Origin: an uncultured Acidobacteriota bacterium | Lineage (GTDB): Bacteria > Acidobacteriota > UBA6911 | Direction: 5' to 3' | Assembly: GCA_963843575.1 (NCBI GenBank) | Contig: CAWJKZ010000019.1 | Span: 32,001-96,000, forward strand | DNA: 64,000 nt | Shown: piece by piece, positions 1 through 64,000 of the stretch | Position numbering within the stretch: position 1 is the first letter of the stretch | Layout: the number at the start of each line of letters is the position of its first letter | Made by a program: the position numbers and the translations under genes | The notes under the pieces: generated by a model | Databases searched by the model: none | What the model saw: only the letters and a program-made list of their open reading frames with translations | Told to the model about the DNA's origin: nothing

Positions 1-720
1 CTCGACGCGCCGCCCGCCGCGCACCGAGACGTTGACGTCCTGTCGTGAAGCGCCGAGGCCGACGCGGACGTGCTCGGTCGAACGGCAGACCCGCCCGACG
101 AGCAGTATGGCTTCCTCGACTTCCTCCGGCGTTCGCAGGTCGGGGCCGGTCACGGTCTCGATCAGGGGCATCCCCAGGCGGTCGGTGCGCCACACGATGA
201 GGTGCCCCTGGTCGGAGACCTCGCGGCAGGAATCCTCCTCCACGCTTACCTGGGTGACCGAGAGGTCGCGGCCCCGGAAGGGAAGCCTGCCGTTGACCCC
301 GACGATGGCGGTGCGCTGAAAACCGGTCGGGATCGAGCCGTCGAGGTACTGTTTGCGGGCGATGTGCACCTCGTCGACGATGTCGCAACCGAGCATGAGG
401 CACTGCTCGATGGCGATGTCGACGGCCTCCTGGTTCACGAGAAAAGGCGGCGTGTCGTCCATTTCGTACGTGCAGACGTTCGACTCGTGCAGGAGGTAGA
501 TGATGTTCTTCCGGGTCTTGAACTCCATCAGGGCGGTGCCGTCGTACTCCCCCAGCTCCGAGAGCGTGGGGCGCATGTGGCGCAGCACCGCGCCGTCGTG
601 CGTCTCCGTGTACATCCCGGCCGGGCAGCGGCAGAACATCTTCGTCGCCGTCAGGAGCTGCTGGTGCACCTCCAGCCCCGCCATCAGCCCGACTTCCGCG
701 TAGTCGATCGAGGAGTGCAA
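1..720 (-). CDS. gatE: Glu-tRNA(Gln) amidotransferase subunit GatE (archaeal-type), N-terminal part; runs off the window edge
   Basis: Not in the ORF track because it has no stop inside the window. Manual translation from TTG at 720 (GGAGG about 8 nt upstream): MHSSIDYAEVGLMAGLEVHQQLLTATKMFCRCP...VLRHMRPTLSELGEYDGTALMEF...CTYEMDDTPPFLVNQEAVDIAIEQ...DIVDEVHIARKQYLDGSIPTGFQRTAIVG...SVEEDSCREVSDQG...RTDRLGMPLIETVTGPD. The RPTxSELGExD, RKxxxDGSxxxGFQRT and DRLGxPLxE motifs are GatE-type. The GatB PNTxxCPxCLG motif is absent. Confidence 0.85.
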   Translation of the reverse strand, partial: MHSSIDYAEVGLMAGLEVHQQLLTATKMFCRCPAGMYTETHDGAVLRHMRPTLSELGEYDGTALMEFKTRKNIIYLLHESNVCTYEMDDTPPFLVNQEAVDIAIEQCLMLGCDIVDEVHIARKQYLDGSIPTGFQRTAIVGVNGRLPFRGRDLSVTQVSVEEDSCREVSDQGHLIVWRTDRLGMPLIETVTGPDLRTPEEVEEAILLVGRVCRSTEHVRVGLGASRQDVNVSVRGGRRVE

Positions 721-774
721 TTCGGTGCCCTCCGGCGCCCCCGGCAGCGGCGCGTGCAAGACATGGATGCTATC

Positions 775-838
775 AGACGGAAGGCAAAAGACGGAAGCCG
801 GAAGACGGAAGCCGGAAGACGAAGGCGGAAGACAGAAG
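775..838. repeat. Degenerate heptamer tandem run (AGACGGA/AGCCGGA)
   Basis: About 9 units, agacgga-aggcaaa-agacgga-agccgga-agacgga-agccgga-agacga-aggcgga-agacaga, between the divergent gatE and TIM-barrel genes. Confidence 0.8.
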
Positions 839-890
839 GGGGATATAATGGCGGCGCAGCCAAACGGTATCAGGATCGATGGGAGGGACA

Positions 891-1820
891 ATGAGACGTC
901 GTGAATTCTTGACCCGCGTGGGCGCGGGTGCTGCAACGGTGGTTATGGCCAATGCCGGCGTCGAGGACGGCGCGGCGCAGGGCGCGGCCGGTGACAAGCG
1001 GAGCCGCATCGCCGTGTCGACCTGGAGCCTGCACAACTATTTCGAGTCGACCCGCGAGAGCGAATTCAAGCTCCCGGGCCGCATGATTTCGCTGCTCGAA
1101 TTCCCGGAGATGATCGCCGACCGCTACAAGGTCCACAACATCGAGGCGTGCGTGCCGCACTTCGCCTCGGCTGAGCCGGGCTACCTGAAGGAGTTCAAGG
1201 CTCGCCTCGCGAAAGCGCGCACGCAGCTGGTGAACATGCCGGTCGACATCGACGAGATCTCGACCGAGGGGGGCTTGTCGGATCCCGACGAGAGGATCCG
1301 CGGCAACGCGGTCAAGGGCTCGAAGAAGTGGATCGACGTCGCGGCCGTTGTGGGCTCGAAGGCCGTCCGGTGCGATCCGGGGAAGTTCGACCCGAAGAAG
1401 CCCGGCCCGACCGTGACCTCCTACCGGCAGCTCTCGGAGTACGGACGGTCCAAGGGCGTGCACGTCATCATCGAGAATCACGGCGGGGTGGGGTCGGAGC
1501 ACCCCGAGGACCTCGTCCAGCTGTTTACCGCCGTGGGCGGCGCGCACGTCGGTGCGCTCCCCGATTTCTTCAACTTCGCCAACGAGACCGTCCGGATGAA
1601 AGGGCTCGAAATGCTGTTCCCCTACGCGCGGGTCGTGTGCCACGCCAAGGGGATGGAATTCGACGCGGCGGGTCAGGAGAAACAGTACAACTTCGGCAAG
1701 TGCATGGAGATTGCCAAGAAGGCGGGATTCAAGGGGATCTACTCGATCGAGTACGAAGGCCCCGGGGACCCTTACGACGGCTGCCAGAAGGTGCTGAACA
1801 ACCTGCTGAAGTACCTCTGA
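891..1820 (+). CDS. Sugar phosphate isomerase/epimerase (AP endonuclease 2 / xylose isomerase-like TIM barrel), Tat-exported
   Basis: MRRREFL twin-arginine leader; IENHGG, LPDFFNF, HAK and YSIEYEG metal-binding motifs; GGAGG before the ATG at 891. Confidence 0.85.
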   Translation: MRRREFLTRVGAGAATVVMANAGVEDGAAQGAAGDKRSRIAVSTWSLHNYFESTRESEFKLPGRMISLLEFPEMIADRYKVHNIEACVPHFASAEPGYLKEFKARLAKARTQLVNMPVDIDEISTEGGLSDPDERIRGNAVKGSKKWIDVAAVVGSKAVRCDPGKFDPKKPGPTVTSYRQLSEYGRSKGVHVIIENHGGVGSEHPEDLVQLFTAVGGAHVGALPDFFNFANETVRMKGLEMLFPYARVVCHAKGMEFDAAGQEKQYNFGKCMEIAKKAGFKGIYSIEYEGPGDPYDGCQKVLNNLLKYL

Positions 1821-1827
1821 TTAAGGA

Positions 1828-1856
1828 GTGGGCCGCGGCGAGCCGCCGCGGCCCAC
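1828..1856. repeat. REP-like palindrome, family A (GTGGGCCGCG..CGCGGCCCAC), copy 1
   Basis: gtgggccgcggcgagccgccgcggcccac between two convergent stop codons; related copies at 28747, 38045, 51401 and 53439. Confidence 0.8.
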
Positions 1857-1863
1857 AACTCCC

Positions 1864-3195
1864 CTAGGTCCTGGTCTGCAGTTTTTCCGCATCCCAGAAA
1901 ATGCGCTGCTTCTGGCGGTACGAGGTGTTCGCCATGTGGCAGGCTACGGCGGTGCCGCACCCGAAATCGACGTTTTCGACCGGCTGATTGCGAGTCCCGA
2001 TGCAGGAGAAGAAGTTGCGGAAGTGGTCCTCCGTGCCCTCGGGGGTCTGCTTGATGGTCTCCTTCTGGCGCTGCCGCTGCTGCTTGGCCGTCCCGATGTC
2101 CGCCAGAGGGTCGTTCTTGTGAGCTTCCATGAAGGGGGTCTTGGTGTCCTTGGGCCAGGACTCGAGCGGGTACGAGTATTCCTCGATCGGGTTGTAGGGT
2201 ATGAGGGTGGCGCTCCACTCCAGGAGCTCCACGGTCCCCTTGTCGCCCATGAAGCGCACGATCTCGCCCCCCTCGAAGTTCGACACCAGGTTGGCGCTGA
2301 CCTGCACCTGGAACTTGCCGTAGTCGTAGAGTGTGTTGTGGATGTCGGGCACCTCCCGGTCCCCCTTCCACTTGTAGATCCCGCCGTTCGACACGGCGCT
2401 GACCGGGAATTGCACGCCAAGGACGTGGTGCACGCGCGACAGCAGGTGCACGTATTCATCACCGGCGATTCCGGTGCCGTAGTCCCACCAATTGCGGAAC
2501 TGGAAGAAGCGGGCGGCGTCGAACGGCCGTTTGGGGGCATTCCCGAGATACCGTTCCCAGTCGATGGTCTTGGGTGAAGCGTCGGGTGGAACCGGGTAGC
2601 GCCACGCGCCGATCGCGTTGGGCCGGTAGATCGAGCACTGCACCATGAAGACGTCGCCGATGAGTCCCTTCGATACCCACTCTCTCGCCTTGTGCGTCGA
2701 TACCATGCTCAGGCTCTGGCTCCCCACCTGGACGAGGCGGCCGGTCTGCTTGGAGACGCGCACCATCTCCAAGGCTTCGGGAATCGTGTGGGCCATCGGC
2801 TTTTCACAATACACGTCCTTCCCGGCTTTCATCGCGGCGATCGCAATCGGAGCGTGCCAGTGGTCGGCAGTGGCGATGACGACCGCATCGATATCCTTCC
2901 TGGAGATGACTTCGTTGTAGTCCCGCGTCACGGGGGTGTTCGCCTGGATCTCCTGGGCGCGCCTGAAGTGGCCGTCATAGAGGTCGCAGACGACGGCAAC
3001 CTTGCCGCCCACGTTGAGCACGTACTGCATGAGTTCGAGCCCGCGGATCCCTGCGCCCACGATGCCGACGGTCACCGGTTTGTCGGCGGGGGCGCCCGTC
3101 CCTGCGGGTGCCGACGACAGGGCAGCTCCCGCGATGGTCGCCCCGGCCAGCGATTGCCCGATGAATCTCCGGCGGGTGATGTGCACTTCCGACAT
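1864..3195 (-). CDS. Gfo/Idh/MocA family NAD(P)-dependent oxidoreductase, Tat-exported
   Basis: ITRRRFI Tat motif; GIVGAGIRG Rossmann motif; IATADHWH and DVYCEKP motifs. Confidence 0.9.
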   Translation of the reverse strand: MSEVHITRRRFIGQSLAGATIAGAALSSAPAGTGAPADKPVTVGIVGAGIRGLELMQYVLNVGGKVAVVCDLYDGHFRRAQEIQANTPVTRDYNEVISRKDIDAVVIATADHWHAPIAIAAMKAGKDVYCEKPMAHTIPEALEMVRVSKQTGRLVQVGSQSLSMVSTHKAREWVSKGLIGDVFMVQCSIYRPNAIGAWRYPVPPDASPKTIDWERYLGNAPKRPFDAARFFQFRNWWDYGTGIAGDEYVHLLSRVHHVLGVQFPVSAVSNGGIYKWKGDREVPDIHNTLYDYGKFQVQVSANLVSNFEGGEIVRFMGDKGTVELLEWSATLIPYNPIEEYSYPLESWPKDTKTPFMEAHKNDPLADIGTAKQQRQRQKETIKQTPEGTEDHFRNFFSCIGTRNQPVENVDFGCGTAVACHMANTSYRQKQRIFWDAEKLQTRT

Positions 3196-3381
3196 AGCGT
3201 TCCTCCTACCTTGGTTTATCCTGCAGTTTCGCTGCGATTGCCGGGCGATCTTACTACGATTTACGTCGGGGGAACAATTTACGCCCGGGGGCCTCTATTG
3301 AAGCATGGCACAGACCGCGGCCCCGCCGTCGAGCGCGGGGCGCGTCTGCCAACCGCCCGAAGGATCATCGAGGGATGCGCC

Positions 3382-5801
3382 ATGGAACTGTTCTGGAGGG
3401 ACGTCCGTTACGCGTTGCGCACCTTGGCCGGAAGCCCGTCGTTCACCGCGGTCGCAGTCTTCGCGCTCGCGCTGGGCATCGGCGCCAACAGCGCGGTCTT
3501 CAGCGTCGTCGACGCGGTCCTGCTCAGGCCGCTCCCTTACCCGGAGCCCGCCCGCCTGGTGCAGATCTGGGGCTCGAACCCTGCGCGCAACATCCCCTTT
3601 CACAATGTGTGGTACGCCGATGCGTGCGAGTGGCGGAAGCAGAGCCGCTCGTTCGAGTCCATGTCGGCCGCTGCCTCCGGCTCGAAAAGCCTGGTCCTGG
3701 GCAGTGAGCCGGAGAAGATCCCGTCGCTCGCGGTAAACGCCGTCTTTTTCGACATGCTGGGGGCGCGCTTTCAGGGCGGCCGCGGGTTTATGCCCGGGGA
3801 AGACGTCCCGGGCGCCCCACGGGCGGCCGTCATCTCGCACGAGTTGTGGAAGCGTCGTTTAGCCTCCGATCCCGCCGTTGTCGGCAGTACTCTCCTGCTC
3901 GACGGTCAGGGTTACACCGTCACGGGCGTGCTGACCCCCGGTTTTTCTCTGGCCGGCCGCACGATCGACGTCTATACGCCGCTGGCGTTGAGCGAGGCGC
4001 GCGAACAGCAGGGACCTGGGAGCACCGTCACGGTCTTCGCCCGTCTGAAGCGCGACGCCACGGTGCGGCAGGCGCAGGCGGAGATGGACACGATCGGGGG
4101 CCGGCTGGCGGCATTTCGCGGCAGCCTAGGGACGGTGCCGCGCGTGTGGGGCCTCCGAGATTTCATCGTGCGGGATCTGCGGCTAAGCCTGGTGATCCTG
4201 TCTGCTGCGGTCGCCCTCGTTCTGCTGATCGCCTGCGTGAACGTCGCCAGCCTGATGCTCGCGCGCGCCGGGGAGCGGCAGAAGGAGATGGCGCTGCGTA
4301 CGGCCCTCGGGCAACCCGGGGCCGCGTCCTGGCCCAGTTGCTGACCGAGAGCGGCCTGCTCGGGCTCGCCTCCGGCGCGGTGGGGGTGGTGCTGGCCTAC
4401 TGGGGCGTCCGGCTTCTGATCCGGGTCATCCCGGACAGGTACCCGCTGCTTTCCGACGCCGCCATCGATCTTCCCGTGCTCGCCTTTACCACCGGTCTGT
4501 CGGTCGCCACCGGGCTGCTGTTCGGGCTGGCGCCCGCGCTCGCCTTGTCGCGGGAGGGCGTGCTCTGCAGCGCGCTCAAGGAGGGGGGCCGGAGTTCGGG
4601 CGAGACGATCGCGCGCGCCAAGCTACGCTCGGCGCTCATCGTCGTGGAGGTCGCCCTGGCGCTGGTTCTGATGATCGGCGCGGCGTTGATGGTTCGCAGC
4701 TTCGTCCGGCTGAACCGCGTCGATCCGGGCTTCAACTCCCGCGATGTGCTGACGGCAAGCATCAGCCTGCCGGCGTCCCGGTACGACAAGCCCGGGCAGC
4801 GCGTGGATTTTTTTCGCCGGTTGATCGAGAAGCTCGATTCCATGCCAGGTGTCGTCACGTCGGGCGTCGTTAGCGCGCTCCCGCTAACGAACTACAACAC
4901 CGGGACCGCCCTGTTCGTGGAAGGGAAACCCATCCCGCCACCGGCCGACGCCCCCATCGTCTGGTTCCGTTCGGCCAGCACCGGCTATTTCAAGGCCATG
5001 GACATCCCGCTGCGTCGTGGCCGCCTCTTCGCCGACCAGGATGAGGACCGGCCCGTGGCGGTAGTCAACGAGACCCTGGCGAAGCGCTTCTGGCCGGGGG
5101 AAGATCCCGTCGGGAAACGCTTCACCAACGGTTATCCGCCGCCCAATCAGCCCATCCAGTGGGCGACCGTGATCGGAGTGGTCGGCGACCTCCGCCACAA
5201 GGGGCTGAACCAGGAACCGGACGCCGAACTGTTCTGGCCCTACCGGATGCTCGCGCCGGCGGGCCTCAACCTGACCGTGCGTACCAGCCTCTCCCCGATG
5301 CAGGCCGCCCCCACGCTGCGCCGGGCCGTCGCCGAGATCGACCGGGACCAGCCGGTCTCGCAGATTCTCGGCATGGAGCAGGTCGTGGCGAACTCGATCG
5401 CCCCCCAGAGACTTTCGGTGACGCTGATCGGGGTCGTTCGCCGTCGCTGGCCCTGATCCTCGCGACCCTGGGGATCTACGGCGTGATCTCCTTCGGGGTG
5501 GCGCGCCGGACCCGCGAAATAGGAGTCCGGCTGGCGCTGGGCGCGCTGGGCGGGGACGTGGTTCGGATGGTCGTGCGGGAGGCCCTGATACTGGCCGGGA
5601 CCGGCCTGCTGATCGGCCTGCTCGCCGCCCTGGCCTTGACCCGCTTTCATCGCCAGCCTGCTCTTCCGCGTCAGTGCGACCGACCCGGTGATGATTGCGG
5701 CGGTGTGCGTCCTCCTGGCGGCCGTCGCGGCGCTCGCCAGCTACATACCGGCGCGTCGTGCCGCTGCAATCGATCCGATCGAGGCGCTGCGCTGCGAGTG
5801 A
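3382..5801 (+). CDS. ADOP/MacB-like duplicated ABC permease, broken by about 3 frameshifts (near 4310, 5440, 5645)
   Basis: Starts MELFWRDVRYALRTL...ALALGIGANSAVFSVV; LLIACVNVASL; GIYGVISFGVARRTREIGVRLALGA; ends IDPIEALRCE-stop. The pieces lie in different frames. Confidence 0.85.
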
Positions 5802-5907
5802 CGGTCTTCGCGGCGGAATGCCGGGCGCGGTTCGTCACCAATGCCTTTGTTTTTGATCTGTGAGGATCCGCGTCCGAAAAAACGTCACCGAACTTACGCG
5901 ATTGGCC

Positions 5908-6789
5908 CTAAGGACGCGAAGAAGCCCGGAGCACGGCCACTAGCGACATCGGGTCGACCCTGGTTTCCGCCAGCCGAACCGACCAGTGCAGGTGCGGGCC
6001 GGTGACCCTGCCGGTGGCCCCGACCTTGCCCAACACACTCCCGCGTTCGACAACGTCGCCTTCGGCCACCAGGATCCTGGAGAGGTGGCCGAAGTAGGAG
6101 TACAACCCCATACCATGGTCGAGCAGGACGGTGTTCCCTGAAAAATAGAGGTTCCCGGCCAGCACGACCCTGCCCCGGTTGGGTGCCTCGATGGGGGTGC
6201 CGGTGGCCGCCCGGAAGTCGGTCCCCGCGTGCGGGCTGCGCGGCTGGCCGTTCAGGATGCTCCGCCTGCCGAAACCGCTGATCGCCGGTCCCGGCACCGG
6301 CAGCACGAAGGGTCCGTCCCAAAGCCTGTCCGGCGTGGTGCGCGCCAGCAGGCCTCGCAGCAGTTCGGTTTCCTTCCGGATGCGCTCGAGCGTATCCGCG
6401 GGAGGCGTCACGTATTTCTCTTCGACGCTGAGTCGCCGCTCGGGAAACGCCTTGCGGCTGATCGCGAGAGGGTAATCGGCGGCAACGGGGCCACTGCCCG
6501 CGGTGCGTCCCCGCACCTTGACGGTGTACGCGCCCGGACGCACGTCGAGATCGATGCCGATCAGGCATTCCCAGCGGCGCGCGCCCTGCCGGAAGAACTC
6601 GAAGCGCCTGTCGAAGACCTCCGCCTCGAGCGCCTCGAGGCCCGCGGGCCCTGAAGCCGTCAGGAGCACGACCTCCCCGGGCTGCAGCGAGCGCGCCGAG
6701 TGCCGGACCGTCAACGGTGCCGCGCCCGACTGTGCGGCGGCGCCCGGGACGAGCCAGACCAGGACCAAAGCCAGTGCGAGTGGTCGCAT
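5908..6789 (-). CDS. M23 family metallopeptidase, secreted
   Basis: Signal peptide; HAGTDFRA (HxxxD) and TGPHLHW (HxH) motifs. Confidence 0.9.
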   Translation of the reverse strand: MRPLALALVLVWLVPGAAAQSGAAPLTVRHSARSLQPGEVVLLTASGPAGLEALEAEVFDRRFEFFRQGARRWECLIGIDLDVRPGAYTVKVRGRTAGSGPVAADYPLAISRKAFPERRLSVEEKYVTPPADTLERIRKETELLRGLLARTTPDRLWDGPFVLPVPGPAISGFGRRSILNGQPRSPHAGTDFRAATGTPIEAPNRGRVVLAGNLYFSGNTVLLDHGMGLYSYFGHLSRILVAEGDVVERGSVLGKVGATGRVTGPHLHWSVRLAETRVDPMSLVAVLRASSRP

Positions 6790-6792
6790 GGC

Positions 6793-7980
6793 CTACACCG
6801 CGGCCTGTGCGGCGCTACGCTGCGCGTGGAAGTCCCCGATCAGCACCTTACTGATCTCGTCGCGCTGGATCTGGTTGGTTCCCTCGTAGATCTGGGTGAT
6901 CTTGGCATCCCGCATGTACTTCTCTATCGGGTAATCGCGCATGTAACCGTAACCGCCGAAAACCTGGACGGCGTCGGTGGTCACCTGCACCGCGACATCG
7001 GAGGCGAAGCACTTGGACATGGCGGAGTACATCGTTGGCCTGTGCGCCGGGGCGGAGTCGACATAACGGGCCACGGCGTAGGTCAGGGCTCGGGCCGCCT
7101 CGACCCGCATCGCCATGTCCGCCAGGGTGAAGCGCAGCCCCTGGAACGCCGATACGGGAGAGCCGAACTGGCGCCGCGTGCACGCGTACTCCGTGGCGAG
7201 CTCGAGCGCCCCCTGCGCGATCCCCACGGCCTGCGCGGCCACCCCCGGTCGCGACACGTCGAAGACTTTCATCGCGGTCAGGAACCCCGTTCCCTCGCGT
7301 CCCAGCCTGTTGGACACGGGGACGCGGCAGTCCTGGAAGCTGAGTTCGCGCGTGGACGAGGCGCGGATGCCGAGTTTGTCCTCCTTCTTGCCGAAACCGA
7401 ATCCCGGCGTCCCTTTCTCCACCACGAGGCACGAGGCGCCCCGCGGGCCCTTTTCGGGATTGGTCAGGACGAACACGCAGTAGATCTCGGCTTCGCCGCC
7501 GTTGGTGATCCATTGCTTGGTGCCGTTGACGACGTAGTGGTCGCCGTCGCGCCGGGCCGTGGTGGAGATGGCCCCGGCGTCCGATCCCGCCTGGGGCTCG
7601 GTCAGGGCGAAGGCGGCCAGCCTTCGCCCTGACGCGATGTCGGGAAGATAGCGCCGCTTCTGCGCTTCGTCGCCGGAGAGCACGATCGGGAGCGCGCCCA
7701 GCGCCGAGCCTGCGAAGCAGAGTGCGATCCCGCCGCAGGCACGCGAGAGCTCCTCGGTGATCAGCACCATGTTGAATATCGGGGAACCGCCCGCAATCCC
7801 CTCGTAGTCTTCGTGGATGAAAGCCCGGAAAAGGTCGGTCTCTCCCATGACCTTCACCACGGGCCAGGGGAACTCGCCGGTGCGGTCATACAGCGGTGCC
7901 ACCGGCCGGACCTCTCGTTCGGCGATTTCCCGGGCCAGGCGCCGGATCTCCAGTTGCTGGTCGGAGAGAAAATAATCCAT
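6793..7980 (-). CDS. Acyl-CoA dehydrogenase
   Basis: Start MDYFLSDQQ at 7980; FALTEPQAGSD, NGTKQWITNG, QVFGGYGY and IYEGTNQIQR motifs. Confidence 0.92.
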   Translation of the reverse strand: MDYFLSDQQLEIRRLAREIAEREVRPVAPLYDRTGEFPWPVVKVMGETDLFRAFIHEDYEGIAGGSPIFNMVLITEELSRACGGIALCFAGSALGALPIVLSGDEAQKRRYLPDIASGRRLAAFALTEPQAGSDAGAISTTARRDGDHYVVNGTKQWITNGGEAEIYCVFVLTNPEKGPRGASCLVVEKGTPGFGFGKKEDKLGIRASSTRELSFQDCRVPVSNRLGREGTGFLTAMKVFDVSRPGVAAQAVGIAQGALELATEYACTRRQFGSPVSAFQGLRFTLADMAMRVEAARALTYAVARYVDSAPAHRPTMYSAMSKCFASDVAVQVTTDAVQVFGGYGYMRDYPIEKYMRDAKITQIYEGTNQIQRDEISKVLIGDFHAQRSAAQAAV

Positions 7981-7982
7981 GG

Positions 7983-8698
7983 CTACGCCTTCTGCCACAG
8001 GGATGGCTTCAGGGCTTCGGCCGCGCCGTCGCGGACCTGGATCCGGAAATTGCGGTCCAGGGAGCCGGGCGCAAAGGAGCTGACGTCCAGCTCGGCCTGC
8101 AGGGACTCCGGCGGGTCGGCGAGTTCCTTCATCTTGGACAGCAGTTCCCGGGCGCCCACGTTGACGTTGTTGAAACGGACGTACACCGTGTTCTGCTCGC
8201 ACTCCGAGGGCATGTCCCCTTCGGGGTACAGCCCTTCGAACTGGTCCACGAAGGCCTGCAGGCTCTCGGCGCGCTGCGGCGAACCGGCAAACCGGGCCCA
8301 CCCCGAGATGCACGTTTCCCGCGGGTTCGACGTCCTCGATGGCTTCCACGGGATCGCGGGTCGTCCGGGCGTAGTCGGGGTGCGGCCACTGGATGCGCAG
8401 CTCCGCCGCGCTCGACGACGATCCGGAGCAGCTGCCCGCTGCGGTCCTTCACGTAGAGCGCCCCGCCGGGCATGCTCTCCCGGTGCTCCGAGGGAAGCGA
8501 GTCGATCATGGATATGAGTTCGCACGGCACCCCGGACATCGCGGGGCAGCCGACGGGCTGGACGTGGCGGACGATGATGGCGTTCTCCTCCGGCGCATAT
8601 TCGAGCCAGTTGCCGGTGAATTGCGCGAGCCGCTCGCTGATGTCCCAGGGGAGCGCCCCGCACCTGATTTTACCTTCGCACTCCAGTTCGCCCTGCAT
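7983..8698 (-). CDS. Hypothetical protein (about 238 aa) with about 2 frameshifts, directly upstream of the acyl-CoA dehydrogenase
   Basis: GGAGG then ATG at 8698 (MQGELECEGKIRCG...LLRIVVERG). It continues in other frames as LRIQWPHPDYARTT... and ISGWARFAGS...KPSLWQKA, stopping 2 nt before the acyl-CoA dehydrogenase start. Confidence 0.65.
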
Positions 8699-8997
8699 AC
8701 GCACTGCCTCCAGATGGGCGGGCGGGAGTCGCGGGGCCGGACCGGATGCCCGGGCCCGAAACGCCACGCCCGAGTTGCGACCGCTAGAATACTGGAATCC
8801 CGAGCCGGACGGGCACAAAAAACCGGGTGCCCGCGCTCCGAACTCTTCGGGTTCCCGGGGCCAGGAGGTGGGATCCCCTGCCTGGAGTACCGCGCCCCGT
8901 TGCCCGGCGGGCCGCGCCGCGGGCTTGTGAGCCCGCGCGGTTTCGTGTTAGGTTGGCGCCAATCCGAAGACCGTTGAAGGACTCTCCGGGGAGAGCC

Positions 8998-9453
8998 ATG
9001 AACCGGGAGACTGCCGAATACTGGATGCGTGAAGCGATCGCGGAGGCCCGGAAAGCCGAGGCCGAAGGCGAAATCCCCGTCGGTGCCGTGCTGTTGATCA
9101 ACGAAAAGATCGTCAGGCGCGGGCACAACCACTGCATCCGCACCAGCGACCCCACCTCTCACGCCGAAGTCCTGGCGCTGCGCCACGCCGCGCACAGCAT
9201 GCGGAACTACCGCCTGCCGGGCTCGATTCTCGTCGTGACCGTCGAGCCATGCGTCATGTGCACCGGGGCCATGATACAGGCGCGCGTCGACGAGCTGATC
9301 TACGGCGCCGCCGACCCCAAGGCCGGTGCGATCGACTCCCACTTCGGCCTCGCCGACGCCGCGCACCTCAACCACAGGGTCGCGGTGATTTCCGGCATCC
9401 TCGGGGAGGAGTGCGGGGCGCTCCTGCGGGAGTTTTTCGCGTCGCGCAGGTGA
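8998..9453 (+). CDS. tadA: tRNA adenosine(34) deaminase TadA
   Basis: GEIPVGAV, DPTSHAE and VTVEPCVMC zinc motifs; FFASRR C-terminus. Confidence 0.92.
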   Translation: MNRETAEYWMREAIAEARKAEAEGEIPVGAVLLINEKIVRRGHNHCIRTSDPTSHAEVLALRHAAHSMRNYRLPGSILVVTVEPCVMCTGAMIQARVDELIYGAADPKAGAIDSHFGLADAAHLNHRVAVISGILGEECGALLREFFASRR

Positions 9454-9654
9454 GATCCCGGCCGATCCGCGTGAACCGGCAAATCCGCGGACATCCACGT
9501 TCTGCCGTCGTGTGACACACCCGTTATCCCGGGAAGTCGTTGGCGTGTTTAGCCTCCCACCCGGAATCCCCGGAACCACGCACTCTGGCCTCGGCGCGCT
9601 GCCCTGTGGCATACTTCCCTGCCTTGATCCGATGCCCGGGATGGTTGTGAATCG

Positions 9655-12600
9655 ATGACTTTGAAAAGCCCGGAATTTTTCTGCTCTGTGTGGTCCTGCT
9701 CCTGTTGCCGTGCACCGGGTGCGGGCGCAGTCCGTGGGGGCGACGGTGCGCGGGGTTGTCAGGGACCGCTCCGCCTCCGTGTGCGTCGCCGCCGGGTCAG
9801 CATCGTGAATGAGGAGACCAACGACAGCGCGGGAGGTGCTCAGCGGGGCCGACGGGACCTTCGTGGTCAGCGTCCTGCCGCCCGGGCCGTACCGTGTCGA
9901 GGCCGAACTCGCGGGGTTCCGCAAATACGTCAGCCCGGGGTCATGCTGCAGGTGGGCCAGGACGTGCGGCTCGGCATCGTTCTCGAGCCGGGTCCTCGTG
10001 CCGAGGAAGTTGTCGTCAGCGCCACCCCGGCCCTGCTGCGGCACGACACGGCGGCCGCCGGCACCGTCGTCGACACGCGGCAGATCGCTTCGTTCCCGCT
10101 CGACGGGCGGAATTTTCTCCAGCTCAGCCTGCTGGCGACCGGGGCGGCTGCCCGCCGCCCAGGGGTCCCCGGGATCGGTCCGGGGCGACTTCGCCGTAAA
10201 CGTCAACGGCGCCCGCGAGGACTCCAACAACTTCGTTCTGGATGGAGTCTACAACAACGACCCCAAGCTCAATACTTTCGCGATCAACCCGCCCGGCCGA
10301 CGGGATCCGCGAGTTCGAAATCCTCGCCAGCTCGTACGACGCGGGCTCCGGGCGGACCGGCGGGGCGCAGGTCAACGTGGCGCTCCGCTCCGGCGGAAAC
10401 ACCTTGCACGGAACCGTGTACGACATTTCTGCGCAACGGCGTCACCGACGCCCGGAACTACTTCGCCCCACCCGAGGGCGGCTCTGCCCGCTACCAGAGA
10501 AGCCAGTTCGGTTTTTCGCTCGGGGGTCCGGTGCGACGGGACAAGACTTTCTTCTTCGCGGACTACGAAGGGCGAAGGGTGACGGGAGGGGATCACCCGG
10601 GTCACTAACGTCCCCACTCTGCAGGAGCGGTCCGGCGATTTCTCGCACAGCATCTTCGCCGCTCCGATCAATCCGTTTACCGGCACGGCCTTCGAAGGGG
10701 GGCGCCTCCCCGGGGAAGCCATGAGCGCCGTCGGCCGGGCCATCGCGGCGCTGTACCCGCTTCCCAACCGCGACATGCCCGGCGAGAACTTCATCTCCTC
10801 CCCCATCCTGCGCGACCGGGACGACCGCTTCGACCTGAGGCTCGATCACTCGATCTCGCGTTCATCGGCGCTCATCGCACGATACAGCTTCTGGGACCGT
10901 GACTTGTTCGAGCCTTTTTCCGGGCCCGCTTTTGCGAGGGTCCCGGGGTTCGGCGACCGCGTGCCGCGCAGGGCTCAGAACGTGATGGCGGGCGAGAACC
11001 ACATCTTCTCGGCCGACCTCGTCGGCGAACTGCGGGTGGGCTTCACCCGGGTCGCCTCCGGCGTCTATCAGCAGGACCAGGGCGGCAGCCTGAACAGGGA
11101 AGTAGGGTTGCCGGAGTTCTCCGGCAACCCCCGCGACTACGGGCTGAGTTTCATCAGCGTCTCGGGATTTTCACCGCTGGGCGACGAGTACAACAATCCC
11201 CAGCACAGCGTCACTAACACCTTTCAGGCGTTGCAGCACATCAGCTACCGCCGCGGGAAGCACCTGTGGAAGGCCGGCGTCGAGTTCAGGAACCTGCAGC
11301 AGAATGCCTATCGGGACATCCAGGCGCGGGGTTTTCTGACCTTTTCCGACTTCGGCCAGGTGACCGGCAACGGCCTCGCGGACCTGCTGCTCGGTTTTGT
11401 CACCTACTCGGGCGTCGCCCGGCTCGAGAACCCGCAATACCTGCGCAGCCGCAGCTGGGGCGTTTACCTGCAGGACGCCTGGCTTGCCCGGCCCAGCCTT
11501 ACCCTGTTGTTTGGGCTGCGCTACGAATACAACTCGCCCCCCGTGGACCGCTTCGACCGCGCCTCCTTTTTCGACGCCGCGACCGGCAGCCTCGTCCAGG
11601 CGGGCGCCCGCGGGGCGCCGCGCAGCGCCTTCCGGCCCGATCGCAACAACTGGGCGCCGCGCGTCGGGCTGGCCTGGGGACCCTCGCCTTCGACCGTCGT
11701 GCACGCCGGCTACGGAATCTACTACGACCAGTCTTCTCTGGCTCCCGGAGAGGGGCTCTATTTCAACCCGCCCTATTACGATTTCCGCCTGTTCTTCCCG
11801 CTCCCGACCCTGCCCCTGACGCTGCAGAACCCGTTTCCGGCCGACTATCCCTACGCGCTTCCGCCGTCGGCCCTCGGCTTCGCTCCGCAGCTCGGGACGC
11901 CCTACATGCAGCACTGGAATGCCAAGGTGCAACGCCAGCTCGGCCCGCACCGCGTCGTGGAAGTCGCCTACGTCGCATCCAAGGGGACCCGGATCCTCTC
12001 CGCCCGCGATCTTAACCAGCCGCAGGCGCGCCCTGCGACGCCGAACTTGCGCCCGCAGCCGCAGTTTGCCGACGTCATGTTCCTAGAGTCGCGCGGGAAT
12101 TCGTCCTACCACAGCCTCCAGGTTTCCCTGCAGCAGCGCATGAGCGGCGGTTTTGCCGCCCAGGTCTCCTACACGCTCGGCAAGTCCCTGGACGACACGT
12201 CGTCCTTCTTTTCGAGCGCCGGTGACGCCAATTTCCCCCAGGACAGCTGGAACCTGGCGGCCGAGAAGGGGCGCTCGAATTTCGACGTCCGCCACCGCCT
12301 CTCGGCGAGCTATTCCTGCGAGCTCCCTTTCGGCAAGACGCGCCGGTTTGCCCGGCGCGGCCTCCTCGCCGCCCTGTTGGGCGGCTGGACTACGAACGGG
12401 ATCCTCACCCTGCAGTCGGGCCGGCCCTTTACGGTCGCGCTGCTGCCGGAAATCGACAATAGCAATACCGGCCGCGCGAGCCTCGGGTTCGGGGCGAACG
12501 ATCGTCCCGACCGCCTCGCCTCCGGCGCGCTGGCGCACCCGGGACCGCATCAGTGGTTCAATACCAAGGCGTTCGCGTTCCCCGCCTACGGCAGCTTCGG

Positions 12601-12838
12601 CAACTCGGGCCGCAACATCCTGGAAGGACCGGCGTTCGCGGATTACAGCATGAACCTGCTGCGGGAGGCGTGGCTGAAGGAAGGGGTACGACTGCAGTTC
12701 CGCGCGGAGGCGTTCAATGTGCTCAACAGGGCGAATTTCGACCTCCCGGACATATACCTGGCGTCGTCTACGTTCGGCCGAATCCTGTCGGCCGCCAGCC
12801 CGCGCCGCCTGCAGTTTGGCCTCAAGCTGCTGTTTTGA
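9655..12838 (+). CDS. TonB-dependent receptor (Oar-like, carboxypeptidase-regulatory N-domain); several frameshifts in the first 1 kb
   Basis: Fragments [47 protein letters not shown] and QFGFSLGGP lie in different frames. The intact 705-aa C-terminal barrel has [11 protein letters not shown] and ends [10 protein letters not shown]. Confidence 0.88.
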
Positions 12839-12843
12839 AACTT

Positions 12844-12924
12844 TGGAGTGCGGCGCCTCGGCGCCGCTTTTACGTACGTCACGCCTCCGGAATGCCCGGC
12901 GCCTCGGCGCCGCCGAAAAGCGGC
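12844..12924. repeat. REP-like palindrome, family B (TGGAGTGCGGCG..CGCCGCTTT), copy 1
   Basis: tggagtgcggcgcctcggcgccgcttt directly after the receptor stop, with a partial second copy cggcgcctcggcgccg..aaaagcggc; related to 34108-34238 and 44773-44893. Confidence 0.8.
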
Positions 12925-13036
12925 CCGTTTTTGCTGAGACCGAGAGCCCGCTTCGAGTTAGTCTCTAGGGTAAGAACTCGACGAATTTCCAAGCCTATCA
13001 AGCAAGAAGCAAGCCAGACAACTGTGAGGGTCACCT

Positions 13037-13065
13037 CGGCTTCCGGCTTCCCGCTTCCTGCTTCC
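13037..13065. repeat. Heptamer run (CGGCTTC)n, the reverse complement of the GGAAGCC-type unit
   Basis: cggcttc-cggcttc-ccgcttc-ctgcttc just upstream of the kinase start. Confidence 0.65.
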
Positions 13066-13075
13066 GTGGGTTAGT

Positions 13076-14488
13076 ATGGCCGTCATGATCGGGCGAACAC
13101 TCAAGCATTACGCCGTCGAGGAGTTGCTCGGGAAGGGGGGGATGGGAACCGTTTATCGGGCGCGCGACACGCGTCTCCAGCGCTCCGTAGCGCTCAAGGT
13201 GCTGTCGACGGAACTGACCTCCGACCCCGAGCGCCGCCGCCGGTTTCTGCAGGAAGCGCGGGCTGCCGCCGCGATCAACCATCCGGCCGTCGCCCAAGTC
13301 TACGACGTCGACGACGTCGACGGGGTCACGTTTATCGCTATGGAGTTGGTCGAAGGGGAGACGGTGCGCCAACTTGTCAACCAGCGTGATCTCGACGTGA
13401 TGGCCGCCCTCGAGATTGCGGTGCAGGTGGGCGAGGGGCTAGCCCGGGCCCACGAACTCGGGATCGTGCACCGCGACATCAAGTCCGAGAACATCATGGT
13501 GACCCGCGACGGGCACGCCAAGATACTCGACTTTGGCCTGGCCAAGCTCGACCCCCTCCGCAGCCACGAGGCCGCCGCCACCGGGACCGGCGAGGAGCAC
13601 ATCTCCCAGATCGCCACCATGGCGGAGACCAAACCGGGCATGGTCGTGGGCACCGTTGCCTACATGAGCCCGGAGCAGGCCCGCGGCCGGCAGGTGGACT
13701 ATCGCAGCGACATCTTTTCTCTCGGGGTGACGCTCTACGAGATGGCGACGGGCAAGCTGCCGTTCCGCGGCGACAGCCCGCTGGACACCATGCACGCGAT
13801 CGCGTTCGAGGAGACACGACCAGTCACGGTGCTGCGCCAGGACCTCCCCGGGGGCCTGCAGCGCATCATTTCGCGCTGTCTGCGCAAGCGCCCCGAGGAT
13901 CGCTACCCCGACACACACAGCCTGGTTTCGGACCTGCGGAACCTGCGCAAAGACATGGATTCCGGCGTGAGCCGCGCCGTGCCCTGGGGCGAGCGCCTGC
14001 GGCAGGGCGTGGACTCCATGCGAGGCGCCCGCTGGTGGAAGAGCGGCCGGGTCCTCGCGGCGACGGCCGGCACGGCCCTCCTTGTTGTGCTCCTGGTGGT
14101 GAGCCGCTATTTCAACCTCACCCCGGTCGTCGTGTTGATCGTCTTGGGATTGTGGTTCTTCCAGCGCTATCGGGTGCGTGGGCCGAAGCTGATGAGAAAG
14201 TTCGCCGCGAAGCTGGCGCGCTTGCCCGAGGTGCGGGTGGTCGCGTTCCGGCAGGACCTGGCCACGGTCGTCGTGGACCGCATGCAGGCGAAGGTGTACC
14301 TGCGGGCAGCCTCCCTGATGGAGGCGGTGAACGGGAAATACTTCCACGGCCGCCCGATCCGGTTGTCGGTGCGCGACGACCTCACCCCGGAAGAGTTCCG
14401 GCGCATGCTTCAGGAGGGCGGCATCCTTTATCTGCGCGACGACGTTTTCGAACCCGCGCCCACAAGCCACGACACCGGCCCGCGCTGA
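13076..14488 (+). CDS. Hanks-type Ser/Thr protein kinase with two transmembrane helices and a small C-terminal domain
   Basis: LGKGGMG, VALK, HRDIKSEN, DFGLAK and YMSPEQ motifs, followed by two hydrophobic stretches. Confidence 0.93.
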   Translation: MAVMIGRTLKHYAVEELLGKGGMGTVYRARDTRLQRSVALKVLSTELTSDPERRRRFLQEARAAAAINHPAVAQVYDVDDVDGVTFIAMELVEGETVRQLVNQRDLDVMAALEIAVQVGEGLARAHELGIVHRDIKSENIMVTRDGHAKILDFGLAKLDPLRSHEAAATGTGEEHISQIATMAETKPGMVVGTVAYMSPEQARGRQVDYRSDIFSLGVTLYEMATGKLPFRGDSPLDTMHAIAFEETRPVTVLRQDLPGGLQRIISRCLRKRPEDRYPDTHSLVSDLRNLRKDMDSGVSRAVPWGERLRQGVDSMRGARWWKSGRVLAATAGTALLVVLLVVSRYFNLTPVVVLIVLGLWFFQRYRVRGPKLMRKFAAKLARLPEVRVVAFRQDLATVVVDRMQAKVYLRAASLMEAVNGKYFHGRPIRLSVRDDLTPEEFRRMLQEGGILYLRDDVFEPAPTSHDTGPR

Positions 14489-14538
14489 ACCGGGCCGGGA
14501 GCCGTCAGCAAAATGTGAAATTATTCTTGCGCGAGCCC

Positions 14539-15675
14539 TTAGGGTGCGGACGCGGCGACCAGAGCCTCTTCGGCGAGCCTGGCGATGTGACGGTGCGCCC
14601 GGTTGCCGTTGGTGAGGATGGCGCACCCCAGTCTACGGTCCAGGTTGCCCAGCAGGAAGGCCGTGTACCCCGCGACGCTGCCGCTGTGGGCGATGTACCT
14701 TTCTCCCCCCTTGCGGGAGGTGATCCAAGCGAGTCCGTAGCCGGTGGTCGCGTTGCCGAAGCCGTATTCCGTCGGCCCGGCGAACTTGTCGTACTGGCGT
14801 CTGTGCATCTCCTCCAGCGTCTCCGGGCGCAGCAGCCGTTTTCCACGGAATTCCCCGCCGTTGAGGTTTACGATCAGCCAGTGAGCCATGTCCTGGACCG
14901 TGCCGTAGACGATGCCCGCGGGCCATACGTCTGCCTTGGTGCGGGCCACGGGCTCCTGGCGCCCCGCTTCGACCACGTACGGGATCGCGAGGCGTTCCTC
15001 CATGTCCGGGCGTGGCGCGAATTCGGTGCTGGTCATTTCGAGCGGCGTGAAGAGGCGCTGCCGGATGAGCCGCCGGAACTCCGTCCCCGTCAGCCGCTCG
15101 ACCAGGTATGCCACCAGCGTGAACGCAAGGTTCGAGTATTCCAGCCGCTCCAGCGGCGGGCGCGTCGCCCTCAAGGCGTCCCTCAGGTATTCGGCGAGGG
15201 GCCGCGGCACCGTATCACCCCACACGGGATGCGCGCCGAACGCCGTGGGCAATCCCGACGTGTGGGTTAGCAGGTGCCGGAAAGTCACCGGCCGCCCCGC
15301 GACCTCCCCGCGGATCGCGAGGCCGCCGAGATAGGGGCCGACCGGGTTGTCCAGCCTGAACTTCCCCCGTTCCATCTGTTGCAGCAGCAAAAAAGCCGAC
15401 ATTGTCTTGAAGGTCGAGCCGATCAGGTAGACCGTCTCCGGCGTCGCGGCCGTTTTCGCCCGGAGGTTGGCCAGGCCGAAGCCCTGCGCCCAGATCACCC
15501 TCTCGCCGGCGACCAGCGCGATGGTCAACGAAGGGATTCTACCGGCCCGCATCGCGTCCTCGACCATCGGCTGAACCGCCGCGGCGATGCGCTGCTCGTC
15601 GGCCGGCCGGGGCACCGCCGGCCGGCAGCAGAAGCACAACAGCACGAAAAAGACGATGCGGCGCCCGCGTCTCAT
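14539..15675 (-). CDS. Serine hydrolase, beta-lactamase/AmpC-like family, secreted
   Basis: Signal peptide from MRRGRRIVFF; SxxK (STFK), LLTHTSG, YSN and HSG motifs. Confidence 0.88.
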   Translation of the reverse strand: MRRGRRIVFFVLLCFCCRPAVPRPADEQRIAAAVQPMVEDAMRAGRIPSLTIALVAGERVIWAQGFGLANLRAKTAATPETVYLIGSTFKTMSAFLLLQQMERGKFRLDNPVGPYLGGLAIRGEVAGRPVTFRHLLTHTSGLPTAFGAHPVWGDTVPRPLAEYLRDALRATRPPLERLEYSNLAFTLVAYLVERLTGTEFRRLIRQRLFTPLEMTSTEFAPRPDMEERLAIPYVVEAGRQEPVARTKADVWPAGIVYGTVQDMAHWLIVNLNGGEFRGKRLLRPETLEEMHRRQYDKFAGPTEYGFGNATTGYGLAWITSRKGGERYIAHSGSVAGYTAFLLGNLDRRLGCAILTNGNRAHRHIARLAEEALVAASAP

Positions 15676-15891
15676 CCCAACCCCCGGAACGCTCATTATA
15701 GACGCGCCCGCTGCCGGCACCAGCGTCTCCAGGATGCCCAGCTGAACATTTTGACGGGCGCCTGTATCTGTTGGTGTTAGGACGGCACAAAAGGAGCCGC
15801 TCCTGCGGCTGGTTGAAGGATGGGCGGGTTGCCCGGTGAGGAGAGCCGCGACAGTACTCATACGGACTACGGTCCGGGAAGGAATCCGGTT

Positions 15892-16440
15892 ATGAAGCGC
15901 CTAATGCTGTTTGTCTTGCCGTTGCTGTTCTGGCTGCCCCGGCCAGGATATGGCCAGGAGGAGACTCGCGCTGAAGTCTTCGGCGGCTACTCGTTCTTCC
16001 GAGCCGACACGTTTGACTATGTGAAAACCAACCTCAACGGCTGGAACGCCTCGGTCGCGGGCAACGTCAACAACTGGCTTGGTATCGAGGGCGATTTTGC
16101 CGGTCACTACGGTTCCCCGGGAGTCGGCCCGTTTCAGATCCCCTTTGTCGACGTGAACCTTTACACGATCATGGGCGGCCCCAAGATCGCGTACCGGAGC
16201 AGCAGCGCGGTCACGCCGTTTGGCCACTTCCTCATCGGGACGTCGCACGCCAGTGCCGGGATGTTCGGCCTGTCGTATGGTAAGAACGCGCTGGCCGCGG
16301 CCGTGGGCGGCGGGATCGACTTCCGGGTCAGCGAGCATGTGGCGGTGCGCGCGATCCAGGCGGACTATCTCATGACGCGTTTCTTCGACGAGCGGCAGAA
16401 CAACATCAGGCTCTCGGCCGGTGTCGTGTTCCGGTTCTGA
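15892..16440 (+). CDS. Small outer-membrane beta-barrel protein
   Basis: Signal peptide; alternating beta-strand pattern (EVFGGYSF, GGGIDF); C-terminal VVFRF. Confidence 0.85.
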   Translation: MKRLMLFVLPLLFWLPRPGYGQEETRAEVFGGYSFFRADTFDYVKTNLNGWNASVAGNVNNWLGIEGDFAGHYGSPGVGPFQIPFVDVNLYTIMGGPKIAYRSSSAVTPFGHFLIGTSHASAGMFGLSYGKNALAAAVGGGIDFRVSEHVAVRAIQADYLMTRFFDERQNNIRLSAGVVFRF

Positions 16441-16445
16441 GGGGA

Positions 16446-19400
16446 TCATTCCGAGCGCAGCGCCGCGAGCAGGGGTGCGCGGAAGGCCGCCACGGCGGCC
16501 AGCAGCGAGGCCGCAAGCCCCACGGCAAAAACGGAGCAGACCAGCGTCAGAACCGAGGCAATCGGGAAGGGGTGGGCACGGGCGACCAGGGCCGGACCGA
16601 CGGCAAACAGGGCGGCGACGGTTCCGGACAGGAGCCCCAGCCCCACCAGGACGGCGTTCTCGGAGAGTACGGTCGCGACGAGAGCGCCCCTCGAAAACCC
16701 GACGGCGCGCAGGAGCGCCAGTTCCTTGCGGCGCTCGAGCACGTTGCGAAGCAGGACCGCGGCCATTCCCACGCTGCCCAGCAGCAGCCCGAAGCCCCCG
16801 AGCGACTGGAATGTGGAGAGGTAGGTGTCCTCCACCTGGTGGTAGGACGCAAGCCGCTCGGGGGCCGATTGGGCGTCGAAACCCCAGTCCGCCAGGCGGT
16901 CCTCCAGCCGTCGGGCCACCTCGGAAGCCTGCGACGGATCCACGTCGACCAGGAAAAAGCGAAACCCCTCCTGGTCGGGGAAATATTTCAGGAAATTTGA
17001 TTCCGAAATCAGCAGTTCGCTCTGAAAAATGCTGTCGCGCAACGCCGCCACTAGCCGCAACCGGACCGGGCCCCCGTCGCCGGCGCGCACCGTGACCAGG
17101 TCGCCCGGGGCCCGGTGCAGCGTGTACCGGATGGTGTTTGCGTCCGCAATGGCCGGTACGGCGCCGTCTGGCGGCTCGGCTTCCAGCAACAGCCACGGGT
17201 TGGCTCGCGCCGCCGCCGTCGTGGCGGAGGGCGTGGCGCCGAAGCGAAAGCGGCCGCCCTGGATGAAATCGCGCGGGACCCCGAGCAGCCGGGGTTCCTG
17301 CGGGGCATAGAGGTTGAGGCAGCTCGTGTCGTCCCCCGGCCTGACCCGGAACTGCGTGAACCCCAGTGCTCGAAACCCGGCCAGGTCGTCCTGCAACCCG
17401 ACCGCTGTGCGGCCGTCGGCCCCGTTGAGATCGTAGGCGAGCGGCAGGGTGGACTCGGCGGCCAGGGCGAATCCTCCCGTCCCGGAACGACGGTCCGCTG
17501 CCGCGGTCGCAGGGCTCTGCCGGAAGGCTTCCAGCGAGACGATCACAAACGTAGCCCCTGCGATAAGTGCGACGCACGAGAGGGACCTGCCCGCGCGATA
17601 CCCTGCATTGAGGGCGCCGAGCCGAAACACGGCGCGCCAACCCCCGGCCCCGAGCGGCTCCGGGATCCTGCGGAAGAAAAGGGAACAGGCCGAGAGCGCG
17701 CAGACGAGCAGGAGCGATCCCGCGGTGAAGAAGCCTGCGGTTTCCGGCAGTGCCCCGGCCCTCGCCGCCGCGAGCACGGCGGCGGCGAGGGCGAGCGAGG
17801 CCGCCGCGGCGGCCCGGTCGATCCGGGCGCGCGTCCGGCTGCGCCCGCGGTCTTCGAACACCCCGGCCAGCAGCGCCCGGGCGGAGCTGCGGCCGAGGCC
17901 ACGCAGCGTCAGGGCGGTCGACAGCAAGGCGGCCGCTATCCCCATCGCGGCTCCAACCGCAAACGAAACCCACGACACGTGAAGGCTGAGCCGCGTCGCA
18001 CCGGTCGCGCCGGTCCACCACGTTCCGAGCCCGTGGAGCAACAGCGCAGCATAGGCGGCGGCGGCCGGCAGCCCCACGACCGTCCCCGCGCCCGCGATGG
18101 CGGCGGCCTCGACCAGAAACATGGATCGCAAACGGGAGGGGGCGAAGCCGGCGGCCGTAAGGGCGCCGACTTCGTGGACGCGCTGTTCTATCCCCAACCG
18201 GAAGAAGAGTCCCGAGAGCAGGAGGGAGGCCGCGATCAGGAAGAAGCTGAAGTACAGGAAGTACTGGCCGAAATCTGTCGAGCCGAGCGCCGCCTTCAGA
18301 CTGAGCGCGCGCACGTCGGTCACGTCGAATCCCGCGTGCTCGACGTCGAGACCGTTCCGTAGGACGGCGGCATAGGCCAGACTCGCGGCCTGCAGGTCCA
18401 CCGCGCCCGAGGGGCACAGGCGCACCGAGGTGGCGCCGCCGAACCGCGTGCCCCAGAGCGAGCGGCCACGATCGAGGGCGATGAAGGCCTTGGGCGTCGT
18501 GCGGTACTCGTCCCAGTAACGCTCGTCCTCGGGCCGGATACGCCGCAGGTCGAAGGGGAAAGGAGGGTCCCACTCCGTCAGGGTCGTCGCCTCGGTGATC
18601 CCCGGGAAATCCGGGGCCATGGACGGACCCGCAGCCGCGCCCGTCTGCACGGTCCCGGCGAAGCGAAACTGCACGGTTTCGGCGTCCAGGCGGCCGCCGC
18701 TACACCAGACGAAATAGGAAATTTCAACGGGTTCACCCGGGCCGGGCCTCAGTTCGCGCACGGCCCAGTCGTTGAGCCACACGGCCTGACCTTCGGCGGG
18801 CGGCGGACCGGTTGCCGCGGTCCGCGGCAACCGCGCGAGCGCGCCGCTGCCCAGATCGGCCGCCGTGATCACCGCATACGGAATCTCACGCGTGCCGCAA
18901 CGGATCGTTGTGGCGAGATAGGTGTAGAGGGGAGACGCCGGAATGCCGGAACGTTGGGCTGCGTCGGTCGCGGCACGGGCCAGGGCGTCGCTGAGCAGGA
19001 CCCCGGGGCTCTCGACCGACAGCGCGCCTTCGGCGGAGACCGTGCGCAACACTACCCCCGCATCGGCCAACGTCCACCCCGCGCGCAATACCCTCCGGAT
19101 TTCCTGAGGTCCATGGCCCCCGGACACGAGCAGTGTGTTGGCCCCACCGGGAGTGCCCAGATCGCGCTGGAGCCGGCCGAGAGGCACGAAAACCGTGAGT
19201 CCCTCGGAACCCCCCGGCCTGACCGAGAACTCGCCGAGCTGCCGGCGCGCGAGCACACCGGCGCACCTCAGCCGGAGAGTTCGGCCGGGGTCGTCGCGGT
19301 GCCCGAACAGCGATTCCTGCGGCGCTTCCTGCCCTTTTTCCACCCGGAGCAGAACCGTGTCGCCGACCTCCAGCTGCAGCTCGCGCGAGAGGCTTTCGCC

Positions 19401-19814
19401 GGCGTAGAGTTCGCGCCCGGCAGGGCCGCGGAACTGCGCGAGGCCGTGAAAGAGCCAGAATGCGTCGTCTACCCCGTACACCTCGACCTGCTGCGCCCGG
19501 CGCCCGGATTTTTCCGCCACGGCGATCCCGCGCGCCCGCAAGACCGGGCAGATTGTGCCGGAACTGCCCGGGCTGCCGAGGCGCGTCGCCATCTCCGCCG
19601 CCAGCCGCGCGCGAAACCAGTGCGCGGACGTGACGACGGATTCCGTGTTTCCCAGCCGATCGAGCACGCGGTCGCGCAGGCTGCCCCGGACCGAGTCCCC
19701 GACAAGCAAAGCTCCGGTCAGCACCGCGACGGCCGTTGCCACGCCCGCCACCACGGCCAGGTTGCCGCGCCAGTAGTAGAACAGGTTCCGCCGCACAAGC
19801 CGTGCCAGCCTCAT
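16446..19814 (-). CDS. Large (1122 aa) FtsX/MacB-family ABC transporter permease
   Basis: N-terminal TM (GVATAVAVLTGALLVGDS); two FtsX-type segments (EQRVHEVGALTAAGF, ERRKELALLRAVGF); ends ALRSE. Confidence 0.88.
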   Translation of the reverse strand: MRLARLVRRNLFYYWRGNLAVVAGVATAVAVLTGALLVGDSVRGSLRDRVLDRLGNTESVVTSAHWFRARLAAEMATRLGSPGSSGTICPVLRARGIAVAEKSGRRAQQVEVYGVDDAFWLFHGLAQFRGPAGRELYAGESLSRELQLEVGDTVLLRVEKGQEAPQESLFGHRDDPGRTLRLRCAGVLARRQLGEFSVRPGGSEGLTVFVPLGRLQRDLGTPGGANTLLVSGGHGPQEIRRVLRAGWTLADAGVVLRTVSAEGALSVESPGVLLSDALARAATDAAQRSGIPASPLYTYLATTIRCGTREIPYAVITAADLGSGALARLPRTAATGPPPAEGQAVWLNDWAVRELRPGPGEPVEISYFVWCSGGRLDAETVQFRFAGTVQTGAAAGPSMAPDFPGITEATTLTEWDPPFPFDLRRIRPEDERYWDEYRTTPKAFIALDRGRSLWGTRFGGATSVRLCPSGAVDLQAASLAYAAVLRNGLDVEHAGFDVTDVRALSLKAALGSTDFGQYFLYFSFFLIAASLLLSGLFFRLGIEQRVHEVGALTAAGFAPSRLRSMFLVEAAAIAGAGTVVGLPAAAAYAALLLHGLGTWWTGATGATRLSLHVSWVSFAVGAAMGIAAALLSTALTLRGLGRSSARALLAGVFEDRGRSRTRARIDRAAAAASLALAAAVLAAARAGALPETAGFFTAGSLLLVCALSACSLFFRRIPEPLGAGGWRAVFRLGALNAGYRAGRSLSCVALIAGATFVIVSLEAFRQSPATAAADRRSGTGGFALAAESTLPLAYDLNGADGRTAVGLQDDLAGFRALGFTQFRVRPGDDTSCLNLYAPQEPRLLGVPRDFIQGGRFRFGATPSATTAAARANPWLLLEAEPPDGAVPAIADANTIRYTLHRAPGDLVTVRAGDGGPVRLRLVAALRDSIFQSELLISESNFLKYFPDQEGFRFFLVDVDPSQASEVARRLEDRLADWGFDAQSAPERLASYHQVEDTYLSTFQSLGGFGLLLGSVGMAAVLLRNVLERRKELALLRAVGFSRGALVATVLSENAVLVGLGLLSGTVAALFAVGPALVARAHPFPIASVLTLVCSVFAVGLAASLLAAVAAFRAPLLAALRSE

Positions 19815-20110
19815 GTCGCCTCAGCCTGATTACGGCAAGATAGAGTCTTCTGCCCGGCGATGCAACCCCGGATGTCCACACGAACACCCGGATCCCGACG
19901 GCAATCGCTGCCGCCCGTCTGCGAAGTCGGATGTGCCGCGCCCGCCCCTTCCCGCGCGGATGCCCCCCCGACGGCTCACTCCCATTTCGCAGATCGTTCC
20001 GTTAATGCCTTAAATGAGGAAAACAGGGGCAAAAACTGAAATCAACGCGGTTTTTTTCGTCGATTTCTCTCGCAAACAATTAGGTGGACATGACTTATCC
20101 AGGTCCGTCC

Positions 20111-20728
20111 CTACGAGAGACCGCGCTCGAGGAGTTCGGCGTATTCGCTGGAAGCGTAGACTTCGAAGCCCACTGTTTGCGGGTCGAGGCGCGCGAAGGC
20201 GCAGGACGACTGGCGGCAGGAAAACATGTGTTCGGCGTAGCGGTAGTACTCGCGCAGGAATTCCGCGGTGACCGAATCGCGTTTCGGCAGCTCGGCGAAA
20301 ACGGAGTTCAGGCCCACGGCACGGGAGAAGACGCGGCGGAAGTCGACGACGCCCCATTTGCGCAGCTTTGTGGTGACGTTGGGCGGCGGGGTGTCGGTGA
20401 TGAGCGCCACGAAGGTCTGGAGCTCCATCTGGGCGGGCCACGCCTGGGGTTTGCGCCGGACCGAGTCGAGGCACTGCTCCGCCCAGCGGACGACATCCTT
20501 CCCGATGTAAAACAGCATGCGGACTTCGCAATAGCGGCCGTCGAGGACGCGTTTTTCGAGTTCCTCTTGCCGTGTCGCCTGGATTGCGGTGCCGTGCAGC
20601 AGTTCGCTCGCGCGTGAACAGGCGAGTAGTGTCGAGGCGTCCGCGGAGTTTGAAAACGGGTGCAACACGAGCGGGGGCAGGCTGCACGCGCGGCCACATG
20701 GCGATTCGTGATCCGGCATGCACCACAT
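20111..20728 (-). CDS. Hypothetical protein (soluble, about 200 aa)
   Basis: Protein-like composition (LPPLVLHPFS, RYCEVRMLFYIGKD, KLRKWGVVDFRRVFSRAVG); no motif recognised. Confidence 0.7.
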   Translation of the reverse strand: MWCMPDHESPCGRACSLPPLVLHPFSNSADASTLLACSRASELLHGTAIQATRQEELEKRVLDGRYCEVRMLFYIGKDVVRWAEQCLDSVRRKPQAWPAQMELQTFVALITDTPPPNVTTKLRKWGVVDFRRVFSRAVGLNSVFAELPKRDSVTAEFLREYYRYAEHMFSCRQSSCAFARLDPQTVGFEVYASSEYAELLERGLS

Positions 20729-20782
20729 ATCGTCTGACCCCGGCGTGAGCTTTAGGCCGTACCGGGGGCGGACTCGGCCCTC

Positions 20783-21448
20783 TCACCCCCCGATCAGGCG
20801 CCCGTCCCGCAGCGTGAATGTGCAGCCGAGACGTGCCGCGACTTCGGGGTTGTGCGTGACCACCAGGAGGATGTTGCGCAGTGAGCGATGAAGCTCGAGG
20901 AGCAGGGTGGTGACGGCATCGGCGGACCGGTGGTCGAGGTTGCCGGTGGGTTCGTCGCACAGCAGCAACCTCGGTTGCAGGATGAGGGCGCGGGCCAGTG
21001 CCACGCGCTGCCTCTCCCCGCCGGAGAGTTCGGCCGGATGATGCCGGAGCCTCGCTCCGAGCCCGACCTGCTCCAGGAGCGAGACTGCCCGCGAGCGGAA
21101 ATCGTTTCCGGAACGAGCCACGACGGTCGGGACGAGCACGTTTTCGAGGACCGAACATTGCGGCAGAAGATAGTGGTCCTGGAACACGAAACCCACCTGT
21201 GCGTTGCGGAAGGCGGCCAGCGCGCCTCCGCGCAGCGCGAAGGGGTCCTGGCCGTCAAGCCGCACCGTCCCCCGGGTCGGCGGTTCGAGCGCTCCCAGGA
21301 TGTACAGGAGGGTGCTCTTGCCGCTGCCCGAAGGGCCGACGATCGCCGCCGAATCGCCCGGCACGAGTGTCAATGAGACCCCGGAGAGCACCGGCACATT
21401 CCCGGTGACGACGGGGTACTCCTTCACGAGGTCGCGCGCTTCAAGCAT
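20783..21448 (-). CDS. ABC transporter ATP-binding protein (LolD/MacB-like)
   Basis: GPSGSGKST Walker [11 protein letters not shown] and CDEPTGNLD; the ATG overlaps the glycosyltransferase stop. Confidence 0.93.
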
Positions 21449-22760
21449 CCGCTTGCCCTCCCCGCCCTGCGGCGGTTTCCGCCAGCACCTCGCCGTAGAC
21501 GGCCAGGGCTTCCTCCGCCATGCGGGTGGCCGTGAAATGGCGGCGGACGCCGGCGTGGGCGGCCGCGCCAAGTTCGCGGCGCTGCCCCGCGTCGGCGGCC
21601 AGCAGGCGAATCGCCTCGGCCAGCCCCTCCGGGTCGTCGGGGGGCACGAGGAGTCCCCCGCCGGTCGCCTCGATCAGCTCGGGGTACACACCGCGCCGTG
21701 GCTGGACCACCGGAGTGCCCGCCGCCATGGCCTCCAGGAGGAAAATCCCCTTGGTTTCATCGTAGGGCCCGGGTACCGAGAATATGTCCAGTCCCTGGAG
21801 AAACACGATCTTGGCTTTCCGGTCGAGCTCCCCGAGATACTGGAACTCGGCCGACAGCCCGGCTGCGTCCATCTCGCGGCGGACTTGGGCCAGATATTCC
21901 CTGTGCTCGGCCCCGAGATAGCCCGCCGCCACCAGGCGGCATTCCGGGAGACGAGCCGCCCGCCGCAGCCGACGGTAGGCGTCGCACAGCACGTGCAGAC
22001 CCTTTTCGGGCGCGATGCGGGCCAGGTAGCCGATGGTAACGACGTCGTTGCCGGCCGGCCGCGACCGCTCGTAACCGTCCATGTTGATTCCGAGCCTCAC
22101 TACCCGGACTTTTTCCGGAGGGAGTTCCAGCCGGTGGGACATCGAGCGGGCGCAGAACCTGCTGACCGCAATGAACCTGTCCACGTGGGGAACGTGCGAA
22201 CGGATGAGGCGCAGCGCCTCGCCGCGGTGCGGTTCTCCGAGCCCCTCCAGGAAGAAGTCCTCCCCCTGCAGGGTGCAGCAGAGCGGTGCCCGCAGCGTCG
22301 CCTTCAGCGCGGGGGCGAGCCCGAGCAGGAGCGAGTTCGGGATGATGACGACGTCCGGCGCCAGCTCCTCGAGATGGCGGACGAGCGTATCCACTTCGGC
22401 GCGCTGAAAACCGCTGCGCCCCTTGAGCATGGAAACCGTGAGGCTCCCGAGGCGGGCAGGCTCGACCTTGACGTTCCACCGTGTGGCGAGGGCCAGGAGC
22501 GGCCCCGCGTCCAACGCCCGGTGCACGACGCGCGGGACGTGGCGAAACAGCGGGACATGCTGCTCCAGGAAGACGTTGATGCCGCCCAGGAAGACCCGTT
22601 TTCCGCTGACGTTGGGCTCGTCCGTCCGGGTGGGCGTGTAGGTCGGGATCAGGGAGACGTCGTGCCCCGCGGCCAGGAGCGCTGCCGCCAACGTGTTGTC
22701 GCGGAGGCAGCTGCCGCAGTACATCCCCCCCGCTCCGGCCGTGATCTGGGCGATTTTCAT
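21441..22760 (-). CDS. Glycosyltransferase family 4 (GT-B) with N-terminal CxxC
   Basis: MKIAQITAGAGGMYCGSCLRD; ARIAPEKG; ETKGIFLLEAMAAGTPVV (ExxxxxxxE). Confidence 0.88.
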   Translation of the reverse strand: MKIAQITAGAGGMYCGSCLRDNTLAAALLAAGHDVSLIPTYTPTRTDEPNVSGKRVFLGGINVFLEQHVPLFRHVPRVVHRALDAGPLLALATRWNVKVEPARLGSLTVSMLKGRSGFQRAEVDTLVRHLEELAPDVVIIPNSLLLGLAPALKATLRAPLCCTLQGEDFFLEGLGEPHRGEALRLIRSHVPHVDRFIAVSRFCARSMSHRLELPPEKVRVVRLGINMDGYERSRPAGNDVVTIGYLARIAPEKGLHVLCDAYRRLRRAARLPECRLVAAGYLGAEHREYLAQVRREMDAAGLSAEFQYLGELDRKAKIVFLQGLDIFSVPGPYDETKGIFLLEAMAAGTPVVQPRRGVYPELIEATGGGLLVPPDDPEGLAEAIRLLAADAGQRRELGAAAHAGVRRHFTATRMAEEALAVYGEVLAETAAGRGGQADA

Positions 22761-22763
22761 GGG

Positions 22764-23906
22764 TCAGCCGCCGAAACAGTACAGCACCCCGTCCTGGGAC
22801 CCGATGACGACGGCACCCTCGGCGGCGGCCGGCGACGCAGAAAGGGGCGCACCCGCGGTGAAGTCCCACACCTTTTTCCCGGTCGACAGGTCGAGACCGT
22901 AGAAGTGACCGTCGTTAGAGCCCACAAAGACGCGGTTGCCCGACACGAGCGGCGAAGACTCCACTCGGGCCCGGGTCTGAAAGGTCCAGACCGGCTTCCC
23001 CGTCGCCCTGTCGAGGCAGTGGATCATCTTGTCCCGGCCGCCCAGGACAACCCGCTCCGTGGTGACGGCCGCCGAGGAGTAGAAAGGGAAGCTGAGCTTC
23101 GTGTGCTGGTAACGCCAGGTGGCCGTGCGTTTCTGGAGATCCAGTCCGAGCACTTCGTTGCCGAACGTGCCGAGGTAAGCTTTGTCACCGATCGCCGCCG
23201 GCGACGCCCCGGCGTAGGCACCGAGCGGAAACGCGAAGATCTCCTTGCCCGACACCGCGTCGAGGGCGCGAAACGTCTCGTCGCACCCCGCCACGTAGAC
23301 CCGCCCCTTGCTGACGGACGGGGTCGAGTGCACCGGGCCCGCCGTCTCGAACTTCCAGACCAGCGAGCCGTCCCTGGCGGAAAGACAGTAGAGTTGCTGG
23401 TCGTACGAGCCGATGTAGATGCGGCCGCCATACCAGTTCGGCGAAGACTTCACCTCGGAGTCCGTTTTGAACGTCCAACGGACCCTGCCGTCGGCCGCGT
23501 CCACGGCGTGCACGACCCCCTCGAGATCCCCCACAAATACGAGGCCCTCACGCACGCAGGGGGAGGATTCCTCGACAGGTCCCGTCGTGCGGTACTCCCA
23601 ACGCGGCTTTCCCGACTTGAGGTCGATGGCGTGCAGACTCCCGTCCATGGAACCGACGTATACGGTCCCGTCCGAGATCGCCGCAGACGATTCGATCGAG
23701 TCTCTGGCCTGGAAGGTCCAGCGCACCTTCATCGCCGGAGGCAGGGCGCCGGGGTAGACTCCGGTCAGACCGGGATTCCCGCGGAACACCGGCCATTCGT
23801 CGCGGCCGGCGTCCTGGGCCAGGACGCGGAGCCAAACCGCCCCGGCGAGCAGCAGCGCTGCGGACCCAAAGGCATGCTTCCTGTGTCTCATAATCGGCCA
23901 AGCCAT
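22764..23906 (-). CDS. Secreted PQQ-like beta-propeller repeat protein (BamB-like)
   Basis: Signal peptide; WPVFRG; repeated SSP..G.VYVGS.DG.L.A.D..G..W blades. Alternative start at 23891. Confidence 0.88.
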
Positions 23907-24332
23907 GTTAACATGGGGACGGATCAGGATAAACCTTTTAAAACCAGGTGCATCCGGCGCTTTTAGGCCGGAAAATGGCCCTTATTTGCGCTTTTTGGGG
24001 CCGTTTCCGTCGATTAAGGCACGTGCCGAGCGACAAGACCTGCCTTGTTGCCTCCAAAAGGCCGCAGGACACCCCCTCCGATCGTGGATCTATCCCGGAT
24101 CCAATGCAATCTCCATGAGAAACCTCGATTGTTTAATGCGACCAGACGTGCGGGATCGCAGCTGCATCAGCACTTTCGATTTGAACAGCAACGCGTTCCG
24201 GGCGCCGCTCATGCCGTTGACGGGTATATGGCCGGTCGGCTCTTGGGCGCCGAGGCCTACCGGATGGGCTGCAACCGCTGGCCTGGCAGGGTTGCAGGGC
24301 TGCGTCCGGGCCAGCGCGGCCCACCCTGACTG

Positions 24333-24590
24333 TCATGTTCTCAGCGAAACGATAGTGGCGCCGCGGTCGGGGGTGTCGTGGAAAGCGAGCACGTCGGGGT
24401 GCTTGCGCAGAATAGACTGGACGATTTCGCGCTGGACGCCCATGCCGCGGCCGTGGACGATCCGCACGAGCGGAAAGCGCCGTTGCACCGCCTGGAACAG
24501 ATACTCCTCCACCACCCCGGGCACGTCCCGGGGGCTGAACGTGTGTAGGTCGATCCAGTCTTCGATCGGCACCTCGAAGGGCGTGGACAT
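24333..24590 (-). CDS. Small Smr/MutS2-C domain protein
   Basis: IDLH, VRIVHGRGMG and GATIV Smr motifs. Confidence 0.88.
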   Translation of the reverse strand: MSTPFEVPIEDWIDLHTFSPRDVPGVVEEYLFQAVQRRFPLVRIVHGRGMGVQREIVQSILRKHPDVLAFHDTPDRGATIVSLRT

Positions 24591-24594
24591 AGGG

Positions 24595-26664
24595 TCAGCG
24601 GCGGGCGGCGCGGGCCGCCGTTCTCCTCGCGGGCGCCAGCTGGGCGGAGAGTGCGTCGACGGCGCGGGCCGCTCCGGGGACGTTCTGCTGAAGGGCGATG
24701 CGCGCGTGCGTCAGGGCGAGCCCGTATAGCTTCATGCGCCAGTAATTCATGGCGAGATCGTAGTGGGCAGCGCCCCAGTCCGGCCGCAGCCCGATCGCAT
24801 TGCGGAACGGCTCGATCGCCGCGGCATAATCGCGTGCGAGATAGAGCGCCAGCCCAAGATCGCGCTGCCGCGCCGCATCGCCGGGCGCCATGTTCCGGGC
24901 GCTCCGGTAATTTGCCACGGCCTCGGCGACGTCGCCCCGGCAGCGGTGCAGGAACCCGAGGCTGGCGTAGACCCAGGCGTCCGGCCCGAACCTCTCGAGC
25001 GAGGTCTCGAAGATGCGGATCGCGCGCGCCCATGCGCCGCTTTTCATGAGCGAAAAGGCCAGCCCGTCCAACGTGCTCTTGCCCGCCGTGCCGCTTGGGG
25101 CGAGCAGCTCGAGCTGCTGGGCCGCCGAGCGGAAGTCTCCGGCGGCGATCCTGATGTAGGCCAGCTGCTCGCGGCAGTCGCGGTCGGCGGGGAGGCGGGC
25201 CAGGCACGAGCGGCAGGCGCGTTCGGCGGCCCGCGCGTCTCCTGCCCGACCGCAGGCTTCTATCAGCCTGTGCCACACGTCGGCGCGCTGCGGCTGGCTC
25301 CGGCTCAGCCTGGCCAGGAGCGCAAGTGCATCCGCCGTCTTTCCCCTGGCCAGCATGTAGCGCGCCGTGCCCAGGAGAGCGTCAGGCTGCGCGGGATCGA
25401 TCCGGGCGGCGGCGGCATACGATTCCCGTGCCCCGCTTTCGTCGCCGCCGGAGGACTGCACATAGCCCAGGAAAGACAGGAGGTCTGGATCGTCGGGGAG
25501 TTCCCGGACGGCGCGGAGCATGACGGCCGCGGCCTCCGGCGCACGCCCGTGTTCCAGGTAGGCCGCGGCGATCCCGGCCAGGACGTCGGGGTCGGCGATG
25601 CCACGGTCCGCCGCTCGCTGCAGCACGGTCAGCGACTCGGAAGTTTTTCCCTGGGCGAGCAGGGTTTGTGCCAGGCCGAGCCGGGCCGCACCGCTTTCCG
25701 GATCGGTTTCGATCGCCATCAGGTAAGCACGGTGCGCCTCGTCGAGCTCGCCCTCGCGCTGCAGTACGCCGCCCAATTCCGCCCAGGCCTTCGACTGCAT
25801 CGGATTCAGCGACGTGCTTTCCTCGAGCAGCATCCGGGCGGCGCGGGCGTCTCCCGCGGCGAGCGCCCGCACGGCCCGGCCGTAGGCGATCTCCGCCGCG
25901 CGCGTCCGCGCGGCCTCCTGCCGCTCCGCCTCGGCTTCGTCCGGTCTCCCCAGCCTGTCGAGTGCCGCGGCCTTCTCTTCACGCAGGACGGGATGGTCGC
26001 GGTCGGCGGCCAGCCCCAGGTCGGCCCAGCGCAGCGCGGCCGCGTAGTCTCTCGTGCTGCGGCAGACATCGACAAGGTTGAGGTAGTAGCGCGGATTGTC
26101 CGGTTCGAGTTCGACCGCGCGCTCATAGGAACGGAGCGCCCCGGGGGCGTCCCCGCCCGCCTGCAGCAGCGTGCCGAGCAGCCCGTGGAACTCCGGCGCC
26201 ATTGGGAAGCGCTCGCAGGCCTCGCGCGCCTCGCGCAGGGCGCCGGCGTCGTCTCCTGCGAGAAAGAGCGCCTCGATCCAGTGCAGCCGGGCCTTCTGGC
26301 CGACAGCCTCGTCCGGCAGCGCCCGCGCAAACTCGCCCGAGGCAGCCTGCGGCTGCCCCCTGCGGGCCAGGACCAGGCCCAGCCCCAACCGCGCCGTGCC
26401 GTTGCCCGGCTCCGCCGCCAGAACCGCCCTGAATGCGGCTTCCGCCTCCTCGAGCCGCGCGCGTTGCAGCAGTAGCAGCCCGAGAAGCGACCGGGCAAAA
26501 ATATCGTCGGGTTTGCCTCGCAGGAGGGTGCGCAGGACTTGTTCCGCTTCGGCGGGCCGGGAGGCGTTGATCAGCGACATGCCGCGCCGCAGCATGTCCT
26601 CCGGCTCCTGCGCCGACGAGGGCGTCGCCAGAAACAGCATCAGCGCCAGCGCCATTGTCTTCAT
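24595..26664 (-). CDS. Secreted tetratricopeptide-repeat protein
   Basis: Signal peptide followed by many TPR-like helical repeats (e.g. ALRSYERAVELEPDN, AHYDLAMNY). Confidence 0.85.
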   Translation of the reverse strand: MKTMALALMLFLATPSSAQEPEDMLRRGMSLINASRPAEAEQVLRTLLRGKPDDIFARSLLGLLLLQRARLEEAEAAFRAVLAAEPGNGTARLGLGLVLARRGQPQAASGEFARALPDEAVGQKARLHWIEALFLAGDDAGALREAREACERFPMAPEFHGLLGTLLQAGGDAPGALRSYERAVELEPDNPRYYLNLVDVCRSTRDYAAALRWADLGLAADRDHPVLREEKAAALDRLGRPDEAEAERQEAARTRAAEIAYGRAVRALAAGDARAARMLLEESTSLNPMQSKAWAELGGVLQREGELDEAHRAYLMAIETDPESGAARLGLAQTLLAQGKTSESLTVLQRAADRGIADPDVLAGIAAAYLEHGRAPEAAAVMLRAVRELPDDPDLLSFLGYVQSSGGDESGARESYAAAARIDPAQPDALLGTARYMLARGKTADALALLARLSRSQPQRADVWHRLIEACGRAGDARAAERACRSCLARLPADRDCREQLAYIRIAAGDFRSAAQQLELLAPSGTAGKSTLDGLAFSLMKSGAWARAIRIFETSLERFGPDAWVYASLGFLHRCRGDVAEAVANYRSARNMAPGDAARQRDLGLALYLARDYAAAIEPFRNAIGLRPDWGAAHYDLAMNYWRMKLYGLALTHARIALQQNVPGAARAVDALSAQLAPARRTAARAARR

Positions 26665-26714
26665 GGCCCGGGCCCCTCCTTGAATTCAGGCGGCGATCCG
26701 CCGGCCTGAGGTGG

Positions 26715-27587
26715 TCACACGCGCAGGACGAGGTCGAGGGAGACGTCCAGGGACGTGGCGCTGTGCGTGATCCACCCCATCGAAAGCAGGTTCACCCCGG
26801 TCGAGGCGACCGCGGCTGCAGTGGAGGGCGTGATCCCGCCGGAAGCCTCGGTCATGGCCTTGCCCCGCGCCAGAGCGACGGCGCGGGACAGGGTGTCGAG
26901 GTCCATGTTGTCCAGCAGCACCGCGTCGATCCCGAGGCCCAGGGCCTCTTCGAGCTCCTCGATCGTGTCGACCTCGACCTGGATCTTGACCATGTGGCCC
27001 ACGTACGCGCGGACGCGCCGGACGGCCTCGGTGATCCCTCCGGCGATCATCCGGTGGTTGTCCTTGACCAGGACGCCGTCGTCCAGTCCGAACCTGTGGT
27101 TTGCACCGCCTCCCGCGCGCACCGCGTACTTCTCGAGTGCGCGCAGGCCCGGGGTCGTCTTGCGCGTGCACACCACCCTGGCGCCGTGGGGGGCGACCGC
27201 GCAGGCCACGTCGCGGGTCGCGGTGGCTATCCCGCTCAAACGGCCGAGCAGGTTGAGGGCGGTGCGCTCGGCCGACAACAGCGCCCGGGCGTTGCCCCGC
27301 AGGATGGCCAGGTGCTCGCCCCGGCCCGCGTCTTGGCCATCGGCCACCCTCCGTTCGACCCTCACCTGCGGATCGAGTCGGCGGAAGGCCGAGAGCGCTA
27401 CCTCGAGCCCGGCGATCCGGCCCGGCTTGCGGGCGAGGATCACTGCCGTGGCCTCGTCGGCCGGGAGCACGATGGCGTCGGTTGTCAAATCCCCGGCACG
27501 GCCGAGGTCCTCCTGCAGGGCCGAGCGGACGAGCTCTTCATACAGGAGAGGGTAGGGGGGCATCAGGGCCTGCGCGTCGTCGGGCAT
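26715..27587 (-). CDS. nadC: Nicotinate-nucleotide diphosphorylase (carboxylating), QPRTase
   Basis: EDLGRAGDLTT, TRKTTPG, HRFGLDD..KDNH, EVDT, LLDN and EASGGI motifs. Confidence 0.95.
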   Translation of the reverse strand: MPDDAQALMPPYPLLYEELVRSALQEDLGRAGDLTTDAIVLPADEATAVILARKPGRIAGLEVALSAFRRLDPQVRVERRVADGQDAGRGEHLAILRGNARALLSAERTALNLLGRLSGIATATRDVACAVAPHGARVVCTRKTTPGLRALEKYAVRAGGGANHRFGLDDGVLVKDNHRMIAGGITEAVRRVRAYVGHMVKIQVEVDTIEELEEALGLGIDAVLLDNMDLDTLSRAVALARGKAMTEASGGITPSTAAAVASTGVNLLSMGWITHSATSLDVSLDLVLRV

Positions 27588-27588
27588 C

Positions 27589-28626
27589 TCAGCGCCCCTG
27601 CCGCGTCCCGAGATCGAGCATGCGCTGCACCGCCAGGTGGGCCCGCTCGGCCACCCCGGGATCGACCTCGACCTCGTGCTCCATCTGGACGAGCGAGTTG
27701 AGTATCTTCGGGAGCGTGATCCGCTTCATGTGAGGGCACAGGTTGCACGGGCGGACAAACTCCAGGTTCGGGAATTCCACCGCCACGTTGTCGCTCATCG
27801 AGCACTCCGTGATCAGAGCCACCCGGGCCGGCTCGTACCGCCTCACGTGCTGGATCATGCCCGACGTGGACCCGACGTAGTCGGCCTCGGCCAGCACGTC
27901 GGGCGGGCACTCCGGGTGCGCCAGGACCGCAACCCCCGGGTACTGCTCGCGGAACTGGCGCACGTCCCCGGCCGTGAAACGCTCGTGCACCTCGCAGTGC
28001 CCCTGCCACAGGATCACCTCGGCCCGGACATGGCGTGCGACATAGCGTCCCAGGTACTCGTCGGGCAGAAAGATAACGCGGTCCGCACCCAGCCCGTTCA
28101 CGATCTCGACCGCGTTGGCCGACGTGCAGCAGACGTCCGACTCGGCCTTGACCTCCGCTGAGGTGTTGACGTACGTCACGACCGGAACGCCCGGGTAGCG
28201 CCGCCGCAGCCCCCGCACATCCTCGGCCGTGATGGAGGACGCCAGCGAGCAGCCGGCTCCCGGGTCGGGGATCAGCACCGTCTTGCCCGGATTGAGCACC
28301 TTGGCGGTCTCCGCCATGAAGTGCACGCCGCAGAGCACGATCACGTCCGCGTCGGTATCGGCCGCCTCGCGCGCCAGCGCCAGCGAGTCGCCCGTGATGT
28401 CGGCCACGCAATGGAAGATTTCCGGAGTCTGATAGTTGTGGGCTAGGACGACGGCCCGGCGCTCGACCTTCAACTCCCGGATGGCGTGAATGTAAGGGGC
28501 GTGTACGGCCCACTCGACTTCCGGCACGACGTGGCGGACGCGCTCGTATAGCGGCGCCGTCTCCCTCTCGACCTCGGCGGTATATGCCGGCGTCTCCTGC
28601 ACGACGACTCGACCCGATCGTTCCAC
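27589..28626 (-). CDS. nadA: Quinolinate synthase
   Basis: [33 protein letters not shown] and CNLCPHMK motifs. Probable GTG start at 28626; the ORF-track ATG at 28647 lies inside the operator. Confidence 0.95.
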
Positions 28627-28637
28627 TCCACCCTCGC

Positions 28638-28658
28638 TTATGCTCATTGTGAGTATAT
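28638..28658. promoter_or_regulatory. NadQ operator, proximal
   Basis: TTATGCTCATTGTGAGTATAT fits the NadQ palindrome ttATRCTCannntGAGYATaa (recalled consensus), directly upstream of nadA. Confidence 0.8.
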
Positions 28659-28701
28659 ACTGGGGCCAAAAAAACAGGCCCGCCCCACAGGCCAGCGCTA
28701 C

Positions 28702-28722
28702 TTATACTAACGTCGAGCATAT
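28702..28722. promoter_or_regulatory. NadQ operator, distal
   Basis: TTATACTAACGTCGAGCATAT, a second imperfect copy 64 bp from the first. Confidence 0.7.
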
Positions 28723-28746
28723 CGGGAGTCAACCGGGAATAGAGAC

Positions 28747-28775
28747 GTGGGCCGCGTCGGTCCGACGCGGCCCAC
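28747..28775. repeat. REP-like palindrome, family A, copy 2
   Basis: gtgggccgcgtcggtccgacgcggcccac downstream of the nadQ stop. Confidence 0.8.
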
Positions 28776-28800
28776 TCATCCGCCGCACTTCAGGATCCAC

Positions 28801-29817
28801 TCAGGAGTGGCGCTGGCCGGGGACGCCGACGCCCGGGGCGGGGCGTTCCCGCAGGACGTCGCGGCGGAAGCGGAAGAGCTCGGCCGGGCGTCCTCCCGTT
28901 GCGCCGTGCAGCCGCCCGGTGCCTTCGACGAGGCCGCCGGACTCGACCAGGCGGCGCAGGTTCTGTTTGTGCAGGCGGACGCCGGAAAGCGCCTCCACGA
29001 CGCGTTGCAGCTGCAGCAAGGTGAAGGTGGCGGGGAGCAGCTCGAAGACCACGGGCCGGTACTTGAGCTTGCCGCGCAGCCTCCCGAGTGCGGTGGCGAC
29101 TATACGGCGGTGGTCGAGGGCCATGAGGTGCCCGAGTGCCGCCACGGGGGGCGCGGGATCGCCGAAATCCCGGCCGGCTTCATGGGCTAGTCCGACCTCG
29201 TAGATGAGCTCGTAGCGCTCGAGCACGCGCTCGGGTACCCACGGGGCGCCGCCGAGGCCGAAATTGATGTCCCGGCGTTCGCCGCGCTCCAGCCGGCGCT
29301 CCCCCACGGGGGCGGCTGCGACCCACGTGTCGAGCGCGGGCACGATCGGGTTCTCGATGATCCCGGGCCTCCCCGCACGCCAGTCCTCCCACGGCAGAAA
29401 CCGGTAGCACTCGCGCCACACCGCGTTGCCGGTGCCGGCCGGCGCCTCCTCGCGCACCAGCGCCAGGTAGGCAACCGAGATCACGCGTGGCCCCCCCTGC
29501 CTCTCCAGGGGATCGCGGTGCCGGTTGCCGAACGTGTAGAGCTGCTCGACGTAGCCCAGCTCGAGCCCCGACTGCTCGCGCACCCAGCGCCGCAGCCCGA
29601 GCTCGAGCGTCCGGTCGCTGGCCGGGTCGAAGGGTCCGAAAGGGAGCGCGTCGTAGCGGTGCCGCGGCGATCGGCCGCCGGGGGCCGCCGGCGGCTCCGC
29701 CAGGGCGTGCTCCGCCCTGGTCACGGTCAAAATGCGCGGCGTCCCCTGCGTGACCGCGACGATAACCGCGTTCAGACCGATGACGACGGGCGTGTCCAGC
29801 GCGATTTTCCTCGTCAT
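28801..29817 (-). CDS. nadQ: NAD biosynthesis transcriptional regulator NadQ (NUDIX-like plus winged HTH, NrtR-related)
   Basis: LPFGPFDP, GYVEQLYTFG, DHRRIVATALGRLRGKLKYRPVVFEL, LHKQN and TGGRPAELFRF motifs; adjacent to nadA with matching operators. Confidence 0.82.
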   Translation of the reverse strand: MTRKIALDTPVVIGLNAVIVAVTQGTPRILTVTRAEHALAEPPAAPGGRSPRHRYDALPFGPFDPASDRTLELGLRRWVREQSGLELGYVEQLYTFGNRHRDPLERQGGPRVISVAYLALVREEAPAGTGNAVWRECYRFLPWEDWRAGRPGIIENPIVPALDTWVAAAPVGERRLERGERRDINFGLGGAPWVPERVLERYELIYEVGLAHEAGRDFGDPAPPVAALGHLMALDHRRIVATALGRLRGKLKYRPVVFELLPATFTLLQLQRVVEALSGVRLHKQNLRRLVESGGLVEGTGRLHGATGGRPAELFRFRRDVLRERPAPGVGVPGQRHS

Positions 29818-30038
29818 TCCCCTGCCAGCCCCGGATGATCCACCATCCTAGCAGCCTGAAGGGAAAATGCAAAAGCTTCGCCCAAATGGCGCCGGCGAGC
29901 CACCGGTTGCCGCGCTTTCCGGGCCGTGACGCGGAAATCGGCGCCCGCGGCTCGAACGGCGATTGTTGTCTCCGCGATGTTGTGCGAGAATATGCAACCT
30001 TTTCGGTAATGATTGAAATTCGGAGATCAGGGGAGAGT

Positions 30039-31091
30039 ATGCAAACCAGATTGCCGGTGGGCGTCCTGGGGGCCACGGGGGCCGTCGGACAGAAGTTCAT
30101 CAAGCTGCTGGAGAACCATCCGTGGTTCGAGGTCACCGAGGTGGCGGCGTCGGACCGCTCCGCGGGCAAGCCCTACCGCGACGCGGTGGCCTGGAAGCAG
30201 GTGACGCCGATTCCGGAAGGGGTCGCGGACCTCGAGGTGCGTCCCTGTGTTCCCGTCCTGAAGTGCCGTGTCGTGTTCTCCGGCCTGGACGCGTCCGTGG
30301 CGGGGGAGATCGAGTCCGATTTCGCCCGGGCAGGCTACGCGGTCCTGAGCAACTCCAAGAACCACCGGCTCGACCCGGACGTGCCGCTGGTCATCCCGGA
30401 GCTGAACGACGATCACCTCGCGCTCGTCGCCGTTCAGCGAAAGAAATACGGCGGGGCCGGTTACATCGTGACGAACTCGAACTGTTCGACGATGTTTCTC
30501 GCCATGGCCCTCGGCCCGCTCCACCGCGCCTTCACCGTCGAGAAGGTGTTCGTCGCAACGATGCAGGCGGTTTCCGGGGCCGGCTACCCCGGCGTGCCCT
30601 CGCTCGACATCCTGGGCAACGTCATCCCGTACATCGGCGGCGAAGAGGAGAAGATGGAGATCGAGACGCGCAAGATCCTGGGCCGCTTCAATGGGAGCGA
30701 GGTGGAGTTGGCGGACTTCGCGGTGAGCGCGCAGTGCAACCGGGTCGCGGTCGAGGACGGCCACACCGAGTCGGTCTCGGTGAAGCTCGCCCGCAAAACC
30801 AGCCTGCAGGAGATCGCGGACGTGCTGAGCAGCTTCTCCGGCCCGCCGCAGGCACTCGGCCTGCCGAGCGCCCCCGAACGCCCGCTGGTGGTGATGCGGG
30901 CGCAGGACCGGCCTCAGCCGCGCTTTGACGTGAACCACTCTCACGGCATGGCGACCCTGGTGGGCCGCATCCGGCCCTGCTCCGTGCTGGACTACAAGTT
31001 CACGGTACTCGGGCACAACACGATCCGCGGTGCCGCGGGCGCATCCATTCTCAACGCCGAGCTGCTGAAGGCTCGGGGGGACTTCGACTAA
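30039..31091 (+). CDS. asd: Aspartate-semialdehyde dehydrogenase
   Basis: GATGAVGQ, NSNCST catalytic Cys, QAVSGAG and HNTIRGAAG motifs. Confidence 0.95.
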   Translation: MQTRLPVGVLGATGAVGQKFIKLLENHPWFEVTEVAASDRSAGKPYRDAVAWKQVTPIPEGVADLEVRPCVPVLKCRVVFSGLDASVAGEIESDFARAGYAVLSNSKNHRLDPDVPLVIPELNDDHLALVAVQRKKYGGAGYIVTNSNCSTMFLAMALGPLHRAFTVEKVFVATMQAVSGAGYPGVPSLDILGNVIPYIGGEEEKMEIETRKILGRFNGSEVELADFAVSAQCNRVAVEDGHTESVSVKLARKTSLQEIADVLSSFSGPPQALGLPSAPERPLVVMRAQDRPQPRFDVNHSHGMATLVGRIRPCSVLDYKFTVLGHNTIRGAAGASILNAELLKARGDFD

Positions 31092-31094
31092 ACC

Positions 31095-32471
31095 ATGATC
31101 GTCTGCAAGTTCGGCGGGACCTCCGTCCAGGATGCCCCGGCAATGGAGCGCGTGGCCGGGATCGTCCGGTCGCGTATCGGCCAGAACCCCGTCGTGGTGG
31201 CATCCGCGATGGGCAAGACCACCAATGCCCTCCTCCACGCGGCCGAGTTGGCCGCCTCCGGGAAGCACCCGGAGGCCCTCGAGGTCCTGGGTAAGGTCCA
31301 GCAGGGGCATGTCCGGGAAGCGGAGTTGCTCGGCCTGAATCGCGATGGCGACCAAGACGTCTTCGAGGCGCTCGAGGTGTGTTTCAAGGAGATGTCCAAC
31401 ATCGTCCAGGGCCTGTGTACCCTCGGGGAACTCACCCCGCGCAGCATGGATGCCATGGCCAGCTTCGGCGAGCGGCTCTCCACCCTGATCCTGGCGCGCG
31501 CCATGGAGAGGCGCGGTATCCCCGCGCAACTCCTCGACGCCCGCAAGTTCATGGTGACCGACGAAAATTACACGCGCGCCGCCCCTCTGTTCGAGTTCAC
31601 CGACCCGGCCATCCGCGAGCACCTCCTGCCGGTGATCAAGGCGCACCGGGTGCCCGTGATCCAGGGGTTCATCGGCGCCACCCGCAAAGGGGTGACCAGC
31701 ACGATCGGGCGCGGCGGATCCGACTACACCGCCGCGATCGTGGGCGCCGCCCTGGAAGCCTACGACATCCAGATCTGGACCGACGTCGACGGCATCATGA
31801 CGACCGACCCGCGCATGGTCCCGGAGGCGCGGCGCGTGCGGGTGATCTCCTTCGACGAAGCCGCCGAACTGGCCTACTTCGGGGCTAAGGTCCTGCACCC
31901 GGCGACGATCCTCCCCGCCGTCCGCAAGAAAATCCCGGTGCACGTGCTCAACAGCTTCAAGCCCGACCACGAAGGCACCCTCATTACCGACGAGGCCCCG
32001 CAGAGCCGGAACCCGGTGAAGTCGATCGCCTGCAAGAAGGGGATCACGATCATCAACATCACCTCTACCCGGATGCTGATGGCCCACGGGTTCCTGCGCA
32101 CGATCTTCGAGACGTTTGACAAATACAGGGTGCCCGTGGATGTCGTGTCCACCTCCGAGGTGAGCGTCTCGCTTACCGTGGACGAGACCTCCCGCCTGTG
32201 GGATATTGTGACGGACCTGAAGAAGGTCGGCGAGGTCAACGTCGATGGGGGCAAGGCAATCGTGTGCTGCGTCGGCGACAACCTGCGGGGAATCCCCGGC
32301 ATCGCCTCCCAGGCCTTCAGCGCGGCGAGTGACGTCAACGTGCACATGATTTCGCAGGGCGCGTCCGCCATCAACATCACCTTCGTCATTGACGAAGACC
32401 AGCTGCCCCGCGTCGTGCGCGGCCTGCACGACGTCTTCTTCCAGAGCATCGACCCGCTGATATTCGAATAG
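31095..32471 (+). CDS. lysC: Aspartate kinase (lysine-sensitive type, two ACT domains)
   Basis: KFGGTSV, GRGGSDYTA, WTDVDG and GAKVLHP motifs. Confidence 0.95.
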   Translation: MIVCKFGGTSVQDAPAMERVAGIVRSRIGQNPVVVASAMGKTTNALLHAAELAASGKHPEALEVLGKVQQGHVREAELLGLNRDGDQDVFEALEVCFKEMSNIVQGLCTLGELTPRSMDAMASFGERLSTLILARAMERRGIPAQLLDARKFMVTDENYTRAAPLFEFTDPAIREHLLPVIKAHRVPVIQGFIGATRKGVTSTIGRGGSDYTAAIVGAALEAYDIQIWTDVDGIMTTDPRMVPEARRVRVISFDEAAELAYFGAKVLHPATILPAVRKKIPVHVLNSFKPDHEGTLITDEAPQSRNPVKSIACKKGITIINITSTRMLMAHGFLRTIFETFDKYRVPVDVVSTSEVSVSLTVDETSRLWDIVTDLKKVGEVNVDGGKAIVCCVGDNLRGIPGIASQAFSAASDVNVHMISQGASAINITFVIDEDQLPRVVRGLHDVFFQSIDPLIFE

Positions 32472-32482
32472 GAGGGCTTCCC

Positions 32483-33184
32483 GTGAGAATCGCGCTGATC
32501 GGTTATGGCAAGATGGGGAGGCTGGTGGAATCGGTGGCCCTGCGCGAGGGGTGGGAAGTCAGCCCGAAGCTCGACGTCGCCGAAAACCCCGGTGGGGCCG
32601 GGATCACACGCGAGTCTATGGAGGGGGTCGACGTCGCCGTCGATTTCTCGCAACCTGACGCGGTCGTGGCCAATGTCGAGGCGGCGGCGCGCGCGGGGGT
32701 GAACCTCGTGATCGGCGCCACCGGCTGGAACCACGAGCGCGGCCGCGTGGAGAAGACCGTTCTGGAATCCGGCATCGGGCTCGTGCACGCCTCCAATTTT
32801 TCGGTTGGAATGAACCTGTTTTTCGCCATCGTGAGCCGGGCGGCCCAGGTGATAGGCAAGCTGCCGCAGTACGATCCCTTCATGCTCGAGGAGCACCACC
32901 GGGCCAAGGTGGACTCCCCGTCGGGCACCGCCCTGAGTCTCCTCGAGGCGATGCGCCCGTATCTGAACCGCCCCGACCTCTCCATCGCCAGCATCCGGGC
33001 CGGGCACATCCCGGGCAACCACCTGGTCGGTTTCGACAGCGAGGCGGACACGATCGTGCTGGAGCACCGGGCGCGCAACCGGCAGGGATTCGCCGAGGGG
33101 GCCATTCTGGCCGCGCGTTGGATCTCCGACAAGAAAGGGTTCTACGACTTCCGCGATGTCTTCAAAGAAATCCTGGGCCTCTGA
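32483..33184 (+). CDS. dapB: 4-hydroxy-tetrahydrodipicolinate reductase
   Basis: GYGKMG, DFS, NFSVG and EEHHRAKVDSPSGTA motifs. Confidence 0.93.
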   Translation: MRIALIGYGKMGRLVESVALREGWEVSPKLDVAENPGGAGITRESMEGVDVAVDFSQPDAVVANVEAAARAGVNLVIGATGWNHERGRVEKTVLESGIGLVHASNFSVGMNLFFAIVSRAAQVIGKLPQYDPFMLEEHHRAKVDSPSGTALSLLEAMRPYLNRPDLSIASIRAGHIPGNHLVGFDSEADTIVLEHRARNRQGFAEGAILAARWISDKKGFYDFRDVFKEILGL

Positions 33185-33208
33185 GGCGCGGGTACGCGAG
33201 GTGCGACG

Positions 33209-34099
33209 ATGACGCGATTGGATCAGCTACGGGGTTGCGGCACCGCCATGATCACCCCGTTCAATCCGGACGGCAGCCTCGACCTGACGGCCCTCCGGGC
33301 GTTTGTCGACTGGCAGATCCGCGAAGGGATCCATTTCCTGGTCCCCTGCGGCACGACCGGCGAGAGTGTCACGCTCGAACACGACGAGTACGTCGCCGTC
33401 GTGCGGACGACGGTCGAGGCCGCCGCCGGCCGCGTGCCGGTCCTGGCGGGCGCGGGGGGGAACAACACCGCCAGGGTGACCGCACTGATGCGGGAACTGG
33501 CAGCGTGCGGCGTCGACGGCTTCCTCTCGGTCTCTCCCTATTACAACAAGCCGACGCAGGAAGGCATCTACCAGCACTTCCGGGCAGTCGCCGGCGCGAC
33601 ACCGTTGCCGGTCATCGTCTACAACGTGCCGGGGCGGACGGGTTCGAACATCCTCCCCGACACGTTGATGCGGCTGGCGGAAATCCCGAACATACTCGGG
33701 GTCAAGGAGGCCAGCGGCGACATCCTGCAGATCGGGGAAATCTGCACCCGCGCCCCCGGGACTTTCCGAGTGCTGTCGGGCGATGACGCGCTGACCCTGC
33801 CAGTGGTCGCCCTGGGGGGGCACGGAATCATCTCGGTGGCTTCGAACGAAGCCCCCGGCATGATGTCCCGCTTTGTCACCGCCTGCCTGGAAGGCCGCTG
33901 GGACGAGGCGCGGGACTGGAACCGGCGCCTGTACCCATTGATGAGGGTCAACTTTATCGAGACCAGCCCCATACCGGTCAAGGCCGGTGTCGCGATGACG
34001 GGTCGCATCCACGAGGTGTACCGTCTTCCGCTGGTCCCGATATCTGCGGCTGCCCGCGAAAAGCTCGCGCGCGTCCTGAGGGACCTGGGGCTCCTGTAG
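33209..34099 (+). CDS. dapA: 4-hydroxy-tetrahydrodipicolinate synthase
   Basis: GTTGE, PYYNKP, YNVPGRT and GVKEAS Schiff-base Lys motifs. Confidence 0.95.
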   Translation: MTRLDQLRGCGTAMITPFNPDGSLDLTALRAFVDWQIREGIHFLVPCGTTGESVTLEHDEYVAVVRTTVEAAAGRVPVLAGAGGNNTARVTALMRELAACGVDGFLSVSPYYNKPTQEGIYQHFRAVAGATPLPVIVYNVPGRTGSNILPDTLMRLAEIPNILGVKEASGDILQIGEICTRAPGTFRVLSGDDALTLPVVALGGHGIISVASNEAPGMMSRFVTACLEGRWDEARDWNRRLYPLMRVNFIETSPIPVKAGVAMTGRIHEVYRLPLVPISAAAREKLARVLRDLGLL

Positions 34100-34107
34100 C
34101 GGGAATA

Positions 34108-34238
34108 TGGAGTGCGGCGGCTCGACGCCGCTTTGGGGGCGGCGCCTGGGCGCCGCCTCACGCGGGTAAGGCGCCAAGGCGCCGGGTGTTTCGGCCTTAG
34201 GGACATAAAGGAAAGCGGCGCCAAGGCGCCGCACTCCA
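34108..34238. repeat. REP-like inverted doublet (REPIN-like), family B, copy 2
   Basis: tggagtgcggcggctcgacgccgcttt (34108-34134) and the inverted aaagcggcgccaaggcgccgcactcca (34212-34238) between dapA and dapD. Confidence 0.85.
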
Positions 34239-34239
34239 C

Positions 34240-35076
34240 ATGAGTGAACTCGAGCGGCGCATCCGGGAGCTTTACGACAGAGAGCCTGCCGCGGGCTACG
34301 GCGCGGAGGATTTCGAGCTGTTTGCGGAGTTCAAGGCCGCGCTGAATCGCGGCGAGGTGCGGGCGGCGAGCCCGGAGGGGGACTCCTGGCGCGTGCAGGC
34401 CTGGGTCAAGCAGGGCATCCTGCTCGGGTTCCGGATGGGCTCGCTCCAGGACTGTTCGATCGACGACCGTTTCCGTTTTTTTGACAAGAGCACCTTCCCC
34501 CTCAAGACCCTGCGTCTCGACGACGGCGTTCGGTTGGTCCCAGGCGGGTCCTCGATCCGCGACGGCGCCCACGTGGCGCGCAACGTCACCTGCATGCCGC
34601 CGATGTACATTAACGTCGGCGCCTATGTCGACGAGGGGACGATGGTGGATTCGCACGCGCTCGTCGGGTCGTGCGCCCAGGTGGGGAAACGCGTCCACCT
34701 CAGCGCGGCGAGCCAGATCGGGGGCGTGCTGGAGCCCGTCGGCGCGCTTCCGGTCATCATAGAAGACGACGTGCTGGTCGGGGGGAATTGCGGCGTGTAC
34801 GAGGGAACGATCGTGCGGGCCGGGGCCGTCCTCGGGGCCGGCACCATCCTGACCGGGGGCACGCCGGTCTACGACCTGGCGCGGGAAACGGTCTATCGCC
34901 GCCGGGGGACCGAGCCTCTCGAAGTGCCGCCCGGAGCCGTCGTCGTCCCGGGCGCGCGCTCTCTTTCGCACCCCTGGGCGCAGTCCATGGGGCTGTCCAT
35001 CTACACTCCCATCATCATCAAGTACCGCGACAGCAAGACGGAAGGGAGTGTCCGGCTGGAAGATCTCTTGCGATGA
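34240..35076 (+). CDS. dapD: Tetrahydrodipicolinate N-succinyltransferase
   Basis: WVKQGILLGFR, FFDK, VNVGAYVDEGTMVDSHALVGSCAQ-type hexapeptide repeats and GGVLEP. Confidence 0.93.
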   Translation: MSELERRIRELYDREPAAGYGAEDFELFAEFKAALNRGEVRAASPEGDSWRVQAWVKQGILLGFRMGSLQDCSIDDRFRFFDKSTFPLKTLRLDDGVRLVPGGSSIRDGAHVARNVTCMPPMYINVGAYVDEGTMVDSHALVGSCAQVGKRVHLSAASQIGGVLEPVGALPVIIEDDVLVGGNCGVYEGTIVRAGAVLGAGTILTGGTPVYDLARETVYRRRGTEPLEVPPGAVVVPGARSLSHPWAQSMGLSIYTPIIIKYRDSKTEGSVRLEDLLR

Positions 35077-35100
35077 TCCGTTGCGACGATGAGGTTCGCC

Positions 35101-36402
35101 ATGGCGCTTGTTTACCCGTTCAAAGCTTTCCGCTTCAACCTGGCGAAGGTCGGCGACCTGAACGCGGTCGTCACCCAGCCCTACGACAAGATCCCCGCAG
35201 GCCTTCAAGAACAGTACTACGCCCGCTCGCCCCACAATATCGTGCGCATTACGCGCAACCGGGAGAAGAACGATAACCCCGAGACCGACTACCCCGATGC
35301 CGGCCGGATCCTGGAGCGCTGGCTGGCCGAGGGGGTGCTCCTCCAGGACCCCTCACCCGCGATCTATGCCTACTACCAGGACTACGAGATCGACGGCGAG
35401 CCCAGGACGCAGAAGGGATTCGTCGCCCTGCTCGACCTGAAACACTCGGCCGGCGGGATACTGCCGCACGAGCGCACGCTGGCCGAGCCGAAGATGGACC
35501 GCCTCCGCCTGATGCGCCGCACCCGGTGCAACGAGGACATGATCTACATGCTCTATACCGACGACCGCCTCGCCGTCAACCGGCTGCTCGACGAGACCGC
35601 CGGCGCCCGAGCACCGGAGCTCGATGTCCGGGACGACTTCGGCGCTCGACACCGCCTCTGGGCGATTACCGAGCCCAAGACGCTCAAGCCCATCGGCGAT
35701 GCCATGGTTCCGGAGGAACTCTTCATCGCGGACGGACACCACCGCTTCGAAACGTCCATGAATTTCATGAAGGAGTGCGGGGCCCAGGGCAGGAAGCCCG
35801 CCGCGCTCGAGTCGTTCGACAAGCGCCTTGTGGCCTGCTTCAACAGCGCCGACCAGGGGACCACGATCCTTCCGACCCACCGTCTCGTCCGTGGCGTTCC
35901 CGGTTTCCGGTCCACGACCTTTCTCAAGCTGGCGCAACAGTATTTCGAAGTCGAAACGCTTGGCTCCGCGGATCAGCTGTGGGAGCGGATGAAGCTGGGG
36001 GCCCAGGTAAACCACGTCTTCGGGTTCTTTCCCGCCGACACCGGGCGGTTCCACCTCCTCAGCCTGCGGGAGGAGGCGAAAATCGATCCCCTGATGCTGG
36101 CACACCCGGAAGCGTACAGGCACCTCGACGTGAGCATACTCCACACGCTCGTGCTGGATCGCTTCCTCGGCATCGACGAGGCGAAACTCGTCGCGCAGGA
36201 GAACGTCGACTATTTCCGAGACCGGCAGGAGTGCCTGCGCGAAGTCCGGGAACGGCGGTACCAGGCGGCCTTCTTCCTCAACCCGACCACCGTCGAACAA
36301 ATGCAGCGCATCGCGCTGCTCGGCGAACGCATGCCACAGAAATCGACCGATTTCTTCCCGAAACTCCTCACCGGCCTCGTCCTGATGAAAATGGAGATGT
36401 GA
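35101..36402 (+). CDS. DUF1015 family protein
   Basis: V.TQPYD.I, PHERT, IADGHHR and MPQKSTDFFPKLLTG motifs. Confidence 0.88.
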   Translation: MALVYPFKAFRFNLAKVGDLNAVVTQPYDKIPAGLQEQYYARSPHNIVRITRNREKNDNPETDYPDAGRILERWLAEGVLLQDPSPAIYAYYQDYEIDGEPRTQKGFVALLDLKHSAGGILPHERTLAEPKMDRLRLMRRTRCNEDMIYMLYTDDRLAVNRLLDETAGARAPELDVRDDFGARHRLWAITEPKTLKPIGDAMVPEELFIADGHHRFETSMNFMKECGAQGRKPAALESFDKRLVACFNSADQGTTILPTHRLVRGVPGFRSTTFLKLAQQYFEVETLGSADQLWERMKLGAQVNHVFGFFPADTGRFHLLSLREEAKIDPLMLAHPEAYRHLDVSILHTLVLDRFLGIDEAKLVAQENVDYFRDRQECLREVRERRYQAAFFLNPTTVEQMQRIALLGERMPQKSTDFFPKLLTGLVLMKMEM

Positions 36403-36444
36403 AAAGCGGGCGGAGCCCGCTGCGGATTCCCGACTCGACGCACT

Positions 36445-37995
36445 CTACGACTGCACTTCCGAGATGGCCTTGGCCTGGGTGAAGAGCAGCAGGTAATCGC
36501 GCCCCCCCGCTTTCGAGTCGGTCCCGCTCATGTTGAACCCTCCGAACGGGTGCACGCCCACCAGCGCGCCGGTGCATTTCCGGTTGATGTACAGGTTGCC
36601 GACGTGGCATTCGGCGATCGCGCGCTCGATGTGCTCGCGGTCGTTTGAGTAGACCGAGCCGGTCAGCCCGTATTCCGTGTCGTTGGCGATCCGGATCGCC
36701 TGATCCAGGCTCGAAGCCTTGATGACCGCCAGCACGGGGCCGAAAATCTCCTGCTGGGCGATGGTCGCCTTCGGGTCGACGTCCGCGATCACGGTCGGGT
36801 TGATGAAAAAGCCGTTCCCCGGCGCGGGTTCCCCGCCCGCGAGCAGGCGCCCGTCGAGCCTGCCCTGCTCGATGTAGCCGAGGATGGTGTCCATCGCGCC
36901 CTGGTTGATCACCGGCCCCATGTAAACCGACGGGTCGGTTGTGGCCCCGACCGTGATCTTTCCGGTCTGCTCGACCAGTTTCTCGAGGAAGGCGTCGTAG
37001 ACCTTCTCGTGCACGATTGCCCGCGAGCAGGCGGAGCATTTCTGACCCTGGAATCCGAATGCGCTCGCCACGACCCCCTTGACCGCGGCGTCGAGGTTTG
37101 CCCCCTCGTCGACGATGATGAAGTCCTTGCCCCCCATTTCCGCGATGACGCGTTTGATCCAGATCTGGCCACGGCGCGGTCTGGCCGCCTCCTCGTTGAT
37201 GTGAAGCCCGACCTCCTTGGAACCTGTGAAGGCGACGAAGCGCGTGAGCGGGTGTTGCACGATCGTATTTCCCACGACACCCCCGCCGCCGGTGACGTAG
37301 TTGACCACACCGGGGGGGAGACCGGCGTTCTCCAGGATCTCCATGAAGAACGCGGCGATCGCCGGAGCGTCCGATGACGGCTTGAGGACCACCGTGTTTC
37401 CGGTGACGAGCGCGGCGGTCGTCATTCCGGCCATGATCGCGGAGGGGAAGTTCCACGGGGGGATCACTCCGCCGACCCCGAGCGGGATGTACTTCAGCTG
37501 GTTCTTCTCGCCGGGGTAAGGGGTCAGCGGTTGCGGGCCGGCATAGCGCAGCGCCTCGCGCGCGTAGAACTCGCAGAAATCGATCGCCTCGGCCGTGTCC
37601 GCGTCTGCCTCGGCCCACGACTTGCCCACTTCGAGGATCATCCAGGCGTTGTTTTCGAATCGCCTGGACCGCAGCGCTGCGGCCGCCCGGAACAGGACGT
37701 CCGCCCTATCGCGCGCCGGGACCCTTTTCCACGACTCGAAGGTGCGGGCCGCCAACTCGACGGCCAGGGTCGCCTGTTCGGCCGTCGCGCTCTGGAAGAT
37801 CCCGACAACCTGTTTCCTGTTACCCGGGTTGATGGACGCAAACGTCTTGGGCGCCTTCAGCCGCTCCGACCCGACGATCAGGTCGTACTCGCGCCCGAGC
37901 CGGCCCTCGACAAGTTCGAGCGCCTCCTGCTGCTTATTCCGGTTGGAATCGACCGTGAAATCCAGCACCGGTTCATTCCTGAAGTCGTCTGCCAT
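36445..37995 (-). CDS. pruA: L-glutamate gamma-semialdehyde (P5C) dehydrogenase
   Basis: FRNEP start, PWNFP, EMGGK, FQGQKCSACS, EIFGP and PFGGFNMSGTDSKAGG motifs. Confidence 0.92.
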   Translation of the reverse strand: MADDFRNEPVLDFTVDSNRNKQQEALELVEGRLGREYDLIVGSERLKAPKTFASINPGNRKQVVGIFQSATAEQATLAVELAARTFESWKRVPARDRADVLFRAAAALRSRRFENNAWMILEVGKSWAEADADTAEAIDFCEFYAREALRYAGPQPLTPYPGEKNQLKYIPLGVGGVIPPWNFPSAIMAGMTTAALVTGNTVVLKPSSDAPAIAAFFMEILENAGLPPGVVNYVTGGGGVVGNTIVQHPLTRFVAFTGSKEVGLHINEEAARPRRGQIWIKRVIAEMGGKDFIIVDEGANLDAAVKGVVASAFGFQGQKCSACSRAIVHEKVYDAFLEKLVEQTGKITVGATTDPSVYMGPVINQGAMDTILGYIEQGRLDGRLLAGGEPAPGNGFFINPTVIADVDPKATIAQQEIFGPVLAVIKASSLDQAIRIANDTEYGLTGSVYSNDREHIERAIAECHVGNLYINRKCTGALVGVHPFGGFNMSGTDSKAGGRDYLLLFTQAKAISEVQS

Positions 37996-38044
37996 CGAGC
38001 TCTCCTTGTCCGAGCGCGATGATAGCACAGGCCCTACCGGACTG

Positions 38045-38072
38045 GTGGGCCGCGGCGGCTCGACGCGGCCCC
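38045..38072. repeat. REP-like palindrome, family A, copy 3
   Basis: gtgggccgcggcggctcgacgcggcccc in a divergent intergenic region. Confidence 0.7.
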
Positions 38073-38150
38073 GGTCTGGATCCGCGGCTGCAGCCCATTC
38101 GGGGCGGGGAGGGACCCGCCCACTTTGTGCTAGACTGCCGGCGGGTTGCC

Positions 38151-39878
38151 ATGGACCGTAACCAGAATTATCTCGTGCTCGCGTCGATCGGCGTCGTCGT
38201 GCTGGCCTGGGCCGCGGCCCCGCTCCTTGCGCCCAGGCTCCCAGTGGGGCCGCCTCTTTCCCAGGCCGCCCTCGTCTTCGACGCGTCGCAGGCTTTTGCC
38301 AGAACCTCGGAGTTTGTGACCCGGAACCCGCGGCGCGTCATGGGCAGCCTCGAATCCAGGCAGTCGAGCGGCTACATCCAGCAGTGTCTGCGCGCCCTCG
38401 GGTACGACGTCAACTACCTGCATTTTGAAGACGTGATCGCCGGCAGGAAACAGGTCGGCCGGAATGTGCTCGCGTTGAAACCGGGACGGGACCGGCGGAT
38501 CGTGGCAGTGGTGGCGCATTACGACACGACCGCCACCACGGTCCAGGGAGCCATGGACAACGGCTCGGGGGTCGGCGTCCTGCTGGAACTGGCGCGCGTG
38601 TTTGCCTCGACCCCGACCAACCACGGCATCCTCTTTGTGGCCACCGACGGCGAGGAGTGGGGCATGCTCGGGGCCGCGGATTTCGCCCGGCACTACCCCG
38701 GGAAAGAGAATATCGCTGCCGCACTCTCGCTCGACTACGTGGCCGTCGGGGCGTTGGCGGAACTTCAGCTTGCCACGTCCGGCCAATTCCGGGGCTACAC
38801 CGCCCCATGGCTCCGGGACGTGGCGCGCCGGGCGATACGGGCGGAAAATCTTGCCGTTGCCGAGCCCGCGGGCGTGGAAGAGCACCTCGAACGCGCCTTC
38901 CTCCTGTCCTGGGCGGACCAGGGACCTCTGCTGGCAGAGGGTATTCAGGCAATCAACCTTGGGAGCGCGTCCGAGGACAGGGCGCGAGAATACGCCGTCT
39001 ACCACTCGGCAAACGACCGCATCGACAACCTCCGCCCGGAGAGTTTTTCCGCGTTCGGCCGGGCTGCGGAGCGGATCCTGCGCACCCTCGACGAGGTTCA
39101 GGAGCCCCCAAGCCAGCCTCCCGAGTACTTCCGGGTCAGGGAAGGGGTTTTTCTCTCGGGCGGTGTCGTCGGTTTTCTGCACCTGCTCGCGTTCGTGCCG
39201 CTGGGGGTCGCCCTCGCGTGCTGTGCCCTGAACCATGGGCGGCACGTGACGTTGCGCGTGGTGCAGCGAGAGGTACTGACGACCTTCGCCACGCTGCTGC
39301 CGTTTCTGCTCTTTTACTGGACGATCCTCGCGTCTCGGGGCCTGCGACTCCTGCCCCGTTACGCCCTCTACCCGGCGGCCCCGAAGGATCCCATCCTGGA
39401 GCACCCTCACTGGGGCGTGCTGGCCGGGGGCGTGGCTCTCGCAGCCGCGGCGGCGGTCGCCCTGTATTTCGGGCTCCGGTACCTGACCCGGTCGCTGCCC
39501 CGCCCGGATTTCCACCTGGCGAAGCTCATCCTGCTTGCTCTTTTCCTGGTTGTCTGCCTCGGGGCGCTCTCGTACAACGCCTACTGGGCGGCCTCGTTCG
39601 TCTTGCTGCCTGCCTGGTTCTGGGCGATCACCGGCCCCGGCGACAGTCCCGGCGGGCGGGCGGCCAATCGCATCTGGATCGCATCGGCGGGCATCGTCTA
39701 TTACCTGGTGAGCGTCGACTATGCGGTGCGCTTCGGACTGGGCTGGAAGCTGGTGTGGTACGAGGTGCTCGCGCTCAGTACCGGGATGTTTTCCTTGACC
39801 GGATACCTGCTGGGCGCGCTCGTCTGCACCCTGGGTATCCGCTTCATTGTCATCCAGTCCCTGCCGCGCTCGGGGTGA
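38151..39878 (+). CDS. M28 family peptidase with C-terminal multi-pass membrane domain
   Basis: AHYD, GAMDNGSG, DGEEWG and YHSAND motifs; about 7 hydrophobic helices at the C-terminus. Confidence 0.85.
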   Translation: MDRNQNYLVLASIGVVVLAWAAAPLLAPRLPVGPPLSQAALVFDASQAFARTSEFVTRNPRRVMGSLESRQSSGYIQQCLRALGYDVNYLHFEDVIAGRKQVGRNVLALKPGRDRRIVAVVAHYDTTATTVQGAMDNGSGVGVLLELARVFASTPTNHGILFVATDGEEWGMLGAADFARHYPGKENIAAALSLDYVAVGALAELQLATSGQFRGYTAPWLRDVARRAIRAENLAVAEPAGVEEHLERAFLLSWADQGPLLAEGIQAINLGSASEDRAREYAVYHSANDRIDNLRPESFSAFGRAAERILRTLDEVQEPPSQPPEYFRVREGVFLSGGVVGFLHLLAFVPLGVALACCALNHGRHVTLRVVQREVLTTFATLLPFLLFYWTILASRGLRLLPRYALYPAAPKDPILEHPHWGVLAGGVALAAAAAVALYFGLRYLTRSLPRPDFHLAKLILLALFLVVCLGALSYNAYWAASFVLLPAWFWAITGPGDSPGGRAANRIWIASAGIVYYLVSVDYAVRFGLGWKLVWYEVLALSTGMFSLTGYLLGALVCTLGIRFIVIQSLPRSG

Positions 39879-39914
39879 TCCTCAAGGTTCTTTAAACGCT
39901 CAAAGGATCTCGAT

Positions 39915-40469
39915 TCAGAACCCCGGGATGCGGCGCTGCAGTGGGCCGATGTGGGTGCGGTGATAATCCAGGATGATCTGGACGGTGCCGCTCATCACCT
40001 CGTGTTCGTGGAACGGGACTTCGTCCTCCCCCAACAGCTGCGCCAGACTGGTGTCGATCGCCTCCTGGAATTCCAGATCCGTCGACCGCACGCCGTCCGC
40101 GCGCAGGTATTTGCGCGTGAAGGGCACTCTGAACAGGAGGTCGTACGTCCGGACCCAGTAGGAAGTCAGCGCGTGCAGTTCGCCGATGTGGCCGAACTTG
40201 TGATACAGATAGACGTAGTTGTCCAGCACGGACCGGTCGCAGATGATGTTCGGGTAGATCTTGTTCAGTTCCAGCTCACGAGAGATTGTCGTGGTCAGGA
40301 TCCACGTCTGGGCTTCGAGGCTGGTCTCCTCGTTGATCGGGAACGGGCAGCGACGTGCGATTTCGTCGATGAAACCGACGTCGAGGTGCTGCTTCTTGAG
40401 TTCGTTGCACAACTCGTAGGCCAGGGTGGTCTTGCCGATGCCGTGGGTGCCGATAAACGCGATCTTCAT
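39915..40469 (-). CDS. P-loop nucleotide-kinase-like ATPase (AAA_28 / NadR-C-like)
   Basis: IAFIGTHGIGKTT Walker A; EIAR, ICDRSVLD and DGVR motifs. Confidence 0.8.
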   Translation of the reverse strand: MKIAFIGTHGIGKTTLAYELCNELKKQHLDVGFIDEIARRCPFPINEETSLEAQTWILTTTISRELELNKIYPNIICDRSVLDNYVYLYHKFGHIGELHALTSYWVRTYDLLFRVPFTRKYLRADGVRSTDLEFQEAIDTSLAQLLGEDEVPFHEHEVMSGTVQIILDYHRTHIGPLQRRIPGF

Positions 40470-40563
40470 AGGGTTCCCATGCTAACACCAACCGGGTTTT
40501 GGAGTCTTGGGGCCTTTGCCATGACCCGGTGGCTTTGCAGGCGCCCGGAGACGGGTCAAGCTG

Positions 40564-41550
40564 ATGTTTGAAGACGTCTACCAGGCATTCGCACCGCGCC
40601 TGGGCGAGGCTCCTTTCTGGGAGACTTGGTGCGCCACCCTGAACCACCTCAGCAGCGGGGCCGGATTCTGGATTCGGTATGCCGTCGTCGCACCACGGGG
40701 TGCTCCGGCCCGCGCCGAAGTCTGGTTCGCCTCGTTTACACCCGGACGCGACAGCGCCTTGGCCGCGCTCGGGTCCGCCTTCGCCCGCGGCGACTTCGAG
40801 ATCGCGGTCGATCCGGCTTCGGTGCGGGCCGGTCCCTGTCTGCTCGAGTTTGACGGCATGACGGGCATGCTCGCCGCTGCAGGGACTCCGGTGACGTGGG
40901 ACCTGGCATACCATCCGGTCACGGAACCCCTGCAATACTTTCCCGAGCGGCCCTGGCCGGCGCGGCTTCCGAGGCTCGTCGTCCCCTATCCCTTCATGCT
41001 GATCGGGGGCAAAATCCAGGTCCGCGATCACCAGTTCGCTTTCAACGGCGATCCCGGGCAGCTCAGCCATGCCTGGGGTTCCGCCACACCGGGCCGCTGG
41101 GGATGGTTTCACTGCAGCGCCTTCACCCGGGAGGGGGGCGATCCCGTGCCTGCCTACGTGACCGGGACTTTGCCGGGGCGGCGCTTTAGCATCCCCAGGG
41201 TCCGGTCGGGTTTCGGGCACCTCGTCTGGAACGAGCGGCACATCCCGTTGTGGCCCGCGCGGAGCGTCCACGGCGGGAGCCGGGGCGACTGGGCATGGCA
41301 GGGGAACTCCGGCGACGAGACGGTGGTCGCTCGGGTAACCCTACCCTGGGATGACCTTGTCGCCGCGGAACGACAGGGCCCCGACGGGAGGGTGACCTGC
41401 ATCCACCACACCGGCAGCGCGACCTGCGAGGTCCGTTTCACCTCGCCGCGCCAGGCGCCTGTCTCGTTTACCGCCACCCGGCTGGCCCATGCGCAGATCG
41501 CGGGTCCGGTGCTCGATCCCCGGGCCCGGCGCCTGTTGCGCATGCTATAA
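40564..41550 (+). CDS. Hypothetical protein, possibly tocopherol cyclase / CrtC-like beta fold
   Basis: ETW, GFWIRY and HAWGS..WGWFHC aromatic motifs; the family assignment is tentative. Confidence 0.55.
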   Translation: MFEDVYQAFAPRLGEAPFWETWCATLNHLSSGAGFWIRYAVVAPRGAPARAEVWFASFTPGRDSALAALGSAFARGDFEIAVDPASVRAGPCLLEFDGMTGMLAAAGTPVTWDLAYHPVTEPLQYFPERPWPARLPRLVVPYPFMLIGGKIQVRDHQFAFNGDPGQLSHAWGSATPGRWGWFHCSAFTREGGDPVPAYVTGTLPGRRFSIPRVRSGFGHLVWNERHIPLWPARSVHGGSRGDWAWQGNSGDETVVARVTLPWDDLVAAERQGPDGRVTCIHHTGSATCEVRFTSPRQAPVSFTATRLAHAQIAGPVLDPRARRLLRML

Positions 41551-41609
41551 TTTGCCGGCAAAGACGCAGAGAGCTGGAAGCCGCGGCGCCTCCACAGAAC
41601 GGATTCCGC

Positions 41610-41966
41610 ATGGGACCCTTTGTGAAACACGTGTTCGTGTGCACGAGCGGGAGCGTTTGCCCCGTCGACACGGACTCCGTCTCGGTCCACGCCCGCCTGA
41701 AACAGCTCGTCAAAGCAGCGGGCTTGAGCGACACCATCCGGGTGAACCACTCCGGGTGCCTGGATCAGTGCGGTCACGGTCCGATGATCGCCGTCTACCC
41801 CGAGAACGTCTGGTACTGCCATGTGTCCGCGGACGACGCCGAGGAGATTTTTCGCGAGCACCTCGCGGGCGGGCGTCCCGTGGAGCGCCTGATATACCGG
41901 CCGCTGAAGCCGGGAGCCAACAAGCTCAGCCGGCCTGTCCCCGCCAAGACCGGAGCACCGGAATGA
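41610..41966 (+). CDS. Thioredoxin-like (2Fe-2S) ferredoxin
   Basis: HVFVCT..C, GCLDQCGHGP, VYPENVWY and GRPVERL motifs. Confidence 0.9.
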   Translation: MGPFVKHVFVCTSGSVCPVDTDSVSVHARLKQLVKAAGLSDTIRVNHSGCLDQCGHGPMIAVYPENVWYCHVSADDAEEIFREHLAGGRPVERLIYRPLKPGANKLSRPVPAKTGAPE

Positions 41967-43051
41967 CGGAAGTCCAGAAGTCGCCCCTCAACGCGCTGTT
42001 GGCCTCGTCTCGCGGTGTGGCCACCCAGGAGTACTGGGGCTGGGAGATCGTCGCCGGATTCGGTGATCCCCGCGAGGAGTACGACGCGGTGGTCGGCTCT
42101 GCGGGGGTCCTGGATCTGTCGTATGCCGGCAAGCTGCGGATCACCGGGCGCGACCGGGTGCGCTACCTGCACAACATGCTGTCGAACGACGTCAGGAAAC
42201 TGAGTCCCGGAAACGGCTGCTACGCCGCGCTGCTGTCGCACCAGGGCCGGATGGAATCCGATGTGTTCGTCTACGCCGCCCAGGATGAACTCTGGCTCGA
42301 GTGCTCCCCCGCCGCCCGTCGGCGTCTTGTCGAAACGCTTGTCCGCTTTATCGTTTCCGACGATGTCGTGGTCGAGGACTGTACGGGGAAGATGGCGATC
42401 GTGTCCGTGCAGGGGCCGGGAGCAGCCGGGGTCGCTGGCAGGACCATGGGGGTCGACTTGTCCTCCCTTGGCCCACTCGATCACCGCAGCGTCGGCGAAG
42501 GCACGGGGGCGTCCTTCCTCGTGCGGCGCGATCGGACCGGTTGCGGCGGATTCGATGTCTGGACCGCACCCGAGGAAGCCGCGTCGCTGTGGCGGCGGTG
42601 GGTCGACCTCGAGCGCCTGCGGCCGGTAGGTCATCAGGCCCTCGACTGGTTGCGCACGGAGGCGGGGATCCCCTGGTTCGGAGTCGACATGGACGAGCGC
42701 CGGCTCCCGATGGAGATGGGTCTGACCTCCGCCCTGAGCTACTCGAAGGGCTGCTACCGGGGACAGGAGATCGTGGCGCGCGTGACGCACCGCGGCCACC
42801 TGGACCGTGGCTTCGGAGGCGTGGCGCTCGGCACCTCGGATCCCCCGCAGGCGGGCGCGGAGATCCACTCCGGGGACGCCAAGGTCGGCGAAGTCACCTC
42901 GGCCACCTTCTCCCCGGCTCTCGGCTCGGTGCTGGCCCTGGGCATTCTCAAGCTTGCGTTTCTAAGCCCGGGACAGCCTGTCGAGGTGATCGACGGCGAA
43001 ACCCCTATTCCCGGCCGCGTGGTCGAATTGCCCCTGCCCCGAAGCCGCTAA
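41963..43051 (+). CDS. YgfZ/GcvT-like folate-binding aminomethyltransferase family protein
   Basis: KGCYRGQE YgfZ signature and LRTEAGIP; ATGA overlap with the ferredoxin. Confidence 0.87.
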   Translation: MTEVQKSPLNALLASSRGVATQEYWGWEIVAGFGDPREEYDAVVGSAGVLDLSYAGKLRITGRDRVRYLHNMLSNDVRKLSPGNGCYAALLSHQGRMESDVFVYAAQDELWLECSPAARRRLVETLVRFIVSDDVVVEDCTGKMAIVSVQGPGAAGVAGRTMGVDLSSLGPLDHRSVGEGTGASFLVRRDRTGCGGFDVWTAPEEAASLWRRWVDLERLRPVGHQALDWLRTEAGIPWFGVDMDERRLPMEMGLTSALSYSKGCYRGQEIVARVTHRGHLDRGFGGVALGTSDPPQAGAEIHSGDAKVGEVTSATFSPALGSVLALGILKLAFLSPGQPVEVIDGETPIPGRVVELPLPRSR

Positions 43052-43097
43052 ACCGGAAACTAGAAAGCCGAAGCTGCACGGCTCCCAGCTGCGCTGT

Positions 43098-43940
43098 TCA
43101 ATTGCACGAGCCCACGATCCCGCGCAGCGTTTTGACGTGGGATTCGATATAAGTTGCGTCGTCGGGCGAGCTGCTGTGGGCCAGGTAGAACTCGAGGTCA
43201 GCCAGGGCTTTGGCGAACAGGCTCGTCTGCATGTAGAGCAGGCCGCGATCCCGGATCTCCGAGGGGATGCCCGGGTTCAGGATGAGGATCCGCTCGACGA
43301 CCGAAATGGCCTTCTGATAGTCGTCCTTCTGATAGTAGATCCCCTTGAGGTTGAACAGCATCCGCGTGATGATCGCCTTTTTGCTCATGGCCTGCAGATA
43401 CGTAGGTTGGACCGCGACCGTCCCACCGTATACGCGGTCGAGCAGCTCCTGGCACTGGTTGTGGGTAAGGACCCGGCCCTGGCTGAAGGGATCGATGAGG
43501 AGCTCCTGCTGCTCGTCGGTGTGCTTCACCAGAAAATGGCCGGGAAACCCGATGCCGTGTATCGGCAGCCCCAGTCGGCGGGCCACCTCGATGTAGATCA
43601 CGGAAAGGGATATCGGGATGCCCTTTTTCGTGTCCAGCACCTCGTTGAGAAAGCTGTTGCGCGGGTCGTAGTAGTTTTCGGTATTACCCCGAAGCCCTTC
43701 CTGGACGAAGAGGATCTCGTTCAAGGCCTCCAGCGTGTTCGCGGCACCGCGGTTCTGGCCAAGCAGCACTTCGCAGCGGGCGGCCATGGTATCGAGCCGG
43801 CGCAGATAACTGTCGATTTCGAGGTTCGGGTATTCCTCGAGCGCAATGGTGAGGGCCGCACGGTCCAGGGGGAAGACACTCTCGTCGTGCGCCGCCAACT
43901 CGGCGAAGGTGCCGCGAGCCCGGAGCGTGTCGCTTATCAC
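43098..43940 (-). CDS. SirB1 / transglutaminase-like protein with C-terminal TPR
   Basis: GNTENYYDPRNSFLNEVL, GIPISLSVIY, GFPGHFL, IDPF and EIRDRG motifs; GTG start overlaps the HAD stop. Confidence 0.9.
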   Translation of the reverse strand: MISDTLRARGTFAELAAHDESVFPLDRAALTIALEEYPNLEIDSYLRRLDTMAARCEVLLGQNRGAANTLEALNEILFVQEGLRGNTENYYDPRNSFLNEVLDTKKGIPISLSVIYIEVARRLGLPIHGIGFPGHFLVKHTDEQQELLIDPFSQGRVLTHNQCQELLDRVYGGTVAVQPTYLQAMSKKAIITRMLFNLKGIYYQKDDYQKAISVVERILILNPGIPSEIRDRGLLYMQTSLFAKALADLEFYLAHSSSPDDATYIESHVKTLRGIVGSCN

Positions 43941-44638
43941 GGAGTGTCCTTGAACAGGTCCTGGAGGCTTTCGAGGGTCAACCCCTCGAGCGAGGCGGCG
44001 ACACGGCTGGCCGCGGCCGCGGCCAGCTGCTCCCGTGCATATGTGTTGCTGATGGCGAGACACTCCATCCCTGCGGCACGCGCCCCACGGACGCCGCCCA
44101 GCGAATCCTCGATGACGAGGCACTCGCGGGCCTCGATCGGGCCGCCGTTTCCGTCGATGCTCCGGTTGAGCTGCTGAAGCGCCAGGAGGAAACTCTCAGG
44201 GTGGGGTTTCCCGAGGGTAAAATCCTGTGCGGCGACCACGATCCGGAAGCACCCCTTGAGCCCGGTGGCTTGGAGCGTGCTCTCGACCTCGTCGCGCCGC
44301 GCTCCGGACGCGATGGCCAGCGGATAGCGCGAGGCCGCGAGCCGGATGAACTCCGCAGCGCCGGGGAAGAGCGGATACTCGTTGCTCATCAGGGACTTGT
44401 AGGTCTGCACCTTCCCTACCAGCGCCGACTGTCGCTGCGCGGCGGTCAAGCGTACGCCATGGGTTGCGCATATCTCGTCGAGGCAGCGCTCATCGTCAAA
44501 GGGGAGGTAATTCGCCCAGTATTCCTCCGCCGACAGCTTGATCCCCAGGCCCGAGACCGTGTCGCGCATGGCCCGGAAGTGGATCGGCTCGTCGTTGAGG
44601 ATGACGCCGTTGAAGTCAAAAATAATCGCCTTTAGCAT
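43937..44638 (-). CDS. HAD family phosphatase
   Basis: FDFNGVILNDE, KPHPE and IEDS motifs. Confidence 0.9.
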   Translation of the reverse strand: MLKAIIFDFNGVILNDEPIHFRAMRDTVSGLGIKLSAEEYWANYLPFDDERCLDEICATHGVRLTAAQRQSALVGKVQTYKSLMSNEYPLFPGAAEFIRLAASRYPLAIASGARRDEVESTLQATGLKGCFRIVVAAQDFTLGKPHPESFLLALQQLNRSIDGNGGPIEARECLVIEDSLGGVRGARAAGMECLAISNTYAREQLAAAAASRVAASLEGLTLESLQDLFKDTP

Positions 44639-44661
44639 CCCAGTACTTATAACATAAAAGA

Positions 44662-44689
44662 GGAAGCCGGAAGCCGGAAGCCGGAAGAG
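44662..44689. repeat. Heptamer tandem (GGAAGCC)x3-4
   Basis: ggaagcc-ggaagcc-ggaagcc-ggaagag. Confidence 0.75.
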
Positions 44690-44724
44690 GCGCTTCGCTT
44701 GAAAGAGGAATGGGTTCGGGTTTC

Positions 44725-44916
44725 AGAGGCTGTCCAACGGTTGACGTTCAATCCGGACGAACTGAGGTAATCTGGAGTGCGTCGCCTCGGCGCCACGCCG
44801 AATTGCGAGATGCGACCCTGCGATCTCGGCCTTTGGTGGCGCCGAGGCGCCGCCACCAAAGCGGCGTCGAGCCCGTCGAGCTGCCGCACTCCACAATCAG
44901 CCGTTGGACAGCCTCT
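44725..44916. mobile_element. MITE-like element with 20-bp terminal inverted repeats enclosing a family-B REP doublet
   Basis: Left AGAGGCTGTCCAACGGTTGA (44725-44744); right TCAGCCGTTGGACAGCCTCT (44897-44916), 19/20 complementary. Inside is tggagtgcg...ccgcactcca (44773-44893). An identical left end occurs at 58556. Confidence 0.7.
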
Positions 44917-44943
44917 TCGGCCCGGAACACCTGGAAGGGTGCG

Positions 44944-45321
44944 ATGGCGCATGTAGAACCGAGCCGTGTGGTGGTTGCGGCAGTGGACGATCTGTTTTTT
45001 TCCACCAAAATCGAGTCCGCCGCCGCCGGGCTCGGGATCCGACTGATCGAGGCGCGGGACGCCCTGCAGCTGGAGGCGGCTCTGGCCGAGACCACGCCCG
45101 ATCTGGTGATCCTCGATCTGAACAGCCGGACATGCGAGCCACTTCAGGCTATCCGGCGTATCCGGGCGGAGCCTCGCTTCCGCGCGACGCGGCTGCTGGG
45201 CTTTCTCTCCCACGTCCAGAAGAAGTTGCACCAGGAGGCATTGGCCGCCGGCTGCGATGCGGTCGTCCCGCGCTCGCGCTTCTCCGCCGACCTGATTGGG
45301 ATTCTGCAAAGCGGAAGGTAG
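44944..45321 (+). CDS. Single-domain response regulator receiver (atypical)
   Basis: AVDDL and PDLVILDL; the usual beta-5 Lys appears to be replaced (VVPRS). Confidence 0.75.
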   Translation: MAHVEPSRVVVAAVDDLFFSTKIESAAAGLGIRLIEARDALQLEAALAETTPDLVILDLNSRTCEPLQAIRRIRAEPRFRATRLLGFLSHVQKKLHQEALAAGCDAVVPRSRFSADLIGILQSGR

Positions 45322-45322
45322 A

Positions 45323-45377
45323 GACGGAAGCCGGAAGCCAGGAACATTAGCCTGGCTCCCGGCTTCCGGCTTCTGTC
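45323..45377. terminator. Hairpin built from heptamer runs between convergent genes
   Basis: gacggaagccggaagccagg-aacattag-cctggctcccggcttccggcttctgtc fills the gap between two stop codons. Confidence 0.55.
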
Positions 45378-45379
45378 CC

Positions 45380-46294
45380 TCACTGCAAATCGATGGTGAG
45401 CGGATGTTGCAGGCGGAACTCCAGGATGGTTTCGGCCGGCACCTTGAGGGTCTGACCTTTGCTGAGCACCTGGACTCCGGTGCCGACCGCGGCACCCGTC
45501 GCCGCACCCACGGCTGCGCCCTTGCCTCCGCCGGCGATGGCGCCGATGATGGCGCCGAGGGCGGCACCCCCTCCCACGGTACCGGCAGTCCGCCTCGACC
45601 TCGAGGCGCCCACCTCAACGTGGTCCGACGTCCGGATCGGGTACGTCCTGCCGTTCAGCTTCAACTCGGTGAGTTCGAGGATCAGTTCGGATTGTCCCGT
45701 CAGCTTGCCGGACTCCTTGGCGTACGCGATGGAGCCCTTCACCGGCGTACCCGCTGGTGCTACGGTCCGGCCGTCAACCGTCAGAGGCTCTTCCAGGGTG
45801 GCATCGAACGCATCCCCGACCCGGTTCCTGTCGGTGTCGATCAATTCCGAGGTCCTGATGGTTACCGGGGTGTCTTCCGGGAGGGTCACGGAAGGTCCAC
45901 TCTGCTGCGGCGGGACTTCTCGGGCGCGTTGTTCGCTGACCGCCTCCCGCACCGGGCTTGGCTGCGGGGTCGTCGGTTGCGGTTGGGGGGCCGGCGCGGC
46001 CGCGGGGGCCTCCGCCGGCGCCGGCGCGGCGGTGGACGCCGCTGCGGGTGCCGCCACGGTGGTGCCGCTGGGCGGAGTCACCAGTTCAGGTTCTTTAAAG
46101 ATAATCTGGGACACTTCGGAGGTCTTGAACGTCTCGACCCTGCCCAGCACCCGGAACTCGATGACGCCGTTTTCGGCACGAACGAGCTTGCCGGAATATT
46201 CTTGCCCATTCTTGAGGATCAACTGGTCGGCCAACGCCCCGGTCGCGATCGCGAGCGTGGCAAGCACTGCCAGAACCATAAGCCTGGATTTCAT
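45380..46294 (-). CDS. Secreted hypothetical protein with Pro/Ala linker, VirB10/TrbI-like beta domain and glycine zipper
   Basis: Signal peptide; DQLILKNG N-domain; GDAFDATLEEPL..G; GAALGAIIGAIAGGGKGAAVGA. Confidence 0.75.
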   Translation of the reverse strand: MKSRLMVLAVLATLAIATGALADQLILKNGQEYSGKLVRAENGVIEFRVLGRVETFKTSEVSQIIFKEPELVTPPSGTTVAAPAAASTAAPAPAEAPAAAPAPQPQPTTPQPSPVREAVSEQRAREVPPQQSGPSVTLPEDTPVTIRTSELIDTDRNRVGDAFDATLEEPLTVDGRTVAPAGTPVKGSIAYAKESGKLTGQSELILELTELKLNGRTYPIRTSDHVEVGASRSRRTAGTVGGGAALGAIIGAIAGGGKGAAVGAATGAAVGTGVQVLSKGQTLKVPAETILEFRLQHPLTIDLQ

Positions 46295-46456
46295 TATTAG
46301 TCCCCCCTGGATTATCGGCAGACCGGCAGATTACCGCCTGGGTCCCCCTCCGAATTGGATGCCGAAGGCCTTGGTGTGGTTCAAATCCGGGGGCCGTGTG
46401 GCATCGCGGTGTGCGGCGCAGGAACGCAGTAATGATAGAACCGGGGCCGCACGCAA

Positions 46457-47680
46457 TCAAGCGCCCGGGGCGCTCCGGTCAGGCCCCGCCCCCGCGACGC
46501 CGTGGCTCGTGACGCGATTGCGCAGGTTGACGAGGCTGAGCAGGAAGGCCACGGTCATGACAAGCCCGGCCGAAAGGAAAGGCCAGCGGTAGCCGAAGGC
46601 GTCGAACGTGTAGCCGCCCCACAGGGGCCCGAGGATGCGACCGAGGCTGGACATCGACTGCGCGATTCCCATGATGCCCCCCTGCTCGTCGGCATGGCTG
46701 GAGCGCGACAGGAGTCCCGCTATCGACGGGTTGTTAATCCCGGTTCCGAAGGAGAGCAGGGCCAGCAACGCGCAGTACGTCGTGGTGTCCGGTGCAAACG
46801 GCAGGAGCGCAAGCCCGAAGATCATGGTGAACGTCCCGATGGTGATGCAGAGCCTTTCCCCGAAACGCCGGACGAGCCTGCCGACTGCGACTCCCTGGAC
46901 GAGGCTCATCATGACTCCGATGAACGCAAACAGGTACCCGGTCTGCCGCGCGGAGAACCCGTATCGGTGTTCGTTGAGGAGCCCGAACGTCGATTCCATG
47001 TTGGCAAATGCGAAGGTCACCACGAAATAAAGGAGGAGCAGCAGGCCGACGTGGGGGTGGGTCAGGGCGCCGATCAAGGAGCGGGCGCTCATCGTGCGTT
47101 TCAGCGCGCCCGTGCGGTTCTCGGGGGGCAGCGATTCCGGGAGCCGGAACCAGGCGAACAGCAGGTTCAATCCCGCCATGACGGAGGCGAGCAGGGCAGG
47201 CTTGTCGTACCCGTAGGGGGCCAGCAGCCCGCCGATTGCCGGACCCAGGATGAATCCCAAGCCGAACGCCGCCCCGATCAGTCCCATGCCCCGAGCCCGG
47301 TTTTCGGGGGGCGTCACGTCGGCGATATAGGCGCTCGTGGTCGGGATGATCGCTCCGGCGATCCCGGCGACCATGCGCCCGGCAAACAGGAAAGGCAGGC
47401 TGCGTGCCGTGCCGAAAATCAGGAAGCCTACGCACGACCCGGCCAGGCTCAGCATGATGAGAGGGCGCCGGCCAAACCGGTCCGACAGGCGTCCCCAGAC
47501 GGGCGTGAACAGGAACTGCATCAGGGAATAGCTCGTCGAGAGCAGCCCGATAGCCAGCGACGATGCCCCGTAGGTCTCCGCGTAGTAAGGCAGCAGCGGC
47601 AGGACGATGCCGAACCCGACGAGATCGATGAAGACCGTCAGGAAAACGATGACCAGCGGGGAACGTTTCGTTCGGCTCAT
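46457..47680 (-). CDS. MFS transporter (TetA/DHA1-like)
   Basis: DLVGFGIVLPLLP, GRLSDRFGRRP motif A and GFILGP motif C. Confidence 0.9.
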   Translation of the reverse strand: MSRTKRSPLVIVFLTVFIDLVGFGIVLPLLPYYAETYGASSLAIGLLSTSYSLMQFLFTPVWGRLSDRFGRRPLIMLSLAGSCVGFLIFGTARSLPFLFAGRMVAGIAGAIIPTTSAYIADVTPPENRARGMGLIGAAFGLGFILGPAIGGLLAPYGYDKPALLASVMAGLNLLFAWFRLPESLPPENRTGALKRTMSARSLIGALTHPHVGLLLLLYFVVTFAFANMESTFGLLNEHRYGFSARQTGYLFAFIGVMMSLVQGVAVGRLVRRFGERLCITIGTFTMIFGLALLPFAPDTTTYCALLALLSFGTGINNPSIAGLLSRSSHADEQGGIMGIAQSMSSLGRILGPLWGGYTFDAFGYRWPFLSAGLVMTVAFLLSLVNLRNRVTSHGVAGAGPDRSAPGA

Positions 47681-47791
47681 ACCTCACGCCTGCACTTCAT
47701 TGGCATTTCACGGGACGCGCGCACACGAAGAACTCGCCTCGAAGCCTCAAGGACTCAAAGAATCTCGCAGGGCTTCCTCGCTGATTTGGGT

Positions 47792-48541
47792 TCACCGGAT
47801 GCCGAGGGCGGACTGGATCACCGGTTCGTGGGGGTAACCGTGCGCCAGATACTGCCGCAGCCCTTCGGCGTAAGCCACCCCCGATTCCGGGCCGTAGCGC
47901 GCCGCCCAGGAAGTCACCCGGTTCAGGTACTCGTCGACCCCGTGGTGGTGCCGCAGCCAGTCGCGCTGCGAGCGGTGCATGGCCAGCATGCGCCGCTTGT
48001 CGTCCATCGTGCCGCTGATGTCGACGTAGAACTGCGGGATGACGCGCTGGCCCGACGCGTCGATCCCCTCGACCGGGTCGGCATAGTACAGGGCCGGGGT
48101 GGCGCGGGTAATCGGGGCCGGGTCGGCGCGGAGGGTGTCAAAGAGCGGTACCGCGATGGCGAAAGTGGCGCCCCGGACGAGGCGGGAGGCCTCCTCGTGG
48201 TCGAGCATGTAATCGGCTGGGGAGTGCGCGATGACGACGTCCGGGGCGAACGCCCGCATCACCTCGACGACGCTGCGGAGGTTCTCGATGTTGGCGAACA
48301 CCTCGAGATCCTTCAAGCCGGCGCAGCGATAGGTTGCGCCGAGCAGCGTCGCCGCGGCCTCCGCCTCGGCTAGGCGTATCCGCGCGATCCCCTCGCGGGT
48401 TTCGGTGGACGACCCGCAGTCGCCCGGCGTCATGGTGGCGATGCCGACAGTCCATCCTGCGGCTTTGAGACGGAAGAGCGTTCCGCCGATCAGGATCTCG
48501 GCGTCGTCCGGGTGAGACATGAAAGCGAGTACTCGGGTCAC
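47792..48541 (-). CDS. PIG-L/LmbE family deacetylase
   Basis: GTG start ([15 protein letters not shown]); [11 protein letters not shown] and HRSQ motifs. Confidence 0.88.
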
Positions 48542-49762
48542 GTTGTCCTCTTTTTCTCGTGTGTGATGAGTCCGCCGGTGTCCGGCTGCCGCGCGATATC
48601 CGCAGCGCTGCGCCAGATCCCCGAGAACGTGGGTTCCCACGCGGGCGCGGCTAGTGGGATCGCCTTGCGGGGCCAGCCCGAGGCGATGCGCCGCCGGGTT
48701 TCGTCCCACGTGCGCAAACCGCTGAGCGCGTCGGGGGCCTCGACGTTGCAGCCACCGACCGCGCAGGCGAACGTAAGGCAGTCCTCGGGCGTGCCGCCGC
48801 GCAGCAGCGCCGCGAGGAAGCCCGCGATGGTGGCATCGCCGGCCCCGGTGGTGCCCGCGACCTGGGTTTCGAAGCAAGGGGACCAGAGTTCGCGTCCCTC
48901 CCACGCACCGGACTGCGCGGGGCGAGCGCGTCCGAAGTCCGCCCAGGCCGCGGCCCCGGCCGTCGCCAGGTAGAATCCGTAGGGTCCCGAGCTTCAGGCC
49001 GACCACGGCGGGACCCATCTCGAGCAGGTGCGCTCCTATATCCTGCACGAGCGCCGGATCCGGAGCGGCCGCGAGGGCCCCGGCGGCCGCCGCGCGCCGG
49101 AAAATTTCCGGGTAGAGGGTGAATAGCGTCTCCTCGAAGCTCGGCAGAAAGATGTCGACGCGGGGAAGGGTCGCGGACAGTACCGCGGGCCAGTCGATCC
49201 GCCCCGAAAAGGAGTTCGGGTCGGGCATGCTCATGTCGAGTGACGTCGTGGCGCCGGCGGCCTTCGCCCGCTCGAACACCGCGCGCAGCTCGGCGCCCCC
49301 TCCGTCGATCACGCTGCGCAGCAGCGGCGGGTAGCCGAAATGAAACAGTCGCGCGCGCGCGACCATGGAGTAGTCGATGTCCGCCGAAACGAAGGTGTCG
49401 TTGCATCCGGGGCAGTGGAGAAACATCCGGTCCGTGCCGCGGGGGCTGACGATCAGGCTGTAGGACGTGGTCTCCCCGGCGACCTCGATCATCCCCTCCG
49501 TCAGTTCCGGGCCGCGTGCGGCCACGATGTCTCGGACGATCCGGCCAAAGGCGTCCCGCCCGACCTTCCCCATGAGCCGGGTCGATATCCCGAGCTTGTG
49601 CAGTGCGAGGCCGGTGTTGGACACCGGCCCGCCCGTGCTCAAAACCGCCGGCCCGATTTCAAGCAGGCGCCCGGGCGTGAAGGCGAGCCGCTCCTCCTCG
49701 ATGCTCGGGATGATGTCGAGGCAAAGGTGCCCCGCCACAACCACATCGACCCTTTCGGTCAT
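48538..49762 (-). CDS. PfkB family carbohydrate kinase, one frameshift near 48980
   Basis: [15 protein letters not shown] and GRDAFG; after the frame change [12 protein letters not shown] appears and the frame ends at a TGA overlapping the deacetylase GTG. Confidence 0.85.
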
Positions 49763-49780
49763 CTCCAACCCCCGTTCCGG

Positions 49781-50227
49781 TCACACGACCGTCGTGCCGG
49801 TCCCCGGGATGAATGACAGCAGCCTGTCGATGCCCGCCTGCGCCACATCCCGGTCCTGCTCCGGCGAACCCGAACTGCAGCCGACACCGCCGGCGATCAG
49901 GCCGTCGACAAAAACCGGCAGCCCCCCGCCGACAATCATGAACCTCCCCTGGTTGGAGGTGTGGATGCCGAACGCGGGTCCCCCGGCCCCCGCCACCGCG
50001 GCATACTCGTGCGTCGCCCGGCGCGCGCAGGCCGCCGTAAAGGCCTTGTTGATGGCGACATCGATGCTCGTCAGCCGCGCCCGGTCCATGCGGATGAACG
50101 CCAGAAGATGTCCGCCGTCGTCCACCACCGCGATGTCCATGTCGACGCCGATCTCCTTCGCCCTGGCCTCGGACCCTTCTAGAACCAGCCGGGCATCGGC
50201 CAGGGTTAGCCTGGGTGCCATGATCAT
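49781..50227 (-). CDS. GlcG/HbpS family heme-binding protein
   Basis: IAVVDDGG, RMD, AINKAFTA, GGLPV and GVGCSSG..EQD motifs; GGAGG before the ATG. Confidence 0.88.
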   Translation of the reverse strand: MIMAPRLTLADARLVLEGSEARAKEIGVDMDIAVVDDGGHLLAFIRMDRARLTSIDVAINKAFTAACARRATHEYAAVAGAGGPAFGIHTSNQGRFMIVGGGLPVFVDGLIAGGVGCSSGSPEQDRDVAQAGIDRLLSFIPGTGTTVV

Positions 50228-50380
50228 GTGCCGCCTCCATTTGAGTAAAGTGCGTGGCTCTCCGGCAGCCGAATCCGGAATCCGCCTGCCCGCTCGTCCC
50301 GGAGGGGCGGAACGAGCCGACGGGATGATATCATGCATGCGGGCGGGGGAAAGAGCTCAACGAATGAAGGGGGAGGAGGG

Positions 50381-51145
50381 GTGATCGAGGGGATCGAGGT
50401 GGTCTTTTTCGATGCGGCCGGAACCCTGTTTGACGTCCGGGGCTCGGTCGGTCACACCTACGCCGCCGTCGCGGCCCGTTACGGAGTCGAAGCAGACCCG
50501 CGCGAGGTGAACCGCGAGTTCGCCGCCGCGTTCCGGGAGCAGTCCCTCCGCGGGTTCGAGCCGTTCGCCCCCGACCTCCCCCTCGCCGAAAAGCAGTGGT
50601 GGTTCGAGGTCGTGCGCGCGGTGTTCGGGCGACGCATGAGCGCCGCGTCGCTCAAAGACTACTTCCACGAGGTGTTCGAGTATTTCCGCCGCGGCGAGGC
50701 CTGGGAGCTGTTCCCGGAAACCCGCGCGTGTCTGTCCAAGCTGCGGGACTCGGGACGCCGGCTCGGCGTCGTCTCGAATTTCGATTCCCGGCTGGTCGAC
50801 GTGCTGCGCGACCTGGGCATCGATTCCTTTTTCGACGCGGTGACCCTCTCGTGGCGTGCGGGTGCGCCCAAACCGAATCGGCGGATTTTCGAGGCGGCAC
50901 TCACCGCAATGCGGGCCGAAGCCGGGCGGGCGCTGCACGTCGGTGACTCGCCGGACGAAGACTTCGAAGGAGCGAAAAACGCCGGGATGCGGGCCATCCT
51001 GCTCGACCGCTTCGGGGAACGGGACTGCCCCGACGAATACTGCGCACGGAACCTCGACGAGGTCTACCGCATGCTCGGGCCCCCGTCGAGAACCCTCGGA
51101 TGCTCCCGGACGGCCTCCTCGTGCCGCGCTTTCTCGATCAGATAG
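50381..51145 (+). CDS. HAD-IA hydrolase (REG-2-like)
   Basis: FFDAAGTL, VSNFDSRL, KPNRRIF and HVGDS..ED motifs. Confidence 0.88.
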   Translation: MIEGIEVVFFDAAGTLFDVRGSVGHTYAAVAARYGVEADPREVNREFAAAFREQSLRGFEPFAPDLPLAEKQWWFEVVRAVFGRRMSAASLKDYFHEVFEYFRRGEAWELFPETRACLSKLRDSGRRLGVVSNFDSRLVDVLRDLGIDSFFDAVTLSWRAGAPKPNRRIFEAALTAMRAEAGRALHVGDSPDEDFEGAKNAGMRAILLDRFGERDCPDEYCARNLDEVYRMLGPPSRTLGCSRTASSCRAFSIR

Positions 51146-51429
51146 GCTCCGATGTCGTTCTACGGATTCCCGAATTCGGGGTCGATCTCGATCGCCTCGT
51201 CCAACCTGCCCTCGAAGCTGTAAATCCATCCGAGAAACGTGTGTGCCTCTGCCGTGGGGTATGTTTCTATCGAGCGCCGGTAGAGGTCCACTGCCAGGTC
51301 CAGTTCGCCTTCCATGTGACGCTCGTAGGCTTCCTGGAACAGGTCGTAGGCCAGGGCGCGGATCGTGGACTGTGGGGCTTTAGTAGGTGGGCGCGGGCGA
51401 GTGGGCCGCGTCGGCCCGACGCGGTCCAC
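51064..51429 (-). pseudogene. Degenerate small TPR protein gene
   Basis: AYDLFQEAY...[44 protein letters not shown]. There is an in-frame stop where Tyr is expected and an apparently shortened TPR. A family-A REP occupies the 5' end. Confidence 0.65.
51401..51429. repeat. REP-like palindrome, family A, copy 4
   Basis: gtgggccgcgtcggcccgacgcggtccac. Confidence 0.8.
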
Positions 51430-51556
51430 CGTTGCTCAATTTCCGCTTATTTTCGAAAAACAGGACCCAAAATCGAAAATAAGGCCCAATCTTGGCTTTG
51501 CACTAACCATAAATAATTGATTATAAATAGCTTGCCATGGTCCGTCCCCAATGGGC

Positions 51557-51625
51557 GTGAGGGCCGCCCTCCGAGAGCCCGGTCCCGACTGCCACGCGCA
51601 ATCGGGAACGGAGGGCGGCCCTCAC
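51557..51625. repeat. Long inverted repeat (17-bp arms) downstream of degP; REP-like or terminator
   Basis: gtgagggccgccctccg (51557-51573) pairs with cggagggcggccctcac (51609-51625), with inner tcccga/tcggga. Confidence 0.7.
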
Positions 51626-51632
51626 ACAATCC

Positions 51633-53132
51633 TTACGACAGGTCGAAGGCGAGAAAGAGGTTCTGCCCCTGCCGCTCCACTTTCATGAGGACTGTGCTCC
51701 CCTCTTTCAGCGAGCGGGCTAGGGCCTGAAGATCCGCGGCGCGGTTCACGGGATTGTGGTTGATTTCCCGGATCACGTCGCCGGCCCGGACTCCCCCCTC
51801 GTCGGCCGGGCTGCCGGGCTTGACTTCGGTCACCAGGGCGCCCTTGCTGGACGACAGGTTCAGTTCACGCGCCGCATCCGAGGTTACGTTTTCGACCGTG
51901 ACGCCGAGCCGCCCGTGCCCCTCCGGTTGAGTCGACTTGAACTCCTCGGCCACGTCGCTCGGCCTTTCCCCGACAGTCACCGACAGCGCCGTCTCATGCC
52001 CGTCCCGCCACACCACGAGCCGCGACGGGGATCCGACCTTGGTTCCGGCAACAGCCAGCGACAGGTCGCGGGCGGTCTCGATCGCTTTGCCGGCATACTC
52101 CACGATGACATCCCCCGACTTGAGGCCGGCCTTGGCCGCCGGGCTGTCGGCATCCACGTCCGAAATCAGCACCCCTTTGCGGCCCCCGACGTTGAAGCCT
52201 TTGGCGATCTGCGGCGTCAGGTCCTGGATGTGAACGCCCAGCCAGCCGCGCGTCACTTTGCCCGACTTGACGATCTGGCCGTAGACGTCGGCGGCCATGA
52301 CCGACGGGATCGCAAACCCGACTCCCTGGAACCCGCCGCTTTGCGACGCGATCATCGTGTTGATCCCGACCACCTCCCCCTTCAGGTTAACCAGTGGCCC
52401 GCCGCTGTTCCCGGGATTGATGGCCGCATCGGTCTGAATGAAGTTGTCATATGGACCCGCACCGATCACGCGCCCCTTCGCGCTGATGATGCCGGCCGTC
52501 ATCGTCTTCTCCAGGCCGAACGGGCTGCCGAACGCGAGCACCCAGTCGCCCACCTGTATCTGGTCCGACTTCGCCAGGGGAAGCACCGGCAGGTTTGCGG
52601 CCTTCACCTTCAGGATAGCCAGGTCTGTCTGGGCGTCGGTCCCCACGACCGTCGCGTCCATCTCACGGCCGTCCTCGAGCTTCACGCTGATCTTCGAAGC
52701 GTTTTCCACGACGTGGTTGTTCGTCAGGATGTAGCCGTCGGGCGCCACGATCAGACCGGAGCCGAGACTGCGCTGGCGGTAGTCCCGCGGCTTCTGATTG
52801 AAGAACGATCCCAACGGGCTCTCGTCTCCGAAAAACTCGCGAAATGGGTCGGCTGCCACCGCGTTGCTGTGGATAACCTGCTCCGTGTTGATGTTTACGA
52901 CAGCAGGACCGACCTGCTTCGCCACCGTTTCGAACGTCTTGCTCAAATCATTGACGGCGGGGGGGATTCCCGAATTTCCCGTGGCCGCCCCGGTGCTGGT
53001 CCCCAGCGCAGCTCGGAATCCCAATGCGCCGCCAAAGATCAGAATCAGCATCGCCAGGCCCGCCGCGAACCCTTGGCGAAAGCCCGGGCGTGTTGCCATT
53101 GTGTTTAGCGATCTTGACCCGATCATCTTCAC
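51633..53132 (-). CDS. degP: Do/DegP/DegQ (HtrA) serine endoprotease with two PDZ domains
   Basis: TNNHVV, DLAILK, QTDAAINPGNSGGP and two PDZ domains; AAGGAGG before the GTG at 53132. Confidence 0.92.
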   Translation of the reverse strand: MKMIGSRSLNTMATRPGFRQGFAAGLAMLILIFGGALGFRAALGTSTGAATGNSGIPPAVNDLSKTFETVAKQVGPAVVNINTEQVIHSNAVAADPFREFFGDESPLGSFFNQKPRDYRQRSLGSGLIVAPDGYILTNNHVVENASKISVKLEDGREMDATVVGTDAQTDLAILKVKAANLPVLPLAKSDQIQVGDWVLAFGSPFGLEKTMTAGIISAKGRVIGAGPYDNFIQTDAAINPGNSGGPLVNLKGEVVGINTMIASQSGGFQGVGFAIPSVMAADVYGQIVKSGKVTRGWLGVHIQDLTPQIAKGFNVGGRKGVLISDVDADSPAAKAGLKSGDVIVEYAGKAIETARDLSLAVAGTKVGSPSRLVVWRDGHETALSVTVGERPSDVAEEFKSTQPEGHGRLGVTVENVTSDAARELNLSSSKGALVTEVKPGSPADEGGVRAGDVIREINHNPVNRAADLQALARSLKEGSTVLMKVERQGQNLFLAFDLS

Positions 53133-53181
53133 CTGACCCTCCTTGTCGAATCCGGTTCAGCCGGACTTCTGCTGCTCTGTT

Positions 53182-53197
53182 TGCACGCGGCGTGCCA
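53182..53197 (-). promoter_or_regulatory. Sigma-54 (-24/-12) promoter of degP
   Basis: Minus strand TGGCACGCCGCGTGCA: TGGCAC with exact GG-N10-GC spacing, about 50 bp upstream of the start, next to an NtrC-family gene. Confidence 0.75.
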
Positions 53198-53348
53198 GTT
53201 GCCGAATCAGTTGCCTCGATACCGGCAAACGATTGCTATTTAAATAGTTGGTGGCGCCTTTCCGGCTGGGCCCGCGGGGAGCGGCTGCTGGGGCGATGTT
53301 GAGGAAAGGGGGGAGGTAAATGCTTGGAATACCCTGGATTATCCTGGT

Positions 53349-53384
53349 TGTGGCGGAATTGCCGGCTCCGGCAATTCCGCCACA
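53349..53384. promoter_or_regulatory. Perfect palindrome, candidate enhancer (UAS) for the sigma-54 activator
   Basis: TGTGGCGGAATTGCCGG-ct-CCGGCAATTCCGCCACA, about 150-190 bp upstream of the -24 box. Confidence 0.6.
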
Positions 53385-53438
53385 CGACGATCCTCAGCCC
53401 GTACGCCGACGGACGCCGAGGAAGCGCCGACCGCTAAA

Positions 53439-53465
53439 GTGGGCCGCGTCGGCCCGACGCAGCCC
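53439..53465. repeat. REP-like palindrome, family A, copy 5 (degenerate)
   Basis: gtgggccgcgtcggcccgacgcagccc. Confidence 0.7.
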
Positions 53466-53517
53466 GAGACGTAGACGCACGTCTGGATGCGGGAACCGTC
53501 GACGCCCGCGAGAGAAG

Positions 53518-54882
53518 CTATTTCCCCTCCTCCCCCTTTCCCATGGCCTCCTGCCTCCGGTAGAGGGTGCGGCGGTCGATGGCGAGGATTTCGGCTGCTT
53601 TGGACATGTTTCCGCCGACGGCTTCAAGCACTTCCCGGATGTACTGCTCCTCGACTTCCTCGAGGGTGGGCCACCTGCCATCGAGGCTCCTGCCTGGCAG
53701 CCGCGGCGCGGCCTGCACCTCCCCGGGCAAATCCTCGACTGCAAAAACGCCGGAAGTGTTCAGGGCGACGGCCCTTTCGACCACGTTTTCGAGCTGCCGC
53801 ACGTTGCCAGGCCAACTGAAGCTCTCGAGTGCGCTCAGCACTTCCGGGTGCACCGCCAGAGTTCTTCCGGCCTTCTGGGCGTACTTCCGGAGGAAGTGGT
53901 CGAACAGCAGCGGCAGATCCGAGCGTCGCGCACGCAGCGGGGGAAGTTCGATGGTGACGACCTTGAGCCTGTAGTAGAGGTCTTCCCTGAACTTCCCCTG
54001 GGACACGAGGGATGTCAGGTCGCGGTGGGTTGCGGCGATGACTCTGACGTCCACACTGCTCGGGACCGTGCTGCCTACGGCCATCACCTCGCCCGACTCG
54101 AGCACGCGCAGCAGCTTGGACTGCAGGGCGGGCGAGGTGTCGCCGATTTCGTCCAGGAAAACCGTGCCGCGGTCCGCTGCCGCGAAGATGCCGCGTTTGG
54201 CGGTGGTGGCCCCGGTGAAGGCGCCCCGCACGTAACCGAACAGTTCGCTCTCGAGCAGGGTCTCCGCCACGGCGCCGCAATTGACGGCCACGAATGGCCG
54301 GTCGCGCCGGGCGCCCAATTCGTGTATGGAGCGGGCGACGAGCTCTTTGCCCGTGCCGCTCTCGCCCTGCACCAGCACGGTTGCGTCCGAGGAGGCGACC
54401 TTGGCGATGGTCTTGTACACCTCCACCATCGCCGGGCTTGAGCCGATAATCACGCCGCGCACATCCTGGTTTTGGACCTGCCGGCGCAGGTCGCGGTTCT
54501 CGCGCAGGAGCTTGGCCTGCTCCATGGACTGGCGCACCTTCAGGCGCATCTGGTCGAGACGGAAGGGCTTCGAGATGTAGTCGTGGGCGCCTGCGGAGAT
54601 GGCATCGACGACCGTGTCCATGGAAGCGAAACCCGTCATGACGATGACGACCGTCTCCGGCCGCGAAGCCTTGATCGTCCGGACGACCTTCAGTCCGTCG
54701 ACCCCTATCATCCGCAGATCGGTGAGGACGACGTCGTACGCCTGCTGTTCGGCTAGCTGCAGAGCCTGTTCGCCCGAATGGGCGAGGGTGACGTCGTGCC
54801 CCTCACGCGTCATGGCCTCTCCGATCGAGGAGAGCGAGTCGGGATCGTCGTCGACGATCAGGATTTTCCCCTGCACTTTCAC
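53518..54882 (-). CDS. Sigma-54-dependent response regulator (NtrC/AtoC/ZraR family)
   Basis: Receiver domain (IVDDD, TDLRM); GESGTGKE, GAFTGA, WPGNVRQL; C-terminal Fis-type HTH. Confidence 0.95.
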   Translation of the reverse strand: MKVQGKILIVDDDPDSLSSIGEAMTREGHDVTLAHSGEQALQLAEQQAYDVVLTDLRMIGVDGLKVVRTIKASRPETVVIVMTGFASMDTVVDAISAGAHDYISKPFRLDQMRLKVRQSMEQAKLLRENRDLRRQVQNQDVRGVIIGSSPAMVEVYKTIAKVASSDATVLVQGESGTGKELVARSIHELGARRDRPFVAVNCGAVAETLLESELFGYVRGAFTGATTAKRGIFAAADRGTVFLDEIGDTSPALQSKLLRVLESGEVMAVGSTVPSSVDVRVIAATHRDLTSLVSQGKFREDLYYRLKVVTIELPPLRARRSDLPLLFDHFLRKYAQKAGRTLAVHPEVLSALESFSWPGNVRQLENVVERAVALNTSGVFAVEDLPGEVQAAPRLPGRSLDGRWPTLEEVEEQYIREVLEAVGGNMSKAAEILAIDRRTLYRRQEAMGKGEEGK

Positions 54883-56519
54883 CGCGCCTCCTTCCCGATT
54901 GCCGCCTCGGGCTGCGCGTCCGGGGCGTGTTCGGGGACAGGGAGCCGGATCGTCAGGGTGGTCCCCTGTCCCTGGGAGCTTTGGACCTCGATCCGCCCGT
55001 GGTGCTGGCGGATGATTTTAGCCGCGATGGTGAGGCCGAGCCCCGTGCCGCGCCGCAGGTCTTTCGTGCTGAAAAACGGCTCGAAAATCCGGGCCTGCTT
55101 CTCCGAGGGGATGCCAATGCCGTTGTCGGAGATCGATACCACCACCTCCCGCCCGGAGTCCGCGTCGTGCTCGAGCCTCGTCCTGACGACGATCTTTCCA
55201 CCGTCCGGCATCGCGTCGCCGGCGTTGTTCAGCACGTTGAGAAACACCTGCTGCAACTGCTGGGCGTTTGCCTCGACCGGAACGAGGCCGGCGCCGAAAT
55301 CGGTTTCGAGCGCGACGCCGCGGCGCGCGAGGTGATGCTCGAGAAACAGGAGCAGCTGCCGGAGCAGGTCGTTGACCTGGACGGGCCCCCGCGCCTGCCC
55401 CGGGGCCCGGGTCTCCGCAAGGAGTTCTTCCACGTACCACGTGATGCGCGAGAGTTGCTGCTGCACCAGGTCGATCCGGCGCGCCATATCCGTGGTGACG
55501 CCCGGGGACTCGGCCAGCAGCTGCAGGTGGGTCGACATCGCGCTGAGCGGGGAACCGATTTCGTGGGCGAAGGTCGCCGCCATGTACCCCGCCACCGCCG
55601 TTCGTTCGGCCTGGGTCAGGCGGCGCTGGGTTTCCACCAGGTCCTCGTTCAGCCGGGTGAGCCGATCGTTTGCCGCCGACAGGTCCGTCGTCGCCTCCCG
55701 CACCCGCTGCCGCAGTTCGAGGTTGAAGTTCTCCTGCTCGTGCAGAAGGCGCGCGCGGTCTGCCGACGTGCGCTCGATTTCGGCCATCATGTCGTTGAAG
55801 CCCTGGGCGACGGTCCCGATCTCGTCGCTGGAGTCTACCTCGATCCGGTGCTGCAGTTCTCCGGCCCGAGCCCTGACCATCGCCGCGACGACGCGGTCGA
55901 TGCGCCGGGTCACTTCCCGCGTGAACATCAGGTGCAGCATTACGATGAGCACGGCGACCGCGGCGGGGATGAGGAAGAGCGCAATCTTGTAGTGTACCTC
56001 GCGCAGCAGATCCGATTGCCGCAGCGTGCTCAACAGGCTGACGCACCCCCGGACCTGCTGCGGGGAGCCCTGCGCGATCGGGACGATCGCCTTCAGCAGC
56101 CGCTCTCCCTCCTGATACTGGCGCAGCACCAACGGCTGTCCCTGCCGCGCGGCCGTGAGCTCGTCGACATGGATGGGCTGGGCCGAGGACGTCGAGGTGG
56201 TTACGACCCGCTGCAGTTCGTCGCCCGAGAACCGGAACACATCGATCCGGATGACGAAAAAATTGGCTTCGACCAGTTCTCCGACGAACTTGCGCGCGTT
56301 CTCGGCGTGGTCGAGCATCCCGTCGCGGGCGAGGTCGTCCGCCAGCTGGGTTGCCAGCCGCACCGAGCCCGCCTCGACCTGGCTGTCCAGCAGGCTGCCG
56401 GCCACCCGGTCGTCGAAGTAACCCAGCAGCGAGATCGCCAGAATCGTCGTCGGGATGGTGATGAGGAAAAGCCGGAACGACAGCGACCGCGACTGCAGGA
56501 ATGGCCCTAGCCGTATCAT
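54879..56519 (-). CDS. Membrane sensor histidine kinase (2 TM, HAMP, HisKA, HATPase)
   Basis: AHEIGSPL, QVFLNVLNNA, DNGIGI, FEPFFSTK and GTGLGL motifs; GTGA overlap with the regulator. Confidence 0.95.
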   Translation of the reverse strand: MIRLGPFLQSRSLSFRLFLITIPTTILAISLLGYFDDRVAGSLLDSQVEAGSVRLATQLADDLARDGMLDHAENARKFVGELVEANFFVIRIDVFRFSGDELQRVVTTSTSSAQPIHVDELTAARQGQPLVLRQYQEGERLLKAIVPIAQGSPQQVRGCVSLLSTLRQSDLLREVHYKIALFLIPAAVAVLIVMLHLMFTREVTRRIDRVVAAMVRARAGELQHRIEVDSSDEIGTVAQGFNDMMAEIERTSADRARLLHEQENFNLELRQRVREATTDLSAANDRLTRLNEDLVETQRRLTQAERTAVAGYMAATFAHEIGSPLSAMSTHLQLLAESPGVTTDMARRIDLVQQQLSRITWYVEELLAETRAPGQARGPVQVNDLLRQLLLFLEHHLARRGVALETDFGAGLVPVEANAQQLQQVFLNVLNNAGDAMPDGGKIVVRTRLEHDADSGREVVVSISDNGIGIPSEKQARIFEPFFSTKDLRRGTGLGLTIAAKIIRQHHGRIEVQSSQGQGTTLTIRLPVPEHAPDAQPEAAIGKEAR

Positions 56520-56605
56520 GCGACCTCCTCCCGGCGCGCGCGTCGCCCGTCCCGGAGATTCACAGCGACCTCGGACCAGCTTCGGTTCCGCACGAGGACG
56601 CCCGA

Positions 56606-58441
56606 TCAGCGCCTCACGTCCAGCGTCACCTGCACGGTCAGGGGTTGGCCGTCGCGCAGCACCACGACCTCGACGGCGTCGCCGGGCTTGTGGGTGCGCA
56701 GGACGTAGCTGAAATCCTCCAACGAGGCGACGTCCTTTCCCGCAAACCTGACCAGGACGTCTCCACCGCGCAACCCGGCCTTGGCCGCTGGGCTGTTCGG
56801 ACGCACGTCCGAAAACCTCACCCCCTTGACCTCGGCGGTCATGTCCGGGATCGAACCGAAGTATGCGCCATAGCCGGACCCGCCGCCCCTGCCGGAGCTC
56901 CCCGTGGTCAGAGGCTCGTTGACCCTGGTGAACTGCGGTCGAGCATCCAGCGCATTCAGGCGGCGCGCGACGGTATACACCATGCCGAGTATCCTGGTTG
57001 CCCCAACGGTGTTGATCTGCTCCCAGTCGTCCGACGGGCGGTGGTAGTCCGCGTGCAGCCCGGAGAAGAAGAAAAGCACCGGAATGTTCTTGGTGTAGAA
57101 AGTGGTGTGATCGCTGGAGCCGTAACCGCTCTGCGACCCCTTTACTTCGAGGCCGTTCTCAGCCCCAGCGCTCTTGACGAGTTCGGCAAACACCGGGGAC
57201 GTGCCGATGCCCCCAAGGATCACCTGGTCGTTACGGCTGCGGCCGATCATGTCCATGTTGAGCATCGCGACGACCTGGGAAAGGTCGCGTCCGGGGTGCG
57301 CCGCCCAGTATCCCGAGCCGCGCAAGCCCAGTTCCTCACCGGCGAACGCGATGAACACGTAACCGCGGCGGCGCGGAGACGGGTCGCGCGCCAGGGCCGC
57401 CGCAAGCTCGATCAGCCCTGCGGTGCCGCTCGCGTTGTCGTCCGCGCCATTGTGGATCTGGCCAATGAGCGACGGGGACAGCGAACTGCGCCCCCCGCGG
57501 CCCAGATGGTCGTAGTGCGCCCCCACGATGATCGTCTCCGCCCCGACCACTGGGTCGGTCCCGGGGAGGAAGCCGACCACGTTGCGCACCTCTTTGCGCA
57601 CCGGTGCCATATCCATCTCGATGCGGGCCTGTACGCCGGTCAGCACGAAGCTCTGGGGCACCAGGGTCGCATCGATCTGCTTCTGCAGCTCCGCGAGGTT
57701 CCTCCCCTGCGCGTCGAGCAGCCGTTGCGCGACGGCCCGGGAAATCCGGAAGCTGCCGATGCCGAGCTCGTCGATCTGGGCCTCCACTCCCAGCGCCGGC
57801 ACGTCTCTGGAATCGTCCGGGTGGTTTACCGGGTCCTGCACGATGAGGATCGCGCGCGCGTTGCGGTACTTGGCGTTCTGCGCCTTGGTGTTGTCTTCCC
57901 CGTGCAGCGTCGGTTCGGCGCCGTTGAACGGGCTGGCCGGGTCGTTTTCCCGCGGTTCGTGCGCCATCACCAGGACGATCTTGTCGGTGACGTCCAGGTC
58001 CTTGTAGTCGTCGTACCTGTTTTCCTCCGAAGATATGCCGTAGCCCGCGAAGACCACCTCGCCATCGAGGCTGGTCTTTTCCCCTGCGCCGAACGGGATG
58101 AAATCCTTTCCAAGCGCGGCTGTTATAGTGTTGCCGCCCACCGCGAACGTCAGGGTGTTGCCGGGGCCGAGCCGGCTGCCGGTGGCGATCATGAAACGCT
58201 GGAAAAAAGTGCCGCCGTCACCGGCCGGCTGCACCCCGGCCGAGGCGAACTGCCGCGCGATGTAGTCCGCCGCCTTGTCGAGCTCCGGGGTGCCGTTGGC
58301 GCGGCCCTGGAGGTCGTCGCTCGCCAGGTACCGGATGTGGCGCAGATAGGCATCGGGCGTGAACGGGCCGGAGGCCGCGAACGAAAATGCGGCGCCCAGC
58401 AGGCAAGCGGTCAGAACAGAACATTTCTTGAAGACCGGCAT
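56606..58441 (-). CDS. M28 family aminopeptidase with PA and PDZ domains, secreted
   Basis: GAHYDH, GADDNASG, GEELG, SDH and YHRPSD motifs; C-terminal PDZ (SPAAKAGLRGGD). Confidence 0.92.
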   Translation of the reverse strand: MPVFKKCSVLTACLLGAAFSFAASGPFTPDAYLRHIRYLASDDLQGRANGTPELDKAADYIARQFASAGVQPAGDGGTFFQRFMIATGSRLGPGNTLTFAVGGNTITAALGKDFIPFGAGEKTSLDGEVVFAGYGISSEENRYDDYKDLDVTDKIVLVMAHEPRENDPASPFNGAEPTLHGEDNTKAQNAKYRNARAILIVQDPVNHPDDSRDVPALGVEAQIDELGIGSFRISRAVAQRLLDAQGRNLAELQKQIDATLVPQSFVLTGVQARIEMDMAPVRKEVRNVVGFLPGTDPVVGAETIIVGAHYDHLGRGGRSSLSPSLIGQIHNGADDNASGTAGLIELAAALARDPSPRRRGYVFIAFAGEELGLRGSGYWAAHPGRDLSQVVAMLNMDMIGRSRNDQVILGGIGTSPVFAELVKSAGAENGLEVKGSQSGYGSSDHTTFYTKNIPVLFFFSGLHADYHRPSDDWEQINTVGATRILGMVYTVARRLNALDARPQFTRVNEPLTTGSSGRGGGSGYGAYFGSIPDMTAEVKGVRFSDVRPNSPAAKAGLRGGDVLVRFAGKDVASLEDFSYVLRTHKPGDAVEVVVLRDGQPLTVQVTLDVRR

Positions 58442-58555
58442 CGGGCATTCCCCTTCGGACGAGTAAGCCAGAAAGGTAGCACAACCGCCGCCTCAACCGG
58501 AACTGCCGTCCCCCGTTTATCATGGCTGCTTAGAAAGAGAGTGAGTCCGGGCCTC

Positions 58556-58575
58556 AGAGGCTGTCCAACGGTTGA
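58556..58575. mobile_element. Solitary copy of the MITE-like terminal repeat
   Basis: AGAGGCTGTCCAACGGTTGA, identical to 44725-44744; no matching right end seen. Confidence 0.6.
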
Positions 58576-58597
58576 TCTGCCCGATCCAAACAAGATA

Positions 58598-58707
58598 CAC
58601 GTGGGTCCGGGCTTCAGCCCGGACGCTTTTTGCGGTCGCTAAAACGTGCGCCCGTTGCCACATAGATCAGATCAAAAGACGTCCGGGCTTCAGCCCGGAC
58701 CCACGTG
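58598..58707. repeat. REP-like inverted doublet, family C (GTGGGTCCGGGCTTCAGCCCGGAC)
   Basis: cacgtgggtccgggcttcagcccggac (58598-58624) and gtccgggcttcagcccggacccacgtg (58681-58707). Confidence 0.85.
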
Positions 58708-58769
58708 CATCTGCATTGCGGCTCGGGAGCCTTGCGCCCCCGGCCTGAGATGAGGCACACTGGCCGCCG

Positions 58770-61700
58770 ATGGCGCACCACATTTACACGGGCTCGTTTG
58801 CCGGCCTCGAAATGCGCTGGCTCGAAGAGGTCGCGTGCCTGCAGGCGGGAGACCCGCTACGCCCGGTGCCCGTGCTTGTAGGATCCAACATACTGGCGTC
58901 GCACCTCAAAGCGGTCCTGGCACGGAGCCGCCCCGCCGCCAACATACGGTTCTACACGTTTCTCGACCTCGTCAATACGCTCGCACGCGAGGAGACGTCG
59001 TCCCGCCCGCGCCTGCCGCGGTTGGGCGGTATCAGCTTCCTGGACGAATCGCTCGAGGCGGGGGTGCCCGAGGTGTTCGCGGGGGTCGCCACCTACCCGG
59101 GATTCCGCTCGAACCTGCTCGACACCTTCCGGGACCTCCGCGATGCGGGGATCGCGCCGGCGAACCTCGAACGGAGCCTGCCTGCCCTGGCGCGCGCGAC
59201 GCCGGACCGGGCGCCACACCTGAAGGGGCTGTCGGTGCTGTGGAGCCGGTTCCGGGAACACACGGAGCGTTTCCGCGACGTCGACGACGATTTCCGCTCT
59301 GCGCTGCGGTGCGCGTCGCGTGCGGCCGCCGTTCTCGGCAGCGGACGCCTGCTCGTCTACGGCATCTACGACGCGACCGGCCAGCAGGCCGACCTCCTGG
59401 CCGGCCTGAGGCAGTGGCTCGAGCTGGCCTATTTCATCCCGTTCGTGGATCCAGCGGAATCGCGCTTTGCCCAGGCGTTTCTGGATGCGCGCAGTGTGGA
59501 GCTGACTGTCGCCCCCGAGCGGGTCGCGGAGCCGGCCGGAGCTTCGACCCTGGGTCGGCTCGCGGAATGCGGATTCGGGTTCCGCGTCCGCTCGTGGGGC
59601 AACGCGGATTGCGCCCTGCCGGCGGACGGAAGCCTGCGGCTGGTTTCCGCGCCGGGACAGTCCAGGGCGGCGGTGGAGATCGTGCGCGAGGTCCTCACCG
59701 CGGTGCAGGACGGGACGGTGTCGGGCTTTCACGAAATCGCCGTTCTGTTCCGGCATCCGCGCGAGGAGGCGCCCATCGTCGCCGAGGCCCTCCGATTGCG
59801 AAGTATCCCTCATTTCCTCCACGGCGGGGAACCTTTCGAACAGAGGCCGCTATGCCGGGCCGTGCTGGCCTGTGCCGGCCTGGAGCCGGGGCAGCATGCC
59901 CGCGCGGGCGTGCTCGCCGCGATGGATTTCATCGCCGCGGCGCTCCCTCCCCGGGCCGGGCGCAGGTGGGACGCGCAACAGTGGCGCGCACTGACGGGCG
60001 ACGCCAGGTTCCTCGCCGGTTTGGATGGCTGGGACAAAGGGGCCGACACGCTCGTGCGCGACGCTCAACGCGACCTGGCCCGGGCCGAGTCCGGCACGGC
60101 CGCCGTCTCCGACGACGGCGAACCGCCGATGTCGCCCGCGCGCGCGCGGATCCGTCTCGAGCGCGCGCAATCGTTGCGGGAGGCGTGGCACACCCTGCGC
60201 GACGCGTCCTGCGGTTGGCCCCCGGCCCTTTCCTGGATCCAGTGGGCCGCGCTCCTGGAGGATCGCCTGGGCCCGCTCCTGGGCGACGCCGAAGACTGGC
60301 CCGCCTTCTCGTCTGTTCTCGACGAACTACGGTCTCTGGGGACGCTCCCGGAGCGGCGCCGGGTATCCCGCGCCCGCATGGTGTCGCTTCTGCGGGAATC
60401 CATCCGGGGCCACAGCCTGCCCGAAGGACGCTTCCGGGGCAACGGGGTGAACCTTCTGCCGCTCAGCGTCGCCCGCGGCGTCCGTTTCGCCGTGACCATC
60501 GTGCCTGGCCTGGAGGAAGGGTCCTTCCCCGCGCGGCCGCGGCAGGATCCGCTGCTGTTCGACACGGAGCGCGCGGCGATCGGGGACCTGTTCTCGACAC
60601 TCCCCCTCAAGGCTCGACGCCGCGAAGAGGAAACGCTCCTGTTCGACATGGCTGCGAGGTCGGCCGAGAAGCGGTTGGTCCTCGTCACCTCCAGGCTCGA
60701 CGAACGCACCGACCGTGAACGCATACCATCTGAATTTTTCCTCCGGGTTGCCGAGGCTGCGGCCCGCTCCCCGCTCACGCTGCGCGATCTGAAAGCAGGC
60801 CGCGTCCCGGGATTCCGCTCCGTCAACCTGGAGAACCCGGCGCCGGACCCGGGCCAGGTTGCCGTCGACGAAGGCGAGATGCGCCTCAGGCTGATCACCC
60901 GCAACCGGGACGAGGCGGCCGCTGCCCTGAGCGCCCTCGCCGCCGCGGATCCCGCGCTGCTGGAACGCAGCAGGGCCTTCGACCGCGCGCGCTGGACGAG
61001 ACGGCTGACCGAATTCGACGGCCGGATCGTCGACCCCGAGCTGACCCGCTGGGTCGGCTCGACCAAGGGATCGACCGCGGGACAGGTCTCGGCCACCCGC
61101 GTCGAGGAGTACGTCCGTTGCCCCTATCTGTTCTACCTGAAGCGGGTGGTCGGGCTCGAGCCATGGCAGGAGCCGGAGCCGTCGCAGGTCCTGGACCCCC
61201 TGGTCCGCGGCTCGCAGGTCCACGCCGTGCTCGAGGGCTTCGTGCGCGGCCTGGAAGGACGCCCTCTGTCGACCGAACCGCAGGCGAAGCTCGGAAGCCG
61301 CGCTGCTCGAACTGTCCCGGCGGACCCTGGACAGCGTGCGCCCGCCCGGCATGCCGGACCTGCTGTGGGAACTGGAACAGGAGGGGGTAGACCGGATCCT
61401 GCGCGAGTGGCTGATCTTCGAGCGGGAGAGGGAAGAGAGCGGCCTCGTGCCCCGTCTCCTGGAGCACCCGTTTGGCCAGGTTTCGGCCGAAACCGCCCGG
61501 GCCCCTTTCCGACTCCAGGCCGGGCGCCACACCTTCGAGTTCCGCGGCAAGATCGATCGTGTCGACCTTGCCCCCGACGGCAGGCGGGCACGCGTCGTCG
61601 ACTACAAAACCGGCCGCCTGCCGCCCACCATGAGGCGCCGGAAGCGACCGGTGCTCATGTGCGGCGAGAAGATCCAGATCGCCGTCTACTGGGGTGCGCT

Positions 61701-62040
61701 GCAGGGCGACTATCCCGGGATCGAGGAAATATCCGGGGAGTACCTGCACCTGCAGCAGCAGGAGGGCAAGGTCGTGCCTTGTTCGTTCGACGACCAGGAA
61801 CTGCGCGCCGGGGTCGACCGGCTCGGCGAAATCCTGGAGATCGTCGGGGACGGCATTGACGACGGCATGTTCTTCGCGCGCACCGGCGGCGCTGTGTACG
61901 ACGATCACTGTCTGCACTGCAAGTACCTCCCCGTCTGCGGCAAAGACGTCGGGCGCCGCGCCGAAACGAAGGCGCACGACCCCGCGGTGCGCACGTTTGA
62001 GAGGCTGGCCGAGATCGACGAACCCTGGGAGGACGCGTGA
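58770..62040 (+). CDS. addB: AddB/RexB-like protein with C-terminal PD-(D/E)XK nuclease and Fe-S cysteines; frameshift near 61290
   Basis: SATRVEEYVRCPY, RGKIDRVD..VVDYKTG, QIAVY and CLHCKYLPVC motifs; GTGA overlap with the helicase gene. Confidence 0.8.
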
Positions 62041-64000
62041 TCCCCGATCAGCCACAGCGCGACAGGGCCGTGCGCGAGACGCGGAGGTCGTTCGTCGTGG
62101 AGGCTTCGGCGGGAACCGGCAAGACCCGGACTCTGGTCGACCGCATCCTCCACCTGGTGCTGCGCGAGGGACCTTCAGGGCCGCCGATCAGACTCGTACA
62201 AGTCTGCGCGATCACTTTCACGGAGAAGGCCGCCGGCGAAATGAAGATCCGGTTGCGGCAGGAGTTCGAGGAGGCGACCCGGGACGAGGCGGTCCGCCCC
62301 CTGGCGCAGCAGGCCCTGTACGATCTCGAATCCGCCGCGATCTCGACCTTCCACTCCCTGGCGGTCTCGCTGCTGAAAGAGAGGCCCATCGAGGCAGGGC
62401 TCGATCCGCAGTTCACCGCGCTGGACGAAATCCAGAGCGGTTTGCTCTTTGACGAGCTGTGGGAAGAGTGGATCCGCGACGTCCTGGTGGCGCGCCGGGG
62501 CCCGATCGAGGCTGCGCTCCGCGGCGGATTCAGCCTGGGCGGTTTGAAATCGATCGCCTCCGGCCTGAGGCTCCACGCCCCCCTGGCGACCCGCCTCGAG
62601 CTGCCCCCCCCGGCGACCGAGGAGGATGTCCTCCATACCCGCGCCAGCCTGCTGAGCGAGGCACACTCCTTGCGCTGCCGCGCCACACGCCCGGACGACA
62701 AGCTCCTCCTGCGGCTGGCGGACACCATCGCCTGGTTGGAGAGCCCGCTCGGGTGCGCTCCCCCGGGCAAACCCGGGAATACCGGCAGGGCGGATCGCTG
62801 GTCCGGCGGCGCCGACACCGTGCGCCAGGTGCAGGACTTCGTCCGCAGAACCGCCGAGTTCGCCAGCGAGTCCTCCGGATACGAACGCCAGCGCCTTCTC
62901 GATACGGTCGTCCGGTGGCTTCGGACGGACTTCCTCCACGCCTGGCAGCGGCGAAAGCAGGCCGAAGGCGTGGTCGACTTCGACGACCAGCTCGAGGCCG
63001 CGCGCAGCCTGCTGATCCGGAGCCGGGCCGCGCGCCGCGAGTTCCAGGATCGGTTCCGGACCCTCCTGGTGGACGAGTTCCAGGACACCGACCCGACCCA
63101 GTTGGATATCGTCCTGCTGCTCTCTTCCCCCGGCCTGGACGAGAACGATCCGTCGCGCCTGAAACCGGGGCCGGGCCGACTGTTCATCGTCGGGGACCCG
63201 AAACAGTCGATCTATCGGTTCCGGGGCGCCGACGTCGAGACCTACCTCGACGTGGTCGGAAGGTCCGGCGCGCTCGGCCTGGAATGTGTCGGCATTACCA
63301 CGAACTTCCGGTCCGTTCCCTCGCTTCTCCGCTTCGTGGACGCGGCATTCGAGGGCGTCATGTTGAAGAGCGGGGACGGACGGCGCCTACCAGGCGGACT
63401 ATCTCCCATTCGGCGCCGGCGCACGACAAGGGGAGCCGGCAGGGCCTTCGGTCCGGCTCGTCGGCGATCGCACGGAGGCGGGGAACCTCGCGGGTTCCGG
63501 GCCGCGACTGGGTCGACGTCGAGGCCGCGCGACTGGCGAAGTTGATCCGGCAGATCAAAGGCGGAAAGGACGAGTCGTGGTGGGTCGAGGAATCCCGCGG
63601 GGCCCCGGGCCGCCGGCGGCCGCCCGAGTATCACGACATCGCCATTCTTCTCCCCGTCCTCACCCACCTCGATGCGCTCGAGGAGCAGTTGCGGGACTGC
63701 AGGCATCCCTTACGTGCTCGAAGGGGGGAAGTTCTACTATGCGCGGTCGGAGGTGTCTTCAGCCCTGACCCTGCTCCGCGCCGTGTCGAACCCCAACGAC
63801 GAGGTCGCGCTTTACGGAGCCCTGCGCTCCATCTTTTTCGGGCTCTCGGACGAAGAGCTGCTGCGCGCGCGCCGCGCCGGCGTGCCGCTGGATTACCGAG
63901 TCGCGCCGCCTGAGGATTCCCCGCTGCGCCAACCCTTCGCGACTTCTGCTGCGACCTGCACGAGGGCCGGCTCAGGCGCCCTCCGTCGGAAACCTTCGAG
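62037..64000 (+). CDS. addA: AddA/UvrD-family helicase-nuclease, 5' part; frameshifts near 63380-63950; runs off the window
   Basis: VEASAGTGKT, ITFTEKAA, STFH, VDEFQDT, VGDPKQSIYRFRGAD and NFRS motifs; later DIAIL and ALRSIFFGLSDEEL lie in other frames. Confidence 0.85.

What the first reader, a model, noticed from the sequence alone, without database searches (positions are those of the whole stretch)
1..720. Archaeal-type GatE amidotransferase subunit in a bacterial chromosome, absent from the ORF track
Seen: an open minus-strand frame from TTG 720 to the window edge with GLEVHQQL, RPTLSELGEYD, RKQYLDGSIPTGFQRT, EED and DRLGMPLIE. Known: bacteria make Gln-tRNA(Gln) with GatCAB or GlnRS, while GatDE is described as the archaeal Glu-tRNA(Gln)-specific enzyme. 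These motifs match GatE rather than GatB. Inference: this Gram-negative bacterium carries a GatDE-type transamidation route or a repurposed GatE, with gatD probably just left of the window. GC-rich codon usage like its neighbours suggests long residence rather than contamination.
Basis: partly seen in the sequence, partly recalled or inferred. Interest (0 to 1): 0.85.

Follow-up and report, generated by a model that had tools for sequence, protein, structure and literature searches.

The report
Bacterial gatE-gatD amidotransferase operon
The open frame at the window's left edge is the start of a real, intact gatE gene followed by gatD in an acidobacterium, an enzyme that reviews call archaea-only but that many bacterial genomes carry, here beside the enzymes that should make it unnecessary.

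Summary
Window 1-720 (-) encodes the first 240 residues of a 658-aa GatE. The gene continues left of the window and overlaps a 468-aa gatD. Both proteins pass NCBIfam's GatE and GatD equivalog cut-offs; GatB models fail. The Mg-site residues, the GatD catalytic motifs and a confident fold all match archaeal GatDE.

It is not contamination. The contig is 529 kb, a same-genus genome is collinear across the gene start, GC3 matches the neighbours, and dN/dS is about 0.1.

It is not unique. GatE passes the cut-off in 11 of 61 relatives and 38 of 201 sampled genomes of the phylum. The 80 best of 595 confirmed hits in genome contigs are all bacterial MAGs. NCBI and JGI already name these proteins GatE.

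In my trees the bacterial proteins form one clade next to Heimdallarchaeota-type GatE, but a position outside all archaea is not rejected (AU p = 0.13).

This genome also has GlnRS, AsnRS, GatA and GatB, and its tRNA-Gln genes carry U1-A72. GatDE is therefore not the only route to Gln-tRNA(Gln), and its role in bacteria is open.

Interest is moderate: the gene is annotated in databases, yet reviews up to 2022 call GatDE archaea-only.

The parts
1..720 (-). 5' part of gatE, residues 1-240 of 658: cradle/catalytic domain of the kinase-transamidase subunit. The gene continues left of the window to G000:C19:30744. gatD follows at G000:C19:29366-30772 and overlaps gatE by 29 nt.
   Evidence: NCBIfam GatE equivalogs are passed by the full-length protein and GatB models are not. 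PDB 1zq1_C 300 bits, 2d6f_C 285 bits. The model matches GatE chains at TMt 0.82-0.83.
728..733 (-). Shine-Dalgarno-like GGAGGG, 7 nt upstream of the TTG start at 720
   Evidence: Read directly from the sequence. Function is inferred.
664..666 (-). Codon for His19, aligned with Mg-binding His15 of M. thermautotrophicus GatE
   Evidence: Alignment to 2d6f_C, positions computed. The residue's role is taken from passages of PMC2330236.
238..240 (-). Codon for Glu161, aligned with Mg-binding Glu157 of M. thermautotrophicus GatE
   Evidence: The column is invariant in 47 of 47 aligned GatE sequences.
157..159 (-). Codon for Glu188, aligned with Mg-binding Glu184 of M. thermautotrophicus GatE
   Evidence: The column is invariant in 47 of 47 aligned GatE sequences.

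Best explanation
Window 1-720 (-) is the start of a genuine, intact gatE gene under purifying selection. Together with the overlapping downstream gatD it forms a gatE-gatD operon in a Vicinamibacterales-like acidobacterium. The operon belongs to a large bacterial clade of GatDE. By homology (inferred, not shown) the enzyme works like archaeal GatDE. GatD, an asparaginase-type amidase, releases ammonia from Gln or Asn. GatE binds the mischarged tRNA, phosphorylates the side-chain carboxyl of the attached Glu at a Mg site (His19/Glu161/Glu188) and amidates it. The most likely substrate (about 60%) is Glu-tRNA(Gln). In this cell that activity would run beside GlnRS and GatCAB, as a second route or as a clean-up of Glu-tRNA(Gln), not as the only source of Gln-tRNA(Gln). 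The operon has resided long in the lineage and is not contamination.
For: Identity: GatE scores 468.7 and 390.8 bits, over the cut-offs of 456 and 319.55. GatD scores 493.1 and 492.3 bits, over 310 and 324. Solved archaeal GatE and GatD are the best PDB matches. The AlphaFold model (pLDDT 91.7, pTM 0.87) matches GatE chains at E 1e-43 to 1e-47 and TMt 0.82-0.83, ahead of GatB chains at TMt 0.57-0.77. The three Mg ligands are kept. GatD keeps GTGGTIAS, HGTDTM and RKMHSS, aligned with the same motifs of P. abyssi GatD.

Selection: dN/dS against the same-genus genome is 0.13 for gatE (dS 0.50) and 0.078 for gatD over 210 codons.

Operon: gatD lies downstream on the same strand in 82 of 90 loci. 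Of the other 8, 6 stop at a contig end, 1 has no gatD within 6 kb, and 1 has gatD on the opposite strand.

Residence: the contig is 528,906 bases. G001 is collinear with L003 9261-13992 at about 86% identity. GC3 matches the neighbours. GatE passes the cut-off in 11 of 61 relatives, all in family f1, and in 38 of 201 sampled genomes of the phylum.
Against: GatDE is not needed for decoding here. GlnRS (764.7 bits), AsnRS (473.8), GatA (621.5) and GatB (351.6 when joined) are all present. Only one bacterial-type GluRS was found, and whether it mischarges tRNA(Gln) is unknown, so the substrate may not even exist in this cell. Both tRNA-Gln genes carry U1-A72, whereas archaeal GatDE is reported to read A1-U72 (passages of PMC9499178 and PMC2330236). 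The C-terminal tail has diverged: Pfam GatB_Yqey scores 16.5 bits against a cut-off of 27, and the archaeal A..G.LMG stretch before the RG(K/R) motif is not kept. No activity, expression or complex formation was shown.
Confidence: 0.75

Rival explanations
1. Repurposed GatDE. The bacterial clade keeps the kinase/amidase chemistry but acts on another substrate (Asp-tRNA(Asn), another aminoacyl-tRNA, or a non-tRNA carboxylate), or serves tRNA-dependent amide amino-acid synthesis rather than decoding.
For: Of 50 other GatDE-bearing bacterial genomes, 45 have GlnRS, 48 have AsnRS and only 24 have GatB. The enzyme is therefore usually kept where the direct routes exist. All 11 GatE holders among 61 relatives have GlnRS. 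The bacterial clade sits on a long stem (0.38) with 100% support. Its tail is diverged, and the tRNA-Gln first pair is U1-A72, not A1-U72. Two holders (G064, G097) showed neither GatB nor AsnRS.
Against: Every catalytic and tRNA-cradle motif is conserved with archaeal GatE. No other gene cluster was shared by more than 14 of the 90 loci, and the two that reached 14 lie antisense to gatE/gatD (for L003, over gatD), so context gives no hint of another pathway. GlnRS is common in these lineages anyway (49 of 61 relatives), so the co-occurrence is not shown to be enriched. G064 and G097 are MAGs of unknown completeness. AsnRS is present in 48 of 50, so an Asn role is not needed.
Confidence: 0.2
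2. A neutral or decaying relic of an old transfer, with no present function.
For: It is redundant on paper and patchy within the family: 0 of 16 genomes of genus g2 have it.
Against: Both frames are intact. dN/dS is 0.08-0.13 at dS 0.5. GatD is 64-93% identical across phyla. The catalytic residues are invariant.
Confidence: 0.03
3. A mis-called GatB, or archaeal contamination / a chimeric join at the gene start.
For: GatB and GatE are paralogues. One public record in the same cluster set is named 'gatB' (P0247). The genome is a bin with 3.28% estimated contamination.
Against: GatB models score at most 129.9 bits against a cut-off of 338. A separate gatB lies on contig C26. The contig is 529 kb with bacterial neighbours on both sides. 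G001 is collinear across the junction. 38 of 201 sampled genomes of the phylum hold it, including single-contig genomes G239 and G269.
Confidence: 0.01

Closest known systems
Archaeal GatDE (Methanothermobacter thermautotrophicus, PDB 2D6F; Pyrococcus abyssi, PDB 1ZQ1)
   Same: Two subunits. The full-length equivalog HMM matches. The Mg ligands His/Glu/Glu and the GatD Thr / Thr-Asp / Lys motifs are kept. The fold matches at TMt 0.82-0.83. An insertion that GatB lacks is present.
   Different: The host is a bacterium that also has GlnRS, AsnRS and GatCAB. Its tRNA-Gln has U1-A72, not A1-U72. Identity to the solved GatE chains is only 32-34%. The tail and insertion domains are too diverged for Pfam GatB_Yqey and GAD to pass. 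The protein belongs to a separate, well-supported bacterial clade.
Heimdallarchaeota / Asgard-type GatE (P0046, P0389, P0399, P0400, P0404, P0410 and others, named by NCBI)
   Same: Sister group of the bacterial clade in two IQ-TREE runs (SH-aLRT 98 and 99). P0046 shares the RKQYLDGSIP.GFQRT signature.
   Different: About 36-38% identical to the query. These proteins keep the canonical YqeY tail and GAD domain in precomputed Pfam. The nesting is not secure: holding all archaeal rows together costs 5.5 lnL, AU p = 0.132.
Bacterial GatCAB (GatB paralogue)
   Same: Same cradle-domain chemistry and the same reaction type. It reads U1-A72 tRNAs in bacteria (passages of PMC2811023). It is present in this genome.
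   Different: GatB lacks the insertion domain and pairs with the amidase-family GatA plus GatC, not with an asparaginase-like GatD. The query fails all six GatB models.
Type I L-asparaginase (for GatD)
   Same: The Asparaginase N and C domains and the catalytic motifs are present.
   Different: GatD has the extra GatD_N domain (50.7 bits) and scores 493 bits on the GatD models, over their cut-offs.

Membership tests
GatE (Glu-tRNA(Gln) amidotransferase subunit E) | Full-length match over the curated equivalog cut-offs, and better than GatB | tested here: met
   NF003107 468.7 bits (cut-off 456), residues 4-644 on profile 3-618/630. TIGR00134 390.8 bits (cut-off 319.55). Best GatB model 129.9 bits (cut-off 338).
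GatE | Mg-binding His/Glu/Glu of the kinase site (His15, Glu157, Glu184 in M. thermautotrophicus) | tested here: met
   His19, Glu161 and Glu188 align with them. The residues' role comes from passages of PMC2330236. All three columns are invariant in the 47-row alignment.
GatE | AspRS-like insertion domain, absent from GatB | tested here: met
   Pfam GatB_N spans residues 13-470 on a 277-position profile, so there is a large insert. The model aligns over 527 columns with the 508-residue 1zq1_C chain at TMt 0.83, and AspRS chains appear as weak hits (1c0a_A, E 4.8e-3). Caveat: Pfam GAD (PF02938) itself was not reported at E <= 0.01.
GatE | [quoted passage not shown] | tested here: inconclusive
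   A helical tail is predicted with confidence (helices 598-650). But GatB_Yqey scores 16.5 bits against a cut-off of 27, and the motif region reads DPRRVLRIAVGDAM, with only the following RG(R/K) kept. The motif is taken from passages of PMC2811023.
GatDE system | Partner GatD with an asparaginase-type active site, encoded alongside | tested here: met
   gatD overlaps the end of gatE. NF003217 493.1 bits (cut-off 310). The motifs aligned to 1zq1_A are kept. gatD is downstream in 82 of 90 loci.
GatDE system | Archaeal context: no GlnRS, so GatDE is the only route to Gln-tRNA(Gln); tRNA-Gln with A1-U72 | tested here: not met
   GlnRS 764.7 bits. GatA and GatB are present. Both tRNA-Gln genes have U1-A72. 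This concerns the role of the system, not the protein family.
GatDE system | ATP-dependent amidation of Glu-tRNA(Gln); an alpha2-beta2 complex | not testable with these tools

The most novel reading that the evidence does not exclude
Bacterial GatDE is a distinct, old and horizontally mobile clade. It is present in about a fifth of the Acidobacteriota genomes sampled and in Ignavibacteriota, Bacteroidota, Planctomycetota, Myxococcota, Zixibacteria and others. It shares its closest ancestry with Heimdallarchaeota-type GatDE. It almost always coexists with GlnRS and AsnRS and, in half of the holders, is the only amidotransferase. It would then not be 'the archaeal route in a bacterium' but an enzyme with a role of its own: for example, clearing Glu-tRNA(Gln) made by a relaxed GluRS, or a conditional tRNA-dependent amide synthesis, with tRNA recognition re-tuned to U1-A72. 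The textbook label 'archaeal signature protein' would also be wrong.
Probability: 0.3. Interest if true: 0.75.

Novelty: new member of a known kind. Interest (0 to 1): 0.55.

Why it matters
GatDE is presented as an archaeal signature enzyme. [quoted passage not shown] The data here show an intact gatE-gatD operon under purifying selection in this acidobacterium. They also show the same operon in hundreds of bacterial species genomes, usually alongside GlnRS and AsnRS. That turns a concrete question into an experiment: what is a Glu-tRNA(Gln) amidotransferase for in cells that charge tRNA(Gln) directly? It also adds a case of gene exchange between Asgard-like archaea and bacteria in a core translation function. 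For this particular window the finding is ordinary annotation: public pipelines already name the gene.

Tried and rejected
Conserved neighbours: ORFs of 90 loci were clustered. No cluster other than gatE occurred in more than 14 loci, and the two 14-locus clusters lie antisense to gatE/gatD (for L003, over gatD). So only gatD is a conserved neighbour.

Read evidence for the junction and for expression: no run held more than 0.14 of the sampled words. Only short contigs were laid, and none bridges L003 12700-12900. An RNA-library run (X4) has an exact 151-nt piece at L003 10756-10906 and a 252-nt piece at 12870-13121. DNA can be present in such libraries, so I do not count this as expression or as habitat evidence.

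GluRS discrimination: the best solved relative scores 584.6 bits (5tgt_A). I could not read from this whether the enzyme is discriminating, so I dropped the question.

Promoter and terminator scan of window 600-1000 found nothing.

The Sheppard & Soll 2008 paper (PMC2366055) is not held, and supplementary files were not consulted; either may hold distribution tables that bear on the 'archaea-only' claim.

Literature on bacterial GatDE: searches found no paper whose listed title or abstract start deals with it. One search found 33 papers with 'GatDE' since 2013 and listed 31. This covers only the held library.

Claims whose tallies include the unpublished genome G046 (one genome with no GatE over the cut-off; GlnRS and AsnRS present): 0 of 24 outside f1, 49 of 61, 35 of 37, 38 of 201.

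Full report
OBSERVATION. With open ends allowed, the minus strand of window 1..936 is one open frame that runs off the left edge. From the TTG at 720 it gives 240 residues without a stop. The ORF listing omits frames that run off the source unless asked, which is the likely reason the gene was 'absent from the ORF track'. A GGAGGG lies 7 nt upstream of TTG 720, and three homologues start with M at the aligned position. The public gene model (P0154, 671 aa) is 13 residues longer, so it starts 13 codons further up, which by the sequence is the TTG at window 759.

EXTENSION. The window is G000:C19:32001-96000, on a contig of 528,906 bases in a genome of 6.68 Mb in 27 contigs, 88.3% complete and 3.3% contaminated. 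In the 14 kb fetched around the edge (L003), gatE runs from 12720 to 10744 (658 aa, P0002). A 468-aa ORF at 10772-9366 on the same strand overlaps it by 29 nt.

Downstream on the same strand lie an acyl-CoA dehydrogenase and a KS-AT-ACP polyketide / PUFA-synthase-like gene. Upstream, divergently, lie a xylose-isomerase-like TIM-barrel gene and a Gfo/Idh/MocA oxidoreductase.

WHAT IT IS. P0002 passes both NCBIfam GatE equivalogs: NF003107 at 468.7 bits (cut-off 456) and TIGR00134 at 390.8 bits (cut-off 319.55), aligned over profile positions 3-618 of 630. It fails all six GatB models, the best scoring 129.9 bits against a cut-off of 338. P0003 passes both GatD equivalogs at 493.1 and 492.3 bits, with cut-offs of 310 and 324. 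Pfam sees GatB_N interrupted by a large insert, and in GatD the Asparaginase, Asparaginase_C and GatD_N domains.

The best solved relatives are the archaeal GatE chains 1zq1_C (300 bits) and 2d6f_C (285 bits), and the GatD chains 1zq1_A (398 bits) and 2d6f_A (387 bits). His15, Glu157 and Glu184, the Mg ligands of the M. thermautotrophicus kinase site (passages of PMC2330236), align with His19, Glu161 and Glu188. These columns are invariant in a 47-row alignment of bacterial and archaeal GatE. GatD keeps GTGGTIAS, HGTDTM and RKMHSS, aligned with the same motifs of P. abyssi GatD.

An AlphaFold model built on that alignment is confident (pLDDT 91.7, pTM 0.87). Its best PDB matches are the GatE chains (E 5.7e-47 to 1.6e-43, TMt 0.82-0.83), ahead of GatB chains (TMt 0.57-0.77). 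AspRS chains appear as weak hits, as expected for the GatE-specific insertion.

Two things are less canonical. Pfam GatB_Yqey is below threshold (16.5 bits against 27) and GAD is not reported. And the stretch that in archaeal GatE carries the GXXAXGX motif (passages of PMC2811023) is not conserved here, although the following RG(R/K) is.

NOT AN ARTEFACT. A same-genus genome (G001) is collinear with L003 9261-13992 at about 86% identity. That span runs from beyond gatD, through gatE, across window 720-890 and into the upstream gene. GC3 is 0.889 for gatE and 0.917 for gatD, against 0.866-0.887 for four neighbours. dN/dS against G001 is 0.13 for gatE (658 codons, dS 0.50) and 0.078 for gatD (210 codons). 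Against six other relatives it is 0.10-0.29 for gatE and 0.055-0.14 for gatD. The genome has a single GatE locus.

DISTRIBUTION. Among 61 genomes (G000 plus 60 relatives), GatE passes the cut-off in 11. All 11 are in family f1 (genera g1, g4, g5, g6, g7, g10). Three more g10 genomes hold fragments below the cut-off. GatE was found in 0 of 16 genomes of genus g2 and 0 of 24 genomes of the class outside f1. In an even sample of the phylum it passes in 38 of 201 genomes, 38 of 187 high-quality ones and 28 of 135 genera, including the single-contig genomes G239 and G269.

The best 80 are all titled as bacterial MAGs and are 43-82% identical. They cover Acidobacteriota of several classes, Myxococcota, Ignavibacteriota, Bacteroidota, Planctomycetota, KSB1, Aminicenantes and Eisenbacteria. 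I did not examine the remaining 515.

The protein database returned 8000 relatives at E <= 1e-20 (the cap). The top 120 are 73-100% identical, and JGI and NCBI name many of them GatE, for example '[Vicinamibacterales bacterium]'.

The gatE-then-gatD order holds in 82 of 90 loci. Of the other 8, 6 end at a contig edge, 1 (L104) has no gatD within 6 kb, and 1 (L080) has it on the opposite strand. No other neighbour is conserved. In other genera, DNA similarity to G000 stops at the operon's ends. G004, a member of the same family, carries a GatE only 48% identical to the query, which groups with Ignavibacteriota-type sequences. The operon has therefore moved between bacteria.

PHYLOGENY. I built three trees rooted on acidobacterial GatB: FastTree with 188 rows, and IQ-TREE LG+C20 'quick' with 57 and 64 rows. 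In all three, every row from a bacterial record falls in one clade, with support of 95, 100 and 100 and a stem of 0.38.

The rows outside that clade behave as archaeal. They score 472-660 bits on the two solved archaeal GatE chains, against 285-300 for the query and 344-356 for a basal bacterial-clade row. Their relatives are named by NCBI as Heimdall-, Thor-, Loki-, Bathy- and Verstraetearchaeota and Thermoprotei. The Atlas places P0046 among clusters that are 100% archaeal.

In both IQ-TREE runs the sister of the bacterial clade is the Heimdallarchaeota/Asgard-named group around P0046 (SH-aLRT 98 and 99). Basal bacterial-clade rows have relatives named Zixibacteria, Coatesbacteria, Hatepunaea and Bacteroidetes. 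Two rows labelled Thermoplasmata/Thermoplasmatota, one of them on a 5.16-Mb contig, sit inside the bacterial clade next to a Bacteroidetes row.

Results against a firm reading are these. The trees are short searches without bootstraps. Many rows deviate in composition. The outgroup is a long branch from one class. And the AU test does not reject the tree that holds all 31 archaeal-like rows together (lnL 5.5 lower, p = 0.132). That grouping was named after the tree had been seen. So 'nested in archaea, next to Heimdallarchaeota' is the best tree, not an established result.

CONTEXT FOR FUNCTION. G000 encodes:
- GlnRS (764.7 bits), AsnRS (473.8 bits) and GatA (621.5 bits);
- a GatB on contig C26 that reads in three frames (351.6 bits joined);
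- one bacterial-type GluRS and no archaeal-type one.

The gene next to gatB and the PUFA-synthase-like gene also lose frame, so assembly indels are the likely cause.

ARAGORN finds 47 tRNAs. Both tRNA-Gln genes and tRNA-Asn have U1-A72, and no tRNA-Asp was found. Archaeal GatDE is reported to read A1-U72 and the D-loop (passages of PMC9499178 and PMC2330236).

All 11 GatE holders among the relatives have GlnRS. AsnRS passes in 35 of 37 relatives searched.

In 50 other GatDE-bearing bacterial genomes, chosen by me from the 80 loci for long contigs and spread, with completeness unknown:
- GatB was found in 24 (23 over the cut-off);
- GlnRS in 45 (44 over the cut-off);
- AsnRS in 48 (47 over the cut-off).

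Of the 26 without GatB, 24 have GlnRS. G069 and G074 showed neither GlnRS nor GatB, and G064 and G097 showed neither GatB nor AsnRS; these may be gaps in the bins.

One caveat applies. GlnRS is common in these lineages regardless of GatE (49 of 61 relatives). The co-occurrence therefore shows that GatDE does not compensate for a missing GlnRS. It does not show that the two are functionally linked.

MECHANISM. Shown: sequence, fold, catalytic residues, operon structure, purifying selection and vertical presence within the family. Inferred from archaeal GatDE (passages of PMC2330236): GatD releases ammonia from Gln or Asn, and GatE phosphorylates and then amidates Glu attached to tRNA(Gln). I put about 60% on Glu-tRNA(Gln) as the substrate. 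The route would be parallel or corrective, and recognition must accept U1-A72. I put about 20% on a changed substrate or role, and a few percent on no function.

LITERATURE. PMC2811023 (abstract) states that GatDE 'occurs exclusively in archaea'. PMC2330236 (passage) calls it 'an archaeal signature protein'. [quoted passage not shown] Four searches found no paper in the held library that treats bacterial GatDE, judged from listings and abstract starts. Sheppard & Soll 2008 is not held. I recall no experimental paper on a bacterial GatDE, but that is recall, not a search result.

VERDICT. The gene is a new bacterial member of a known family that public pipelines already name, so the window itself is ordinary annotation. 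The wider pattern, a large bacterial GatDE clade living beside GlnRS and AsnRS, appears unremarked in the searchable literature and is experimentally approachable. Interest is 0.55.

Noticed in passing
window 775-843 (also window 13040, 44662, 44676, 45326): The intergenic region between gatE and the divergent TIM-barrel gene holds a tandem array of period 7/14 (AGACGGA x 9.3). A search of the genome with GGAAGACGGAAG at <= 1 mismatch gave 97 hits, of which about 45 read exactly GGAAGCCGGAAG. These often occur as pairs 14 nt apart and as inverted pairs 50-130 nt apart. This looks like a dispersed REP/MITE-like repeat family.
   Followed up: partly
G000:C26:828-2294 (outside the window; locus L004): gatB is read in three frames. 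The adjacent miaA-like ORF also loses its frame, and so does the last ACP repeat of the PUFA-synthase-like gene at L003 147-7169. Assembly indels are more likely than real pseudogenes, but a decaying gatB in a GatDE holder cannot be excluded.
   Followed up: partly
L003 147-9121 (G000:C19:20147-29121, left of the window): Directly downstream of gatD lie an acyl-CoA dehydrogenase and a 2340-aa KS-AT-(ACP)n gene with about five near-identical ACP repeats, typical of PUFA / polyketide synthases. This neighbourhood is shared with the same-genus genome only as far as was checked.
   Followed up: no
whole genome G000: ARAGORN finds 47 tRNAs, including tRNA-SeC, but no tRNA-Asp. The genome is 88% complete, so this is probably a gap.
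   Followed up: no
L024 (G004:C14:18022-22890): A member of the window's own family carries a GatE only 48% identical to the query. It clusters with Ignavibacteriota/Aminicenantes-type GatE, which suggests a second, independent acquisition within the family.
   Followed up: partly
proteins P0299 and P0348: Two GatE proteins that NCBI labels Thermoplasmata/Thermoplasmatota archaeon fall inside the bacterial clade beside a Bacteroidetes-labelled row. P0299 comes from a 5.16-Mb contig, unusually large for that label. This could be mislabelled bins or a transfer back to archaea.
   Followed up: no
genomes G064, G097, G069, G074: In four GatDE-bearing MAGs no GatB was found. Two of them also showed no AsnRS (G064, G097), and the other two showed no GlnRS (G069, G074). 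If these are not assembly gaps, GatDE would be essential there.
   Followed up: no
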